24,665 bases of DNA, taken from UHGV virus genome UHGV-1848590. One strand, 5' to 3'. The notes beneath the pieces were generated by a model. It was not told the origin of the DNA. It saw only the letters and a program-made list of their open reading frames with translations, and ran no database searches. This document shows positions 1 through 24,665 of the stretch, one piece after another (the first letter of the stretch is position 1; each line of letters begins with the position of its first letter). The translations under genes were made by a program, and so were the position numbers. Source of the stretch: a virus.

Positions 1-220
1 GAGCCGCATCGGAGAAGTTGCGTCCATTTTCAGGGGAATGGGGTAAAAAACCATCAGTGATATACAGTATCAATCGATAAGATCCATTTAATTGACGGCG
101 GTGCACTCATGGCACGCAGGCAGTGTTGAATAAACATCCGTTTTGGGGTGTTTTTTTAATCTTTTTGGGATTTAAATTCCTATCGATGAACGGTGTAAGC
201 GGATCCGCTGGATCGCGCAT

Positions 221-433
221 ATGATAAGGAATTATGACCATTGCGATATATCATGTTGGTCTGAAAGACGAGGACCAACTGAAGAGTGGGTAATCTGGAA
301 CGAGTGTGAAAACTACGTTGTTGTGCTATCCGCACGTAGAGACTATTGGCTTCTCAAAACAGCCTATGTTGTAACCTATGACAGTAAAATCAGAACACTC
401 AAACAAAGCAGAAAAAGAGCACTTGGGACATAA
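221..433 (+). CDS. hypothetical small protein (70 aa)
   Basis: ORF with ATG start; Cys/Trp-rich, no family recognised, no convincing RBS; may be non-coding. Confidence 0.2.
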   Translation: MIRNYDHCDISCWSERRGPTEEWVIWNECENYVVVLSARRDYWLLKTAYVVTYDSKIRTLKQSRKRALGT

Positions 434-599
434 AAAAGCTGAACCCGACACATATTGCTATGTATCGGGTTCGATCGCTCTTTCTACGCATGGTAGATGA
501 GTAAGGTAAATCTAACCGATCTACTTTAGCTTTTCAATAGCTAGCTATAACTTTCCGCACATATTCTTCTGATAATTCCAGTATGGCGGTTGGGTTTTC

Positions 600-896
600 T
601 TATGCTTTCCTGCGCAGAGGCGCACACTTATTCAGCAATAATAAATGTAATTCTTTGTTATCCCTAAGTATTTCGACACACCAATATCGTAACGTGTTCA
701 CTTCAAGTGTAGCCAGCACCTTATGTCGAAGTCCTCCCTCCCCTGCACATAACGATGGCCGACATTCTGCTAAGGCACATAACCATGTATTGGCATCATA
801 GAGAATCCAATAATGCTCCTCTGAAATAGTTTTGCATCCAATTATTTCGAATCTTCGTTCTATCGTTTCAGGAGAGTATGAAAAATCAATTTCCAT
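600..896 (-). CDS. hypothetical protein (98 aa)
   Basis: ORF lying just downstream of the minus-strand terminator at 937-957; no recognisable motif. Confidence 0.3.
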   Translation of the reverse strand: MEIDFSYSPETIERRFEIIGCKTISEEHYWILYDANTWLCALAECRPSLCAGEGGLRHKVLATLEVNTLRYWCVEILRDNKELHLLLLNKCAPLRRKA

Positions 897-936
897 AATA
901 TGCTCAAAATTTCGCTATACCGGCATAATTTAAGCA

Positions 937-957
937 CAAAAAAGCTCCCGTAGGAGC
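937..957 (-). terminator. rho-independent terminator ending the structural operon
   Basis: Hairpin gctcc-cgta-ggagc (944-957) followed on the minus strand by a T6 run (complement of A-run 937-943); sits directly after the stop of the 980-1489 gene. Confidence 0.65.
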
Positions 958-979
958 TTTAAAATACAAGGGGTGACTC

Positions 980-1489
980 TTAATCCCACTCAATCCAGTT
1001 GTAAACGATACGAAGTGACGGGCGCACAGCGGCAGTCACATCTTCGGTACTAAAGTCGATTGCATCACTGTAGATTTTGCAGTCCAACATTTCAATTGTT
1101 GTAGCAGCTTTTGTCACAGCGTTAACCCCGGAAGATTTGGATTCAGGGGTAGCAGCCATCGTGATATCAACATAGTCCTTCGCCGCAATGCGATCCTTGA
1201 TGAACTGAAGAATATCGCCTTCGATAGTCTCCACGCACTGGACCTGGATTTCCCCAGAGTTTCGAATTGGTCCGTGCTGGTTGAACTTCACACCATTCGG
1301 ACCATAGTCCTCCACATCCTCGCGGGTCATTTCAGGAATTTGCGACGTGCGAACCAGTACGCTGATATCTTCATGGCCTGCAACAGTGAGCTGGAATTCA
1401 GAAGATACCAGTCGTTCGCCTTTGGCCGCGTTGGCAGTATAGCGGCCCTTAATAAATTTACGGTTTCCCTTAGTGTTATTGTGCCCCAT
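980..1489 (-). CDS. phage tail tube-like protein (169 aa)
   Basis: ATG with AAGGA RBS; N-terminal FQLTV pattern and C-terminal IVYNWIEWD end resemble contractile-tail tube proteins (T4 gp19 type) as I recall them; last gene before terminator. Confidence 0.45.
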   Translation of the reverse strand: MGHNNTKGNRKFIKGRYTANAAKGERLVSSEFQLTVAGHEDISVLVRTSQIPEMTREDVEDYGPNGVKFNQHGPIRNSGEIQVQCVETIEGDILQFIKDRIAAKDYVDITMAATPESKSSGVNAVTKAATTIEMLDCKIYSDAIDFSTEDVTAAVRPSLRIVYNWIEWD

Positions 1490-1500
1490 ATAAAATCCTT

Positions 1501-2082
1501 TTACTGGAACGCCCGAACAATATCGGAGCTGTTATATATCGAAGAACCGGTCAACTGGAGGTTGACGGTGTTTTTCAGGAAATATCCATTACTGTCCCTT
1601 GGCGCATCGAGATCAAAACTTAAGTCCTGGATGGCGACATCGGTGATGTTGATCCGGCGACCAATGTTTAGCGTCACGCGCTCCGGGATTCGACCACCAA
1701 CATTGGCCGCTTTTAGTTCCGGGCTAATCATGGCTGTCAACGCGGCGATAGCGCCTGAAACTTCAATGAATGGATTGTTCAAAGCAATGAAAGTTACAGG
1801 CAGCGTGAACGTCGGCGGAGTCCCCCCTTCCCAAACCATTAAGCTATTCCAACGGGCAACCGACGTTGTTTCAGTACCTACTTGCACAAAACCACCCAGA
1901 GCACCAGAAACAGATCCCATGGACATACCGGTAAACGGCGCTTCCCAATTCTGGGCCATGTTCATTGCCGCTCCCTGGCTGATATATCCGGTAACCTGGT
2001 ACTGAGAGTTCGTTAAAGTAACTTTCAGATATGGCGATACACCGTCAGCCTGGCTGTAAACCCCATAAGCTATAGGAGCCAT
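1501..2082 (-). CDS. structural-module protein, function unknown (193 aa)
   Basis: Tightly packed in the minus-strand structural operon; ATG start preceded by a GC-rich hairpin with an AGGAGGA element upstream of it. Confidence 0.5.
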   Translation of the reverse strand: MAPIAYGVYSQADGVSPYLKVTLTNSQYQVTGYISQGAAMNMAQNWEAPFTGMSMGSVSGALGGFVQVGTETTSVARWNSLMVWEGGTPPTFTLPVTFIALNNPFIEVSGAIAALTAMISPELKAANVGGRIPERVTLNIGRRINITDVAIQDLSFDLDAPRDSNGYFLKNTVNLQLTGSSIYNSSDIVRAFQ

Positions 2083-2117
2083 TCAAGTTAAAGGCCGGAG
2101 TTCCCCGGCCTCCTCCT

Positions 2118-2933
2118 TTAGCCAAGGCGCTTACGGCGCAGTTTCATTGACTTTTTGCGGGCAAGTTTTGCCGCACCCGTCTGGGCTTTTCGACGCGCTT
2201 TTTTCAGCGCCGATTTTTGAGCCGCAGTCAGACGTTTTTTACGCAGGCGTTTACGGATGAGTTTGATCTCACCGTTACGAACAACCTTCTTAAATGCTTC
2301 AGTCAGCATTTCATCAGAAGTGCCAGCAACAACAAACGCCGCTTCCAGTTCGTCACGGTCGTCGCTATCTAAACCAGCGATAGAGGCACCAACATCAGCA
2401 GCTGCGTCGTCGTCTTCATCGTCAGCCAGTGCCTCGATCAGGTCATCATCTACACCGCATGCTGCGAGGAAGTCAGCAACATTTGCCCATGCTTCGTTAT
2501 AGGCATCGTCCTGTTCTTCTGTAACTTCGGAGTCGTCGTCATCAGAGATACCAGCGATAGCCTGAACGAAACCATCAAGGGAGTCGAAAGTCAGATCACC
2601 GCTATCAGCCCAGGCGAAAACGGCGTCGGCCGCATCACTCAACGCATTCTGCATAGCACTTCTATTTGCAGCTTCCAGAATCATCTGGTGCGCCTGTTCG
2701 ACGGTCCATTCTTTACCGTCTTTCCCTTCCAGGATTTGCTCAGGAGCCGGGGCAGATGGAACGTTATCGTTAGTCTGTGCCGCCGGTTCCGGATTATTAT
2801 TAATAACCGGATCTGTTGGCTGTTCGGCGCTTGCTCGGGCAGACTCCATCAGCTGCACAGGATCAGAGTTCAAAGCGAAACGAGACAGTCCATTCCCCAA
2901 AAATGCCCCGGATTGAAAAAAGTTTTTGCTCAT
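2118..2933 (-). CDS. acidic protein with Lys/Arg-rich C-terminal tail (271 aa), function unknown
   Basis: ATG with AAGGGA RBS; Asp/Glu-rich centre and strongly basic last ~50 residues (KRLRKKRL...RRKRLG); position in the structural operon. Confidence 0.5.
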   Translation of the reverse strand: MSKNFFQSGAFLGNGLSRFALNSDPVQLMESARASAEQPTDPVINNNPEPAAQTNDNVPSAPAPEQILEGKDGKEWTVEQAHQMILEAANRSAMQNALSDAADAVFAWADSGDLTFDSLDGFVQAIAGISDDDDSEVTEEQDDAYNEAWANVADFLAACGVDDDLIEALADDEDDDAAADVGASIAGLDSDDRDELEAAFVVAGTSDEMLTEAFKKVVRNGEIKLIRKRLRKKRLTAAQKSALKKARRKAQTGAAKLARKKSMKLRRKRLG

Positions 2934-2942
2934 TGTATTCCC

Positions 2943-4532
2943 TTACTTAATAAGCAGCGGTACGCCCTGGATACGACGGGCTACGCCAGTCGGGCAGCAG
3001 GCCCAGACTACTTCCCATTTATCGAATTCCGCCTGCGTAACTTTCAGCACATACGGTTCTGTACCGTCAGCATCAGGATCACGAGGAGCCACCAGAGCGC
3101 CGGAGGCGACAAAGCGATCTAAAAGTTTGGTCATCCCTTTAGTCAGGCCAGCCGCAGTAATACCGTCCGGGCTATGCTTCATCTGTCGGGCTAACTGGAC
3201 AAAGAAACGGCTGATTGCATTCATCAGGGATGGGACGTGCTGGAAGTGCAGATAGTTATCCTGCGTGCAGCAAGTTAAAGCATCGTCGATGATCATCTGG
3301 CCAGAGGTGCCAACAGATACTTTATTGAGACGGCCCTTGACCATTGCTTCTTCGTCCGGGGTATCTTCCGGATACAGCGGTTGAATTGACGCACGAGCAA
3401 TGACGGCACGTTCTTCACCAGCCGGTGAGTAATGCCAACCGCCGACATCAGAGTTTTTCTTGACGCCACGAGCTTTCGCCGCATACGCCACGCCAGACAG
3501 ACCAAAGACCACACGGGATTGGGTCCATTTGTCTTTGCAGGAGAACGGGTAGTGATAGACAGCACAGCTTACATAATCGGTACCAAGTAAACCGGTATCT
3601 TCAACAGCAGAGAGCGCTTCCGTATACGTCAATGTCGGTTTGACATCAAAGAAGCCATCAATCAGGCGATCAGAACAGATATTACCTAACGCGGTGATCG
3701 CCGCATTGTCATAGCAACCCAGGCCGAGAACAGCGGTGTACATGTACGGCGCATTGTTCAGCACCTTAACCGCACGCAGGTACGCAGCGGTTGAGATTTT
3801 CGACTGATCACCGTTGGTACCACCAGTGAACGCCAGCGATTTTTTATTTGTTACTTTCGCCGTCGAAATCAGCTCTTCATTAACAACCGCGCGCAGATAT
3901 TTAGAACGGGCTTCCAGAGCCGTAGGCAGATAACACAAGCGGCCCATGTCATCTTTCGCTTCTTCCGCCAAAGACACAGTGTGTGTCTCCAGGGTCGTTA
4001 CCACGCCGAGCGAAGTCGTCTGGGTCAGTTTTAAGAGGAAGCGTTCATTACCCGCGCTGTCCGCTGTTGCCGTTTCGATGGTTAACTCACGGGTAGGTGA
4101 AATACACGGATCACCATCATCAACGTAGATAGCAAAGGCTTCGCCACTATCAAGTTCAATTTCAGAACCGTATGGCAACGCACTGTAAGCCGGTTCGCCT
4201 GATTCATCGAACATAATAATCGGGAACTTCGCATCATCCGGAACAGCACGAACAACATAACCTGACGTTTGCTGAATAGCTTCGTATACATGGCGAATTG
4301 GTTCGAACTGTGAGCCGGAAGACGGCTTCAGCGGTTCGCCGAGAACATCTTTGTAATTGGACTCAGTAACCGCAAGAACAGTAAACGGCTTGCCACGCGC
4401 AAATACGCCAATACCAGCCCACAAGCTGCTATTTAATGCAACACCGGTAGATAACGTCGCATCGGCATTGATCGGGCTAACCGCGACGCCGGATGCATTA
4501 CCTAATGACTGTTGAATTGAATATTGAGACAT
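2943..4532 (-). CDS. putative contractile tail sheath protein (529 aa; P1 gp22-like)
   Basis: ATG with GGGAAAG RBS; N-terminal region resembles the start of myophage sheath proteins (P2 FI-like pattern); size fits my recollection of the P1 sheath protein; not verified by search. Confidence 0.45.
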   Translation of the reverse strand: MSQYSIQQSLGNASGVAVSPINADATLSTGVALNSSLWAGIGVFARGKPFTVLAVTESNYKDVLGEPLKPSSGSQFEPIRHVYEAIQQTSGYVVRAVPDDAKFPIIMFDESGEPAYSALPYGSEIELDSGEAFAIYVDDGDPCISPTRELTIETATADSAGNERFLLKLTQTTSLGVVTTLETHTVSLAEEAKDDMGRLCYLPTALEARSKYLRAVVNEELISTAKVTNKKSLAFTGGTNGDQSKISTAAYLRAVKVLNNAPYMYTAVLGLGCYDNAAITALGNICSDRLIDGFFDVKPTLTYTEALSAVEDTGLLGTDYVSCAVYHYPFSCKDKWTQSRVVFGLSGVAYAAKARGVKKNSDVGGWHYSPAGEERAVIARASIQPLYPEDTPDEEAMVKGRLNKVSVGTSGQMIIDDALTCCTQDNYLHFQHVPSLMNAISRFFVQLARQMKHSPDGITAAGLTKGMTKLLDRFVASGALVAPRDPDADGTEPYVLKVTQAEFDKWEVVWACCPTGVARRIQGVPLLIK

Positions 4533-4592
4533 AACTTTCCCTGTTATGCGCCCCGCACGGGGGCGCTATGTTAAACGGAGAACTTCCCCTGA

Positions 4593-6320
4593 TTACTCAG
4601 AGTCACCGGCATCAATCGTGTCGCCGCTTATGAAGTTAAGCCCGCCTTTTTTGGCCATTGTCAGCGTTACACGAGTGAAGTAATCAGCGCCGTTGCGTGG
4701 GTGCATATCGTTGATAGCCGAACCCCACAGTGTGGTACGGTTGACCAGCGCCGGAGTGGTCGGATGCTGGAACGGGATAGCCGGGACAGCATCACCAGTC
4801 ACGAAGCCTGCTTTACCCGGATTTTCATCACGGACGTAGCACAGCACATCCATCGAGCTGAACTGAATGTTCTCTGTCGTTAAGTTCTTACAAATACCAG
4901 CAGGTACTTCGTACACTTTCACGTTACCGAACAGGGTACCGATGTAGTGAACATACGGAGTCTGGATATAGTCTTCGGCTGGCTGGAAGAAATCCTTCGG
5001 CAACTGTTTGAAGAAAGATGCTGCATCAGCACCAGCAAACATCCCCATCGCACCAGAAGATTTAACGCGCTCAATAATGTCGCGATATACAGTCTGGAAT
5101 TTGCCACGAATGATGGTTGCCCATACATTAAAGGACTGGTTAACCGGCAGAGCGATGTCAAAGGTGTCGGTCGCAAGAGTACGCCAGATCATGATGCGAA
5201 GACGCAGCATATCCTGTTCATGAGACAGGTATTCCTTCAGGGTGCGGAACTGTAGGGAACCCAGGTCCAGACCAAATTCACGCTGTGCTTCATACGCCGC
5301 CTGTACCGTGTGCTCAGCCGCGATAACGAACTGACTTGGGAACAGGGTGTATTTCTTCATTTCGTGGTTGATCAGCGGGATCAGCTCAGGTGCGGCTTCA
5401 ATATTGATTTCCGTCTCAATTGCGATCTCAGTGCCTTTATCCGGCGCTTTGGAGAACGACAGGGCAATCTGACCAATGTTGTAGTTCAGAGAGCAGGTAA
5501 CAGTGATTTGCTCACCAGCAGCATTAGTAAACGAGTGAAGTAGGCTGCCGGAACCGTTATCAACAACAGACTTAATACGGTTAACGTAGATGTTAGTGCG
5601 ACCTTTTCGGATTGGTACATTCTGGCCTTCGAAGTCTTCCATCTTGAAGGTTGCGGTTTTGCTGGTGCCATCGGAGCTTGCCACCAGCACATAGCGGCGA
5701 CGTAACTGGCTGTACACACCAACGGATTGCATGTCCAGAACATCACCAGCAGCATAAGAACCAAAAGAGGAACCTGCCACGTTAAAGACTTCATAGATGT
5801 CGGACTGGTCACGCGTAACCGGAATGAAGGTACACGCATCAGCGGTAGCTGCCCCCAACTGAACAGGCAGGATCATCGCGAGGAATAAAGGCAGACGCAT
5901 AACACCGTCAGAAACGCTCATCATCTCTGCTGCGACGGATTCCAGCATCGCTTTATTAGTGGCATCCATGCTATTGCGGGTGGACTCAATCAGGCAGTTT
6001 TCCAGCGTCTGGTGGCAGGAGGCCAGAATTTCCGGACGCGGCATAGATTTATGTGCTGCGGCGTAGTCAGCCAGTGCACTTGCCCACGCTGTAGCGATTT
6101 GAGCGGTGGCATTATCAGAGATACCCGCAAAAACCGGGTCTTTACGTGCAGCTTCAAGGATAGATGCGGCACGCGCGGCATCATCTTTAATGAATTGGTT
6201 ATCAGTACCGAACTGCGCAGTGCTTGCCCAGCCAAGCACAGCTTTAGAGCGTTTTGCGATATCTGCAATACGATTCTGGTATTCGCGTAAGTTACTCAAT
6301 TTACTCTTCCTTAAACACAA
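4593..6320 (-). CDS. putative major head protein precursor (575 aa ORF; P1 gp23-like)
   Basis: Large ORF next to parS; helical N-terminal ~160 aa could be a cleaved delta/scaffold domain; annotated start is TTG at 6320, an alternative TTG at 6299 has an AGGAAG RBS; assignment by size and position only. Confidence 0.4.
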   Translation of the reverse strand: MCLRKSKLSNLREYQNRIADIAKRSKAVLGWASTAQFGTDNQFIKDDAARAASILEAARKDPVFAGISDNATAQIATAWASALADYAAAHKSMPRPEILASCHQTLENCLIESTRNSMDATNKAMLESVAAEMMSVSDGVMRLPLFLAMILPVQLGAATADACTFIPVTRDQSDIYEVFNVAGSSFGSYAAGDVLDMQSVGVYSQLRRRYVLVASSDGTSKTATFKMEDFEGQNVPIRKGRTNIYVNRIKSVVDNGSGSLLHSFTNAAGEQITVTCSLNYNIGQIALSFSKAPDKGTEIAIETEINIEAAPELIPLINHEMKKYTLFPSQFVIAAEHTVQAAYEAQREFGLDLGSLQFRTLKEYLSHEQDMLRLRIMIWRTLATDTFDIALPVNQSFNVWATIIRGKFQTVYRDIIERVKSSGAMGMFAGADAASFFKQLPKDFFQPAEDYIQTPYVHYIGTLFGNVKVYEVPAGICKNLTTENIQFSSMDVLCYVRDENPGKAGFVTGDAVPAIPFQHPTTPALVNRTTLWGSAINDMHPRNGADYFTRVTLTMAKKGGLNFISGDTIDAGDSE

Positions 6321-6435
6321 GGCACTTGTGTGAATCCCTTTTCGGAAGAGATTTTATTGAAAGTCACTTGTTGACTTTCTCGTGACAAGCAATTTTTTTA
6401 TTTTTTCGGGAGTAGGGGAGGAAGGTAAAATCCAA

Positions 6436-6520
6436 GGTGAAATCGTGGCGATTTCACCTTGAAATTTTAGATGGATTTACTTTAAAAACAGTAGGTTAAT
6501 AGTGAAATTTGAATGGCGAA
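6436..6520 (-). other. parS: parS partition site (centromere)
   Basis: Minus-strand reading TCGCCATTCAAATTTCACTATTAAC...AAAATTTCAAGGTGAAATCGCCACGATTTCACC: ParB box A heptamers (ATTTCAC) and box B hexamers (TCGCCA) flanking an AT-rich IHF-like core; near-identical to P1 parS as I recall it. Confidence 0.85.
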
Positions 6521-6523
6521 AGT

Positions 6524-7525
6524 TTAAGGCTTCGGCTTTTTATCGAGGCTCTTTCTAAGGATATGCCCAATCATCCTGTCGAGTTCTTCCTGTAGCTCTT
6601 TTGAAAGTCGATTAAACTCATAAGAAAATGCACGGCCTTTCACGCGCTTCCTTGCAAAGCGATCCTTGTCCTCAAATTTCCATAATTCAGTAACTACGGA
6701 CTTATCTTTAGAACCTTTATCCGTGAGTAGTGAGGCTTCCTTTGTTATCAAGCGCAGGATTTTATTTTTAACTTCATCTTCGGCCATTTCTTCAATGGAT
6801 AAGATGTCGTTTATTTCCGGGGATATGTTTTGAATAAGCTGATCAAACTCTAAATTCTTGTTCCCCATTTCGTCGCCAACAGCACAAAGCGTTTTGTAGT
6901 CCGAAAAGGTTAATTCCGACTGCACAGGGAAAAGGGCGACTAATTCTTCCGGAGCACTCGCTGCCTGGAGAGCACGCGTGACCTTAGCCTGAGACAGCCC
7001 TTCTTTGGCTGCAATATCCTTCTGACTCATCCCATCATTTTTCATTCGCATCAAACGCAGACCTATTTCTCGAATGCTGTGCTGCAATGCTGTCTGAACG
7101 TCTTTCGCTAAATTTTGCGCTTCCTGAACGCTGATCTCCTGGTCCGTGACTAAAACCCGCAACCCTACGTTCTCTAAGATGGCAGAAGCTCGACGCCGGG
7201 AACCATCCAAAATTTCAATTTTCCCTGTACCCCGTCTAACACCTATTGCAGGGTAAAATTGCTGATGCTTAATAGTGCTTCGGATACTTTTTAATGATTT
7301 TGGCGTAAGAGATGCCTGGTCACGCCCGTTGTTATGCTGATCAACAAAGGTATCGCTTTCTACCTGGTTCGGAGGTATTACCTCTTCAATAAATGTGGCC
7401 TGGCGACCAGTTGATAACTTGAATACCTGCTCGACTCGATCGCCAGAGGCTGAAGAACTATCAAATCCGCTTAATATTGAAGGATTAAGGGTTCGCCCAA
7501 TTGTTGGTCTGTTTTTCTTTGACAT
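6524..7525 (-). CDS. parB: ParB partition protein (333 aa)
   Basis: Full-length, P1 ParB-like sequence; directly follows parA, with parS downstream. Confidence 0.95.
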   Translation of the reverse strand: MSKKNRPTIGRTLNPSILSGFDSSSASGDRVEQVFKLSTGRQATFIEEVIPPNQVESDTFVDQHNNGRDQASLTPKSLKSIRSTIKHQQFYPAIGVRRGTGKIEILDGSRRRASAILENVGLRVLVTDQEISVQEAQNLAKDVQTALQHSIREIGLRLMRMKNDGMSQKDIAAKEGLSQAKVTRALQAASAPEELVALFPVQSELTFSDYKTLCAVGDEMGNKNLEFDQLIQNISPEINDILSIEEMAEDEVKNKILRLITKEASLLTDKGSKDKSVVTELWKFEDKDRFARKRVKGRAFSYEFNRLSKELQEELDRMIGHILRKSLDKKPKP

Positions 7526-7541
7526 GGGGGTTTCTTACTCC

Positions 7542-8738
7542 TCAGTTAGATCTGATAAATTCAATACGGTCAAAAACTGCTTTAGCAAAATCTTCCGCGG
7601 CAATTCGCGCGTTCTTCAATGCATCAGCACTACCAACATACGTTGCCGGGTTAGCTGAAATAACAGTGTCAAAAGACTCGCCGCAACGTTCAAAACCGTC
7701 AAGGCGAGGGAGGACGACATCGAGCATATCCCCACCGAACACTTCTTTAGCCAGGCTATGGCAATACTTATGATCTGCCTTGTTACTCAACTTGGACATA
7801 AAACCAATGTTAGTCGCAAGCTGGCACTCGCAGCCTTCATCCGAAATGAGTTTCACCAACTCAGGAAGGCGGGCAACGTATTTAAGCGATGAGTGGAAAT
7901 CGACAGTTGCTGGCGGCAGAGGTGTAAACAGTATATTGGCCGAGGCCAAAGCATTTTTCAGGAAGGCGTCAAGGTGAGGACCACTATCAACGAGGATAAA
8001 GTCATAATCGCTCTTCAGCTTATCAATCACATTTTCTTTCAGGACAGCATGGATGTTCTGACCCGGTAGATGCTCATTGCACAGCTCTCTCCAATCGGAT
8101 GCAATAAAGGCATCGTCAATCGACGCAGGCATAACGTCAACCCCAGGTACAACAGAAGGAACAATAAACTCCTCTAACAGCTCTTCACGGCTTACATTCT
8201 GCAACATAGCCTGTGCAGATGTTGCGTTTACGATACCAATAGAGTGTTTATGGCTTAAAAACATCGTTGCTGAAGATTGCGGATCAAGGTCAATAACCAG
8301 AATCCTTAAATCTTCCATCAGAAGATGAGGGTGAGCACGCATTGCATGCGCCAGAGAAACCGTCGATACAGTTTTTGACACACCGCCTTTAAGATTGGAG
8401 ATGAAAATCACATACGCTTCGCTGTAGCGATCCCGGTATTTTGGCACTCCGCGATGTTCATATATGTCAATGATGTTCTGAATTGACATCGCATATTTCA
8501 TTGAAGAGCCAGCAGGGCGTTTATCGAAAACATAACCCTTTTCTTCCATTTCACTTACGGCATAGTCAACGTTCGCTCGAGTCAGTAGAGGCAATTTTGC
8601 CAGTGCCGCTTTCGCATAGACCTGGTAAAACTCGTTCGCGTGTAGCTCATCCTTTTGCAACTGTACTTGTTCAGTCAGAACATTGAGCATTCTGTTTGCT
8701 CTTTGAGCAACCTTGTGAAGCTGGCTGGAATCACTCAT
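7542..8738 (-). CDS. parA: ParA partition ATPase (398 aa)
   Basis: Deviant Walker A (KGGVSKT) and N-terminal extension typical of type Ia ParA; matches P1 ParA as I recall it. Confidence 0.95.
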   Translation of the reverse strand: MSDSSQLHKVAQRANRMLNVLTEQVQLQKDELHANEFYQVYAKAALAKLPLLTRANVDYAVSEMEEKGYVFDKRPAGSSMKYAMSIQNIIDIYEHRGVPKYRDRYSEAYVIFISNLKGGVSKTVSTVSLAHAMRAHPHLLMEDLRILVIDLDPQSSATMFLSHKHSIGIVNATSAQAMLQNVSREELLEEFIVPSVVPGVDVMPASIDDAFIASDWRELCNEHLPGQNIHAVLKENVIDKLKSDYDFILVDSGPHLDAFLKNALASANILFTPLPPATVDFHSSLKYVARLPELVKLISDEGCECQLATNIGFMSKLSNKADHKYCHSLAKEVFGGDMLDVVLPRLDGFERCGESFDTVISANPATYVGSADALKNARIAAEDFAKAVFDRIEFIRSN

Positions 8739-8753
8739 CGAAAGTCATCCTTT

Positions 8754-8789
8754 ATGCTGTATTTTTGAATTTAATTAAAAATGCTGCAT
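8754..8789 (-). promoter_or_regulatory. par operon promoter/operator inverted repeat
   Basis: Imperfect inverted repeat ATGCTGTATTTTT ... AAAAATGCTGCAT immediately upstream of parA, consistent with the ParA autoregulatory operator. Confidence 0.5.
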
Positions 8790-8878
8790 AAAATAATAAT
8801 GTATGCGTAGATGCTTGTACATGGCATTCTCTGCATGTTTTGTTCATTTTGCACGATTGAGAGTTACAAGAAAGGCAC

Positions 8879-8899
8879 AAAAAAGCCCCGTTCAGGGGC
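8879..8899 (-). terminator. rho-independent terminator after the T5orf172 gene
   Basis: Hairpin gcccc-gttca-ggggc (8885-8899) followed on the minus strand by a T6 run; just downstream of the 8907 stop. Confidence 0.6.
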
Positions 8900-8906
8900 A
8901 TCAGTG

Positions 8907-9716
8907 TTATTTGCTAAGAGCAGCGAATAATCGTTCGAAATCGATAGTATCTATAGCACGCGTAAGCGCCGGAAGTTCAGCCTCAAAGTACCCGTGTCGA
9001 TCGTAAAAGAAGGGACCGAAGAGCGAGGCATGTTGGATTCTACTTCGCCCCAGCCCGGACACACAGTTAAGCCCATTACCGGCTAAAAGGCTAAAAAACT
9101 TCTCTGGATTATCGTGGTAAAGCTGAGAATCAATGGTGGCGGTTAACTCTTCCATAGGGAAGCACACCCGCCCTGTCTCCCAGGGATATTTAGTCCGAAG
9201 CATAAACATTGCTTTCAGCAATTCACATTGAGCGCGGATCGCGTCCGGTTCATAGCCAGATATGGAGACATAAGCCACGTCCCTCATTCCTGCGTCATCT
9301 TTGAAAGTCACGATAGAAGTAACATCCAGTTCTTTTTCGAAAGAGCGAGCAGCATCTACTGGACGCTGAAGTAAATCATTCGACTTAATGCGCTCGAGAA
9401 TCCCTCCCCACATATCATTTAGATATTCGATATGAGCCAAAACCTTATCAAGACACTCTCGTGTAAACCATTCAGTATGCCCGCCACCGGCGCTTTTCTC
9501 CCACGGCGCATTCCAGGGGAAAAAGGTTGCGTGTAAAGCCCGCTCAAGATTAACCATTGCCAAACGCGTACCACGATAGACCCGTGAAAGCGCAAAATCG
9601 GGACTCACTTGTAGCCCTTTAAACCGTGCCAATGGACCACATGAAATGCCGATTTTAAAAGTATCTCCGTTCTCCGGCACCAGAACGTAGAGGTAGTGTT
9701 GTTTCTCTTCTTGCAT
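8907..9716 (-). CDS. T5orf172 (GIY-YIG-like) domain protein with unknown C-terminal domain (269 aa)
   Basis: N-terminal HYLYVLVPENGDTFKIGIS...LARFKGLQ...LERALHATF...GGHTEWFTRECLDKV follows the T5orf172/GIY-YIG pattern; own terminator; no strong SD at the ATG. Confidence 0.55.
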   Translation of the reverse strand: MQEEKQHYLYVLVPENGDTFKIGISCGPLARFKGLQVSPDFALSRVYRGTRLAMVNLERALHATFFPWNAPWEKSAGGGHTEWFTRECLDKVLAHIEYLNDMWGGILERIKSNDLLQRPVDAARSFEKELDVTSIVTFKDDAGMRDVAYVSISGYEPDAIRAQCELLKAMFMLRTKYPWETGRVCFPMEELTATIDSQLYHDNPEKFFSLLAGNGLNCVSGLGRSRIQHASLFGPFFYDRHGYFEAELPALTRAIDTIDFERLFAALSK

Positions 9717-9739
9717 ATCAATACCACTGCTTGATGAGA

Positions 9740-10010
9740 ACCGCGCAAATGTTGACTATGCGCGAAAGTTAATGTGAATAGTTGACTATGCGCGATGTGA
9801 CTACAGTCAAAAGTTGACTGTAGTCGATTTAACTCCACCAAAGATCGACTATGTAAGATATTGTCGGGAGAAACGTTGACTATACGCGATGAAATGACCC
9901 TAAAAGCCATCTCAATAGCGACTTGCAGAATATTGACGCCAGCAAAAATCCACCAGCGTCAACGAATGTCGCCTATAGTCAACTTCTCGCTATCGCATAT
10001 AGTCAATATT
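9740..10010. repeat. incA-like iteron array (copy-number control locus)
   Basis: About 7-8 copies of the ~14-19 bp iteron (core TTGACTATGCGCGA / TCGCATATAGTCAA) in both orientations downstream of repA. Confidence 0.8.
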
Positions 10011-10893
10011 ATGGATTGCGCTTATGGATCTGAAAGCCGATTTTCCTGCCGTTTTTTATCTCTGAAAATTTAAGATATTCAATAGCTTCCAAATCTTTCA
10101 TGGCTTTTCTGATAACGCTATTTTGCACGCTAACGGATGATTTGAGATTAAGCCTTGCTCTAAGGCGCTCAATGCTGACAGGTGCCGGGTTGGCGGGTAG
10201 AGCCTCAAAGAATGTATACAGTACCTTGGCCGTCTCTTTGCGCCCGAGCTTATCCAGCATCTTCAGCTTCAGGATTCGCTTATAGTCAACATAGTAAAGT
10301 TCAGATAGCTGTTTCTGCGGCTGGATCTCGATAACATCAAGCTCGGTATTCAGGCTGCTATATGCCAACAAGTTGACGTTAATGTTATTGAGATGACCTT
10401 TTGCCGCCGGGAAGCGGAATTTGACAACTGTCTGCTGAATGCGTGTCAGAGAGTCATCAATACTTTTACGGAACGCCTTTGAAAGGCGCTTACGTGGATA
10501 GCCGCATCGATCGGCAAACTCGGAGAATGGCAGGGTGATTATGCCGTCATCATCAGGTGCGTAGTCAAACAACGCGGAGGTTATGCCCACCCACACCTTA
10601 AAATCAGTATCCATATCCAGGCGTGGACCATGAATTTCAATTCCCTCATAGCCTTCCTGCTCAACAATTTTGAGGCTTGATAGTTCTTCGGTTGCGTTCG
10701 TTGTGTTTGTAGTAACTGACGATCCGCGACGTAGTGCCACATTGGTAGATTTTAAGGTTGGCACAAACACACCTAAGCGCAACAAAGCAATGGGTTGTAT
10801 AGTGCTATTGTTATTGGGTTTCAGGCTGTGGATTTCTCCTGTATTTCCTGCAACTTCTTCAACGCTAAGGAAGCCTTTATTTTCTTCCAGCAT
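10009..10893 (-). CDS. repA: RepA iteron-binding replication initiator (294 aa from ATG 10893; ORF extends to TTG 10950)
   Basis: Conserved NNSTIQPIALLRLGVFVPTLKS, GPRLDMDTDFKVW and ERLRARLNLKS blocks shared with P1/RepFIB RepA; flanked by iterons on both sides; ATG 10893 has a GGAGA RBS. Confidence 0.9.
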   Translation of the reverse strand: MLEENKGFLSVEEVAGNTGEIHSLKPNNNSTIQPIALLRLGVFVPTLKSTNVALRRGSSVTTNTTNATEELSSLKIVEQEGYEGIEIHGPRLDMDTDFKVWVGITSALFDYAPDDDGIITLPFSEFADRCGYPRKRLSKAFRKSIDDSLTRIQQTVVKFRFPAAKGHLNNINVNLLAYSSLNTELDVIEIQPQKQLSELYYVDYKRILKLKMLDKLGRKETAKVLYTFFEALPANPAPVSIERLRARLNLKSSVSVQNSVIRKAMKDLEAIEYLKFSEIKNGRKIGFQIHKRNP

Positions 10894-10973
10894 CGTGGTT
10901 TCTCCATATGTGGCGCGGCCTGGCGTCATCTGGATTGCAGTTATCAACAACTGTGAATAGTCAGGCTCTAAAA

Positions 10974-11074
10974 TCGCGTACAGTCAATGTTTCTGTCGCA
11001 TATAGTCAACAATAAATCGCGTGCAGTCAACAATAAATCGTGCACAGTCAACATAAAATCGCGTATAGTCAATG
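10974..11074. repeat. incC-like origin iterons (five direct repeats, ~21 bp spacing)
   Basis: AAATCGCGTRYAGTCAAY repeated five times (10974, 10997, 11018, 11038, 11060), same family as the downstream array. Confidence 0.85.
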
Positions 11075-11113
11075 TTGATCCCATTTCAGGCCAGAAATGG
11101 CGCGGCTTACAGC

Positions 11114-11184
11114 GATCCGGGATCTTCTTTGGATCTTCCTGGGTTCTCTTTAGGATCTGTTTATTGGATCTATGCTGTGGATAA
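11114..11184. promoter_or_regulatory. origin accessory region: five GATC sites plus a DnaA box
   Basis: GATC at 11114, 11121, 11132, 11154, 11167 within 57 bp; exact DnaA box TGTGGATAA (complement TTATCCACA) at 11176-11184; same architecture as P1 oriR. Confidence 0.7.
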
Positions 11185-11226
11185 GTTGAATAAACCGGCC
11201 AACATAGCCGGTTGGAAGGAAGGGTA

Positions 11227-11619
11227 TTATTCTACGCTTTCGATAAGAAGACCATGTTCATAACATTTAAGCTCATCGCCTTCGTACAGGAATTGGTATC
11301 CAATACCACCATTTTCATGGACATTAGGGAATAACTCATAACTCACTGAAGAGCAAATCACACCAATGCAGCGATCAACGCCTTCTCGTTCTTCAGTGCT
11401 GAAAAAATCCTCTTCGGTAAGAACATGAGTACATTGCTCATCAGCATAGGTCGGAAATACATGCTCGATGCAATCCGGGTGTTTTAAACCAAGCTGATCG
11501 GCAAGCACGAAAGCATGACGGTATTGTTCAGATCCTGGCTTGCCAACAGTGATGTGCTCAATTTTGTAGATTGAAGTCGCTTTGTTGATAGTTTGCTTTA
11601 CTGTTACTTTATCAGACAT
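11227..11619 (-). CDS. hypothetical protein (130 aa; P1 upfA position)
   Basis: ORF with ATG start just right of the origin; no recognisable motif. Confidence 0.5.
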   Translation of the reverse strand: MSDKVTVKQTINKATSIYKIEHITVGKPGSEQYRHAFVLADQLGLKHPDCIEHVFPTYADEQCTHVLTEEDFFSTEEREGVDRCIGVICSSVSYELFPNVHENGGIGYQFLYEGDELKCYEHGLLIESVE

Positions 11620-11630
11620 AAAAATCCCTT

Positions 11631-11963
11631 TTAGTTACCGCTGATAGCGCGGTTGTAATCATTAACGTTGCGATTCTTCCTGTTAATCCCCATCAGCATC
11701 GTTTCTGTATCGAGGATATACGCTGGCAGATCATCAAAATATTCACTGCTAAACTCTGGCATCCTGCACATAAACGCACTTTTGGGGGCAGGGTGGTTAA
11801 CCTTTGTCGGCGTCGGCGTTAAATTCGCTGATCGACTCCCGGAGCAACCGCTGAGTGTCAGCAGGAATGCGCTGGCGAACATTACCCGCCGCAACCAGTT
11901 GTTTCTGAACTTCAGCTTTTCGTTCCATTTGCCTGTCAGCATATTTGGCTTGTTCTGATTCAT
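11631..11963 (-). CDS. lipoprotein (mlp-like; candidate o-spanin)
   Basis: Lipobox LTLSG-C in AFLLTLSGCSG; AGGAAG RBS before ATG 11963, alternative internal ATG at 11882; overlaps the 3' end of the upstream gene in another frame. Confidence 0.55.
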   Translation of the reverse strand: MNQNKPNMLTGKWNEKLKFRNNWLRRVMFASAFLLTLSGCSGSRSANLTPTPTKVNHPAPKSAFMCRMPEFSSEYFDDLPAYILDTETMLMGINRKNRNVNDYNRAISGN

Positions 11964-12219
11964 TTTTCACTTCCTGGCTGTGAAAATGTTGCTCTGCTTT
12001 GTTCATCGTCTCAATGGTCTGGTTAAGATCCATTATTGACTTATCACGTTCCTTAACAGCCTGATCAAGACTGCCAATTTTCTCCATGGCTTGCTTTAGC
12101 TGATGACGTTCCCATGCAAACCCAGCACCAACAAGTGCGCAAATCAGAACAAGAACACCAGTAGCAGCAAGTTTCTCCTTCAAAGACAAAGCTGTTTTTA
12201 ACGTAGAAAAGAATGACAT
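11797..12219 (-). CDS. N-terminally membrane-anchored coiled-coil protein (140 aa; ppfA-like; candidate i-spanin)
   Basis: Strong AGGAGG RBS before ATG 12219; hydrophobic helix LAATGVLVLICALVGAGFAW followed by a charged coiled-coil-like region. Confidence 0.55.
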   Translation of the reverse strand: MSFFSTLKTALSLKEKLAATGVLVLICALVGAGFAWERHQLKQAMEKIGSLDQAVKERDKSIMDLNQTIETMNKAEQHFHSQEVKNESEQAKYADRQMERKAEVQKQLVAAGNVRQRIPADTQRLLRESISEFNADADKG

Positions 12220-12258
12220 GTCTTCCTCCTGAAGAAAAATTATCAATGAAGTCCTTTG

Positions 12259-13047
12259 TTACCGTGCCGCTTTGTTTAATTCATCAAGAACAGAATCAGG
12301 AACCAAAGCGGCGACTGCGCTGGCTGTGCTGGCCTTATTTGCTGATGCTTCCGCAAGCGCGGTACCGATAGCATGGTTATAAGCAGTTATGGCTACGTTG
12401 GCGCTTTCATTCGCTCGTTCATACTGCTGTTGTAACGCAGTTGTGGGTGCTGTTGTCTGGTTGAAAACAACCCCAAACTGTTCAGTTGCTACTTTCAGAG
12501 ATTCAATTTGCTCTTCTGTTAGTGCTGGTGGGGGAGTGGCAGTGCCGCCGCCTGAACCAGAGCCTGACGAGCTTTCTGAGCCAGTGTTAAGGGCCTGGTT
12601 AATCTCCCCCATTGCAGCGACTAAACTTGATGTATTAAGCGCGTTAACAGCGTCCTCAAGCGATTTAGTAATATTCACATCACCAATGGCAATAGAGATC
12701 GGCAGTTCTGAAACTTCTCGCTCATTAGCACGGCAGTAAACATCCCAACCAATATCGAGTTGAAGCAGCATTGACAGATCTGCATAACCAGCCAACAGGT
12801 CCGCGTGCTTAGTTGCCAGTTCTCCAATGTTCGTTAAGCCGGTTGTGGTTGTTCTGATCGTTGAAACATAGCTGGTAATAGTGTCGGGATAGACAATTGT
12901 ATCCAGAATTAATCCGGTCAATTCTTCTGCAAGCAGTTTTGCTGTGTTAGCACTGTTTCGTGCCGATGTTATGGCACCAGGTGTTTTCATCCCACCGGCG
13001 GCGGCCAATTTTTTATATGCGGATAACTGGTAGTCTTTTTCCAGCAT
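12259..13047 (-). CDS. hypothetical protein (263 aa; Thr/Ser/Ala-rich with Gly-Ser linker)
   Basis: AGGAG RBS before ATG 13047 (ORF extends to 13104); no recognisable catalytic motif. Confidence 0.5.
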   Translation of the reverse strand: MLEKDYQLSAYKKLAAAGGMKTPGAITSARNSANTAKLLAEELTGLILDTIVYPDTITSYVSTIRTTTTGLTNIGELATKHADLLAGYADLSMLLQLDIGWDVYCRANEREVSELPISIAIGDVNITKSLEDAVNALNTSSLVAAMGEINQALNTGSESSSGSGSGGGTATPPPALTEEQIESLKVATEQFGVVFNQTTAPTTALQQQYERANESANVAITAYNHAIGTALAEASANKASTASAVAALVPDSVLDELNKAAR

Positions 13048-13055
13048 GATATCTC

Positions 13056-13340
13056 CTAACTTACCTGAACCAGGCCGTCTCCGGACGCTACGGTAGATCC
13101 GCATGAAACAGGGTCACCAACGCATACGATCCCTTTACCATTGACGGTAAACCATGCCCTGGTTGATATAGCTTGCCCACCGTGCGTACTGTTTCCATCG
13201 GTATGCTGTGCATATTGCTTACCATCAACTAACACTTCGACTCCGTTGACTTTAAGTAGTGGTTCACTCTCTACAGGAGGCCTGGATGGGAATCCTCCGT
13301 GCCCCGAACAAATGCTGTCTTTTGTTGCAATGCTTGCCAC
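13056..13340 (-). CDS. small Gly/Cys-rich protein, possibly PAAR-like (94 aa)
   Basis: GTG start; segments VLVDGKQYAQHTDGNSTHGGQAI and VNGKGIVCVGDPVSCGSTVASG resemble PAAR repeats by eye; first gene of the minus-strand accessory operon. Confidence 0.3.
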   Translation of the reverse strand: MASIATKDSICSGHGGFPSRPPVESEPLLKVNGVEVLVDGKQYAQHTDGNSTHGGQAISTRAWFTVNGKGIVCVGDPVSCGSTVASGDGLVQVS

Positions 13341-13421
13341 GCCATCACCAATTATTTGCTCTGATTTTCGTTATTTTAACTTAGGTTATTTGTGGTCTGT
13401 ATGGCGTTTACTTATCGCAAA

Positions 13422-13438
13422 ATTGCTCTAATAAATAT
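13422..13438 (+). promoter_or_regulatory. C1 repressor operator-like site upstream of uhr-hrdC-dmt
   Basis: ATTGCTCTAATAAATAT, 16/17 match to the P1 C1 operator consensus ATTGCTCTAATAAATTT as I recall it. Confidence 0.55.
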
Positions 13439-13509
13439 TGTTTTTTATGTCGTATTTTCGGTACCATTCAGCCATCGCCCTTCAATGGGCATTTGTTTGG
13501 AGTCGTCAG

Positions 13510-13794
13510 ATGCAGATGGAGCTAATAAGCCGCAAAGAGTTCGATAGCCGTGTAACCAGCGGTGAACTCGACAACTTGCAGGCTATCAAGGTGAAAGAAG
13601 GCTTTTGCCTCATTGGGAATCAGAGCGGAATAAATCGCGTTTTTATGCTTCGCCGTACGGATTTGAAGCCATTTGTCTGGAAGAACGAAATTGGTCCCAG
13701 CTCATACGCTCAAACGAGGGGGTGCCACAACCTGGCCTTTTTCTACAAAGACGAGCTTTCTGTGGTTGATATTCAAGGGTTACAACATGTTTAA
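13510..13794 (+). CDS. hypothetical protein (P1 uhr position, ~94 aa from ATG 13510)
   Basis: GGAG RBS before ATG 13510; stop overlaps the rdgC-like start (coupling). Confidence 0.45.
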
Positions 13795-14692
13795 GCACTG
13801 GAAAAACATTACTATTTATAAACTTTCTCGTGAGGCGGATCTGACCGACTTAGAAGATAAAAAGAAAATGATCCTTTTCACGCCATGCGGTAGTCAGGAT
13901 ATGGCCAAGTTCGGTTTTGTATCGCCATTTGGTGATAATTCTGAAGTTATCGCTATGCATGGAAATGGTTTTATCCTTGTTGAAGCAAAGCGCGAAACAA
14001 AAATTCTTCCCCCGCCGGTTATCCAGCGAGCTATTCAAGAAAAAATTGAAAAACTTGAGCAAGAACAAGCGCGTAAACTGAAGAAAACAGAGAAGGACTC
14101 CCTGAAAGACGAAGTTCTGCATTCTCTTCTGCCACGGGCTTTTTCAAAGTTTTCTGTTATCCAGGCGATCTACGACGGTTCAACTAAACGTATCTATATC
14201 AATGCCAGCGCGCGGCAGGCAGAGGATATGCTCGCGCTTATGCGTAAGTCTCTGGGTTCTCTTCCTGCTGTTCCCCTGAGTGTTGAAAATCCCATTGAAT
14301 TAACGCTGACCGACTGGGTACGTGATGGTAGTGCTCCACAGGGATTTCAAATGGGGGATGCGGCAGAACTTAAGGCAGTGCTTGAGGATGGCGGTATTGC
14401 CCGAGTGAAAAAGCAGGATTTGGGAAGCGATGAAATTTCCACACACCTGGAAGCTGGCAAGCTCGTCACTAAGTTGGCACTCGACTGGCAGAACCGCATT
14501 AAATTTACACTGGACCATAACTTCAGCCTTACCAGCGTCAAATTTGCGGATGAATTGCTTGAGCAGAACTCTGATATTGATAGTGAAGATGTTGCGCAGC
14601 GACTGGACGCAGATTTCTTCCTGTTGACCAGTGAAATTTCGTGCCTGGTTGATGCTCTGGTAAATGCCCTTGGCGGAGAGGCTAAGCAGTGA
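13787..14692 (+). CDS. hrdC: RdgC-family recombination-associated protein homolog (302 aa)
   Basis: Strong end-to-end similarity to E. coli RdgC as I recall it ([69 protein letters not shown]-terminal LGGEA); ATG 13787 with AAGGG RBS. Confidence 0.9.
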
Positions 14693-17600
14693 AAGAGCTG
14701 TGCTATGGATCTGTTTGCAGTGGAATTGAAGCCGCGAGTATTGCCTGGGAACCGTTGGGTATGCGTCCGGCGTGGTTTGCTGAAATCGAGCCTTTTCCAT
14801 CGGCCGTTCTTGCGCTCCGCTGGCCCCATGTTGCCAACCTTGGCGACATGAAAAAACTTGCCAAAAAAGTCTTGGCTGGGGAAATCGAATCCCCTGACGT
14901 GCTCGTCGGGGGAACACCATGTTTTACCGCGGGGCATATGGTTCTTTGTAAAAATGGCTATAAACCAATAGAAAATGTTTGCCCTGGTGATTACGTAGTC
15001 AGTCATCTCGGGCGGTTACAACAAGTAAAAAGAGTTGGTTCAAAAATAGCTAATACGGGGTTACTTAATGCCGTTGGGCAGCCTTTAGGTATAAGAACAA
15101 CCAATGACCATCCCTTCCTGGCTGTTCGGTGGAAAGCCCAAAACACCCGGAAAAATGGCACATATTTTAAGAGAGAGTTGTTGTCTGAACCGGAATGGCG
15201 AGCAGCATGTGATATGCCGGGATATCAATGGTGCGCTCTAACTAATTTCAATATTGCATTTCCAGATATTTGTTCTCGGTTCTTGTCTGAAGAACAGGCT
15301 ATGTATCTTGCGGGCGCTTATGTTGGCGATGGATATATTAGGAGATGGAGAGGTAAATCTAAGAAGGCGGTTGTTTTTGGCATAAATTGCCAGAAATTGA
15401 GAAAGTTTCATTGCCGCATACCAGAAAACATATTTTCCGTGGCAAGCGAAATCCGAGGGAGCATCAAAGTAACCTTGAATGATACGTGTTATGCCAATTG
15501 GCTTAATGAACATTTTGGCGAGTTAAGCCATGCTAAGCGTATCCCTGCATGGGTGATGTCGCATCCATTGCGTCATGTGTTTTTACAAGGCTATCTTGAT
15601 ACTGATGGGACACCAAGTGGTAAAGCGGGATTTAGAATTAATAGTGTTAGTTCTGCGCTTGCTTGGGGCGTTGCGGGGTTGTCACAGACTTGTGGTTATG
15701 TTTCTTCGGTCAGCTTTATTGAAGTTGAGCCCAAAAAAGTGATCGAGGATCGCGTGGTAAATCAACGGAATTATTATCAGGTAACAATCTGCCCGCAGAA
15801 ATTGTCACGTAAATCAAGATTGGCTCATGGAATGCTTTTACGAACAGTCAAAGAGTTTAAATCGGTAGGCCTAGATACTGTATACAACATAGAAGTCGAA
15901 GGTGATCATTCCTATATCCTCAATGGTGCGGTGGTCCATAACTGTCAGGCATTCAGTATCGCGGGATTACGTGGTGGGCTTGATGATGAGCGTGGCGCGC
16001 TAACTTTAAAGTATGTGGAGCTTGCAAATGCAATTGACGACAAACGGGCTGAGTCATTTCTCAAACCAGCCGTTATCGTCTGGGAAAATGTCCCAGGAGT
16101 CTTGTCATCGGCAGATAACGCCTTCGGATGTTTCCTTGCCGGATTGGCTGGAGAAGATGTGCCATTTGAACCAGGTGATCGACCTGAATCAGGAAAAAGC
16201 AACGCGTTCTGGCGGTGGGATGGCAAAACCGGTTGCCATGTTCCAAAGTGGCCGCAGTGTGGTTGTATTTATGGACCGCAGCGAAAAGTGGCCTGGAGAA
16301 TCCTTGATGCCCAATACTTCGGAGTGGCACAACGACGCCGACGCGTGTTTGTTGTCGCAAGTGCTCGAACAGATCTCGATCCCGCAACGGTACTTTTTGA
16401 GTTCGAAGGCGTGCGCCGGAATATTGCGCCGAGCAGAGGCGAGGGGAAGGAAACTACCAGATATACTTCAAACATCGCTATCAGAACTTGCGATGATACA
16501 AACATAATTGCCATGGCACATGGGCAAGGAGGGGCTGAGATAAAAACCGATAATTCGGCACCAACTTTGACATGTAACCATGAAGCACCAATTGTATTGC
16601 TCGGCGACGGTAGAATGCGCCGTCTTACCCCTGTCGAATGTGAAAGGCTGCAAGGTTTTCCTGATTGGCATACGTTGATCCCTACGGAAAAGCGTAAAAA
16701 AGTTAATTCAGATGAACTGGCATATCTGCACAATCACTATCCAGATTTAAGCGAAGAAGAGGCCGCAATGCTTGCAGCTGACGGACCGCGTTACAAAGCG
16801 ATCGGCAATAGTATGGCAATACCAGTAATGCGCTGGATTGGCGATCGGATTACTAAGGCCGTATGTCGGCAGAAAGAAGGAAGTGAAACAAAAGAGCGAA
16901 AAGTTAAACCAGCGGCAGAATTCGAACGGTCCATATTCAAATGGGCTGGTGGAAAATTTGGTGTTCTGGAACAAATCTTTCGCTATTTGCCAGAAGGGAA
17001 GCGCCTGATTGAACCTTTCGTTGGTGGCGGAGCTGTCTTCATGAATGCCGGATACCAGGAAAATCTGCTAAATGATGTGAATGCTGACCTGATTAACTTT
17101 TACAAGACTCTGCAACGCGAGGCGCATTCACTTATCACTCTGGCACATCGTTTCTTCCAGGACTACAACACACAGGAAGGATACCTGGCAGTACGGAATG
17201 CGTTTAACAAACAAGTCTATGATGATTTACATCGCGCAGCGGCGTTTTTGTTCCTGAACCGACATTGTTTTAACGGATTGACGCGTTACAACCAGGCCGG
17301 TGAGTTCAATGTCGGTTATGGGAAGTATAAAACTCCGTATTTCCCATTACAGGAGATGGAAGCCTTCCTCGGTGCGGAAGGGCGGTCTGAGTTTGTATGC
17401 GGTGATTTTGCAGCGGTGATTGAAGCTGCCGGAGAAGGAGATGTCATCTTTTGCGATCCGCCGTATGAACCGCTTCCAAATACAGAGGGATTCACGAACT
17501 ATTCCGGTCATGACTTTAAGTTTGAAGAGCAAAAACGCCTGGTGTCTCTGTTGACGGATGCTCATCGTCGAGGTGCAAAGGTTCTCATTACTAACAGTGG

Positions 17601-17730
17601 CGCGCCAAACATCAGAGAGCTTTATCATGACAGTGGCTTCAGAGTGGAACCTCTTTTTGCCAGACGTTCTGTGTCTTGTAAGGGGGACACTCGAGGTGTA
17701 GCTCATGACGTTTTGGGTATATTGCTCTAA
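14689..17730 (+). CDS. dmt: bifunctional DNA methyltransferase Dmt (N-terminal C5-cytosine MTase, C-terminal Dam-like N6-adenine MTase) interrupted by an intein; 1013 aa precursor
   Basis: C5-MTase motifs I (CSGIEAAS), IV ([12 protein letters not shown], split), VI (VWENVPG), VIII (QRRRRVFVV), X (GNSMAIPV); Dam domain from ~residue 745 (FKWAGGKF...FCDPPYEP); GTG start overlaps the rdgC stop. Confidence 0.9.
14920..15942 (+). mobile_element. intein with LAGLIDADG homing endonuclease (341 aa, residues 78-418 of Dmt)
   Basis: Block [21 protein letters not shown], block [17 protein letters not shown] motifs [11 protein letters not shown] and [11 protein letters not shown], blocks [23 protein letters not shown] followed by +1 Cys; flanks rejoin as [12 protein letters not shown]. 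Confidence 0.85.
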
Positions 17731-17737
17731 TAAATTT
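17721..17737 (+). promoter_or_regulatory. C1 operator-like site overlapping a promoter
   Basis: Exact ATTGCTCTAATAAATTT overlapping the dmt stop; -35-like TTGCTC (17722-17727), 17 bp spacer, -10-like TAATAT (17745-17750). Confidence 0.6.
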
Positions 17738-17749
17738 ATTAGTGTAATA

Positions 17750-17937
17750 TCACCTCAATGAATCGTGATTTATAGAGCGATTTAGCTGTTAGCCGCGACA
17801 GGCGCGGCGGTAAGCATGGCTGGGCCTAGTCCTCCCAGACAAACCACCGAGTTGCCAGGTTGACCATGCGCCTAAGTGGCAACGCCGAAGTGCGTTACGA
17901 GCGTCCAGTTTGCCCATCTTCGGGTGGGCGTTTTTTT
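17750..17937 (+). ncRNA. candidate small RNA or terminated leader (~190 nt)
   Basis: Between the operator-overlapped promoter and a strong terminator; only trivial ORFs; several local hairpins (gccgcg/cgcggc, ctggg/cccag, ttgcca/tggcaa). Confidence 0.3.
17912..17937 (+). terminator. rho-independent terminator
   Basis: 7 bp stem gcccatc/ggtgggc with UUCG tetraloop, then G and a T7 run. Confidence 0.7.
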
Positions 17938-18402
17938 CAGGGTTTTCGTCATGGTTAGCGACTTTGCGGCGGTTTAGAAACTGACCATTAAAGTAAATGC
18001 AAACGATGATCTGATGATGGTAGCGGCCTAAGAAGCCAGATGCCATGGGGTATGAGTCGTCCCCCGTCAAAAAATCGACCGCAGAGTGTCCCCGTCTGTG
18101 TATTAGGGAACGGGGAGGCACAACAGGTAAGGGCGCTGGTGTGATTAACCAGATGAACGAGAAGGGGCCATCTGTTGGTCAGCGTCCTTTCCTGTTGCGT
18201 TTTCTTTTCAGCGTAACAGCGGTGCTTAACAGCACTTTGGGTACAGTTCCACGAATTTACGGGTATATCCCGTCATGCTGAAGGCGCTAATCACGCTGGA
18301 AGCCAGGGTTATGCATCCCCTGTTACCGAATTGCAGCCAGGGCGCGGTGCGCCGAAAAGCATACGGAGGTGGAAGCCCTCGCCGGAGACGTACCCGGCAA
18401 GT

Positions 18403-18477
18403 GATGGTGTAGCTCAGCGGTAGAGCAGTTGGCTGTTAACCAACTGGTCGGTAGTTCGAATCCACCCACCATCGCCA
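18403..18477 (+). tRNA. tRNA-Asn (anticodon GTT)
   Basis: Manual cloverleaf: acceptor gatggtg/caccatc, D-arm gctc...gagc, anticodon arm gttgg-ctGTTaa-ccaac, TTCGAAT T-loop, encoded CCA. Confidence 0.85.
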
Positions 18478-18482
18478 CTTTA

Positions 18483-18569
18483 GGGGAGTTAGTCCGTAGG
18501 GGTAGCGGGGTAGACTGTAAATCTACTGTCATTGCGACTCGGGTGGTTCGACTCCATCACTCCCCACCA
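18483..18569 (+). tRNA. tRNA-like element, Tyr(GTA)-like class II, noncanonical acceptor/D-arm junction (possible pseudo-tRNA)
   Basis: Acceptor ggggagt/actcccc + A + CCA, anticodon arm gtaga-ctGTAaa-tctac, long variable arm, TTCGACT T-loop; acceptor-to-D-stem linker is irregular. Confidence 0.4.
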
Positions 18570-18573
18570 CATT

Positions 18574-18649
18574 GCCGATTTAGCTCAGTTGGTAGAGCAG
18601 TCGCTTTGTAAGCGAATGGTCAGCGGTTCGATCCCGTTAATCGGCACCA
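18574..18649 (+). tRNA. tRNA-Thr (anticodon TGT)
   Basis: Acceptor gccgatt/aatcggc, D-arm gctc-agttggta-gagc, anticodon loop ttTGTaa, TTCGATC T-loop, encoded CCA. Confidence 0.85.
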
Positions 18650-18653
18650 ACAT

Positions 18654-18728
18654 AACAGGTAAGAGCATTCTCCCTTATGGGGCCTGGCTTAAATGCATCG
18701 AGTGCTCTTACCGTTGTGATGAAGTGCA
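18654..18728 (+). repeat. structured repeat element, copy A
   Basis: 5' arm AACAGGTAAGAGCATTCTCC pairs with GAGTGCTCTTACC; tail GTTGTGATGAAGTGCA shared with copies B and C. Confidence 0.4.
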
Positions 18729-19020
18729 GATCTTAGAAGCAACCAGAAGATAAGCATCTGGCTTCACAACATAAACCGCAGGAACGACCAATAAACGGTA
18801 GTCCGTATGGAGAACACCCCGTTGAGGAAGAGGCCTGGCCGGAACCGTAACCGGCGACTGGTAATGTGTGTAAATGGAGCGAAATATGTGGGCGTTTAAC
18901 GGGATACGGGTTGTAACAGCGATTATTAACGGCGAACTTAAGTATTCACGTTTCGAGACAAATGAACGTGATGGGAAATGTATTGGTGTGCGGTTAGTAA
19001 GAGAATACGCATAACAACTA

Positions 19021-19123
19021 CAACGTTGAGAACACTGGCGTAACGGGGTCATATCCCAATCTACGAATAAATGTTGCGTTGCCGCGTGACAACCAGTGTT
19101 CTCAACATTGTGGTGAATGCACA
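19021..19123 (+). repeat. structured repeat element, copy B
   Basis: Perfect 14 bp inverted repeat GTTGAGAACACTGG / CCAGTGTTCTCAAC around a loop with CGTAACGGGGTCATATCCCAATCTAC; tail ATTGTGGTGAATGCACA. Confidence 0.4.
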
Positions 19124-19298
19124 GGCTGATGTGCCGCAACTACAGTAGTGCGCGCTTTGCGGGGCTTGCTACAACCCTGTGTCGGAGTTCAGCACCGACC
19201 ATCACAGTTTGATTCTCTGGCATGAGCATAACGCTGAAATAAGTCCAGTCTGGTGCGGTCTGATCACCCGCCGTTAGCTCCACGAAACGGAGCACGTA

Positions 19299-19383
19299 AC
19301 AGGTAAGAGCATTCTCCTGTAACGGGTTCATATCCCAATCTACAGGTCCACCAAGAATGCTCTTTCCGTTGCGGTGAATGCGG
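19299..19383 (+). repeat. structured repeat element, copy C
   Basis: 5' arm as in copy A, loop motif TGTAACGGGTTCATATCCCAATCTAC as in copy B, 3' arm AGAATGCTCTTT, tail CCGTTGCGGTGAATGCGG. Confidence 0.4.
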
Positions 19384-19522
19384 CTAAGCGCACGCGGGGA
19401 AATGGTTATATCTGTCCATTATTTCTCCTTGTTTCCACGTCCACGGTGGATAACCAGCCAAAGGACACCGGGAGGAACCCGGCACCGCAGCTTTTTTATT
19501 CGTTAAATAATGGAGTGAGAGG

Positions 19523-19759
19523 ATGCAGAACAATCCGAACAAATGTCGAACGCTATGGGTGCGGTTATATATTTATGCCGTCCTCTGTTTGATTGTGTCA
19601 CTGGTTCTGTATGTTTGGCTTTTGCCAAATATGATCTCATCTAACAGCACAATACTTGTATTGTTGGGAGTCCTTCTCGCGCTCATTTACCCGGCTTTCG
19701 CAGTAGTCTTTTTTCGTGAAAAAACCAGGAAATTAATTAATGAAAAAAACGTTGATTAG
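19523..19759 (+). CDS. upl: small two-helix membrane protein (78 aa; upl-like)
   Basis: GAGAGG RBS; two hydrophobic segments; overlaps the start of the downstream lipoprotein gene. Confidence 0.55.
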   Translation: MQNNPNKCRTLWVRLYIYAVLCLIVSLVLYVWLLPNMISSNSTILVLLGVLLALIYPAFAVVFFREKTRKLINEKNVD

Positions 19760-20567
19760 TGCAGCGATTATTTTGGGTTCTTTATGTCTGACCGGATGCG
19801 ATCGGGTAGAGCCAGGTAACGTAGGGATCAAAGTAAATAAGCTGGGGGATGATAAAGGTATCGGTGAAGTAGTTGGCGTTGGTCGCTACTGGACAGGCTT
19901 GAATACTGAAGTTTATATCTTCCCGACCTTTAAGCAAATGAAGACATACGATGAGCCGTTCAGCTTCCAGATGAGCGACGGAACAACCATTGGTTACCAC
20001 ATCGGCGTAGCCTACAAGGTTGATCCAGCAAAAGTCACAACGGTATTTCAGACCTATCGCAAAGGTGTAGATGATATTACTGATACCGATCTACGCCAGA
20101 AGGTTGCAGATGCTCTGAACCGATTAGCCAGCAAAATGACCACCGACAAATTTATCGACGGTGGCAAATCTGAATTGCTTGATGCAGCCCTTAAAGACAT
20201 TCAGGAAGAAATGACGCCAATCGGCATTCAGGTGATGAGCCTCTCTTATGTAGGTAAGCCAGAATACCCGCCAACAGTTATTGACAGTATTAACGCCAAA
20301 GTCACGGCAAACCAAAAAACCCTGCAACGCGAGCAAGAGGTCAAACAACGTGAAGCAGAGGCCAACATGCTGCGCGCGGAAGCTGCCGGACAGGCTGATG
20401 CTATTCGCACAAAAGCCCAGGCCGAAGCTGATGCCATTCGTTTACGTGGTGAAGCTCTGCGCCAGAACCCCGGTGTTATGGACTTGGAAGCGATCAACAA
20501 ATGGAACGGTACATTACCGCAGTATATGACCAGTAATACCGCTGTTCCGTTTGTTCCGGTGAAATAA
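19740..20567 (+). CDS. plp: SPFH/band-7 (prohibitin-like) lipoprotein (275 aa; plp-like)
   Basis: Signal peptide with lipobox LTG-C; SPFH-like core and Ala/Glu-rich coiled-coil C-terminus. Confidence 0.75.
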   Translation: MKKTLISAAIILGSLCLTGCDRVEPGNVGIKVNKLGDDKGIGEVVGVGRYWTGLNTEVYIFPTFKQMKTYDEPFSFQMSDGTTIGYHIGVAYKVDPAKVTTVFQTYRKGVDDITDTDLRQKVADALNRLASKMTTDKFIDGGKSELLDAALKDIQEEMTPIGIQVMSLSYVGKPEYPPTVIDSINAKVTANQKTLQREQEVKQREAEANMLRAEAAGQADAIRTKAQAEADAIRLRGEALRQNPGVMDLEAINKWNGTLPQYMTSNTAVPFVPVK

Positions 20568-20594
20568 AAGCGTAAGCAAAATTGGCAGTAATCC

Positions 20595-20670
20595 GGCCCT
20601 TTAGCTCAGTGGTTAGAGCTGGCGACTCATAATCGCACGGTCACCGGTTCAAGTCCGGTAGGGGCCACCA
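20595..20670 (+). tRNA. tRNA-Ile2 (anticodon CAT, lysidine type)
   Basis: Near-identical in layout to E. coli ileX as I recall it: acceptor ggccctt/aggggcc, anticodon arm ggcga-ctCATaa-tcgc, TTCAAGT T-loop, encoded CCA. Confidence 0.85.
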
Positions 20671-20906
20671 TATTTGGTTGTAACACGGCGTCTGGCACAT
20701 GCGTCGTTAGCGGTCTGGTGACGTTAAAGGGGTAACCTTTCCCCTAGCTCAGGCAACAAACCAGGTAGCCGGAATGTGCAAGCCCCGTTCATAGCGTCGG
20801 ACTGCGGATTCACCATCCTGGCGATTCGGTGTGACAGCCGGGAAGAGTCCGGCGCATTAATCCTGATTTTCTGGTGATGACTCATATCGTTAGGAGTGAT
20901 TTGAGT

Positions 20907-20951
20907 ATGCCGATTATATCTGACATTCAGCACGCCTGGGTGGAGTGCTAA
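20907..20951 (+). CDS. possible 14-codon leader ORF coupled to ban (MPIISDIQHAWVEC)
   Basis: ATG at 20907 after AGGAG; TAA stop overlaps the ban ATG (TAATG). Confidence 0.25.
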   Translation: MPIISDIQHAWVEC

Positions 20952-22303
20952 TGTCTGCATCCCCTCTTGAATCCATGCCAAATTCCCTTAGTGCAGAACA
21001 AGCTGTACTTGGTGGCTTAATGCTTGATAACTGCCGCTGGGATGAAGTTGCAGATCGTATAGTTGCTGATGATTTTTATACCAGTGCTCATCGTGAAATT
21101 TTCAGTGAGATGGAGAGGTTATTAAGTCATGGCAAACCGATTGATTTGATAACACTTGCTGAAGCACTTGAACAGAACGGTAAATTAGAACGCGCCGGTG
21201 GTTTTGCGTACCTTGCGGAGATGTCAAAGAACACGCCCAGCGCGGCAAATATTTGTGCTTATGCGGATATCGTTCGTGAACGCGCGGTTGTTCGTGAAAT
21301 GATTTCCGTCGCAAATGAAATAGCTGAAGCTGGATATGCGCAGGATGGCAGGGGCAGCAATGAATTGCTGGATATGGCCGAGCGCCGCGTTTTTGAAATA
21401 GTTGAAAAACGACAAAAGAGCGGTAGTGGTCCAAAAGATATCGCCAGCATTCTCGATGCAACGGTATCTCGCATAGAAGAGTTGTTTCAGCGACCGCATG
21501 ATGGTGTAACGGGGCTTGATACCGGATTTACCGATCTCAATAAGAAGACGGCAGGACTTCAGGCGTCCGATCTCATTATTGTCGCCGCCCGCCCATCGAT
21601 GGGGAAGACTACGTTTGCGATGAATCTCGTCGAAAATGCCGCAGTCCGTAACGATAAGCCCGTATTGGTTTTTAGCCTTGAGATGCCGAGCCACCAACTG
21701 ATGATGCGCTCACTGGCTTCTCTTGCACGCGTTGATCAGACTCGTATTCGAACAGGGCAACTTAACGACGAGGATTGGGCGCGGGTTTCTGGCGCAATGG
21801 GGATTCTGTTGGACAAGCAGAATATTTTTATTGATGACTCAAGCGCCCTGACACCTACAGAGCTTCGTTCCCGCGCTCGTCGTGTTTATAAAGAAAATGG
21901 TGGTTTGAGCATGATTATGATCGACTACCTGCAACTTATGCGCGTCCCCGAGCTGCAAGATAACCGAACGCTGGAAATTGCCGAGATTTCTCGCTCACTG
22001 AAGGCTTTGGCGAAGGAATTACAAGTACCGGTGGTGGCATTGTCACAACTTAATCGATCGCTTGAACAGCGTGCGGACAAACGACCGGTAAATTCAGATT
22101 TACGTGAATCAGGAGCAATTGAGCAGGACGCAGACCTGATCATGTTTCTGTATCGCGACGAAGTTTATCACCCGGATAGCGAAATGAAGGGCATTGCCGA
22201 GGTAATTATCGGAAAGCAACGAAATGGCCCAATTGGCACGGTGAGATTGGCTTTTAACGGCCAATACTCACGGTTTGATAACTATGCTGGTGCTGACTGG
22301 TAA
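20945..22303 (+). CDS. ban: Ban, DnaB-family replicative helicase (452 aa ORF; ATG at 20951)
   Basis: Collinear, high similarity to E. coli DnaB as I recall it (Walker A ARPSMGKT, IIGKQRNGPIGTV, end FDNYAG). Confidence 0.95.
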   Translation: MLMSASPLESMPNSLSAEQAVLGGLMLDNCRWDEVADRIVADDFYTSAHREIFSEMERLLSHGKPIDLITLAEALEQNGKLERAGGFAYLAEMSKNTPSAANICAYADIVRERAVVREMISVANEIAEAGYAQDGRGSNELLDMAERRVFEIVEKRQKSGSGPKDIASILDATVSRIEELFQRPHDGVTGLDTGFTDLNKKTAGLQASDLIIVAARPSMGKTTFAMNLVENAAVRNDKPVLVFSLEMPSHQLMMRSLASLARVDQTRIRTGQLNDEDWARVSGAMGILLDKQNIFIDDSSALTPTELRSRARRVYKENGGLSMIMIDYLQLMRVPELQDNRTLEIAEISRSLKALAKELQVPVVALSQLNRSLEQRADKRPVNSDLRESGAIEQDADLIMFLYRDEVYHPDSEMKGIAEVIIGKQRNGPIGTVRLAFNGQYSRFDNYAGADW

Positions 22304-22314
22304 GAGGATTATTA

Positions 22315-23313
22315 ATGCAATGGAATGAGGAAAAGCCGATGAACATCCTGATCATTGGGCGAAAATTTGAAGCTATCAGTGATGTGAAAACATATACGGA
22401 AATGTGGGCTTACAACCTGGCCTGCGCCTTTAGTGAGGCAGGGGTAACATTGCAATACCATCGTCCATATTCCCCTGGCGTCGAAAGCCCCGAGGATTAT
22501 GTTGAAGCTGTGTTGACTGCTGCGACAGCATGTTCTGCGAAGGCCATTTTGGCACCAGGATTGAGGTATTTTACTACGGTACCCAGGGAAATAGGCATGC
22601 AACTGTGTCGCCGATTCTCTGGATGGGTAGCCCAGGTATATGACGGTTCTATGCTGGATTCGGCACCAGTCGATATTACTTTTACTGTCCGCGATGATAC
22701 CTGGCGGTACCTGGATAATCCCGGTCGGTTAGAACGTCATAATCGCTTTAACAAACATGTTGGATGGGCAGCGAATCAGGAGCTGTTCCATCTGGAAACC
22801 AAAACGGACGATGTTCTGCGTATTTTTGTAGACCACGCTGCATTTGATGTTAGTGGTTTTGATCACTCCTTAAGTATCCTTATGAACCTTCAGCGTCTGA
22901 CCGTTCCGTATGAGGCCAGAACGTTGACCGATGACGGATTGATTACCATTGATCCGGGGAATATATCGGTAACCCCATACAGACGGACGCCGGTACCAGC
23001 AACCGAATTTGCAGCTGAATTGCGTAAGAGTGACGTGTTTATCGTTACGCATCCCGAAAGCCTTGGATTAACTGTACTTGAGGCGGCAATGTGCGGGGCG
23101 TTGGTATTAACGCCTCCCGATTGTCTTCCGCCAGATCGCCTGGCTTTGGTGAACCATATGGTTATCAAGTCGCGGATTGATTGGGATGAGGTTATTGCTC
23201 GCGTTGATCGCGTGAAAAATGCTGAAAAGGTCCAGTGTCACACCTGGTCGGCAATTGCGGAAAAGATGCTTGAAACGTTTATCACGCAGAAACCGTCGCG
23301 CGGTAATGATTGA
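22315..23313 (+). CDS. dbn: Dbn-position protein with glycosyltransferase-like C-terminal motif (332 aa)
   Basis: AAGAGG RBS 7 nt before the ATG, immediately after the ban stop; HPESLGLTVLEAAMCGALVL resembles the GT-B nucleotide-sugar binding motif. Confidence 0.45.
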   Translation: MQWNEEKPMNILIIGRKFEAISDVKTYTEMWAYNLACAFSEAGVTLQYHRPYSPGVESPEDYVEAVLTAATACSAKAILAPGLRYFTTVPREIGMQLCRRFSGWVAQVYDGSMLDSAPVDITFTVRDDTWRYLDNPGRLERHNRFNKHVGWAANQELFHLETKTDDVLRIFVDHAAFDVSGFDHSLSILMNLQRLTVPYEARTLTDDGLITIDPGNISVTPYRRTPVPATEFAAELRKSDVFIVTHPESLGLTVLEAAMCGALVLTPPDCLPPDRLALVNHMVIKSRIDWDEVIARVDRVKNAEKVQCHTWSAIAEKMLETFITQKPSRGND

Positions 23314-23359
23314 TTCTATTCATATGATTGCGATTGTATTGATTTTTACGACACCGCTT

Positions 23360-23391
23360 ATTGCTCTAATAAATTTGATTTATTAGAGCAA
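23360..23391. promoter_or_regulatory. paired inverted C1 operator-like sites
   Basis: ATTGCTCTAATAAATTT (23360-23376) and, 3 bp away, an inverted copy of the TTGCTCTAATAAAT core (23378-23391). Confidence 0.55.
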
Positions 23392-23692
23392 ATAAACTAC
23401 CATCGAACGCCAGACTATTGATCTTCCTGTTGTTCAGGCTTATAGTTCCTACGTCGTAGTAAATTCTGCGACCGGGTTTGACAGCCTGAATGTACATGCG
23501 GACAACCGCAGATATCCGATATTGCGGTATTTTTGTGTCCGTAAACCACGTTACGCCCGAATTATGGTGGGGCGTGATGGGGAGGCTTCGGCCTGCTGGT
23601 TTCATGTACGCCAGTCTGCTAACCCCGTCACGTCCTGCCACCTGTTTGACAGCGGGTAGCAGGTTGTTAAACCTGTACATGAGGCCGTAACT

Positions 23693-23914
23693 ATGGTTAA
23701 TGCCAATCCTTGCGCACGCCCTGAATTTATCTGGCGCTTTTACTCCTGCCAGAAACGTCACTATCACTTCGTTATTGCACCGACAGAAGATGAGGCTCGC
23801 TCTCAGCTTCCGGATGCTCCCTGCATTTTCTCCGCACGCTTTTCTACTGACTCGCGCAATTCTCTCAGTTACTGGTGCCTCCCTGTTAACGCTTCTGTTC
23901 AGGAGGGGCTATGA
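23693..23914 (+). CDS. small protein (73 aa), translationally coupled to downstream gene; icd-like position
   Basis: GAGG RBS 8 nt before the ATG; stop TGA overlaps the next ATG (ATGA). Confidence 0.4.
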   Translation: MVNANPCARPEFIWRFYSCQKRHYHFVIAPTEDEARSQLPDAPCIFSARFSTDSRNSLSYWCLPVNASVQEGL

Positions 23915-24665
23915 GAACGTCATTAGTCACCCGTGAAGAGATGATCGAGGCAATTGAACAGCACACAATCTGTATCAGCACCAGGGATATACCAGGCGTT
24001 ATTGCCAACTACTTCATGATCACCAAACAACTTTACCGGAGAAAGGACAAGAACGCGGTTCACCGTATCCTGTTGTCTGATATCCGCGAATACCTGCTCG
24101 AACAGGGTCATCTGAATTACGCAACCGTCGCAGCCGAAGCACGCAAGGAGGCACACAGAATGAAAGCAACTAACGTTAAATCAGAAAAAATTCATGCAAC
24201 TTCAGTTCAGGAATCGGAGCTGGTGGTTGTTCAGAATCAGTCTGATGAAATTCCCGTTCTGGAATGGCTGGGAGTGCGTGTAGTGACAACTGAGACTCTT
24301 GCTAAAGGGTATGGGACCGATGAAGCGAATATTCGTAAAAATTTGTCTCGCAACCCCGATCGCTTTGAAGAAGGTAAGCATTACTATCTCTTAACTGGTT
24401 CAAAATTAAAGGAATTTAAAAGGCTAGTGACTATTAGTCACTTGGTTAGCAAATATACAAGTCAGGTAATTCTCTGGGCCGAGCGCGGAGCGGCACGCAT
24501 GTCTAAGATCGTGGACACAAATGAAGCGTGGGCATTCTTTGAAAAACTGGAAGACAGCTACTTCCGGCAAAAAGAACAGCAACCGGTCGCAATCCCTCAG
24601 ACGCTTCCCGAAGCTCTGCGCCTGGCTGCCGAGCTGGCTGAACAAAAGCAACTTCTGGAACAGAA
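23911..24665 (+). CDS. antirepressor-like protein, partial (runs off window end); in-frame internal start at 24160
   Basis: AGGAGG before ATG 23911; open frame to the window end (not in the ORF track, having no stop); second strong AAGGAGG RBS before in-frame ATG 24160; region from ~residue 110 (VLEWLGVRVVTTETLAKGYGTDEANIRKNLSRNPDRFEEGKHYYLL) resembles ORF6N/Rha-type antirepressor N-domains. Confidence 0.45.
   Translation, partial: MRTSLVTREEMIEAIEQHTICISTRDIPGVIANYFMITKQLYRRKDKNAVHRILLSDIREYLLEQGHLNYATVAAEARKEAHRMKATNVKSEKIHATSVQESELVVVQNQSDEIPVLEWLGVRVVTTETLAKGYGTDEANIRKNLSRNPDRFEEGKHYYLLTGSKLKEFKRLVTISHLVSKYTSQVILWAERGAARMSKIVDTNEAWAFFEKLEDSYFRQKEQQPVAIPQTLPEALRLAAELAEQKQLLEQ

Follow-up and report, generated by a model that had tools for sequence, protein, structure and literature searches.

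The window, i.e., the whole stretch of 24,665 nucleotides taken from the UHGV virus genome UHGV-1848590, carries a T5orf172-family gene whose surroundings are collected in Table 1. Judged from its sequence, the locus is a "p0111" replication cassette, made up of origin iterons, repA', incA-like iterons and the nuclease-like gene, and not the IncY replicon of P1. The gene is stand-alone and has its own terminator, as the original prediction stated; the span named there (8879-9740) is the ORF together with this terminator and the 5′ leader. On the minus strand the terminator reads GCCCC-TGAAC-GGGGC (8899-8885), followed by TTTTTTG, and its fold has −11.9 kcal/mol (z = −2.7 versus shuffles). A different hairpin is found at the equivalent position of L003, a diverged P1-like contig.

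The ORF is not a chance occurrence, since the 269-aa protein has a full-length PHROG match (phrog_2876, 643 bits), a syntenic homologue exists in L003, and the gene is present in 401 PLSDB plasmids and in 412 of 5426 complete E. coli genomes (7.6%), where its occurrence tracks that of repA'. Its base composition is indistinct from that of the flanks. In RefSeq it goes, for RCS47 as well as for plasmids, under the name "GIY-YIG nuclease family protein", and it has already been noted in the literature as an unknown ORF (PMC9603915, PMC9037040, PMC6906374). A promoter scan found no sigma-70-like promoter on the strand of the gene between repA' and the ATG, and the gene is therefore probably co-transcribed with repA'. 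Neither a C1 operator nor a P1 late-promoter-like motif was found near it, and Rfam searches of the locus returned sub-threshold noise only. Some other apparent coding sequences were rejected: a 101-aa ORF (9605-9910) is iteron sequence in translation, as are the 41 residues by which P0004 is extended at its N-terminus, and the 98-aa "homologues" P0012-P0015, far from forming a short family, are frameshifted alleles of the gene.

Table 1. Positions of the features of the p0111 cassette and its borders in the window.
Feature	Position	Strand	Basis or description
T5orf172-family gene	8907..9716	minus	ORF list; 269 codons and stop, ATG start
N-terminal T5orf172/GIY-YIG-type nuclease domain, residues 1-105	9402..9716	minus	Pfam PF10544
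C-terminal orphan domain, residues 106-269	8910..9401	minus	fast-evolving; presumed target-recognition module
Intrinsic terminator of the gene	8876..8899	minus	5-bp G+C stem, 5-nt loop, T-run
Par operon promoter Ppar	8793..8821	minus	promoter scan and P1 annotation; common to P1, outside the cassette
Par-proximal breakpoint of the cassette	8838..8843		P1 identity falls from 99.3% to none at 8840/8841
incA-like iteron field	9747..10010		two direct and four inverted copies of a TTGACTAT(A/G)CGCGA-type iteron
repA'	10009..10893	minus	p0111-type Rep_3/RepFIB-family initiator, 294 aa; 41% identical to P1 RepA
Five origin iterons (incC equivalent)	10969..11076		four spaced 21 bp apart
Origin-side breakpoint of the cassette	11087..11092		P1 similarity resumes at 11090, inside oriR just past the iterons

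The p0111 cassette occupies positions 8841-11089 and swaps for the IncY cassette as one block. No DNA match to P1 was found within these limits. The original prediction had taken the iterons and the replicon for the incA locus and maintenance core of P1, and here it has to be corrected: the initiators are as distant as Table 1 indicates, and the neighbouring iterons are of the TTGACTATGCGCGA type of p0111 replicons. It was right that P1 lacks the gene at this position. In the P1 reference, parA/Ppar (record position 61296) and the first incA iteron (61487) are separated by about 190 bp of non-coding DNA, with no CDS in between. The gene is, however, not cargo dropped into that interval, but the terminal gene of a whole replacement cassette. 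It forms the par-proximal edge, 45-65 bp from a sharp recombination breakpoint between otherwise 99.3% identical genomes, and the last incA-like iteron ends 31 bp short of its ATG.

The general layout is that of the P1 IncY maintenance region (incC-repA-incA-parAB; annotation of Lobocka et al. 2004, NC_005856), with origin iterons, repA, control iterons, parA and parB in the same arrangement. The par operon is identical in both, as is the host-factor part of oriR (the part with the Dam sites and DnaA boxes), whereas the initiators are diverged, the two kinds of iteron bear no sequence relation to each other and the incA-Ppar interval of P1 is without a gene. The par-proximal breakpoint lies 19 bp upstream of the Ppar −35 box, and the matches to IncY-type plasmids, among those listed, all end at it or at most 3 bp away (query 538-541). 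In a tree of the par region the IncY and p0111 types are intermixed, and the ParA and ParB proteins are identical across both types at the PLSDB loci examined, with a single exception (ParB in L009), which indicates that replicon cassettes have been exchanged repeatedly.

The same arrangement recurs in a second, diverged clade of P1-like elements (about 71% DNA identity), with identical breakpoints and the same two-cassette split. L003 has a p0111-like repA with the gene, and the Salmonella element L117 has an IncY-like repA without it; the pair breaks at the position equivalent to the par-proximal breakpoint. In this clade, too, the gene lies beside essential genes, as it does in the window, between repA' with its iterons and parA. 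The incA-like iterons of L003 (one direct and four inverted copies) are laid out much as in the window, and so are those of L105 (two direct and four inverted), a member of a phage-plasmid family other than P1 that has a RepA 85% identical to that of the window and the same iteron layout, but not the gene.

We searched for the family among 5.8 billion cluster representatives, 1.84 billion representative proteins and 185,579 GTDB species, and, apart from a single diverged contig, recovered it from just one replicon type of P1-like elements, found in Escherichia, Salmonella, Shigella and Klebsiella. In no case did the gene stand without a p0111-like repA, occupy a different genomic site or have a paralogue. 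Among 44 close repA' loci with P1 backbones (IMG/VR), no p0111-type P1-like element had a clean empty site, and presence/absence polymorphism always spans the whole replicon cassette. The original prediction had considered that the gene might prove universal at this place in P1-like elements, with a housekeeping role. Within the p0111 subgroup it is close to universal, accompanying nearly every p0111-type repA, but it is not so across P1-like elements in general, and no housekeeping role is known for it.

This distribution bears on the idea, also part of the original prediction, of a single-gene anti-phage defence or anti-defence cargo, that is, a nuclease activated by, or aimed at, an infecting phage. 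Phage-plasmids often carry defence genes, GIY-YIG/T5orf172 domains are known in conflict systems (PMC8263062) and sporadic inactivation, described below, is also typical of defence genes. However, the protein has no match in PADLOC-DB v2 (E ≤ 1) or in NCBIfam, there is no partner gene, and the gene sits inside the replicon cassette, away from the parts of P1-like elements that have been reported as variable (PMC9603915). The family is moreover confined to one replicon type, to which it is strictly linked, and to a very narrow taxonomic range. Defence genes usually move widely. We consider a defence function improbable.

The N-terminal domain was correctly assigned by the original prediction. 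An HMM search places residues 8-85 in Pfam T5orf172 (PF10544, GIY-YIG clan) with 27.5 bits (E = 4.6e-6), above the curated cut-off of 20, and the L003 homologue, 44% identical overall and 64% in this domain, scores 28 bits with T5orf172 and 23 bits with MUG113 (cut-off 22.3). Aligned with three phage T5orf172 endonuclease-like proteins and the L003 homologue, residues L9, Y10, K21, G23, R31, E58, H62, G79 and E82 are invariant, and the expected core positions are all present: the strand-1 Tyr, the strand-2 K-I/V-G, the helix-1 Arg, the helix-2 Glu..His and the Glu in a (T/S)EW motif. These nine positions show no variation in 44 alleles. From its position in the motif and by comparison with PMC8263062, E82 is the presumed equivalent of the catalytic Glu E180 of Odn. 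The protein thus qualifies, at the level of sequence, as T5orf172 (GIY-YIG-type) nuclease-like with its predicted catalytic core residues intact. A PDB sequence search with the whole protein did not match solved GIY-YIG structures. The AF2 model of the full protein, built from an alignment with two distinct sequences only, is unreliable (mean pLDDT 52), and Foldseek gave no match for it in the PDB at E < 0.1.

The C-terminal part is as unrecognisable as originally stated: phmmer and hmmsearch found no sequence match in Pfam or the PDB, and a profile search of 1.84 billion representative proteins recovered nothing but fragments of the family itself. Identity to the L003 counterpart is 31%, with one gap, and the C-terminal part evolves faster than the N-terminal domain (dN 0.74 versus 0.28; synonymous sites are saturated in this comparison, so that the dN values alone are usable). 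Neither a recognisable DNA-binding motif nor a CxxC zinc finger was found in it. The AF2 model of this domain alone is of low confidence (mean pLDDT 45), and the winged helix that a helix-helix-helix-strand-strand order at residues 188-231 might hint at was discarded, as such models are not to be trusted. We presume that the domain is a target-recognition module.

A nuclease joined to a specificity module, here a presumed one, is also the build of Odn (ICP1 gp88; Barth et al. 2021, PMC8263062), for which the catalytic Glu is essential; the presumed equivalent in our protein is conserved. Odn acts in a conflict between replicons, and a similar role is what we propose here. The DNA-binding domain of Odn is homologous to the N-domain of its target's RepA, whereas the C-terminal domain of our protein is unlike either RepA type: hhalign gives 0.2% probability against both p0111 RepA and P1 IncY RepA, and ParB is likewise negative, which argues against an Odn-style mimicry of the initiator's DNA-binding domain.

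A role in plasmid competition, one of those originally suggested, is possible. In one form of it the nuclease would cut a rival replicon or genome, e.g., that of an IncY-type P1, without homing; the rival would be eliminated and the carrier would benefit. IncY-type P1 rivals cannot stably coexist with a carrier because they have the same ParAB/parS. There is a precedent in Odn, a T5orf172 nuclease that cuts the origin iterons of the satellite PLE (PMC8263062). It is also consistent with competition that, in P1-like backbones with an IncY rival of identical par, the gene is strictly linked to one cassette, that it is absent where the same replicon type occupies a non-P1 backbone, that its long-term retention in two clades suggests a benefit and that a fast-evolving C-terminal domain is compatible with an arms race. 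Against it, the profile comparisons above speak against initiator mimicry, and about one allele in five to six is disrupted in IMG/VR with a pN/pS of about 0.4, a weak record for a function that pays. Competition without homing is therefore, in our view, rather unlikely.

Allele decay was assessed in an IMG/VR sample of 45 loci. The gene is intact in 36 of them and interrupted by premature stops in 7 and by an IS in 1, which makes about 18% disrupted; the remaining allele is truncated by the end of its contig. Several independent frameshift alleles exist, each on at least 19 contigs. The allele of the window itself is intact. The stops, the IS insertion and the independent frameshifts indicate that the gene is dispensable. 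In the same sample, with loci picked for low protein identity set aside as biased, segregating synonymous and non-synonymous changes number 31/38 in the gene, 48/4 in repA and 50/1 in parA, and constraint on the gene is relaxed relative to both neighbours. In sum, the gene is a dispensable passenger, widespread and annotated before, on the border of the alternative p0111 cassette.

One could take the gene for a relic, i.e., a once-active nuclease gene now functionless and persisting only through its linkage to repA'. The share of disrupted alleles and a ratio of non-synonymous to synonymous polymorphism far above that of the flanking genes agree with this. We nevertheless hold it to be quite improbable: pN/pS is not 1, the putative catalytic residues never vary, and the ORF is intact and alignable, with a single gap, in a lineage in which synonymous sites are saturated, as it is intact in the window. 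Less probable again is a domesticated endonuclease that regulates the replicon or the par locus by binding DNA, in the manner of CapR in PLE, and that might tune RepA-iteron handcuffing, copy number or Ppar. The place of the gene directly between the incA-like iterons and Ppar and its probable co-transcription with repA' would suit such a regulator, and domesticated relatives of T5orf172-family homing endonucleases are described as repressors (PMC8096241, as cited in PMC10448857). On the other side, the putative catalytic residues are intact and do not vary in any allele that we examined, plasmids that are otherwise normal often have a disrupted allele, the same replicon functions without the gene in another element family, and the IncY cassette has no counterpart of it.

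The sequences closest to it, at 31-38% identity, are T5orf172 "endonuclease" genes from lytic phages (Vibrio and Klebsiella phages and Kuttervirus), and one of them splits a DNA polymerase gene. The signatures described for T5orf172 homing endonuclease genes are variable presence, frameshifts or stops, essential genes as neighbours, a nuclease domain at one end of the protein and an exchange-boundary location (Barth, Dunham & Seed 2023, PMC10448857). By analogy, the features of our gene match these signatures; its variable presence, for its part, extends to the whole replicon cassette. It has in common with the putative homing endonuclease genes of ICP1, other Vibrio phages, Kuttervirus and Klebsiella Jedunavirus the Pfam domain with its conserved core residues, a free-standing position beside essential genes at an exchange boundary, alleles disrupted by frameshifts, stops or IS, and a nuclease at one terminus with a second module at the other; this likeness is one of gene features, and homing is putative here and for most of those genes. 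There are also differences. The nuclease domain is at the N-terminus of our protein but at the C-terminus of the three phage relatives that were compared, its second module is an orphan without a CapR/DUF723-type zinc finger, and the gene belongs to the plasmid-replicon cassette of a temperate phage-plasmid, single-copy and without paralogues.

I-TevI and the T4 Seg proteins are the canonical GIY-YIG homing endonucleases, free-standing or intergenic, with co-conversion or exclusion of flanking markers. They resemble our protein in the order of an N-terminal catalytic domain of about 100 residues and a C-terminal recognition region (presumed here). Unlike them, it belongs to the T5orf172 subfamily rather than to the GIY-YIG Pfam family proper, has no zinc-finger/HTH recognition region and matches none of the solved GIY-YIG structures.

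We hypothesize that the gene encodes a free-standing, two-module T5orf172 endonuclease, a selfish, homing-endonuclease-like passenger linked to the p0111 cassette, and we give this reading a probability of roughly 40%. The mechanism as a whole is our inference. Expression would be low and would probably depend on transcripts that start at the repA' promoter and continue through the iterons. Where p0111-type and IncY-type P1-like elements come together in one cell, the nuclease would cut DNA unique to the IncY allele or the rival, and the break would be repaired from the p0111-type copy through the near-identical par and oriR flanks. Repair of this kind would transfer a copy of the cassette, together with the nuclease gene, to the rival or else exclude the rival's markers. 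The gene would be unneeded for replication or partition and would decay where its target is absent.

The homing-like reading fits better than defence because of the position at a recombination boundary, the frequent disrupted alleles, the relaxed constraint and the phage T5orf172 genes as nearest relatives; it is further favoured by the identical breakpoints in a second clade, by the repeated exchange of cassettes and by the absence of the gene from the L105-type replicon. Several observations speak against it. The gene is never seen apart from a p0111-like repA, elsewhere or duplicated, so that its independent mobility is putative, and a clean empty site has not been seen in a p0111-type P1-like element. 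The C-terminal domain lacks a recognisable DNA-binding motif and the CxxC zinc finger that most T5orf172 homing endonucleases have (PMC10448857), the domain order is reversed relative to the phage relatives and no promoter was found. The L105 family swaps replicon cassettes without the nuclease, so that a nuclease is not required to explain the exchange. Finally, the gene is intact where RepA is only 84% identical, which implies selection over a long time, stronger than one would expect for a selfish gene that does nothing but decay.

A more specific proposal, which may be called "replicon drive", is that the nuclease specifically cuts the IncY cassette, in its iterons, incA or oriR, when this is carried by rival P1-like prophage-plasmids with the same partition system, and destroys these rivals or converts them to the p0111 cassette through par/oriR homology. 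We regard this as unlikely and somewhat speculative.

Resistance genes are commonly carried by P1-like phage-plasmids, which exist in two replicon types of unexplained origin and maintenance. A nuclease fixed at the edge of one of these types offers a concrete hypothesis for the exchange of, and competition between, replication-specificity cassettes among near-identical elements. If the gene is inert, it is a well-conserved hitch-hiker, for which the RefSeq label would still be adequate. If the homing-like reading is true, T5orf172 homing-type nucleases would extend from lytic phages to plasmid replicons, and if the replicon drive is true as well, the old IncY/p0111 split, with its identical breakpoints in two clades, would be a polymorphism of the replication-specificity module maintained by a homing endonuclease.

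Similarity between the window and the P1 reference runs at 99.3% identity up to position 8840 only and resumes at 95.3% from 11090. In the 2249 bp between the two breakpoints, likeness to P1 is confined to one 59-bp stretch of 76% identity inside repA, and the RepA proteins are 41% identical. On the left, the break falls 19 bp upstream of the Ppar −35 box; on the right, it falls inside oriR, 14–16 bp past the last iteron, so the window and P1 have the origin half with the Dam sites and DnaA box in common. The original prediction is confirmed as an observation and partly supported in its interpretation. It was correct in that the interval from Ppar to incA contains no gene in P1; it had assumed P1's own replicon as the setting of the nuclease gene, a context that does not hold for a segment essentially without P1 counterpart. 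Instead, the replicon belongs to the “p0111” type, found in P1-like phage-plasmids including RCS47, SJ46, JL22 and Ro157c2YLVW, and E. coli plasmid NZ_AP018798.1 matches window 8300–11250 at 100% identity. MOB-suite types this replicon as IncHI1B, as PLSDB reports, which is misleading. What separates IncY (P1's type) from p0111 is a specificity cassette with precise boundaries, made up of iterons, initiator and iterons; the par operon and the host-factor half of oriR, with its Dam sites and DnaA box, are common to both.

The mapped gene order and the hairpin folding (−11.9 kcal/mol, z = −2.7) agree with the coordinates and description first proposed for the 269-codon gene, which are therefore correct: ORF, hairpin, iterons and par were all located in the sequence. 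ORFs running through the iteron field (window 9605–9910, minus strand), with repeating ...AHSQ... peptides, were rejected as artefacts of iteron translation. Direct and inverted control iterons are separated by a motif that the three p0111-like replicon lineages all retain; paired with GCGTCAA, it makes up a 7-bp inverted repeat in the window, and it might act as a weak DnaA box or a promoter element. Five sites in the scanned window (13422–13438, 17721–17748, 23360–23392) match the P1 C1 repressor operator consensus, two of them exactly, and none lies near the nuclease gene.

Features of the replicon and par region in the window and in loci fetched for comparison
Feature	Position	Strand	Remark
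Origin iterons, five	10969–11076		First in minus-strand gene order
repA'	10893–10009	minus	
Iteron field, TTGACTAT(A/G)CGCGA type	10010–9747		Two direct, four inverted
TTGACGCTGG(T/C)GGATTT motif	9945–9962; L003 9914–9931; L105 4931–4948	minus (window)	
269-codon ORF	9716–8907	minus	
G+C-rich hairpin and T-run	8899–8876	minus	
par promoter (Ppar)	8821–8793	minus	
parA	8738–7542	minus	
parB	7525–6524	minus	
Specificity cassette	8841–11089; P1 (L001) 4317–5807		
Gp49-family gene flank	L015 and L017 6184–7015; L117 2668–3030		402-nt ORF alongside in L015 and L017

By sequence comparison, the cassette has been exchanged between elements, and the nuclease gene marks its edge. Seven IncY-type and twelve p0111-type elements are intermixed when a neighbour-joining tree is built from the 2.3 kb of par sequence beside the breakpoint. 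One RefSeq accession for ParA spans both types at every PLSDB locus examined, and the same is true of ParB at all of them except L009. Among the IncY-type matches listed, all end within 3 bp of one position (query 538–541, window 8837–8840). Directly beside the cassette, the origin-side flank is a second variable spot, where in some IncY-type elements a Gp49-family (HigB-like) gene replaces upfA.

T5orf172 homing endonuclease genes have been called by genomic signatures and sit at boundaries of genetic exchange (Barth et al., PMC10448857). Because the features of the gene match these signatures, we favour, tentatively, the reading that it encodes a selfish nuclease that resembles homing endonucleases and is linked to the p0111 cassette (confidence about 0.4). 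The nuclease gene would be expressed, and its product would cleave sequence found only in the IncY allele or a rival element. Conversion by way of the common par and oriR flanks would then copy the gene together with its cassette.

Outside the lineage, a 5.8-billion-cluster search and an exhaustive profile search of 1.84 billion proteins returned a single diverged relative, P0004 (44% identical), whose first 41 residues are translated iterons, a gene-caller extension. Its gene has the same position: it is flanked by a p0111-like repA and by parA, on a P1-like contig (L003) whose backbone DNA is ~71% identical to the window. Amino-acid identity between the two is 89% for ParA, 84% for RepA, 80% for gp23, 67% for ParB, 64% for the nuclease domain and 31% for the C-domain; dN falls from 0.74 in the C-domain to 0.28 in the N-domain, 0.13 in repA and 0.07 in parA. 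The closest PLSDB relative of this backbone, Salmonella plasmid p21-SA00706-0 (L117; ParA 96.7% and ParB 91.9% identical to L003), carries an IncY-like RepA (84% identical to P1's) and P1-type iterons and lacks the nuclease gene; their similarity is lost inside oriR and picks up again ~110 bp upstream of parA. Since this diverged clade shows the same split at the same breakpoints, the pair of alternative cassettes is old; the p0111-like one has kept the nuclease gene throughout.

A third p0111-like replicon lineage (L105 3700–5150, L106; NZ_CP085065.1, CP042620.1), with RepA 85% identical and the same iteron layout, belongs to a non-P1 Escherichia phage-plasmid family of ~92 kb and has neither the nuclease gene nor adjacent parAB, which places the gene outside the replication machinery. 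In relatives of that family the same site is occupied by a different RepB-family replicon (rep_cluster_1704); cassette swapping is thus possible without the nuclease gene.

As first proposed, the N-terminal part belongs to T5orf172: residues 8–85 score 27.5 bits in Pfam, above the cut-off of 20. PHROGs places the full-length protein in phrog_2876, a family of unknown function, with an additional weak match to an “endonuclease” family. PADLOC and NCBIfam gave no match to the protein; defence cargo, one of the functions originally suggested, is disfavoured and figures among the less likely readings. In an alignment with the T5orf172 “endonuclease” proteins of Vibrio phage eugene, Salmonella phage Se-J and Klebsiella phage FZ14, nine positions are invariant (L9, Y10, K21, G23, R31, E58, H62, G79, E82) and show no variation among 44 natural alleles, so the catalytic core looks intact, as judged from these comparisons. 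A domesticated regulator is another of the less likely readings, and the least probable one. The FZ14 gene, among the nearest phage relatives of the N-domain, lies between two DNA-polymerase CDS fragments and splits the polymerase gene (L116 472–1173). A split polymerase gene is a textbook homing-endonuclease position. The nuclease domain is N-terminal here, as in I-TevI, whereas in the three phage proteins it is C-terminal, after a CxxC motif.

Beyond the nuclease domain, the 165 C-terminal residues are indeed an orphan, with no relatives outside the family in Pfam, PDB or 1.84 billion representative proteins, and contain no conserved cysteine pairs. AF2 was unable to model the protein (pLDDT 52 and 45), and the fold search was uninformative. 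The closest rival to the homing reading is an Odn-like competition nuclease, which would remove rival P1-like elements without homing (PMC8263062); the two have their core step in common, i.e., cutting DNA without the cassette. We consider this rival unlikely; it is weakened by a C-domain that has no similarity to either initiator (p0111 or IncY RepA). The C-domain has no similarity to ParB either.

PLSDB has 401 plasmids that encode the protein, at 90% identity or more in every case, and it also occurs in 12 phage records and 412 of 5426 complete E. coli genomes; in GTDB, one species representative (an Escherichia sp.) among 185,579 has the gene. A close repA' occurs in ~396 PLSDB plasmids, 388 of them with the whole block, and among 46 IMG/VR loci fetched via RepA' the gene is present in 44 of the 44 close ones, one copy being IS-interrupted and one cut by the contig end.

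In a sample of 45 loci chosen without regard to divergence, 36 alleles are intact and seven have premature stops; of the other two, one contains an IS insertion and the second runs into the contig end. The stops are S112* (five IMG/VR contigs: L025, L026, L029, L031, L032), W68* (one) and Q228* (one, the type phage SJ46 itself; L053/L076); hence, not all reference genomes of the group encode the full protein. PLSDB also has disrupted alleles, for example with a stop at codon 189 or 224, truncated, or interrupted by IS1. The 98-aa “homologues” P0012 (at least 24 contigs) and P0013 (at least 19) were rejected as separate proteins, being frameshifted alleles of the gene. Synonymous and non-synonymous changes segregating in the sample number 31 and 38 in the nuclease gene, 48 and 4 in repA', 50 and 1 in parA, 82 and 21 in parB, and 54 and 35 in upfA. 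The pN/pS of the nuclease gene is estimated near 0.4, assuming ~2.8 non-synonymous sites per synonymous site; constraint is weak but present. The gene is dispensable. A functionless relic is also one of the less likely readings, and improbable in our judgement.

Since the gene is common and already annotated, it is not a newly discovered element. Published descriptions include “2 orfs inserted between repA and parA” (PMC6906374) and “RepFIB, GIY-YIG nuclease, parA, parB” (PMC9037040), and no paper found in the literature library searched assigns it a function. The label “terminase small subunit” for the same gene in phage phi456 (OR339795.1) is almost certainly a misannotation. What is unusual is its setting, the specificity cassette of a phage-plasmid replicon, together with its orphan second domain. 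One idea is that the nuclease may maintain or drive the split between IncY and p0111 replicons.

Follow-up and report, generated by a model that had tools for sequence, protein, structure and literature searches.

Two-component spanins are a class defined by architecture (Summer 2007, Kongari 2018). The prototype of overlapped spanin genes is the LysB/LysC pair of phage P2, whose o-spanin is encoded in the +1 frame, and the Rz/Rz1 pair of phage lambda represents the arrangement in which the o-spanin gene is wholly embedded in that of its partner. The spanin genes closest to those described here belong to P1 and P7. P1 gp064/gp063 and P7 Upf62.7/62.4 were catalogued as an overlapped two-component spanin, family 'P1' (Kongari et al. 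2018, Table S1), and P1 mlp carries the RefSeq label 'Rz-like spanin'. Bednarek et al. (2022), who credit the P1 spanin listing to Summer 2007, identified ppfA/mlp, which form an unlinked operon, as the spanin genes of P1, an assignment made from predicted features and not verified experimentally; the lysis genes of P1 are dispersed in general (PMC9025707). We searched the literature from 2019 to 2026 for experimental work on the P1 spanin and found none.

In this study, we analyzed a 24,665-nucleotide stretch of the virus genome UHGV-1848590 (hereafter the window), the DNA of which is 97-99.9% identical to P1, P7, SJ46 and Ro157c2YLVW. We establish the gene anatomy and membrane-targeting signals of its ppfA/mlp pair, together with the conservation, the spanin-family homology and a conserved late-promoter motif of the locus. 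Both genes lie on the minus strand within positions 11631-12219, exactly the interval given for an Rz/Rz1-type pair in an earlier note on this DNA, which had left the strand unstated. A total of three residue changes separate the pair from P1 gp064/gp063. Compared with the sequences in Kongari Table S1, PpfA is identical to its P1 counterpart at 139/140 residues (99.3%; sole change I45M), and Mlp at 108/110 residues (changes S7N and V32A). Identity of the pair to P1-type copies in tblastn is 99.3-100%, and this near-identity over the full length places it in SpaninDB family 'P1'. The P1 and P7 pairs have the same ribosome-binding sites, 167-nt overlap, +1 frame, lipobox and flanking upfB and upfA genes as found here. 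Outside the pair, the window departs from reference P1 in places, for example in a dmt intein and an additional tRNA-Tyr; within the pair, there is no difference of substance. We therefore assign the locus, with high probability, to ppfA/mlp of a P1-like phage-plasmid, the pair being a predicted two-component spanin with overlapped genes. The spanin reading of the pair is correct and already known, having stood in a published spanin table since 2018.

Architecture of the overlapping genes

The features of the pair are as follows:

11631..11963, minus strand: mlp, 110-aa predicted lipoprotein precursor with a 71-aa mature form, predicted o-spanin
11797..12219, minus strand: ppfA, 140 aa, predicted i-spanin with a short cytoplasmic N-terminus, one membrane helix and a helical periplasmic domain
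11797..11963, minus strand: dual-coding overlap of 167 nt, covering PpfA residues 86-140 and Mlp residues 1-55
11844..11855, minus strand: mlp lipobox codons L-S-G-C, Mlp residues 37-40, with predicted acylation at Cys40
11970..11975, minus strand: mlp ribosome-binding site AGGAAG, inside the invariant PpfA codons Q82-E83-V84
12112..12171, minus strand: PpfA membrane-helix codons, approximately residues 17-36, which hold the only Cys of PpfA (C27)
12225..12230, minus strand: ppfA ribosome-binding site AGGAGG, 5 nt before the ATG, also given in Kongari Table S1

The earlier note had described a 140-aa protein with one N-terminal membrane helix and a charged region, followed by a lipoprotein gene that has the lipobox LTLSGC and begins inside the 3' end of the first gene in a different frame. 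Both descriptions were borne out, as was its assignment of the pair to the overlapped i-spanin/o-spanin architecture, a prediction shared by Kongari Table S1 and the RefSeq label and backed by homology to P2 LysB/LysC. Its proposed positional match to P1 ppfA/mlp likewise held, the genes being near-identical and flanked by the same upfB and upfA.

The ppfA frame extends from an ATG at 12219 to a stop codon at 11797-11799. The 19-residue Kyte-Doolittle hydropathy of PpfA has its maximum of 2.35 at residues 17-35, with no second hydrophobic segment, and the helix modelled by AlphaFold2 spans this segment, giving the single N-terminal membrane helix of a type II i-spanin. Kongari Table S1 assigns 36 residues to the N-terminal part of PpfA and remarks 'one Cys in TMD'. 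The remaining periplasmic part comprises 104 residues, of which 36% are charged and none is Cys. The AlphaFold2 model, which has a modest pLDDT of 67.5, is almost all helix (residues 13-110, a break at 111-119, and 120-137) and resembles an i-spanin periplasmic domain, namely two helical segments joined by a linker. A heptad pattern was also found at residues 46-73 (28 residues), where seven of the eight a/d positions are hydrophobic, a value equalled by 52 of 2000 shuffled sequences.

The mlp frame, +1 relative to ppfA, starts with an ATG at 11963 and stops at 11631-11633, and the part of Mlp encoded within the overlap consists of the signal peptide and the first 16 mature residues. An overlapping +1-frame arrangement, as used to recognize spanin genes, is thus present with an overlap of 167 nt in the window, and the arrangement is kept in all lineages examined. 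The lipobox of Mlp, LTLSG/C, is followed by Ser at position +2; o-spanins are recognized as small lipoproteins that combine a signal-peptidase-II signal and a lipobox Cys with a +2 residue other than Asp, as required for sorting to the outer membrane. The mature protein contains six Pro and one further Cys, C66, which is kept in all lineages within the motif AFMC-x-MP and provides the pair with at least one periplasmic Cys that could form an intermolecular disulfide, as in 507 of the 528 catalogued spanin pairs. The signal peptide read from the conserved ATG is 39 aa long, which is atypical, and SpaninDB places the LipoP cleavage of P1 Mlp at residue 39, gives no PROSITE match and remarks 'Too long signal sequence'.

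A shorter signal peptide of canonical length (16 aa), starting from a TTG at 11894, was considered and rejected, there being no ribosome-binding site at this position in any lineage. The TTG position aligns with Met1 of P2 LysC, and a start codon is found there in five of the seven lineages and is absent in JK004. The distal ATG is preceded by AGGAGG or AGGAAG at a distance of 6 or 7 nt in all seven lineages. Since the distal ATG and its ribosome-binding site are universal, the 110-aa form of Mlp was kept; translation may nevertheless begin at both ATG 11963 and TTG 11894.

Conservation and genomic context of the pair

Relatives of PpfA, in particular any lying in canonical lysis cassettes, were sought in a word index of 5.8 billion proteins, by tblastn of phage genomes, by IMG/VR scans, by a HMMER profile search of 1.84 billion representatives and by two GTDB genome scans. 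Both ORFs were intact in 80 of 82 P1-like loci (~98%), and mlp considered alone in 81 of 82. Moreover, both are intact in seven lineages, down to 31% identity in PpfA, and mature Mlp is 60-75% identical where PpfA is only about 31-65% identical. The lipobox is kept in the seven lineages, with the variants LSAC, LNGC and LNAC in other lineages and LILSGC, in which Thr just upstream of LSGC is replaced by Ile, in three P1-like loci. Judging from these sequence comparisons, both frames appear to be under purifying selection. Of six divergent loci with inspected gene calls, five had either the last 44-52 codons of mlp called or no mlp at all. The gene is routinely missed or truncated by gene callers, which makes the ppfA/mlp overlap useful for testing annotation methods.

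The PpfA family is narrow, with 34 matches at E values up to 1e-3; for one relative (P0085, 29% identity), the corresponding DNA was not found. All full-length PpfA relatives with readable context share the gene order upfC-upfB-ppfA-mlp and are located in P1-like elements, none of them in a canonical lysis cassette. Because the family is narrow and has a single context, genomic context gives no independent evidence of function.

Relationship to the spanins of P2 and lambda

In BLASTP, 68 aa of Mlp align with P2 LysC at 37% identity (E 5e-8), and the alignment takes in the lipobox and a conserved Cys-x-Met-Pro motif. Mlp matches phrog_30284 (E 2e-77) as well as phrog_456, the P2 LysC family (E 4e-5); P2 LysC matches phrog_456 at 1.7e-31 and, reciprocally, the Mlp family phrog_30284 at 5e-4. 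PpfA matches phrog_89, 'Rz-like spanin', at E 1.2e-25, the match covering almost all of the profile, and the same family is matched by P2 LysB at 5.8e-61, although the PpfA match may be partly circular if P1 PpfA itself belongs to phrog_89. The pair is thereby grouped by remote homology with LysB (phrog_89) and LysC (phrog_456). A direct profile-profile comparison of PpfA and LysB was weak (probability 39%, E 3e-4, 43 columns), covering only the membrane helix and the first periplasmic helix; hence, the homology of the i-spanin rests on the PHROG grouping and on its o-spanin partner. In NCBIfam, nothing scored above the cut-offs for either protein, the sole sub-threshold match being that of PpfA to the phage_LysB equivalog TIGR03495 (19 bits, E 0.0013, below the 92.75-bit cut-off). 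In Pfam, PpfA had nothing significant (best E 0.0028, far below family cut-offs), and Mlp had no match at E values up to 0.1.

The two pairs are similar in size (141 and 96 aa for P2 LysB/LysC, 140 and 110 aa for PpfA/Mlp) and share both the manner of gene overlap and the +1 frame of the o-spanin. They differ in the signal peptide, which is 20 aa in LysC and 39 aa in Mlp, and in periplasmic Cys residues, of which LysB has two and LysC four, whereas PpfA has none and Mlp one. In addition, the holin and endolysin genes of P2 are followed in its lysis cassette by lysB/lysC, a linkage that ppfA/mlp lack.

No sequence relationship to lambda Rz/Rz1 was detected in the PHROG and Pfam searches, and neither PpfA nor Mlp matched phrog_13 or phrog_3198, the families of P22/lambda-type Rz and Rz1. 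The predicted topology and mechanism are nevertheless the same, with a type II helical inner-membrane protein and a small Pro-containing outer-membrane lipoprotein. Rz1 and Mlp both use the +1 frame, and each pair has one or more periplasmic Cys through which a homodimer could form. In contrast to the embedded Rz1, mlp runs 166 nt beyond ppfA, and whereas one late transcript carries S, R and then Rz/Rz1, ppfA/mlp stand apart from the other lysis genes.

Expression, lysis genes and proposed function

The neighborhood of the pair contains the following features:

11199..11215, minus strand: terminator-like hairpin with a T-run after upfA, from a consensus scan that found no excess of sites over shuffled sequence
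11227..11619, minus strand: upfA, 130 aa, phrog_1453, no function assigned, 11 nt downstream of mlp
12239..12257, minus strand: degenerate Lpa-type motif of P1 late promoters, AAAGGACTT-N4-GATAAT, lying 19 nt before the ATG of ppfA
12259..13104, minus strand: upfB, immediately upstream of ppfA, virion baseplate 'tripod' protein (PMC12810830)
13056..13340, minus strand: upfC, which opens the cluster and encodes a PAAR/gp5.4-like tail spike tip protein (PMC9024508, PMC12810830)

The late-promoter motif was scored with a weight matrix trained on 10 annotated P1 late promoters, nine of which score 18.7-22 and one, LPpmgL, 11.4. The motif in the window scores 10.1 and is in the same degenerate state in P1 itself, where it is unannotated in the record NC_005856. 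Its positional homologues in six other lineages score 18.9, 18.1, 14.6, 11.5, 9.9 and 7.6; two lineages thus reach 18-19 bits, the strength of LPlyz and LPdar. The spacer sequence is unrelated between lineages, and the position of the motif is conserved in all seven of them. Only two non-training sites in 190 kb of P1 score 14 or more. From this conservation, we infer that the motif is a putative late promoter of ppfA-mlp, and possibly of upfA, which is probably co-transcribed with mlp (upfA is missing from lineage L093). The upstream genes upfC and upfB encode virion proteins, that is, late functions, which is consistent with late expression of the pair; the match of UpfC to the NCBIfam PAAR domain (E 4.5e-9) is below the family cut-off.

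Spanin genes usually, though not obligatorily, lie beside the holin-endolysin cassette, and ppfA/mlp do not. The earlier note had remarked on the distance of the pair from any obvious lysis cassette. There is indeed none in the window, and in P1, ppfA/mlp occupy 63.4-63.9 kb, far from lyz (~20.3-20.9 kb) and lydA/lydB (~30.4-31.2 kb). The conserved late-promoter motif is in keeping with the timing of lysis even at this distance from lyz and lydAB. As grounds for refuting its proposal, the earlier note had named a bona fide spanin pair elsewhere, in the lysis cassette, together with no lysis phenotype for these genes; no such further pair was found near lyz-lydD-lydE or lydC-lydA-lydB. A heuristic six-frame lipobox scan of the 94.8 kb of P1 gave only three candidates, mlp and two antisense to pmgM/pmgN, and no other credible lipoprotein or spanin candidate was found in P1 by annotation and scanning, including the lyz-lydD-lydE and lydC-lydA-lydB regions.

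By analogy with lambda Rz/Rz1 and P2 LysB/LysC, we infer the expression timing, localization, complex formation and membrane fusion proposed for the pair. Late in infection, Lpa would turn on the promoter just upstream of ppfA. PpfA would enter the inner membrane via its N-terminal helix, with ~100 helical residues reaching into the periplasm, while Mlp would be exported, acylated at Cys40 and cleaved by signal peptidase II, with the Ser at +2 directing it to the outer membrane. PpfA and Mlp would pass through the peptidoglycan mesh and bind each other across the periplasm by their C-terminal parts, and Mlp may dimerize through its single periplasmic Cys66. Once Lyz, released by holins, has destroyed the peptidoglycan, the PpfA-Mlp complexes would collapse and fuse the inner and outer membranes, thereby removing the last barrier to phage release.

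Several other explanations were weighed against this spanin function. In a CRISPRi knock-down study, plating efficiencies were 1.3 and 1.2 for ppfA and 0.24 and 0.19 for mlp; both genes were scored non-essential, with plaques still formed, and lambda Rz was scored essential in the same study. This result could suggest that ppfA/mlp are a decaying or redundant remnant and that P1 breaches the outer membrane by another route. Frameshifted PpfA::Mlp fusion alleles, in which PpfA is joined to the Mlp C-terminus, account for several percent of database copies, other recurrent frameshifts truncate PpfA, and the late-promoter motif is degenerate in P1 proper, all of which would fit decay. We nonetheless consider a remnant very unlikely: both frames are intact in nearly all of the P1-like loci and across divergent lineages, the conserved ATG, ribosome-binding site, lipobox and AFMC-x-MP motif are incompatible with neutral decay, and P1 offered no alternative candidate for outer-membrane disruption. 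Lambda spanin mutants likewise look dispensable and lyse under standard shaken conditions (PMC9025707), and the CRISPRi plaque result does not test spanin function.

The same dispensability for plaques, in an element that is mostly a plasmid prophage, could also point to Mlp as a surface lipoprotein made in the prophage state, with a part in lysogenic conversion or in superinfection exclusion comparable to that of lambda Bor, T5 Llp or phi80 Cor, and with PpfA as an unrelated membrane partner and no role in lysis. The pair adjoins the plasmid maintenance region oriR-repA-parAB, and two predicted sigma-70 promoters, P1ppfA and P2ppfA, are placed inside upfB in the P1 record; in our consensus scan, however, sigma-70 sites, like terminators, were no commoner than in shuffled sequence, and the conserved motif immediately before ppfA is of the kind found in late promoters that depend on Lpa. 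Mlp shows homology to LysC, the o-spanin of P2, rather than to Bor or Cor, and is always +1-coupled to a PpfA of i-spanin architecture, which makes such a prophage lipoprotein very unlikely. The invariant order upfC-upfB-ppfA-mlp (7/7 lineages) would suit a role for PpfA/Mlp in virion assembly or entry with UpfC and UpfB, as envelope assembly factors or penetration helpers, given that UpfC and UpfB form the membrane-piercing tail tip (PMC12810830) and that late promoters drive structural as well as lysis genes. Yet neither protein is among the ten listed baseplate proteins or the modelled head and connector proteins in the cryo-EM study (PMC12810830), and the virion-proteome paper is silent on ppfA, mlp and spanins (PMC9024508). 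With homology indicating LysB/LysC and ppfA having its own promoter-like element separate from upfC-upfB, such a role seems very improbable. Finally, the pair is locked to upfC-upfB, is dispensable, has a 39-aa signal peptide and lacks an i-spanin periplasmic cysteine, and for these reasons it might be something other than a plain lysis spanin, serving the envelope in an additional or altogether different way, such as in concert with the spike proteins or in superinfection exclusion; we regard this as very unlikely. A Lpa-dependent late promoter belonging to ppfA-mlp itself, unannotated in the P1 reference, would be a smaller novelty but a more probable one.

The discovery value of the pair itself is small, as it is already catalogued and labelled in RefSeq as a spanin. 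P1 is, on the other hand, a major genetic tool and a phage-plasmid carrier of resistance genes, and its spanin rests on prediction. If the spanin genes do have their own late promoter, this would explain how an unlinked pair stays timed with lysis, and the dispersed lysis genes of P1 would thus be co-timed.

Gene anatomy and setting of the ppfA/mlp pair

Judged from its sequence, the window is a P1-like phage-plasmid. It aligns over its whole length with P1 coordinates 48.2-73.7 kb, and its genes run in the order 23, parB, parA, repA/oriR, upfA, mlp, ppfA, upfB and upfC, after which transcription diverges into uhr, hrdC, dmt, tRNAs and ban. The 1.1 kb spanning ppfA and mlp is 97-99.9% identical to P1, P7, SJ46, RCS47 and vB_EcoM-Ro157c2YLVW. 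The earlier note had assigned 11631-12219 positionally to P1 ppfA/mlp, which agrees with these near-identical genes in the same P1-like order; its coordinates bracket the two overlapping genes exactly, and its description was accurate, leaving unstated only the strand, which is minus. The features of the pair are as follows.

12239-12257, minus strand: candidate ppfA late promoter, AAAGGACTT-catt-GATAAT, score 10.1 in the window and in P1
12219 (ATG) to 11797-11799 (stop), minus strand: ppfA, ORF of 140 aa
11963 (ATG) to 11631 (end), minus strand: mlp, 110 aa, +1 frame relative to ppfA

The ppfA ATG is preceded at 5 nt by an AGGAGG ribosome-binding site; no such site precedes the longer 149-aa ORF that begins at TTG 12246. 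PpfA, which differs from P1 gp064 only by I45M, has 16 residues before a single strongly hydrophobic segment (Kyte-Doolittle 19-residue maximum of 2.35, residues 17-35) and a C-terminal part of 104 residues, 36% charged and free of Cys. An AlphaFold2 model built from 11 homologues, of moderate confidence only (pLDDT 67.5), is all-helical (helix 13-110, break 111-119, helix 120-137), and a heptad pattern at residues 46-73 places hydrophobic residues at seven of eight a/d positions, a level equalled by 52 of 2000 shuffles. Hydropathy, composition and model thus bear out a 140-aa protein with one N-terminal membrane helix and a charged helical region.

The mlp start is located 167 nt ahead of the ppfA stop, and the ORF and this overlap uphold the claim of a lipoprotein gene beginning within the ppfA 3' end in another frame. 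The lipobox is LTLSG/C (Cys40, with Ser at +2), the signal peptide is of unusual length (39 aa), and the mature protein of 71 aa contains six Pro and, besides Cys40, a single Cys (C66). Mlp differs from P1 gp063 by S7N and V32A.

Several other features of the window were recorded. The dmt (DNA methyltransferase) ORF at 14689-17730 (plus strand) encodes 1013 aa versus 754 aa in reference P1, with Hint (residues 77-126) and LAGLIDADG endonuclease (298-361) Pfam domains inside the C5-methylase part; the sequence GGTP/CFTAGHMVL...AVVHN/CQAFSIAG marks the insert as an intein at the catalytic Pro-Cys motif. Four tRNA genes at 18403-18649 and 20595-20670 (plus strand) specify Asn, Tyr and Thr, with a fourth (anticodon CAT) that is probably of Ile2 type as in the P1 annotation; the tRNA-Tyr (18483-18569) is additional to reference P1, annotated with Asn, Thr and Ile only.

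Conservation and natural alleles

Both ORFs are intact in 80 of 82 P1-like loci, and mlp in 81. Seven lineages were compared (the window, Cronobacter phage JK004, an IMG/VR contig and four Salmonella/Klebsiella/Cronobacter types), in which PpfA identity ranges from 100% down to 31%. All seven keep the upfC-upfB-ppfA order and an overlapped +1-frame mlp of 109-110 aa. By region, identity is lowest in the n-region of the Mlp signal (26-37%) and highest in the mature Mlp domain (60-75%), with PpfA at 31-65%. All seven also have the distal mlp ATG with a ribosome-binding site (AGGAGG or AGGAAG) 6 or 7 nt 5' of it, which is encoded inside the invariant PpfA residues Q82-E83-V84-K85. A second candidate start (here TTG 11894), 16 codons 5' of the Cys and aligned to Met1 of the P2 o-spanin LysC, occurs in five lineages only and never with a ribosome-binding site; the comparison therefore favours the long signal peptide as the better-supported reading, while dual starts are possible.

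Recurrent natural frameshift alleles were also found in P1-like elements. In a 195-aa allele, PpfA residues 1-139 are joined to Mlp residues 55-110, a fusion for which the deletion of one G from AAAGGTTAA, at the ppfA stop, is the best explanation. The allele comprises seven protein clusters (P0003, P0010, P0017, P0019, P0028, P0039 and P0046) with about 78 sequences together, versus more than 1100 intact copies, and was confirmed on three assembled contigs (loci L089-L091). A 193-aa allele (P0041) fuses PpfA residues 1-85 to full-length Mlp.

Gene callers consistently overlooked the overlapped mlp in loci L002 (JK004, MZ188976), L092, L093, L094 and L095, calling only its last 44-52 codons or nothing, and the databases name most copies 'hypothetical protein'. 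The L093 lineage has no upfA between mlp and repA.

A candidate late promoter

A weight matrix was built from ten annotated P1 promoters dependent on the late-promoter activator Lpa; it is specific, with just two non-training sites scoring at least 14 bits in 190 kb of P1 sequence, both strands counted. In the 60 nt 5' of ppfA, each of the seven lineages has its best match at a shared position, where the -10 element stops 18-24 nt short of the ATG. Although the spacers have unrelated sequences, their 4-nt length is conserved, as are the nine-base -22 box and the -10 hexamer. Two lineages (18.9 and 18.1; AAGTGACTT-N4-GAGAAT) score on par with LPlyz and LPdar, and the others score 14.6, 11.5, 10.1, 9.9 and 7.6. 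The only promoters that NC_005856 annotates here are predicted sigma-70 ones within upfB; this element is missing from the record.

Upstream, ppfA is flanked by late virion genes: UpfC forms the tip of the tail spike, to which the tripod protein UpfB is anchored. The window contains neither a holin nor an endolysin gene, in line with the remoteness from a lysis cassette pointed out in the earlier note. In P1 the lysis genes are as a rule scattered in groups, each served by a separate late promoter (LPlyz, LPdar), so being far from lyz and lydAB does not count against a role in lysis.

Two further matches were seen. At 13351-13391 (minus strand), 32 nt 5' of the upfC start, a weak late-promoter-like motif with a score of 11.1 (AAATAACCT-aagt-TAAAAT) and a sigma-70-like site (TTAAAA-17-AATAAT) overlap; across the window and loci L002, L085 and L092-L095, the best match lies at 26-33 nt in six of seven lineages with scores of 8-13, pointing to an additional, weaker late promoter that would serve upfC-upfB. 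The sole strong Lpa-type match in the window, AAGTGACTTTCAATAAAAT at 6351-6369 (minus strand, score 22.0), is identical to P1 LP23, located 5' of the major capsid gene 23.

Relationship to known spanins and predicted function

The spanin identity of ppfA/mlp is already in the literature and databases, so the finding itself is of low interest. In Kongari et al. 2018 (PMC6139136, Table S1), P1 gp064/gp063 and P7 Upf62.7/Upf62.4 form the family 'P1' of overlapped two-component spanins. The table reports ribosome-binding sites identical to ours, an i-spanin periplasmic domain of 104 residues lacking Cys and a mature o-spanin of 71 residues containing a single Cys, and it remarks 'Too long signal sequence'. 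The mlp product is named 'Rz-like spanin' in RefSeq NC_005856, and several GenBank records term the pair Rz/Rz1. Bednarek et al. 2022 (PMC9025707) describe partially overlapping P1 spanin genes in an operon unlinked to the remaining lysis genes, assigned from predicted features with citation of Summer et al. 2007. The introduction of that paper labels ppfA the o-spanin and mlp the i-spanin; the membrane helix in PpfA and the lipobox in Mlp indicate the reverse.

Mlp shows 37% identity to LysC over 68 residues (E 5e-8, single comparison), the alignment taking in the lipobox region and a Cys-x-Met-Pro motif; it matches the LysC family phrog_456, and LysC reciprocally matches the Mlp family phrog_30284. 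PpfA matches phrog_89 over almost the full profile (1.2e-25), as does the P2 i-spanin LysB (5.8e-61). The i-spanin link is less firm than these values suggest, because P1 PpfA may itself be a phrog_89 member, PpfA scores 19 bits against the curated LysB model TIGR03495 (below the 92.75-bit cut-off), and the PpfA-LysB profile-profile comparison is weak (probability 39%, E 3e-4). The PpfA relatives P0077, P0085 and P0091, whose source was a metagenome/genome protein library and not named phage records, match several i-spanin PHROGs (1e-5 to 1e-7). Lambda Rz/Rz1 show no sequence-level relationship to PpfA/Mlp.

Regarding competing candidates, neither lyz-lydD-lydE nor lydC-lydA-lydB, the P1 lysis regions, was found to carry anything spanin-like. 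When the whole P1 genome was scanned heuristically for lipoboxes in six frames, mlp and two ORFs antisense to pmgM/pmgN were the only hits; the annotated lipoprotein plp failed the filter. In the window, the counterpart of the P1 plp (putative lipoprotein)/upl region contains no lipoprotein-like ORF, and no obvious plp counterpart lies at the expected place (17789-18121, minus strand) or in its neighbourhood; plp is perhaps missing or replaced.

Mlp could instead be an exclusion lipoprotein expressed by the prophage, the two proteins could be accessory to the spike proteins, or the pair could be a redundant remnant. Each of these agrees less well than a spanin does with the LysC homology, the conserved two-frame coupling and the late-promoter motif. 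In CRISPRi knock-downs of either gene, plaque formation stays intact, with plating efficiencies of 1.3 and 1.2 for ppfA and 0.24 and 0.19 for mlp; it typically takes unshaken cultures or a supplement of divalent cations for spanin defects to become visible (PMC9025707).

The observation of the pair is confirmed. Its gene layout and targeting signals, its conservation and homology, and the promoter motif are all shown by the analysis, and the overlapped i-spanin/o-spanin reading proposed earlier is supported by the LysC homology, the two-frame coupling and the PMC6139136 listing. What the sequence comparisons add to the known picture is small: evidence for the mlp start codon and ribosome-binding site, and a conserved late-promoter motif 5' of ppfA for which the reference record has no annotation. 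The standard two-component mechanism is the best-supported account of the timing, localisation, complex formation and fusion that are predicted for PpfA/Mlp by analogy with Rz/Rz1. PpfA would be anchored in the inner membrane, and Mlp would be acylated and sent to the outer membrane; it may dimerise through Cys66, the sole periplasmic Cys of the pair. Their C-terminal regions would bind across the periplasm, and once the Lyz endolysin had removed the peptidoglycan, the complexes would collapse and fuse both membranes.

Follow-up and report, generated by a model that had tools for sequence, protein, structure and literature searches.

The locus considered here raises the question of why the gene for a bifunctional DNA methyltransferase, dmt, should carry 341 additional codons within the sequence that encodes its cytosine-methylating active site, and what the resulting polypeptide would do with them. 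In the window, that is the whole 24,665-nucleotide stretch of viral DNA that was analysed (UHGV-1848590), dmt lies on the plus strand, as do all features described below, at 14689..17730. It opens with a GTG start codon and encodes a precursor of 1013 aa followed by a stop, in which an interrupted C5-cytosine methyltransferase (MTase) domain precedes a Dam-type N6-adenine MTase domain (16936..17727; PF02086, TIGR00571; DPPY at 17449-17466). Residues 1-77, the N-extein (14689..14919), include C5-MTase motif I (14704-14739) and end with GGTP, which forms the N-terminal half of motif IV. The C-extein begins with CQAFSIAG (15943..15966), and the remainder of the C5-MTase domain (15943..16870) holds motifs VI (ENV, 16078-16101), VIII (QRRRR, 16330-16356), IX (16618-16662) and X (GNS, 16798-16827) together with a target-recognition region that is short and of the P7 type. 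The host protein matches PF00145 with E=7e-30, the insert breaking the match into four stretches.

Comparison of the window gene with P7 Dam (672 aa; AF503408) and the reference P1 Dmt (754 aa; NC_005856) gives a single clean gap of 341 columns, from GGTP to CQAFS, and in the same alignment the extein flanks are ~91-97% identical to these two proteins. The insert thus occupies Dmt residues 78-418 (14920..15942), in frame and exactly where the first-pass annotation had placed it. Once it is removed, motifs I, IV (Pro-Cys), VI (ENV), VIII (QxRxR), IX and X (GNS) are colinear, and the protein spliced in silico aligns without a gap to GFPCQAFS of M.HhaI across Cys81. This bears out two further proposals of that annotation, namely that removal of the insert restores motif IV as GGTP/CQAFS and that the residue left at the junction, Cys419, the predicted +1 splice nucleophile, is also the catalytic Cys of the methyltransferase. 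Continuity across GGTP/CQAFS extends beyond P7 and P1 to the intein-free homologues of 361 PLSDB plasmids and 85 IMG/VR loci, all of which align unbroken, and the C5 motifs 3' of the insert agree with those of intein-free alleles. The GC content of the insert is 42.7%, against 54.5% and 48.4% for the exteins.

Each of the intein hallmarks that had been claimed for the insert is present. It opens with block A, which contains Cys1 (CFTAGH, the Cys78 of Dmt; 14920..14958), the predicted nucleophile of an N-S acyl shift, and block B carries T61-x-x-H64, here T61-N-D-H64 (15088..15120). Two LAGLIDADG motifs follow, the first at intein residues 128-139 (15301..15336) with the predicted catalytic Asp137, the second, FLQGYLDTD229G, at residues 220-231 (15577..15612) with the predicted catalytic Asp229; in the structural model they lie on helices spanning residues 124-137 and 218-229, respectively. 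Blocks F (321-334) and G (NGAVVHN, 335-341) close the insert (15880..15942), such that the terminal His340-Asn341 of VVHN directly precedes Cys419 at position +1. Position 4 of block F is Asn, where Asp is more usual.

Profile searches of the insert returned Pfam LAGLIDADG_3 (E=3e-8, 34.2 bits against a cut-off of 22.5), NCBIfam TIGR01443 intein_Cterm (28.9 bits against a cut-off of 15.6), Intein_splicing (E=2e-4) and Hint_2, the last aligned from intein residue 1 with E=3e-6 and a score of 28.1 bits that falls 0.3 bit under the Pfam gathering cut-off of 28.4. A sequence search of the PDB gave only weak matches (E 0.0015-0.18), among them the C-terminus of the Spl DnaX mini-intein and the endonuclease domain of PI-PkoII, and a comparison of folds was therefore needed for a clear result. 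The AlphaFold (AF2) model of the intein, with a pLDDT of 90.5 and a pTM of 0.88, has as its best Foldseek match PI-SceI (E=2.4e-17), followed by the TliVMA intein, PI-PfuI and PI-PkoII, with the Prp8 intein also among the matches; its endonuclease part matches I-DmoI and I-SceI (E 3e-5 to 1e-4). The model and its matches predict a Hint beta-strand fold built from the N- and C-terminal parts, and the order of helices and strands, together with the I-DmoI and I-SceI matches, suggests a LAGLIDADG core of the form alpha-beta-beta-alpha-beta-beta-alpha. Given the Pfam, NCBIfam and Foldseek scores, identification of the insert as an intein is well beyond chance. The alternative of a group-I intron and a free-standing endonuclease is rejected, since the frame runs through without a break and Hint blocks adjoin both junctions. 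The reading preferred here, to which a probability of roughly 85% is assigned, is that the insert is a genuine class-1 intein, in which a two-motif LAGLIDADG endonuclease is nested and which separates Pro77 from the motif IV catalytic Cys, and that it splices and homes in the manner proposed below.

It could be argued that the insert is a Hint/LAGLIDADG domain that does not splice, or a dead intein, so that the C5 domain is permanently disrupted, Dmt acts as a Dam enzyme only and the frame is kept open solely for the sake of Dam. Dam is the activity known to matter for P1, through pac cleavage (PMC12707154), whereas the annotations of P1 and P7 credit the C5 domain just with methylation 'perhaps at C5 cytosine'; moreover, expression of Dam needs an open frame through the insert in any case. 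Nevertheless, this explanation is extremely improbable given the relatives of the insert. A family search identified 186 representatives of 50%-identity clusters at E<=1e-30, and among 151 full-length matches about 138 are preceded by xP, and CQ follows in 131; the same xP/C...HN/CQ site is occupied in the majority of the best 150 relatives, again cluster representatives. Across 146 relatives, down to ~27% identity, the splicing residues are near-invariant: C1, H64 and N341 are retained in all 146, T61 in 143, C+1 in 142 and H340 in 130, while the endonuclease residues D137 and D229 are kept in 137 and 143. Such near-perfect conservation of splicing residues is not expected of an ordinary non-splicing domain. 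Furthermore, host genes that have no Dam domain carry the same insert and retain motif IV and the downstream C5 motifs, a mini-intein without the endonuclease is found at the same site (P0019), and the C5 motifs that follow the intein in the window match those of intein-free alleles. Motif IV (CQAFS or CQDLS...AG) is retained in the exteins of diverged genes that bear the intein, which argues, on sequence grounds, that the host enzyme is still under selection and hence that splicing probably happens.

In the proposed mechanism, the 1013-aa precursor would be translated in full and Cys78, the Cys1 of the intein, would undergo the N-S acyl shift; the thioester would then be transferred to Cys419, cyclisation of Asn418 would free the intein, and an S-N shift would yield a 672-aa Dmt with an intact GGTPCQAFS and the same architecture as P7 Dam/Dmt. 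Before splicing, the active-site loop of the cytosine methylase would be split, and 5-methylcytosine (5mC) activity should therefore depend on splicing. The C-terminal Dam domain is probably independent of it, and it is a reasonable corollary that cytosine methylation by this protein would require splicing and adenine methylation would not. From LPdam2, an internal late promoter predicted in P7, Dam alone could in principle be expressed; since the promoter is a prediction only, and the window has a different -22 box, no weight is placed on it.

Because the +1 Cys is the nucleophile of the methylase and is followed, further along the polypeptide, by the Dam domain, this arrangement raises the possibility that the intein has come to serve as a conditional switch, with splicing responsive to redox, metal ions, temperature or stage of infection and with cytosine methylation timed apart from the adenine methylation carried out by the same polypeptide. 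The placement at a catalytic residue would make cytosine methylation dependent on splicing in an all-or-none fashion, and, by analogy with other inteins, for which splicing-blocking disulfides are established, Cys1, Cys+1 and the nearby Cys10 and Cys21 may form such disulfides. Control of other inteins by zinc and by redox state is documented in work cited by PMC8616854. A switch is nevertheless improbable, since the intein is absent from ~74% of P1-like plasmids and its distribution resembles that of a selfish element rather than of a fixed regulatory module. The more specific proposal, in which conditional splicing would serve P1-like phages as a post-translational switch that leaves adenine methylation for pac cleavage immediate and delays or gates cytosine methylation, is very doubtful; were it true, the benefits might be less toxicity in the lysogen or timed protection against restriction.

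The preferred reading, that of a splicing and homing intein, further predicts how the element would spread. When two P1-like genomes co-reside, the freed intein would be expected to cut the intein-less dmt at the motif IV coding sequence ...GGTACGCCT/TGTCAGGCATTCAG..., and repair of the double-strand break would copy in the intein along with ~100-200 nt of flanking extein. The distribution among P1-like elements is patchy: the intein is found in 129 P1-like plasmids of PLSDB (~26%), with 361 intein-free, in 152 of 5,426 complete E. coli genomes and in the laboratory P1vir stock OP279344. Its hosts are Escherichia, Salmonella and Shigella, its plasmid backbones are diverse, and copies are found with each of the two variants of the target-recognition domain (TRD; 12 short, 11 long). 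The intein-carrying products are all annotated only as "Dam family methyltransferase", the PGAP name for the 1013-aa product. In the first-pass annotation P1 Dmt was not known to carry an intein, which holds for the reference P1 and P7 genomes but not for P1-like elements at large, in which it is common. The N-exteins of two intein-plus loci at first seemed highly divergent; one (L098) is an assembly artefact at a poly-C run and the other (L090) has IS-like sequence 35 nt upstream.

Around the insertion, a haplotype block linked to the presence of the intein and resembling a co-conversion tract spans 14802..16142, from about -118 nt to about +200 nt. Linkage between the intein and flanking SNPs falls from r2 = 1.0 at -1 and 0.91 at -22 to ~0 beyond -129 and +218, and nucleotide diversity and divergence likewise set apart a distinct block near the insertion only. 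These flanks, the occurrence on both TRD backgrounds and the low diversity of the intein are consistent with homing and, as judged from the sequences, would also fit recombination after a single insertion. It may be, then, that the intein splices and its endonuclease is inactive or ineffective, and that one insertion reached different dmt backgrounds through ordinary homologous recombination among P1-like plasmids sharing a cell and through clonal spread of those plasmids. Linkage that decays with distance is expected for any recombination around an insertion of single origin, so homing is not proven by it, and the private -1 marker shared by all intein-plus alleles, CCA as the codon for Pro77, points to a single origin within P1-like elements. 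The polymorphic codons of the P1 intein are also evenly divided between synonymous and non-synonymous (13 and 13), too few changes for an informative dN/dS, and purifying selection among these very recent copies is weakly resolved. This alternative deserves to be taken seriously, and it is judged unlikely for two reasons: first, the acidic residues of both LAGLIDADG motifs and the motifs around them are intact, as they are in nearly all of the diverged relatives counted above, and the frame is open in 24 of 24 complete copies from IMG/VR loci and phage records, which differ by <=1.1%. Second, a frequency of about a quarter across diverse backbones, two TRD types and three host genera, with a diversity within the intein (0.56%) far under that of the equivalent flank of intein-free alleles (3%), fits a recent sweep. 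Precise loss of the intein was looked for in IMG/VR as an intein-free allele with the intein-type flank ...ACACCA/TGTCAG, and none was found.

A search of the literature for an intein in Dmt, P1, P1-like phages, phage-plasmids or C5 cytosine methyltransferases found no description of the dmt intein; apparent matches in a CASP14 paper, a B. thuringiensis phage paper and a plasmid review proved to be unrelated to it. The main text of Novikova et al. 2016 makes no mention of a methylase. The first-pass annotation likewise knew of no intein in other DNA methyltransferases, yet such inteins are documented in N6/N4 MTases of mycobacteriophages (PMC5050341) and in an actinophage methylase (PMC9957025). 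Phage DNA enzymes, N6/N4 methylases among them, were already known to harbour inteins at their catalytic sites, and the dmt intein is a real, common and apparently undescribed instance of a familiar class of selfish element that leaves the general understanding of inteins unchanged. P1 is among the most heavily used phages in bacterial genetics, yet the intein is unannotated in about a quarter of P1-like phage-plasmids and in at least one laboratory P1vir stock. The annotation should give a mature protein of 672 aa plus a free endonuclease of ~39 kDa, and the list of intein hosts gains the C5-cytosine methyltransferases, with insertion at the catalytic Cys. In addition, P1vir with the intein and P1 c1-100 without it make up a natural E. 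coli pair that could be used to study homing, co-conversion and splicing-dependent activation of an enzyme in a phage-plasmid.

One of the nearest known systems is the intein-free Dmt/Dam of P1 and P7, which shares with the window gene the exteins compared above, the operon uhr-hrdC-dmt and the bifunctional C5 and Dam layout, and differs in being without the 1023-nt insert and in having CCT rather than CCA as the Pro77 codon. The allelic inteins at C5-MTase motif IV, found in genomes and metagenomes, for instance in Mannheimia haemolytica, Metarhizobium album, Chloroflexota, Clostridia and Neisseria, share the insertion point and the conserved residues and are 27-56% identical to the window intein over its whole length, but interrupt other host MTases, mostly without a fused Dam domain, and some are mini-inteins or lie in decayed genes (P0010). 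This family is large, with >130 clusters at 50% identity; the literature search found no paper on it, and the automatic names of its members are at domain level only, such as 'Hint domain-containing protein / DOD-type homing endonuclease' in M. haemolytica. Phage methylase inteins, those of DNMT-1/2 (N6_N4_Mtase) of mycobacteriophages and of an actinophage methylase family (PMC9957025, PMC11855218), are alike in being selfish inteins of orphan phage DNA methyltransferases with a patchy occurrence among related phages. Their hosts, however, are N6/N4 amino-methyltransferases of actinobacteriophages, whereas the dmt intein interrupts a C5-cytosine MTase (PF00145) encoded by an enterobacterial phage-plasmid, and does so at the motif IV catalytic Cys. 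Finally, PI-SceI (the S. cerevisiae VMA1 intein), the archaeal VMA inteins, PI-PfuI and PI-PkoII are organized in the same way, with a two-motif LAGLIDADG endonuclease interrupting the Hint splicing domain. They share Cys1, the block B TxxH, the terminal HN and Cys+1, and give the strongest structural matches (E 2e-17 to 2e-9), at a sequence identity of only 11-17%. The dmt intein is smaller than these (341 aa against 454-537 aa), with no obvious extra DNA-recognition region, and resides in a DNA cytosine-5 methyltransferase of a phage-plasmid rather than in an ATPase, polymerase or ribonucleotide reductase.

Alignment of the 1013-aa ORF corresponding to dmt (plus strand, GTG at 14689 to the stop at 17730), the last gene in the uhr-hrdC-dmt operon, with P7 Dam (672 aa) and reference P1 Dmt (754 aa) identified a single clean gap of exactly 341 residues. 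This insert, nt 14920-15942 on the plus strand, lies between GGTP77 and C419QAFS; it begins with Cys (CFTAGH), carries T61-x-x-H64, two LAGLIDADG motifs ending in D137-G and D229-G, and block F, and terminates in VVHN followed by Cys. The alignment gap and motif positions bear out every coordinate and motif of the intein proposed here by the first-pass annotation. In Pfam, the C5-cytosine methylase match of the ORF (PF00145, E=7e-30) is split into several stretches, a Dam domain (PF02086, E=2e-56) occupies the C-terminus, and LAGLIDADG_3, Hint_2 and Intein_splicing matches fall between the two. On the insert itself, curated thresholds were passed by LAGLIDADG_3 (34.2 bits, cut-off 22.5) and NCBIfam intein_Cterm TIGR01443 (28.9 bits, cut-off 15.6), and Hint_2 fell 0.3 bit short. 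A sequence-only search of the PDB gave weak matches (Spl DnaX mini-intein, E=0.0015; PI-PkoII, E=0.024). The AlphaFold2 model, with 13 homologues as input, is confident (pLDDT 90.5, pTM 0.88); its top structural match is PI-SceI (E=2.4e-17), whose intein architecture the insert shares, other best matches are the TliVMA and PhoVMA inteins, PI-PfuI and PI-PkoII, and the inner domain is matched by I-DmoI and I-SceI. The GC content of the intein is 42.7%, against 54.5% and 48.4% for the exteins. When residues 1-77 are joined to 419 onward, the product aligns with M.HhaI across the catalytic loop with no gap, so the Cys remaining after excision is both the +1 Cys and the motif IV nucleophile, as had been proposed from the sequence.

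Relatives recovered by a word-indexed search at about 50% identity all lie within PF00145 proteins at the same insertion site; more distant ones (29-32% identity) occur in unrelated C5-MTases, and a mini-intein relative has no endonuclease domain. When 1.84 billion cluster representatives were searched exhaustively with the intein by HMMER, 186 matched at E<=1e-30. Among 151 full-length matches in the proteins retrieved, the first residue is Cys in all 151, an xP dipeptide precedes the intein in about 138, the intein ends in HN in 134 and CQ follows directly in 131. In 146 non-P1 relatives aligned with MAFFT, the residues for splicing hardly vary (C1, H64 and N341 in 146/146, T61 in 143/146, C+1 in 142/146) and the endonuclease acids are conserved (D137 in 137/146, D229 in 143/146). 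Scanning one genome per species identified the same arrangement in Metarhizobium, Mesorhizobium, Chloroflexota, Clostridia and Neisseria, and 28-29%-identity inteins in a motif IV variant, SPD|C...HN|C(T/K)HFSKAKGG, at three loci (L121, L123 and L125) from Chloroflexota, Accumulibacter and Polyangiaceae MAGs, whose hosts are proteins of >700 aa with the C5-MTase-like motifs FAGGGG, ENV, RKRLF and GNSV. A few relatives are automatically named "Hint domain-containing" or "DOD-type homing endonuclease". Given that motif IV is intact in such diverged hosts, the host enzyme has evidently been kept under selection with the insert present, evidence in favour of genuine splicing rather than a dead insertion. 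A Mannheimia haemolytica protein (P0010, 439 aa, on 578 contigs) has, at this same position, an intein of 47% identity whose splicing and LAGLIDADG motifs are intact; its host frame stops about 20 residues past the +1 Cys-Gln, and it may represent an intein persisting in a decayed methylase gene.

The window is part of a P1-like phage-plasmid, with 99.1% identity to Escherichia phage vB_EcoM-Ro157c2YLVW over 92% of its length and 98% identity to RCS47. These matches cover 938-24025 only; the ends (1-937 and 24026-24665) have no match in the closest phage records and are therefore probably variable accessory regions. Downstream of dmt, a tRNA-Tyr(gta) gene (18483-18569) lies between tRNA-Asn and tRNA-Thr; it is also present in Ro157c2YLVW, and the reference P1 and P7 annotations give only Asn and Thr there. 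Five of 18 dmt-bearing phage records contain the intein, namely two GenBank/RefSeq duplicate pairs (Ro157c2YLVW and RCS47) and OP279344. In PLSDB, 129 plasmid records carry it at >=95% identity; of the 497 plasmids with dmt, 361 have an uninterrupted junction and about 26% are intein-plus; it is found in 152 of 5,426 complete E. coli genomes, with 148 of 153 copies on plasmids. Product names are everywhere limited to "Dmt", "DNA methyltransferase" or "Dam family ... methyltransferase". The genome OP279344 comes from a laboratory P1vir stock (bioRxiv 10.1101/2022.09.09.507302), one used in Argonaute studies; its intein-containing dmt (3001-6042, 1013 aa, 99% identical to that of the window) is annotated just as Dmt. 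Intein status thus differs among common laboratory P1 lineages, and natural intein-plus and intein-minus strains are already in laboratories, which is of practical value.

Pattern scans of IMG/VR identified 83 empty-site loci and 25 with the intein 5' junction, and with the window and phage records the totals are 85 intein-minus and 28 intein-plus. Each of the 24 complete intein copies is intact, with no more than 11 of 1023 nt differing from that of the window; 13 distinct sequences are represented. The Pro77 codon is CCA in every intein-plus allele and CCT in every P1-like intein-free allele, and IMG/VR yielded no intein-free allele carrying the intein-type flank. Association of flanking SNPs with the intein decays from r2 = 1.0 at -1 to 0.91 at -22, 0.67 at -48, -104 and -118, and about 0 beyond -129; downstream, intein-plus copies carry the linked alleles in 100% of cases to +66, 93% to +160 and just 33% at +218. 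In the 200 nt immediately downstream, diversity is 0.6% for intein-plus and 3.0% for intein-minus alleles, and the two groups are undifferentiated beyond +200 and -130. This pattern is expected of an element that entered once, bringing some donor flank, and then spread to different dmt backgrounds through short co-conversion tracts. Given that ordinary recombination around a single insertion could produce the same picture of flanks and diversity, endonuclease-driven homing is likely, short of proven. At one locus (L090, IMGVR_UViG_2537562191_000039), the N-extein gives way, 35 nt upstream of the intein, to unrelated sequence resembling a transposase end. This leaves the host gene truncated, yet its intein matches the window copy at 100% identity. 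The N-extein of another locus (L098) contains a poly-C run, apparently an assembly artefact.

The target-recognition region of the C5-MTase (about 16435-16610, Dmt aa ~583-640) is of the short P7-type in the window. At least two unrelated variants occur in P1-like phages, the long P1-type having 82 more residues, which points to two or more cytosine-methylation specificities. The intein is distributed independently of these variants and is present on both (12 short, 11 long; 27 short and 38 long among intein-free alleles). Codon 74 of Dmt in reference P1 c1-100 (NC_005856) gives VWGTPCQ instead of VGGTPCQ; since this substitution of Trp for Gly, three residues ahead of the catalytic Cys, occurs in only one of 85 intein-free alleles, the C5 domain of the laboratory reference may be impaired.

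The established class-1 pathway comprises an N-S shift, trans-thioesterification, Asn cyclisation and an S-N shift. On residue conservation, splicing of Dmt would follow it: an N-S shift at Cys78, trans-thioesterification onto Cys419, cyclisation of Asn418 and an S-N shift completing ligation. C5 activity should depend on splicing, since the Pro-Cys catalytic loop is divided by the insert. The Dam domain (aa ~746-1009) is a separately folding C-terminal unit and so may act in the unspliced precursor. A late promoter, LPdam2, is predicted within P7 dam, from which a Dam-only product could arise; at the corresponding position in the window (16700-16718) the -22 box is AAGTTAATT, versus AAGTTTCTT in P7. 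Dam methylation is required for P1 pac cleavage (PMC12707154); cytosine methylation by Dmt is given just as "perhaps" in the P1 and P7 annotations.

No paper describing an intein in P1 dmt or any C5-MTase was found in searches of open-access full texts. Inteins are documented in phage DNA methylases of actinobacteriophages (PMC5050341; PMC9957025); those are N6/N4 enzymes, whereas the host of the Dmt intein is a C5-MTase. Insertion at catalytic residues is the norm for inteins of DNA-metabolism enzymes (PMC4760082). In summary, the Dmt intein is genuine and well supported, its host protein and insertion site are new and it stands for a large family; it is no new kind of system.

Follow-up and report, generated by a model that had tools for sequence, protein, structure and literature searches.

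The window, that is the whole 24,665 nt stretch of the virus genome UHGV-1848590 that was analysed, contains between the end of dmt and a tRNA cluster a non-coding segment which is preceded by a C1 operator with overlapping ban promoters and which ends with an intrinsic terminator (Table 1). The region from 17600 to 18450 shares 100% identity with the P1-like phage vB_EcoM-Ro157c2YLVW. It is orthologous to the respective region of phage P1, with 98.7% identity over 851 nt in a colinear arrangement (NC_005856 68546-69396). P1 coordinates were mapped onto the window by pairwise alignment, and window positions correspond to positions in locus L001 plus 14599. Within the segment only three differences to P1 were found: single bases at 17752 and 17903, and a terminator tail with seven T residues in the window and six in P1. 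The operator and the promoter hexamers are identical in the P1 locus (NC_005856 68651-68892), and the order dmt, operator/promoter, non-coding segment and tRNA-Asn is the same; the tRNA cluster of the window differs from P1 by an additional tRNA-Tyr.

The P1 record lists here, in this order, the end of dmt, P2ban, P1ban, Obanab, a 'dicF-like region', tRNA-Asn, tRNA-Thr, plp/upl (on the opposite strand), tciABC, tRNA-Ile and ban. The 'dicF-like region' is a misc_feature at 68791-68892, which is approximately 17845-17947 in window coordinates. At the annotation level the locus is already known: promoter and operator are the known Op72/Pban, and the segment carries the 'dicF-like region' label in P1. 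The original prediction had placed a repressor-controlled promoter, a structured non-coding segment and a terminator ahead of the tRNA cluster and ban, and this location agrees with the P1 annotation. It had also proposed a homology search with the segment; this search returns the P1 match, an annotated locus that the first reading had missed.

Operator, promoters and terminator

The 17-mer resembling a C1 operator that had been noticed at the dmt stop is Obana, and the stop codon of dmt (17728-17730) lies inside it. Five sites with at most three mismatches to the operator consensus were found in the window, compared to 0.13 expected from shuffled sequences; the C1 operator is statistically real. 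The promoter that was predicted to overlap the operator is annotated in P1 as well, but it is weaker than implied. Each of its hexamers matches the consensus in four of six positions (8/12 in total, with a 17 nt spacer), and a consensus promoter scan of 17000-19500 returned no promoter at its threshold, with the P1ban hexamers scoring below it. P1ban is listed here as a promoter because the P1 record contains a 'sigma 70 promoter P1ban'. From the position of the −10 hexamer, transcription from P1ban would start at approximately 17757. Between P1ban and ban, no same-strand promoter is annotated in P1 and none was detected by the scan.

The ORFs in the interval are short or overlapping, and no credible ORF was found in the segment, as expected from the first reading. 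A 110 aa minus-strand ORF (17789-18121) extends over every RNA element; it is likely to be spurious. A small ORF starting with the ATG at 17816 was considered and rejected: the peptide lengths in P1 and in the Qin prophage are unrelated, and the indels in hairpin hp2 are not multiples of three.

Scan and folding agree on the textbook intrinsic terminator that had been predicted at the end of the segment. The scan reports a stem at 17911-17930 followed by TTTTTTT. The hairpin GCCCAUC-UUCG-GGUGGGC, which has seven base pairs, five of them G-C pairs, folds alone with −11.3 kcal/mol. A G+C-rich hairpin is thus directly followed by U7.

Table 1. Features of the segment between dmt and the tRNA cluster. 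Positions are window coordinates.
Feature	Position	Strand	Description and evidence
P2ban, predicted sigma-70 promoter	17705-17736	+	mapped from NC_005856 68651-68682, where it is listed only as 'predicted'; −35 at 17705-17710, −10 at 17731-17736
C1 operator Obanab (formerly Op72ab)	17721-17748		bivalent; P1 annotation and operator scan
Obana	17721-17737	+	17-bp asymmetric operator, exact match to consensus ATTGCTCTAATAAATTT
Obanb	17732-17748	-	2 mismatches; inverted, overlaps Obana; annotated in P1
P1ban, sigma-70 promoter	17722-17750	+	P1 annotation; −35 TTGCTC 17722-17727, −10 TAATAT 17745-17750
5′-terminal hairpin of the transcript, predicted	17759-17784	+	MFE and centroid folds; P1-type only, absent from lambdoids
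Conserved core domain	17793-17887	+	~78% identity to Qin L002:2501-2597; covariance model R1, 98.7 bits
hp1	17792-17808	+	GCCGCG-ACAGG-CGCGGC; conserved sequence; 96% of cells paired
Helix Px	17808-17811 with 17846-17849	+	CGGU/ACCG; 99.7% paired; encloses the pseudoknot strand and hp2
Pseudoknot	17814-17819 with 17864-17869 (hp3 loop)	+	GCAUGG/CCAUGC; 99.8% paired
hp2	17820-17838	+	CUGGG-CCUAGUCCU-CCCAG; stem 17820-17824/17834-17838; 3/5 pairs changed on both sides
hp3	17851-17883	+	GUUGCCA...UGGCAAC; stem 17851-17857/17877-17883; 5/7 pairs compensatory
Variable linker, core to terminator	17888-17911	+	corresponds to the single-stranded 5′ part of Qin DicF
Intrinsic terminator	17912-17937	+	stem 17912-17918/17923-17929, UUCG loop, G, T7 at 17931-17937
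tmRNA-like tag module	17938-18117	+	adjoins the 3′ side of the terminator; tag frame, hairpin/pseudoknot, second hairpin

A conserved RNA domain shared with lambdoid phages

The structured part of the segment is a widespread conserved RNA domain, which was overlooked in the first reading. In Escherichia coli K-12 the homologous stretch of the Qin prophage is located between ydfC and dicB and ends approximately 25 nt upstream of mature DicF. Homology to lambdoid phages is limited to 17793-17887; this is the true extent of the similarity to the dicF locus, whereas the P1 label 'dicF-like region' takes in the terminator but leaves out the 5′ half of the domain. At over 100 loci of lambdoid phages and prophages, this core of approximately 95 nt is found ahead of a DicF-type terminator hairpin. 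It is present in 61 phage records, among them mEp460, cdtI, Stx2c phages, Salmonella F1055 and Actinobacillus pPE4, in more than 120 IMG/VR loci (74 distinct variants) and in prophages of Escherichia, Shigella, Citrobacter, Serratia, Trabulsiella, Erwinia and Izhakiella. Its orientation is always that of the operon leading from the repressor via kil/dicB to exo. In several lambdoid phages approximately 350 nt separate the repressor gene from the domain, which follows it in the direction of pL transcription and lies ahead of kil/dicB; in Stx2c-type phages it is located far from pL and adjoins the DicF/dicB module. No Rfam family matches the segment at gathering thresholds or at E ≤ 10, and we found no description of the core domain in Rfam or in the searchable literature.

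For the analysis of covariation, 84 copies of the domain, 81 of them distinct, were aligned to a covariance model with six helices, one of which is a pseudoknot. Altogether, 95.8% of the cells are paired, compared to 29-57% if the 3′ partners are slid by one to three columns. Thirteen pairs are changed on both sides and none of 500 column shuffles reached the observed values, in an alignment that was fitted to the model and in which many of the changes separate few clades (P1-type versus lambdoid) and represent few independent events. Four helices are supported by compensatory changes. The clearest case is hp3, with for instance GUAACCA/UGGUUAC in Izhakiella. Helix Px has one changed pair, U-A to C-G in P7-type sequences (pair 46:125). 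The pseudoknot likewise has one covarying pair (U-A, C-G or U-G), with support limited by search patterns that fixed its other positions. Helix hp1 shows zero compensatory changes and is unproven, and the 5′-terminal hairpin (17759-17784) is without comparative support.

The two large hairpins differ in their loops. The loop of hp3 (GGUUGACCAUGCGCCUAAG, 19 nt) is nearly invariant. Stem and loop of hp2 are hypervariable, and the loop is rich in pyrimidines (mean fraction 0.81 in 30 distinct loops), often with the sequence UCCUU or UCCUC. In most lambdoid copies an outer helix of 8 bp closes the domain, resulting in a tRNA-like topology with four arms; this helix is absent from P1-type copies.

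The several local hairpins described in the original prediction are only partly what the comparison reveals. The fold of the single sequence is unremarkable (z = −1.6), whereas the comparative analysis shows a conserved pseudoknotted domain. Single-sequence thermodynamics disfavours this conserved fold: the probability of hp3 is 0.04, and a fold constrained to the conserved helices is 7.6 kcal/mol less stable, not counting a bonus for the pseudoknot.

The segment could also be a functionless relic of recombination, a piece of a lambdoid dicBF cassette left between dmt and the ban operon, with a hairpin that merely terminates dmt. The mosaic nature of the region, with lambdoid homology confined to 17793-17887, would fit such an origin, as would the different sequence that D6-type relatives have at this position and the location of the terminator approximately 200 nt past the dmt stop. 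We regard this explanation as very improbable, since substitutions between the P1-, P7- and lambdoid-type copies preserve pairing, the hp3 loop is strictly conserved and an experimentally named C1-controlled promoter is directed into the segment. In addition, all P1-type sequences examined keep the domain. That the core is all that P1 has kept of the lambdoid cassette argues for a function of the core itself.

Comparison with DicF loci and the adjoining tag module

The unit is modular: the conserved 5′ domain is joined to a variable terminator-type sRNA hairpin. A hairpin followed by a T-run was found 46-138 nt after hp3 in 95 of the 101 distinct family members, with a distance of 46 nt in the P1-type. 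In Qin and mEp460 this hairpin is DicF itself; elsewhere it is divergent (for example GGCGGUACCAG.. or GGCGGGUAUCC..). The linker of the P1-type cannot be aligned to DicF, and the 3′ part of P1 shares only GUUUGCCCAU with the loop of a single DicF variant (L133). The Rfam DicF model RF00039 (gathering score 48 bits) gave no hit at E ≤ 10 in 17650-18420. In the control searches with this model Qin scored 76.7 bits and variant L133 43.5 bits, and P7 gave no match. The similarity to the DicF loci is therefore not a similarity to mature DicF. RNAduplex predicts −27.1 kcal/mol for the P1 3′ part with the ribosome-binding region of ftsZ, which is weaker than the shuffle mean of −32.7, in a crude test in which DicF itself is only in the top 17%.

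DicF is generated by early Rho-independent termination, and read-through leads to dicB; its 5′ end is produced by RNase E and a 72 nt form by RNase III (PMC9438474, PMC5069750). The whole cassette of lambdoid phages is framed by a long-range stem, in which, for example, GUGCUCUCUUCGUUGUGG pairs with CACAACAGAAAAGAGCAU after the terminator; this stem is also predicted in the MFE fold of Qin. It is probably an RNase III site: the published RNase III end of the 72 nt DicF is consistent with the stem, and the RNase E 5′ end would fit cleavage in the linker. P1-type copies do not have the long-range stem because the unit starts at the promoter. A 'BoxA-like' sequence upstream of lambdoid copies was reinterpreted as the 5′ strand of this stem, which would pair with sequence past the terminator.

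Like the P1 unit, the DicF loci of Qin and other lambdoids (ydfABC-dicF-dicB) consist of the homologous pseudoknotted domain, a short linker and a hairpin with a U-run, and their downstream genes need read-through. Unlike them, the P1 unit has no part homologous to mature DicF, no outer helix and no long-range stem; it is promoter-proximal, whereas DicF loci belong to a 3′ UTR or to the interior of an operon. The small RNAs DicF and SroC, which arise within operons by premature or early Rho-independent termination (PMC9438474), resemble the proposed P1 unit in that a single promoter yields both a small RNA that ends at a terminator and an mRNA from read-through. The P1 RNA would differ from this kind, which has a short Hfq-type seed plus a terminator, in being a primary 5′ transcript of approximately 180 nt that consists mostly of the structured domain.

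The processing of DicF raises the question whether the domain is a processing or stability module only, a compact cloverleaf-like four-way junction with no trans-acting role. It would direct cleavage by RNase E, RNase III or RNase P or shield the 5′ end; in lambdoids it would determine where the sRNA that follows begins, and in P1 it would make the ban operon mRNA more stable at its 5′ end. RNase E cuts the DicF 5′ end just past the domain and RNase III generates the 72 nt form (PMC9438474, PMC5069750), which is in line with this explanation, as are the tRNA-like arrangement closed by the lambdoid outer helix and the long-range stem that encloses domain and sRNA together. P1-type copies, however, keep the core without outer helix and long-range stem, and two loops, that of hp3 being nearly invariant and that of hp2 rich in pyrimidines, are suggestive of specific recognition and not of a role of bulk structure. 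We therefore consider a pure processing module quite unlikely. Our favoured reading is that the domain serves as a folding and biogenesis scaffold which also carries a pyrimidine-rich recognition loop.

On its 3′ side the terminator is adjoined by a module that resembles the tag region of tmRNA. The tag frame (17999-18031) reads GCA AAC GAU GAU CUG AUG AUG GUA GCG GCC UAA and encodes ANDDLMMVAA*. An in-frame TAG is present seven codons upstream (17975-17977), with no ATG, GTG or TTG between it and the tag. The hairpin at 18045-18067 forms a pseudoknot (GUCG 18056-18059 with CGAC 18076-18079) and is followed by a second hairpin. The module is similar to tmRNA in starting with GCA without a start codon, in the preceding UAAAU, in the AA-UAA end and in the hairpin and pseudoknot that follow; it differs in that no tRNA-like domain was found. 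Searches beside the module with regular expressions and ARAGORN revealed no consistent T-arm or acceptor stem, and ARAGORN reported no tmRNA in the module itself. The Rfam permuted-tmRNA models match only the tag stretch and stay below threshold, with 24.1 (tmRNA_permuted) and 11.6 bits against gathering scores of 47 and 84.

Related phages contain the tag variants ANDDVVLMAA, ANDDLMLMAA, ANDDLMLAAA and ANDNEFKVAA. Across phages the changes are conservative and codons vary synonymously (Val GTT/GTA/GTC, Ala GCC/GCT/GCG), and the downstream hairpin/pseudoknot covaries (CCGA/UCGG, CCAG/CUGG and CCAA/UUGG, with GUCG/CGAC in P1). The module, whose peptide sequence is conserved, was found in 292 phage records; among them are virulent N4-like phages, Ackermannviridae and T1-like phages, in which it is not annotated. 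The enterobacterial phages that carry it are temperate in some cases and virulent in others. The KFS-SE2 copy has a separate promoter (TTGACA-17-TAGATT). In D6-type phages the same terminator hairpin is kept next to the tag module, and the sequence upstream is different. We found no published description of the tag module or of tmRNA-like RNAs in phages. The idea that the core domain is the acceptor piece of a two-piece tmRNA was rejected, as neither a T-arm nor acceptor features are present in it and as lambdoids carry the domain and the tag module independently of each other.

Predicted termination and read-through in the ban leader

In the thermodynamic ensemble, the strands of the terminator pair with a probability of 0.59 in the hairpin itself and of 0.40 in a register-shifted local hairpin. 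A hairpin adjoining the U-run is present in approximately 100% of the ensemble, and no upstream competitor for the terminator strands and no mutually exclusive terminator and antiterminator structures were found in this analysis. The original prediction had left the choice between a repressor-controlled small RNA and a terminated leader acting as an attenuator. The small RNA is the better option given the architecture of the DicF loci, and the classical attenuator is not supported, as no competing structure was found in the ensemble.

On balance we lean towards a promoter-proximal unit of the P1-type ban operon that produces a C1-controlled terminated RNA of approximately 180 nt plus read-through transcripts, following a dicBF-like logic. 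In the lysogen, C1 bound to the bivalent operator would occlude P1ban. When C1 is absent, upon infection or induction, RNA polymerase would initiate near 17757 and transcribe the 5′ hairpin, the pseudoknotted domain of approximately 95 nt and the short linker. A substantial fraction of the polymerases would then stop at 17912-17937 and release an RNA comprising approximately 17757-17937; the remaining ones would pass the terminator and go on to transcribe the tag module, the tRNA cluster, tciABC and ban. This would be the logic of the lambdoid dicBF locus, where early Rho-independent termination gives DicF and read-through gives dicB. The P1 unit would represent a homologue of the upstream domain of dicBF with its own divergent terminator hairpin, and judged by homology and architecture it most likely works as a DicF/dicB locus. 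An observation against this explanation is that the terminator hairpin of D6-type phages stays linked to the module on its 3′ side and not to the domain.

A different explanation is a cis-acting role of the domain as a leader that determines how often the terminator is passed, be it as a put-like polymerase-binding antitermination RNA or as a riboswitch-like aptamer with its platform. Its purpose would be that transcription from Pban reaches the tRNAs and ban (in lambdoids dicB or kil), and not the production of a small RNA. Several features point in this direction. The P1 domain is located approximately 35 nt past the putative start site and before the first terminator of a unit of several kb, with no further promoter annotated ahead of ban. 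The position of the domain in several lambdoids, approximately 350 nt past the repressor gene along the direction of pL and ahead of kil/dicB, also fits such a leader. A pseudoknotted domain with near-invariant loops that is followed by a variable terminator is the typical layout of aptamer plus platform; as in a riboswitch, a structured domain, here supported by covariation, lies upstream of a terminator where a putative ligand or factor might be sensed.

The put RNAs of phage HK022, which act in cis in processive antitermination, are a known parallel. They are promoter-proximal structured RNAs before terminators, in an early operon without a dedicated antiterminator protein, and would solve the same problem as the P1 domain; sequence, model and fold differ. 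putL and putR consist of two stem-loops (PMC9378689), unlike the P1 domain with its four helices and pseudoknot. Searches of the HK022 genome with blastn, nhmmer and covariance model R1 gave nothing (nhmmer E > 0.7; no R1 hit at E ≤ 1). A control of read-through in cis is further disfavoured by the Stx2c-type phages, where the domain is far from pL and beside the DicF/dicB module, by the lack of a detectable mutually exclusive antiterminator pairing and by the lambdoid long-range stem, which encloses domain and sRNA and points to excision of both as one unit. We consider such a leader unlikely and prefer the terminated RNA with dicBF-like logic.

A further, rather unlikely possibility is that the domain belongs to an undescribed class of structured phage RNAs with a function of its own. 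It might set the level of read-through at the adjacent terminator by binding polymerase or another factor, or act in trans via the invariant hp3 loop or the pyrimidine-rich hp2 loop. The Pban leader would then be a string of RNA modules, in which the domain is followed by a tmRNA-derived tag unit that lacks a recognisable tRNA-like domain and would manipulate trans-translation.

Literature searches on P1 ban transcripts, on antiterminator RNAs and on a structure upstream of DicF gave no matching description, and a P1vir RNA-seq study (PMC8201110) does not mention the region. The locus svsR (PMC12803456) was considered and is a different one.

As originally stated, the finding changes little, as promoter, operator and the 'dicF-like' label date back to the annotation of the P1 genome. 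The refinement is that P1 shares with the DicF loci an uncharacterised, covariation-supported RNA domain and not the DicF regulator, and that this domain always precedes a terminator-type sRNA hairpin. If the domain governs sRNA biogenesis or read-through, this would explain how lambdoid phages adjust the dose of cell-division inhibitors of the dicB/kil type and how P1 adjusts that of its tRNAs and of the Ban helicase. P1 would offer a clean, C1-switchable system for probing the role of the domain.

The module downstream of the terminator hairpin

Directly 3′ of the terminator hairpin lies an unannotated, tmRNA-like module. Its tag-like frame encodes ANDDLMMVAA* and lacks a start codon; an in-frame TAG is located at 17975-17977, and a covarying hairpin/pseudoknot is found 3′ of the frame. 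Altogether, 292 phage records contain the module, which is conserved at the peptide level, with variants including ANDDVVLMAA, ANDDLMLMAA and ANDNEFKVAA. Virulent phages (N4-like, Ackermannviridae and T1-like) are among the carriers. A search of the module for a tRNA-like domain found none, ARAGORN was negative and the Rfam tmRNA models scored under threshold. The opposite strand carries a 110-aa ORF overlapping the conserved RNA domain, the terminator and the module; SJ46 and JL22 list it as a "hypothetical protein", and the call is probably spurious.

D6-type phages, represented by the D6 locus (L149, 760-1500 and 1497-1526), retain the terminator hairpin and all sequence 3′ of it. Where dmt, operator and conserved domain would lie, these phages have an unrelated non-coding stretch of approximately 700 nt; it terminates in a CCCCGCUGCAAC motif that resembles the lambdoid domain at its 3′ edge.

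Features identified in the window and in lambdoid loci (positions refer to the window unless a locus is named)
Feature	Position	Strand	Remarks
Further C1 operators	starts 13422, 23360, 23376		within 13422-13438 and 23360-23392
110-aa ORF	17789-18121	minus	
tmRNA-like module	17938-18117		tag frame at 17999-18031
Long hairpin	18118-18200		GCACAACAGGUAAGGGCGCUGG ... UCAGCGUCCUUUCCUGUUGCG
Non-coding leader	18201-18402		~200 nt, several hairpins, ahead of tRNA-Asn
tRNA-Tyr (GUA)	18483-18569		87 nt, long variable arm, between tRNA-Asn and tRNA-Thr
immI RNAs: c4-a1b1 targets and C4 antisense RNA	23440-23492, 23560-23645		Rfam
STnc100, sub-threshold	2671-2880		L002, E. coli K-12 Qin
STnc100, sub-threshold	1754-1938		L007, lambdoid
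STnc100, sub-threshold	4405-4614		L133, DicF variant
STnc100, sub-threshold	6927-7145		L130, lambdoid

Rfam matches and terminators in related loci

The c4-a1b1 targets and the C4 antisense RNA in the window each exceed their Rfam gathering scores. In several lambdoid loci, sub-threshold matches to STnc100 (31-39 bits, compared with a gathering score of 47) adjoin the DicF-type terminator on its 3′ side. One subgroup of prophages, F1055 (L008) and those of Serratia (L134), Trabulsiella (L144), Erwinia (L146) and Izhakiella (L147), carries 60-140 nt after the domain a terminator hairpin that contains a Shine-Dalgarno sequence and a start codon. The resulting tiny ORF, for example MFYRGTALFTQ*, passes through the U-tract; the arrangement could represent a leader peptide or a translation-coupled terminator.

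The tRNA cluster, its leader and the long hairpin

The tRNA-Tyr is additional to the tRNAs of P1 and P7, which both lack it; in other P1-type contigs the order at this spot is Asn or Arg, an optional Tyr, then Thr. The leader ahead of the cluster is conserved across P1, P7 and D6, and an Rfam search with it gave no match. Between module and leader, the long hairpin shows compensatory changes in its D6 version (CAUAACAGGCAAGG / CCUUACCUGUUACG). Its stem motif, CACAACAGGUAAGAGC / GCUCUUNNCGUUGUG, also borders RNA cassettes within the late leaders of lambdoids, some of them with a T-arm-like GGGUUCGAAUCCC. Such stems possibly make up a family with a role in RNase III processing.

Follow-up and report, generated by a model that had tools for sequence, protein, structure and literature searches.

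Background

In phage P1, the immI operon keeps an antirepressor gene silent by means of a small antisense RNA, c4, which is matured by RNase P: it is the textbook antisense-RNA switch between lysis and lysogeny. The antirepressor Ant binds the repressor C1 and inactivates it. P1 and P7 form the classical heteroimmune pair, and a few c4 bases account for this heteroimmunity.

A related layout is found in the isrK-orf45-anrP locus of Gifsy-1 (IsrK, STnc1160). There, IsrK is a terminated leader sRNA, a short RNA that ends at an intrinsic terminator and activates translation; read-through leads into a small ORF with a stop codon that overlaps, as AUGA, the start of the antirepressor, and a processed RNA is complementary to the leader (PMC4825925).

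An immI operon next to dbn

We call the window the whole stretch of DNA that was analysed, 24,665 nucleotides long. Its last part carries a switch of this known kind, and what is new in this copy is a two-base change in the address carried by its c4, whose own target is no longer matched. The features are as follows.

22315..23313, + strand: dbn, the context gene, a 332-aa ORF with a match to phrog_2518
23360-24665: the cassette, homologous to the entire P1/P7 immI operon, its ant1 cut by the window end
23360-23376, + strand: C1 operator ATTGCTCTAATAAATTT, identical to the P1 C1 operator consensus (17/17, 0 mismatches), aligned with P1 Oc4 (Op51)
23376-23392, - strand: inverted second operator half-site, 3 mismatches to consensus
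23375..23403, + strand: likely C1-controlled promoter TTGATT-17-TACCAT, assigned as the positional equivalent of P1 P2c4/P51a (TTGTAT-17-TATCTT)
23418..23446, + strand: promoter TTGATC-17-TATAGT, found by scan, equivalent of P1 P1c4/P51b
23440..23492, + strand: Rfam c4-a1b1 motif (RF03163), 52 bits for a gathering score of 46.7
23478..23484, + strand: a1 target TTGACAG, P1-type
23492..23499, + strand: b1 target GTACATGC, an allele of neither P1 nor P7
23506..23537, + strand: hairpin CCGCAGATAT-CCG-ATATTGCGG followed by the U-run TATTTTTGTG, fold -12.5 kcal/mol, z = -2.7
23566..23642, + strand: c4 antisense RNA, located between the hairpin and a2, with a length of 77 nt when aligned to P1 c4
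23603-23609: b' CATGTAC, in the c4 hairpin loop
23616-23622: a' CTGCTAA, in a single-stranded joint of c4, P7-type
23646..23652, + strand: a2 target TTGACAG, P1-type, not complementary to the a' of its own c4
23675..23684, + strand: b2 target GTACATGA, overlapping the icd Shine-Dalgarno GAGG (23681-23684)
23693..23914, + strand: icd homologue, 73 codons, 84% identity to P1 Icd, NCBIfam NF033153 at 49.8 bits for a cut-off of 25
23911..24665, + strand: ant1, cut by the window end, phrog_63 anti-repressor Ant
24160..24665, + strand: ant2, from an in-frame ATG 83 codons into ant1, Shine-Dalgarno AAGGAGG at 24146-24152

An earlier note on this DNA had seen in the region a mirror of the logic of P1 immI, and the likeness turns out to be homology, at the level of DNA, Icd, Ant and Rfam families alike. 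From promoter to icd end, the cassette aligns with P1 DNA 48209-48660 at 88.5% identity, and all annotated P1 features (Oc4, P2c4, P1c4, a1, b1, c4, a2, b2, icd, ant1 and ant2) align with it. The order of the parts is that of P1 immI (NC_005856 48140-49731), with a c4 of the same length and fold; P7 immI (AF503408 50853-52448) has the same architecture. The coupling that the note described is also present: the ant1 ATG overlaps the stop of the 73-codon ORF as ATGA (23911-23914), as in P1, and the offset between the two nested starts is identical in P1 (48688 and 48937, 83 codons).

The N-terminus of Ant is about 65% identical to that of P1 Ant1. The central part of the window Ant holds an ORF6N domain (aa 117-200), where P1 Ant1 has no Pfam match. 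The window edge does cut the ORF, at aa 251 and before its C-terminal domain, which can thus only be predicted from a relative. This relative, a 370-aa protein encoded by DNA identical to that of the window over 23941-24665, carries ANT at aa 258-359, which suggests an intact C-terminal KilAC domain (PF03374) in the window Ant.

The location is unusual, as the note had also remarked. In P1, gene 5 comes directly after dbn, and it is sim and kilA that flank immI. Here the cassette starts directly at the dbn stop codon: the P1 homology stops at the last codons of dbn (P1 ...RGNG*, window ...RGND*), and 57 bp of P1 dbn-gene 5 intergenic DNA, terminator included, are replaced. The position is between dbn and, judging from relatives, gene 5, and not that of sim-kilA-repL. 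The window opens downstream of repL; the canonical immI site would lie upstream of its first position, so that we rely on relatives in reading the cassette as most likely additional to a canonical immI. On these comparisons we consider it probable that the cassette is a complete and functional extra copy of immI, about 1.7 kb long, replacing the dbn-gene 5 terminator in a P1-like plasmid prophage.

Control signals and the c4 RNA

The paired, inverted C1 operator-like sites of the earlier note are well above chance: five operator sites with at most 3 mismatches are observed in the window, for 0.13 expected. Direct reading shows the two sites as a perfect 14-bp inverted repeat with a 3-nt spacer. 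The inverted half-site makes the operator bivalent, whereas that of P1 immI is monovalent, and a forward-plus-reverse pair is found in 35 of the 134 cassettes with enough flank. The likely promoter that overlaps the operator falls under the scan threshold because only 8 of its 12 consensus positions match.

The duplicated motif noticed in the leader, TTGACAG...GTACATG at 23478-23498 and 23646-23681 (2 matches, for 0.00 expected), turns out to be what c4 targets: a1/b1 in the first copy and a2/b2 in the second. Between the two copies, the hairpin with T-run was evaluated by folding and by conservation: it is nearly invariant across 139 related cassettes. It was not flagged by the consensus terminator scan, and its stem has a bulge. 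It is likely a leaky intrinsic terminator, ending a short a1/b1 leader RNA.

The search of the leader for a c4-like RNA, which the note had proposed, yields a clear answer. Rfam C4 (RF01695) matches 23560-23645 over its full length (1-87) with 70.8 bits, for a gathering score of 45, and an E-value of 3e-12. The predicted fold of c4 has an energy of -44.9 kcal/mol (z = -4.9), and leaves b' in a hairpin loop and a' unpaired in the joint. The cassette resembles the Gifsy-1 locus in its predicted terminated leader followed by a small ORF with AUGA overlap, but its leader matches c4-a1b1 and not isrK: Rfam isrK (RF01394) has no match in the window.

A mismatch in the address

The note had also proposed testing whether c4 pairs with the ribosome-binding region of the small ORF. 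Such pairing is seen for b: b' pairs with GTACATG at both b1 and b2, and the cognate duplex (-19.5 kcal/mol) covers the icd Shine-Dalgarno. The three b elements have changed together, from one system to the other: GTACATG in the window, GTTAGTG in P1 and GATTGTG in P7. For a, the match is broken. Facing a1 = a2 TTGACAG, the a' element CTGCTAA forms five Watson-Crick pairs, one G-U pair and one A-C mismatch, and the predicted duplex has an energy of -6.8 kcal/mol, versus -12.3 for the cognate pair; control of the window copy by c4 may therefore be impaired. The difference amounts to two bases, CT at 23619-23620, where the P1 a' is CTGTCAA. The result of the change is exactly the other natural allele, not a random mutation.

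Comparing with P7 makes the hybrid character plain. The a' allele CTGCTAA is common to P7 and the window c4; in P7, where a1 = a2 = TTAGCAG and b = GATTGTG, all elements are mutually matched, while the window combines it with a1 and a2 of P1 type and a third b allele. Since a' is P7-type while its targets are P1-type, self-repression would proceed mainly through the b pairing. If each type is labeled by its a and b alleles, the a2/b2 target of the window is GA/GTACATG, its c4 is AG/GTACATG, and P7 is AG/GATTGTG.

Such discordance is rare. All six address elements agree (a1/a'/a2 and b1/b'/b2) in 137 of 139 complete cassettes; of the other two, one is the window, which alone is discordant at a. 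In the survey, a comes in two alleles and b in at least six, and no surveyed genome combines two cassettes that share their a/b type. We regard a and b as a putative two-part address, with paralogous cassettes in one genome carrying different addresses, so that each c4 would control its own ant.

Only a cassette of type AG/GTACATG is matched perfectly by the window c4. Apart from the antisense strand of the c4 gene itself, the window contains no such target elsewhere; related plasmids have a cassette of this type, at their mat side. Four genomes have a cassette at the dbn site together with one identified at the mat side (pE2865-1, STEC799, IMG 2534681832 and IMG 2698536372). In all four the mat-side type is other than GA/GTACATG, and in three the two cassettes differ at a alone. 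This is only suggestive of selection for distinct addresses within a genome, lineage and site effects confounding the test.

Related cassettes and possible origins of the mismatch

Related plasmids carry up to four cassettes each, at five insertion sites overall. Both pE2865-1 and the STEC799 plasmid have four c4-icd-ant modules, including the canonical one and one at the dbn site. The dbn-site cassettes (NZ_AP018809 69538-71153 and NZ_CP173116 72392-74024, respectively) share the insertion point and junction of the window, and are at least 97.8% identical to it in leader, c4 and icd. Their address is GA/GTACATG and, unlike that of the window, their a' matches their own a1 and a2; their Ant has 344 aa with the ANT domain only, and diverges from that of the window after about 24169. 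The mat-side cassette of STEC799 (NZ_CP173116 3448-5112), between mat and cra/cre, is identical to the window over 23941-24665 in ant, and over 23549-23642 in c4, a' included; it differs in having TTAGCAG at a1 and a2, matching its own a'. No module matches that of the window at 99% or more in the phage, plasmid and complete E. coli collections, and Ro157c2YLVW, 99% identical over the window, is without a dbn-site module. Searched as exact proteins, Icd and Dbn led to relatives only.

The a' mismatch, together with an ant body identical to that of the mat-side paralogue, points to either recombination between paralogues or a chimera of assembly. The discordant sequence and an ORF6N-type ant body at the dbn site occur only in the window, so part of the arrangement could be an artefact: assembly or polishing across the near-identical dbn-site and mat-side cassettes may have fused a leader of the dbn type with an ant of the mat type, and brought in the two-nucleotide a' variant. 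The mosaic of identities just described, mat-side over ant and dbn-site upstream, is what such a chimera would produce, with a' the sole visible difference of the c4 segment from dbn-type; moreover, all ten contigs read with an identical Dbn carry the 344-aa Ant without ORF6N at the dbn site, and no collection searched contains the discordant 81-mer or 53-mer (for the 53-mer, including exact scans of genome_contigs and metagenome_contigs). However, true recombination or gene conversion between paralogues that are 90-98% identical gives the same pattern, two separate exchange tracts are needed under either reading, mosaicism is common among cassettes, with differing ant bodies behind similar leaders, and all reading frames and signals are intact. 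We hold a partial artefact to be unlikely.

Another reading makes the cassette a decaying, non-functional duplicate, its a' mismatch reflecting relaxed selection and its ant silent or inactive. The singularity of the a' discordance agrees with this, as does the frameshifted c1 of the close relative STEC799, which indicates that some of these plasmids are degenerating. Yet icd and the 251 visible codons of ant are intact, as are the operator, promoters, Shine-Dalgarno sequences and hairpin, and the a' change yields exactly the other natural allele. We consider this reading very unlikely. The cassette could also be the sole immI of its genome, moved from sim-kilA to dbn-gene 5, a reading favoured by the canonical site being out of view. 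Against it, the window is collinear with P1 on both sides of the insertion, and all relatives with a dbn-site module and an available sim-side locus (pE2865-1, STEC799, and IMG genomes 2703718869 and 2534681832) keep the canonical module there. Simple relocation of a single immI is rejected as the main reading since relatives retain the canonical copy, and we regard it as highly improbable. The reading that we keep is that of an additional, probably functional copy.

A proposed mechanism

By homology to P1, from which all of the following steps are taken, the constitutive promoter at 23418-23446 would produce a leader with a1 and b1. Some transcripts would end at the hairpin and U-run, the remainder being read through and processed to the 77-nt c4. 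Its b' loop and a' joint would then pair with b2 and a2, on either side of the icd ribosome-binding site, and block translation of icd; translational and transcriptional coupling, through the ATGA overlap, would in turn switch off ant1 and ant2. In a lysogen, C1 bound to the bivalent operator (23360-23392) would shut the second promoter, at 23375-23403. When c4 control fails, for example upon entry into a cell without a matching c4, Icd and the nested Ant1 and Ant2 would be made, and Ant would inactivate C1.

We can tentatively go further, with a proposal to which we give a rather low probability: the cassette is cross-wired, and P1-like plasmids hold up to four or five orthogonal, combinatorial lock-and-key cassettes of c4 and ant, reshuffled by gene conversion. 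If so, the mat-side antirepressor cassette would have the window c4 as a second repressor, the icd-ant of the window cassette would be held by b pairing only, and its Ant would be the first released when c4 drops, or the copy that escapes the c4 of a resident prophage; the set of cassettes would be an arsenal of immunity and anti-immunity. Three results bear on the P1 picture: natural P1-like plasmids stack several immI cassettes, co-resident cassettes have distinct, internally matched addresses, and an exchange of two bases could rewire a cassette. Taken jointly, they offer a directly testable view of the diversification of superinfection immunity, and of escape from it, among phage-plasmids of a family that is common in the clinic.

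PMC6906374 mentions in passing that additional copies of icd-ant occur near res-mod, and that pacB and c1 have an ant gene between them; our literature search for multiple c4 specificities found no study. The earlier note had missed the position of the c4 gene, the identity of the duplicated motif as the a1/b1 and a2/b2 pair, the paralogous cassettes, and the mismatch of a' with a1 and a2. In the public records that we inspected, the c4 genes of the extra cassettes are unmarked, and their Icd-like and antirepressor proteins come across as orphan genes. The only isrK match comes from the divergent pacB|c1 cassette of pE2865-1, which matches both Rfam isrK and C4, the isrK match falling on the counterpart of the hairpin at 23506-23537.

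The cassette downstream of dbn

The window comes from a P1-like plasmid prophage and shares 99.1% identity over 92% of its length with Escherichia phage vB_EcoM-Ro157c2YLVW, 98% with RCS47 and 97.5% with P1, and has the P1-like order of tail and head genes, parB, parA, repA, rdgC, dmt, tRNAs, ban and dbn. The region of interest is the last 1.3 kb, 3' of dbn, where the earlier note proposed an antirepressor module with the logic of P1 immI. That likeness is borne out feature by feature: in the alignment of the annotated P1 immI to the window, every P1 feature has a counterpart (Oc4/Op51, P2c4, P1c4, a1, b1, the hairpin, c4, a2, b2, icd, ant1 and ant2), and at the DNA level the cassette shares 88.5% identity with P1 48209-48660 and 87% with P7.

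Features of the dbn-side cassette (window coordinates)
22315-23313: dbn
23360-23376: C1 operator ATTGCTCTAATAAATTT, a 17-mer matching the P1 consensus exactly
23376-23392: inverted C1 operator copy, 3 mismatches
23375-23403: P2c4 (P51a)-type promoter hexamers TTGATT-17-TACCAT, aligned to P1 TTGTAT-17-TATCTT
23418-23446: P1c4 (P51b)-type promoter TTGATC-17-TATAGT, by alignment to P1 and promoter scan
23440-23492: Rfam motif "a1, b1 targets of C4", 52 bits (gathering 46.7)
23506-23537: hairpin CCGCAGATAT/ATATTGCGG then TATTTTTGTG, fold -12.5 kcal/mol, z = -2.7
23560-23645: C4 antisense RNA, full-length Rfam match, 70.8 bits (gathering 45; computational E-value 3e-12)
23566-23642: c4, 77 nt, by alignment to P1 immI
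23693-23914: icd ORF, 73 codons; the ATGA at its end contains the next ORF's start (23911)
24160: in-frame internal ATG (ant2), 83 codons into ant1, preceded by AAGGAGG

The paired inverted operators, the terminator-like hairpin with its T-run, the overlap of the 73-codon ORF with the antirepressor start, the internal start and the truncation of ant by the window edge had all been read correctly from the sequence. The duplicated leader motif, TTGACAG...GTACATG, also holds: its two occurrences lie at 23478-23498 and 23646-23681, and 100 shuffles gave no match. The c4-like RNA to be sought in the leader is indeed there; the earlier note had seen the motif and the hairpin, but left the c4 gene unplaced. 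Given the c4 match and the immI alignment, the two copies are the a1/b1 and a2/b2 target pair, with the c4 gene between them.

Icd is 84% identical to P1 Icd and passes NCBIfam NF033153; over residues 1-83, Ant shares about 65% identity with the N-terminal stretch specific to P1 Ant1, the linker ahead of the C-terminal domain is conserved with P1, and the protein matches phrog_63, anti-repressor Ant. The centre of Ant differs from that of P1: it is an ORF6N domain (PF10543, aa 117-200), to which P1 Ant1 has no Pfam match. Because ant runs off the end of the window and the canonical immI site lies upstream of window position 1, we infer from relatives the KilAC domain, the junction on the right and the other cassettes of this genome.

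We class the locus with the known P1/P7 kind, as a paralogue of immI in a rarely used position: it shares nearly all their sequence-level traits, and departs from them in genomic position and in the complementarity of a' and a2.

The insertion site

The position next to ban-dbn is, as had been suspected, unlike that of P1 immI: in P1, the end of gene 5 follows dbn after 46 bp. Homology of the window to P1 stops at the final dbn codons; in plasmid pE2865-1 (NZ_AP018809), which has the same junction, it restarts inside the 3' end of gene 5, so that 57 bp of intervening P1 DNA, terminator hairpin included, are swapped for about 1.7 kb. Ro157c2YLVW, the phage record nearest to the window, lacks a module after dbn; the module is thus an insertion or replacement cassette. 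The dbn-site module is not common, the junction being covered in only about 9 of 680 matching PLSDB records. It is present at dbn in all 10 inspected contigs with the identical Dbn variant.

Paralogous cassettes in related elements

Plasmid pE2865-1 carries four c4-icd-ant modules, all of them matched by Rfam C4: beside mat (towards cra/cre), at the canonical sim-kilA site, at the dbn-gene 5 junction, and between pacB and c1. The STEC799 plasmid (NZ_CP173116) has modules at the same four sites. Complete E. coli genomes with at least one match have a median of 2 matching places and a maximum of 6. Venturini et al. 2019 mention in passing that further icd-ant copies lie near res-mod and that pacB and c1 flank an ant gene (PMC6906374); our literature search found no account of the dbn site or of c4 specificities. 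In public records of the relatives, protein genes are already annotated generically, and c4 is unannotated at the matches.

A fifth site, between lyz and pro/prt, occurs in draft E. coli loci L123-L132 (about 5600-7400 in each), where the Icd protein sequence is identical to that of the window. One contig of GCA_020727805.1 has three cassettes within 18 kb. The STEC799 plasmid may be a defective prophage, as its c1 is frameshifted and it contains cnf3 with IS elements.

The hairpin and its U-run are near-invariant across 139 cassettes, and the corresponding leader region of the pacB/c1 cassette is recognised by the Rfam isrK model. IsrK of Gifsy-1 is a leader sRNA with an intrinsic terminator at its end, followed by a processed complementary RNA, then an AUGA-coupled small ORF and antirepressor (PMC4825925). 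Together, these observations support reading the hairpin at 23506-23537 as a real, probably leaky, terminator. The pacB/c1 cassettes at L005 46322-46511 and L144 (STEC799) about 48100-48440 match both isrK (in the leader) and C4, which places the Gifsy-1 IsrK system and P1 c4 in a single family.

A two-part address

Relative to P1, the elements b1, b' and b2 have changed jointly: GTACATG/CATGTAC in the window, GTTAGTG/CACTAAC in P1 and GATTGTG/CACAATC in P7. We extracted a1, b1, b', a', a2 and b2 from 113 further IMG/VR loci with a conserved c4 core, together with reference and draft-genome loci, which yielded 139 complete cassettes. The six elements are mutually consistent in 137 of them. Two a alleles, TTGACAG (P1; here GA) and TTAGCAG (P7; here AG), occur in many combinations with at least six b alleles: GTTAGTG, GATTGTG, GTACATG, ACGAATG, ACTTGTG and ACTTACG. 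The divergent pacB/c1 cassettes obey this logic too, though their sequences are different; that of STEC799 has its own matched pairs, for example TTGAGAC/GTCTCAA and GTCAAAGG/CCTTTGAC.

Types differ within every surveyed genome that carries two or more cassettes. In pE2865-1, STEC799 and IMG 2534681832, the mat-side AG/GTACATG and dbn-site GA/GTACATG cassettes differ at a alone; IMG 2703718869 has the dbn-site GA/GTACATG type and an AG/GTACATG cassette at an unclassified site. Pairing of c4 with the ribosome-binding region of the small ORF, raised in the earlier note, is supported by prediction: the cognate b duplex, which covers the icd Shine-Dalgarno GAGG, reaches -19.5 kcal/mol versus -9 to -14 for non-cognate pairs, and for a the values are -12.3 for cognate versus about -7 for non-cognate pairs. 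Stacked cassettes with apparently orthogonal, internally matched two-part addresses, reshuffled by recombination, would form a wider pattern worth specialist attention.

The discordant copy

Of the two cassettes without full agreement among the six elements, one is that of the window: it combines a P7-type a' (CTGCTAA) with P1-type a1 and a2 (TTGACAG). The other six dbn-site cassettes of the IMG/VR and reference survey are all concordant GA/GTACATG; a draft-genome dbn-site cassette, L133, has b = ACGAATG with a P1-type a'. The exact 81-mer over b', a' and a2 has no perfect match at 657 places in 5,426 complete E. coli genomes or among 672 PLSDB places, the best matches differing by exactly two bases, and neither the GTDB genome collection nor the JGI metagenome collection contains a 53-mer of the discordant sequence.

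Compared base by base, the window from 23300 to about 24139 tracks the STEC799 dbn-site cassette, with differences only at 23619-20, 23721-22, 23758, 23797, 23800 and 24139, while 23941-24665 is identical to the STEC799 mat-side cassette, as is the c4 stretch 23549-23642 to the mat-side type. The sequence is thus a mosaic of the two types. The simplest account is two exchanges with an AG/GTACATG mat-type paralogue: one replacing the ant body, with a crossover in the conserved ant1 N-terminus, the other a short conversion tract, at most 94 nt, inside c4, with a' as its sole visible effect. The same pattern may also come from a chimera of paralogues formed in assembly or polishing. The a mismatch predicts weaker self-repression in this copy, through b pairing only, and perfect pairing of its c4 with an AG/GTACATG cassette elsewhere.

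The sole other discordant cassette, L043 (IMGVR_UViG_2565956613_000015), is AG/ACGAATG in a1, b1, b', a' and a2, but has b2 = GTTAGTG; it appears to be a recombinant with a breakpoint between a2 and b2.

Proposed working of the cassette

Our evidence consists of the sequence identity of all parts, their complementarity, their conservation and their three-way co-variation; the working is borrowed from established P1 biology. The P51b-type promoter would be transcribed constitutively, with partial termination at the conserved hairpin, and c4 would mature from the transcript; pairing of c4 with a2/b2 would block icd translation and, by coupling, that of ant. C1 would repress the P51a-type promoter through the bivalent operator, and the nested starts would yield Ant1 and Ant2, leading to inactivation of C1.

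Other features of the element

Sites with at most 3 mismatches to the C1 operator number 5 in the window, versus 0.13 expected. One, with one mismatch, lies at 13422-13438; at the end of dmt (17721-17748), ahead of the tRNA-ban operon, two inverted sites with 0 and 2 mismatches overlap. Together, they suggest P1-type C1 control throughout the element.

The Dmt methyltransferase ORF (14689-17730, +) encodes 1013 aa versus 754 in P1. N-terminal to its C5 and N6 methylase domains it has Pfam matches to Hint_2 and LAGLIDADG_3 (aa 77-126 and 298-361), which, with the extra length, suggest an intein bearing a homing endonuclease. A related contig, L136, has a Dmt variant of 1203 aa. A T5orf172 (GIY-YIG-related) ORF between parA and repA (8907-9716, -), annotated in relatives as a GIY-YIG nuclease, may encode a homing endonuclease. 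An SPFH/Band 7 lipoprotein gene (19740-20567, +) occupies the place of tciA-tciB-tciC in P1; STEC799 keeps TerB-type genes there. Four tRNA genes (18403-18649 and 20595-20670, +) are of types Asn-GTT, Tyr-GTA, Thr-TGT and Met/Ile2-type CAT; the one for Tyr is missing from the STEC799 plasmid.
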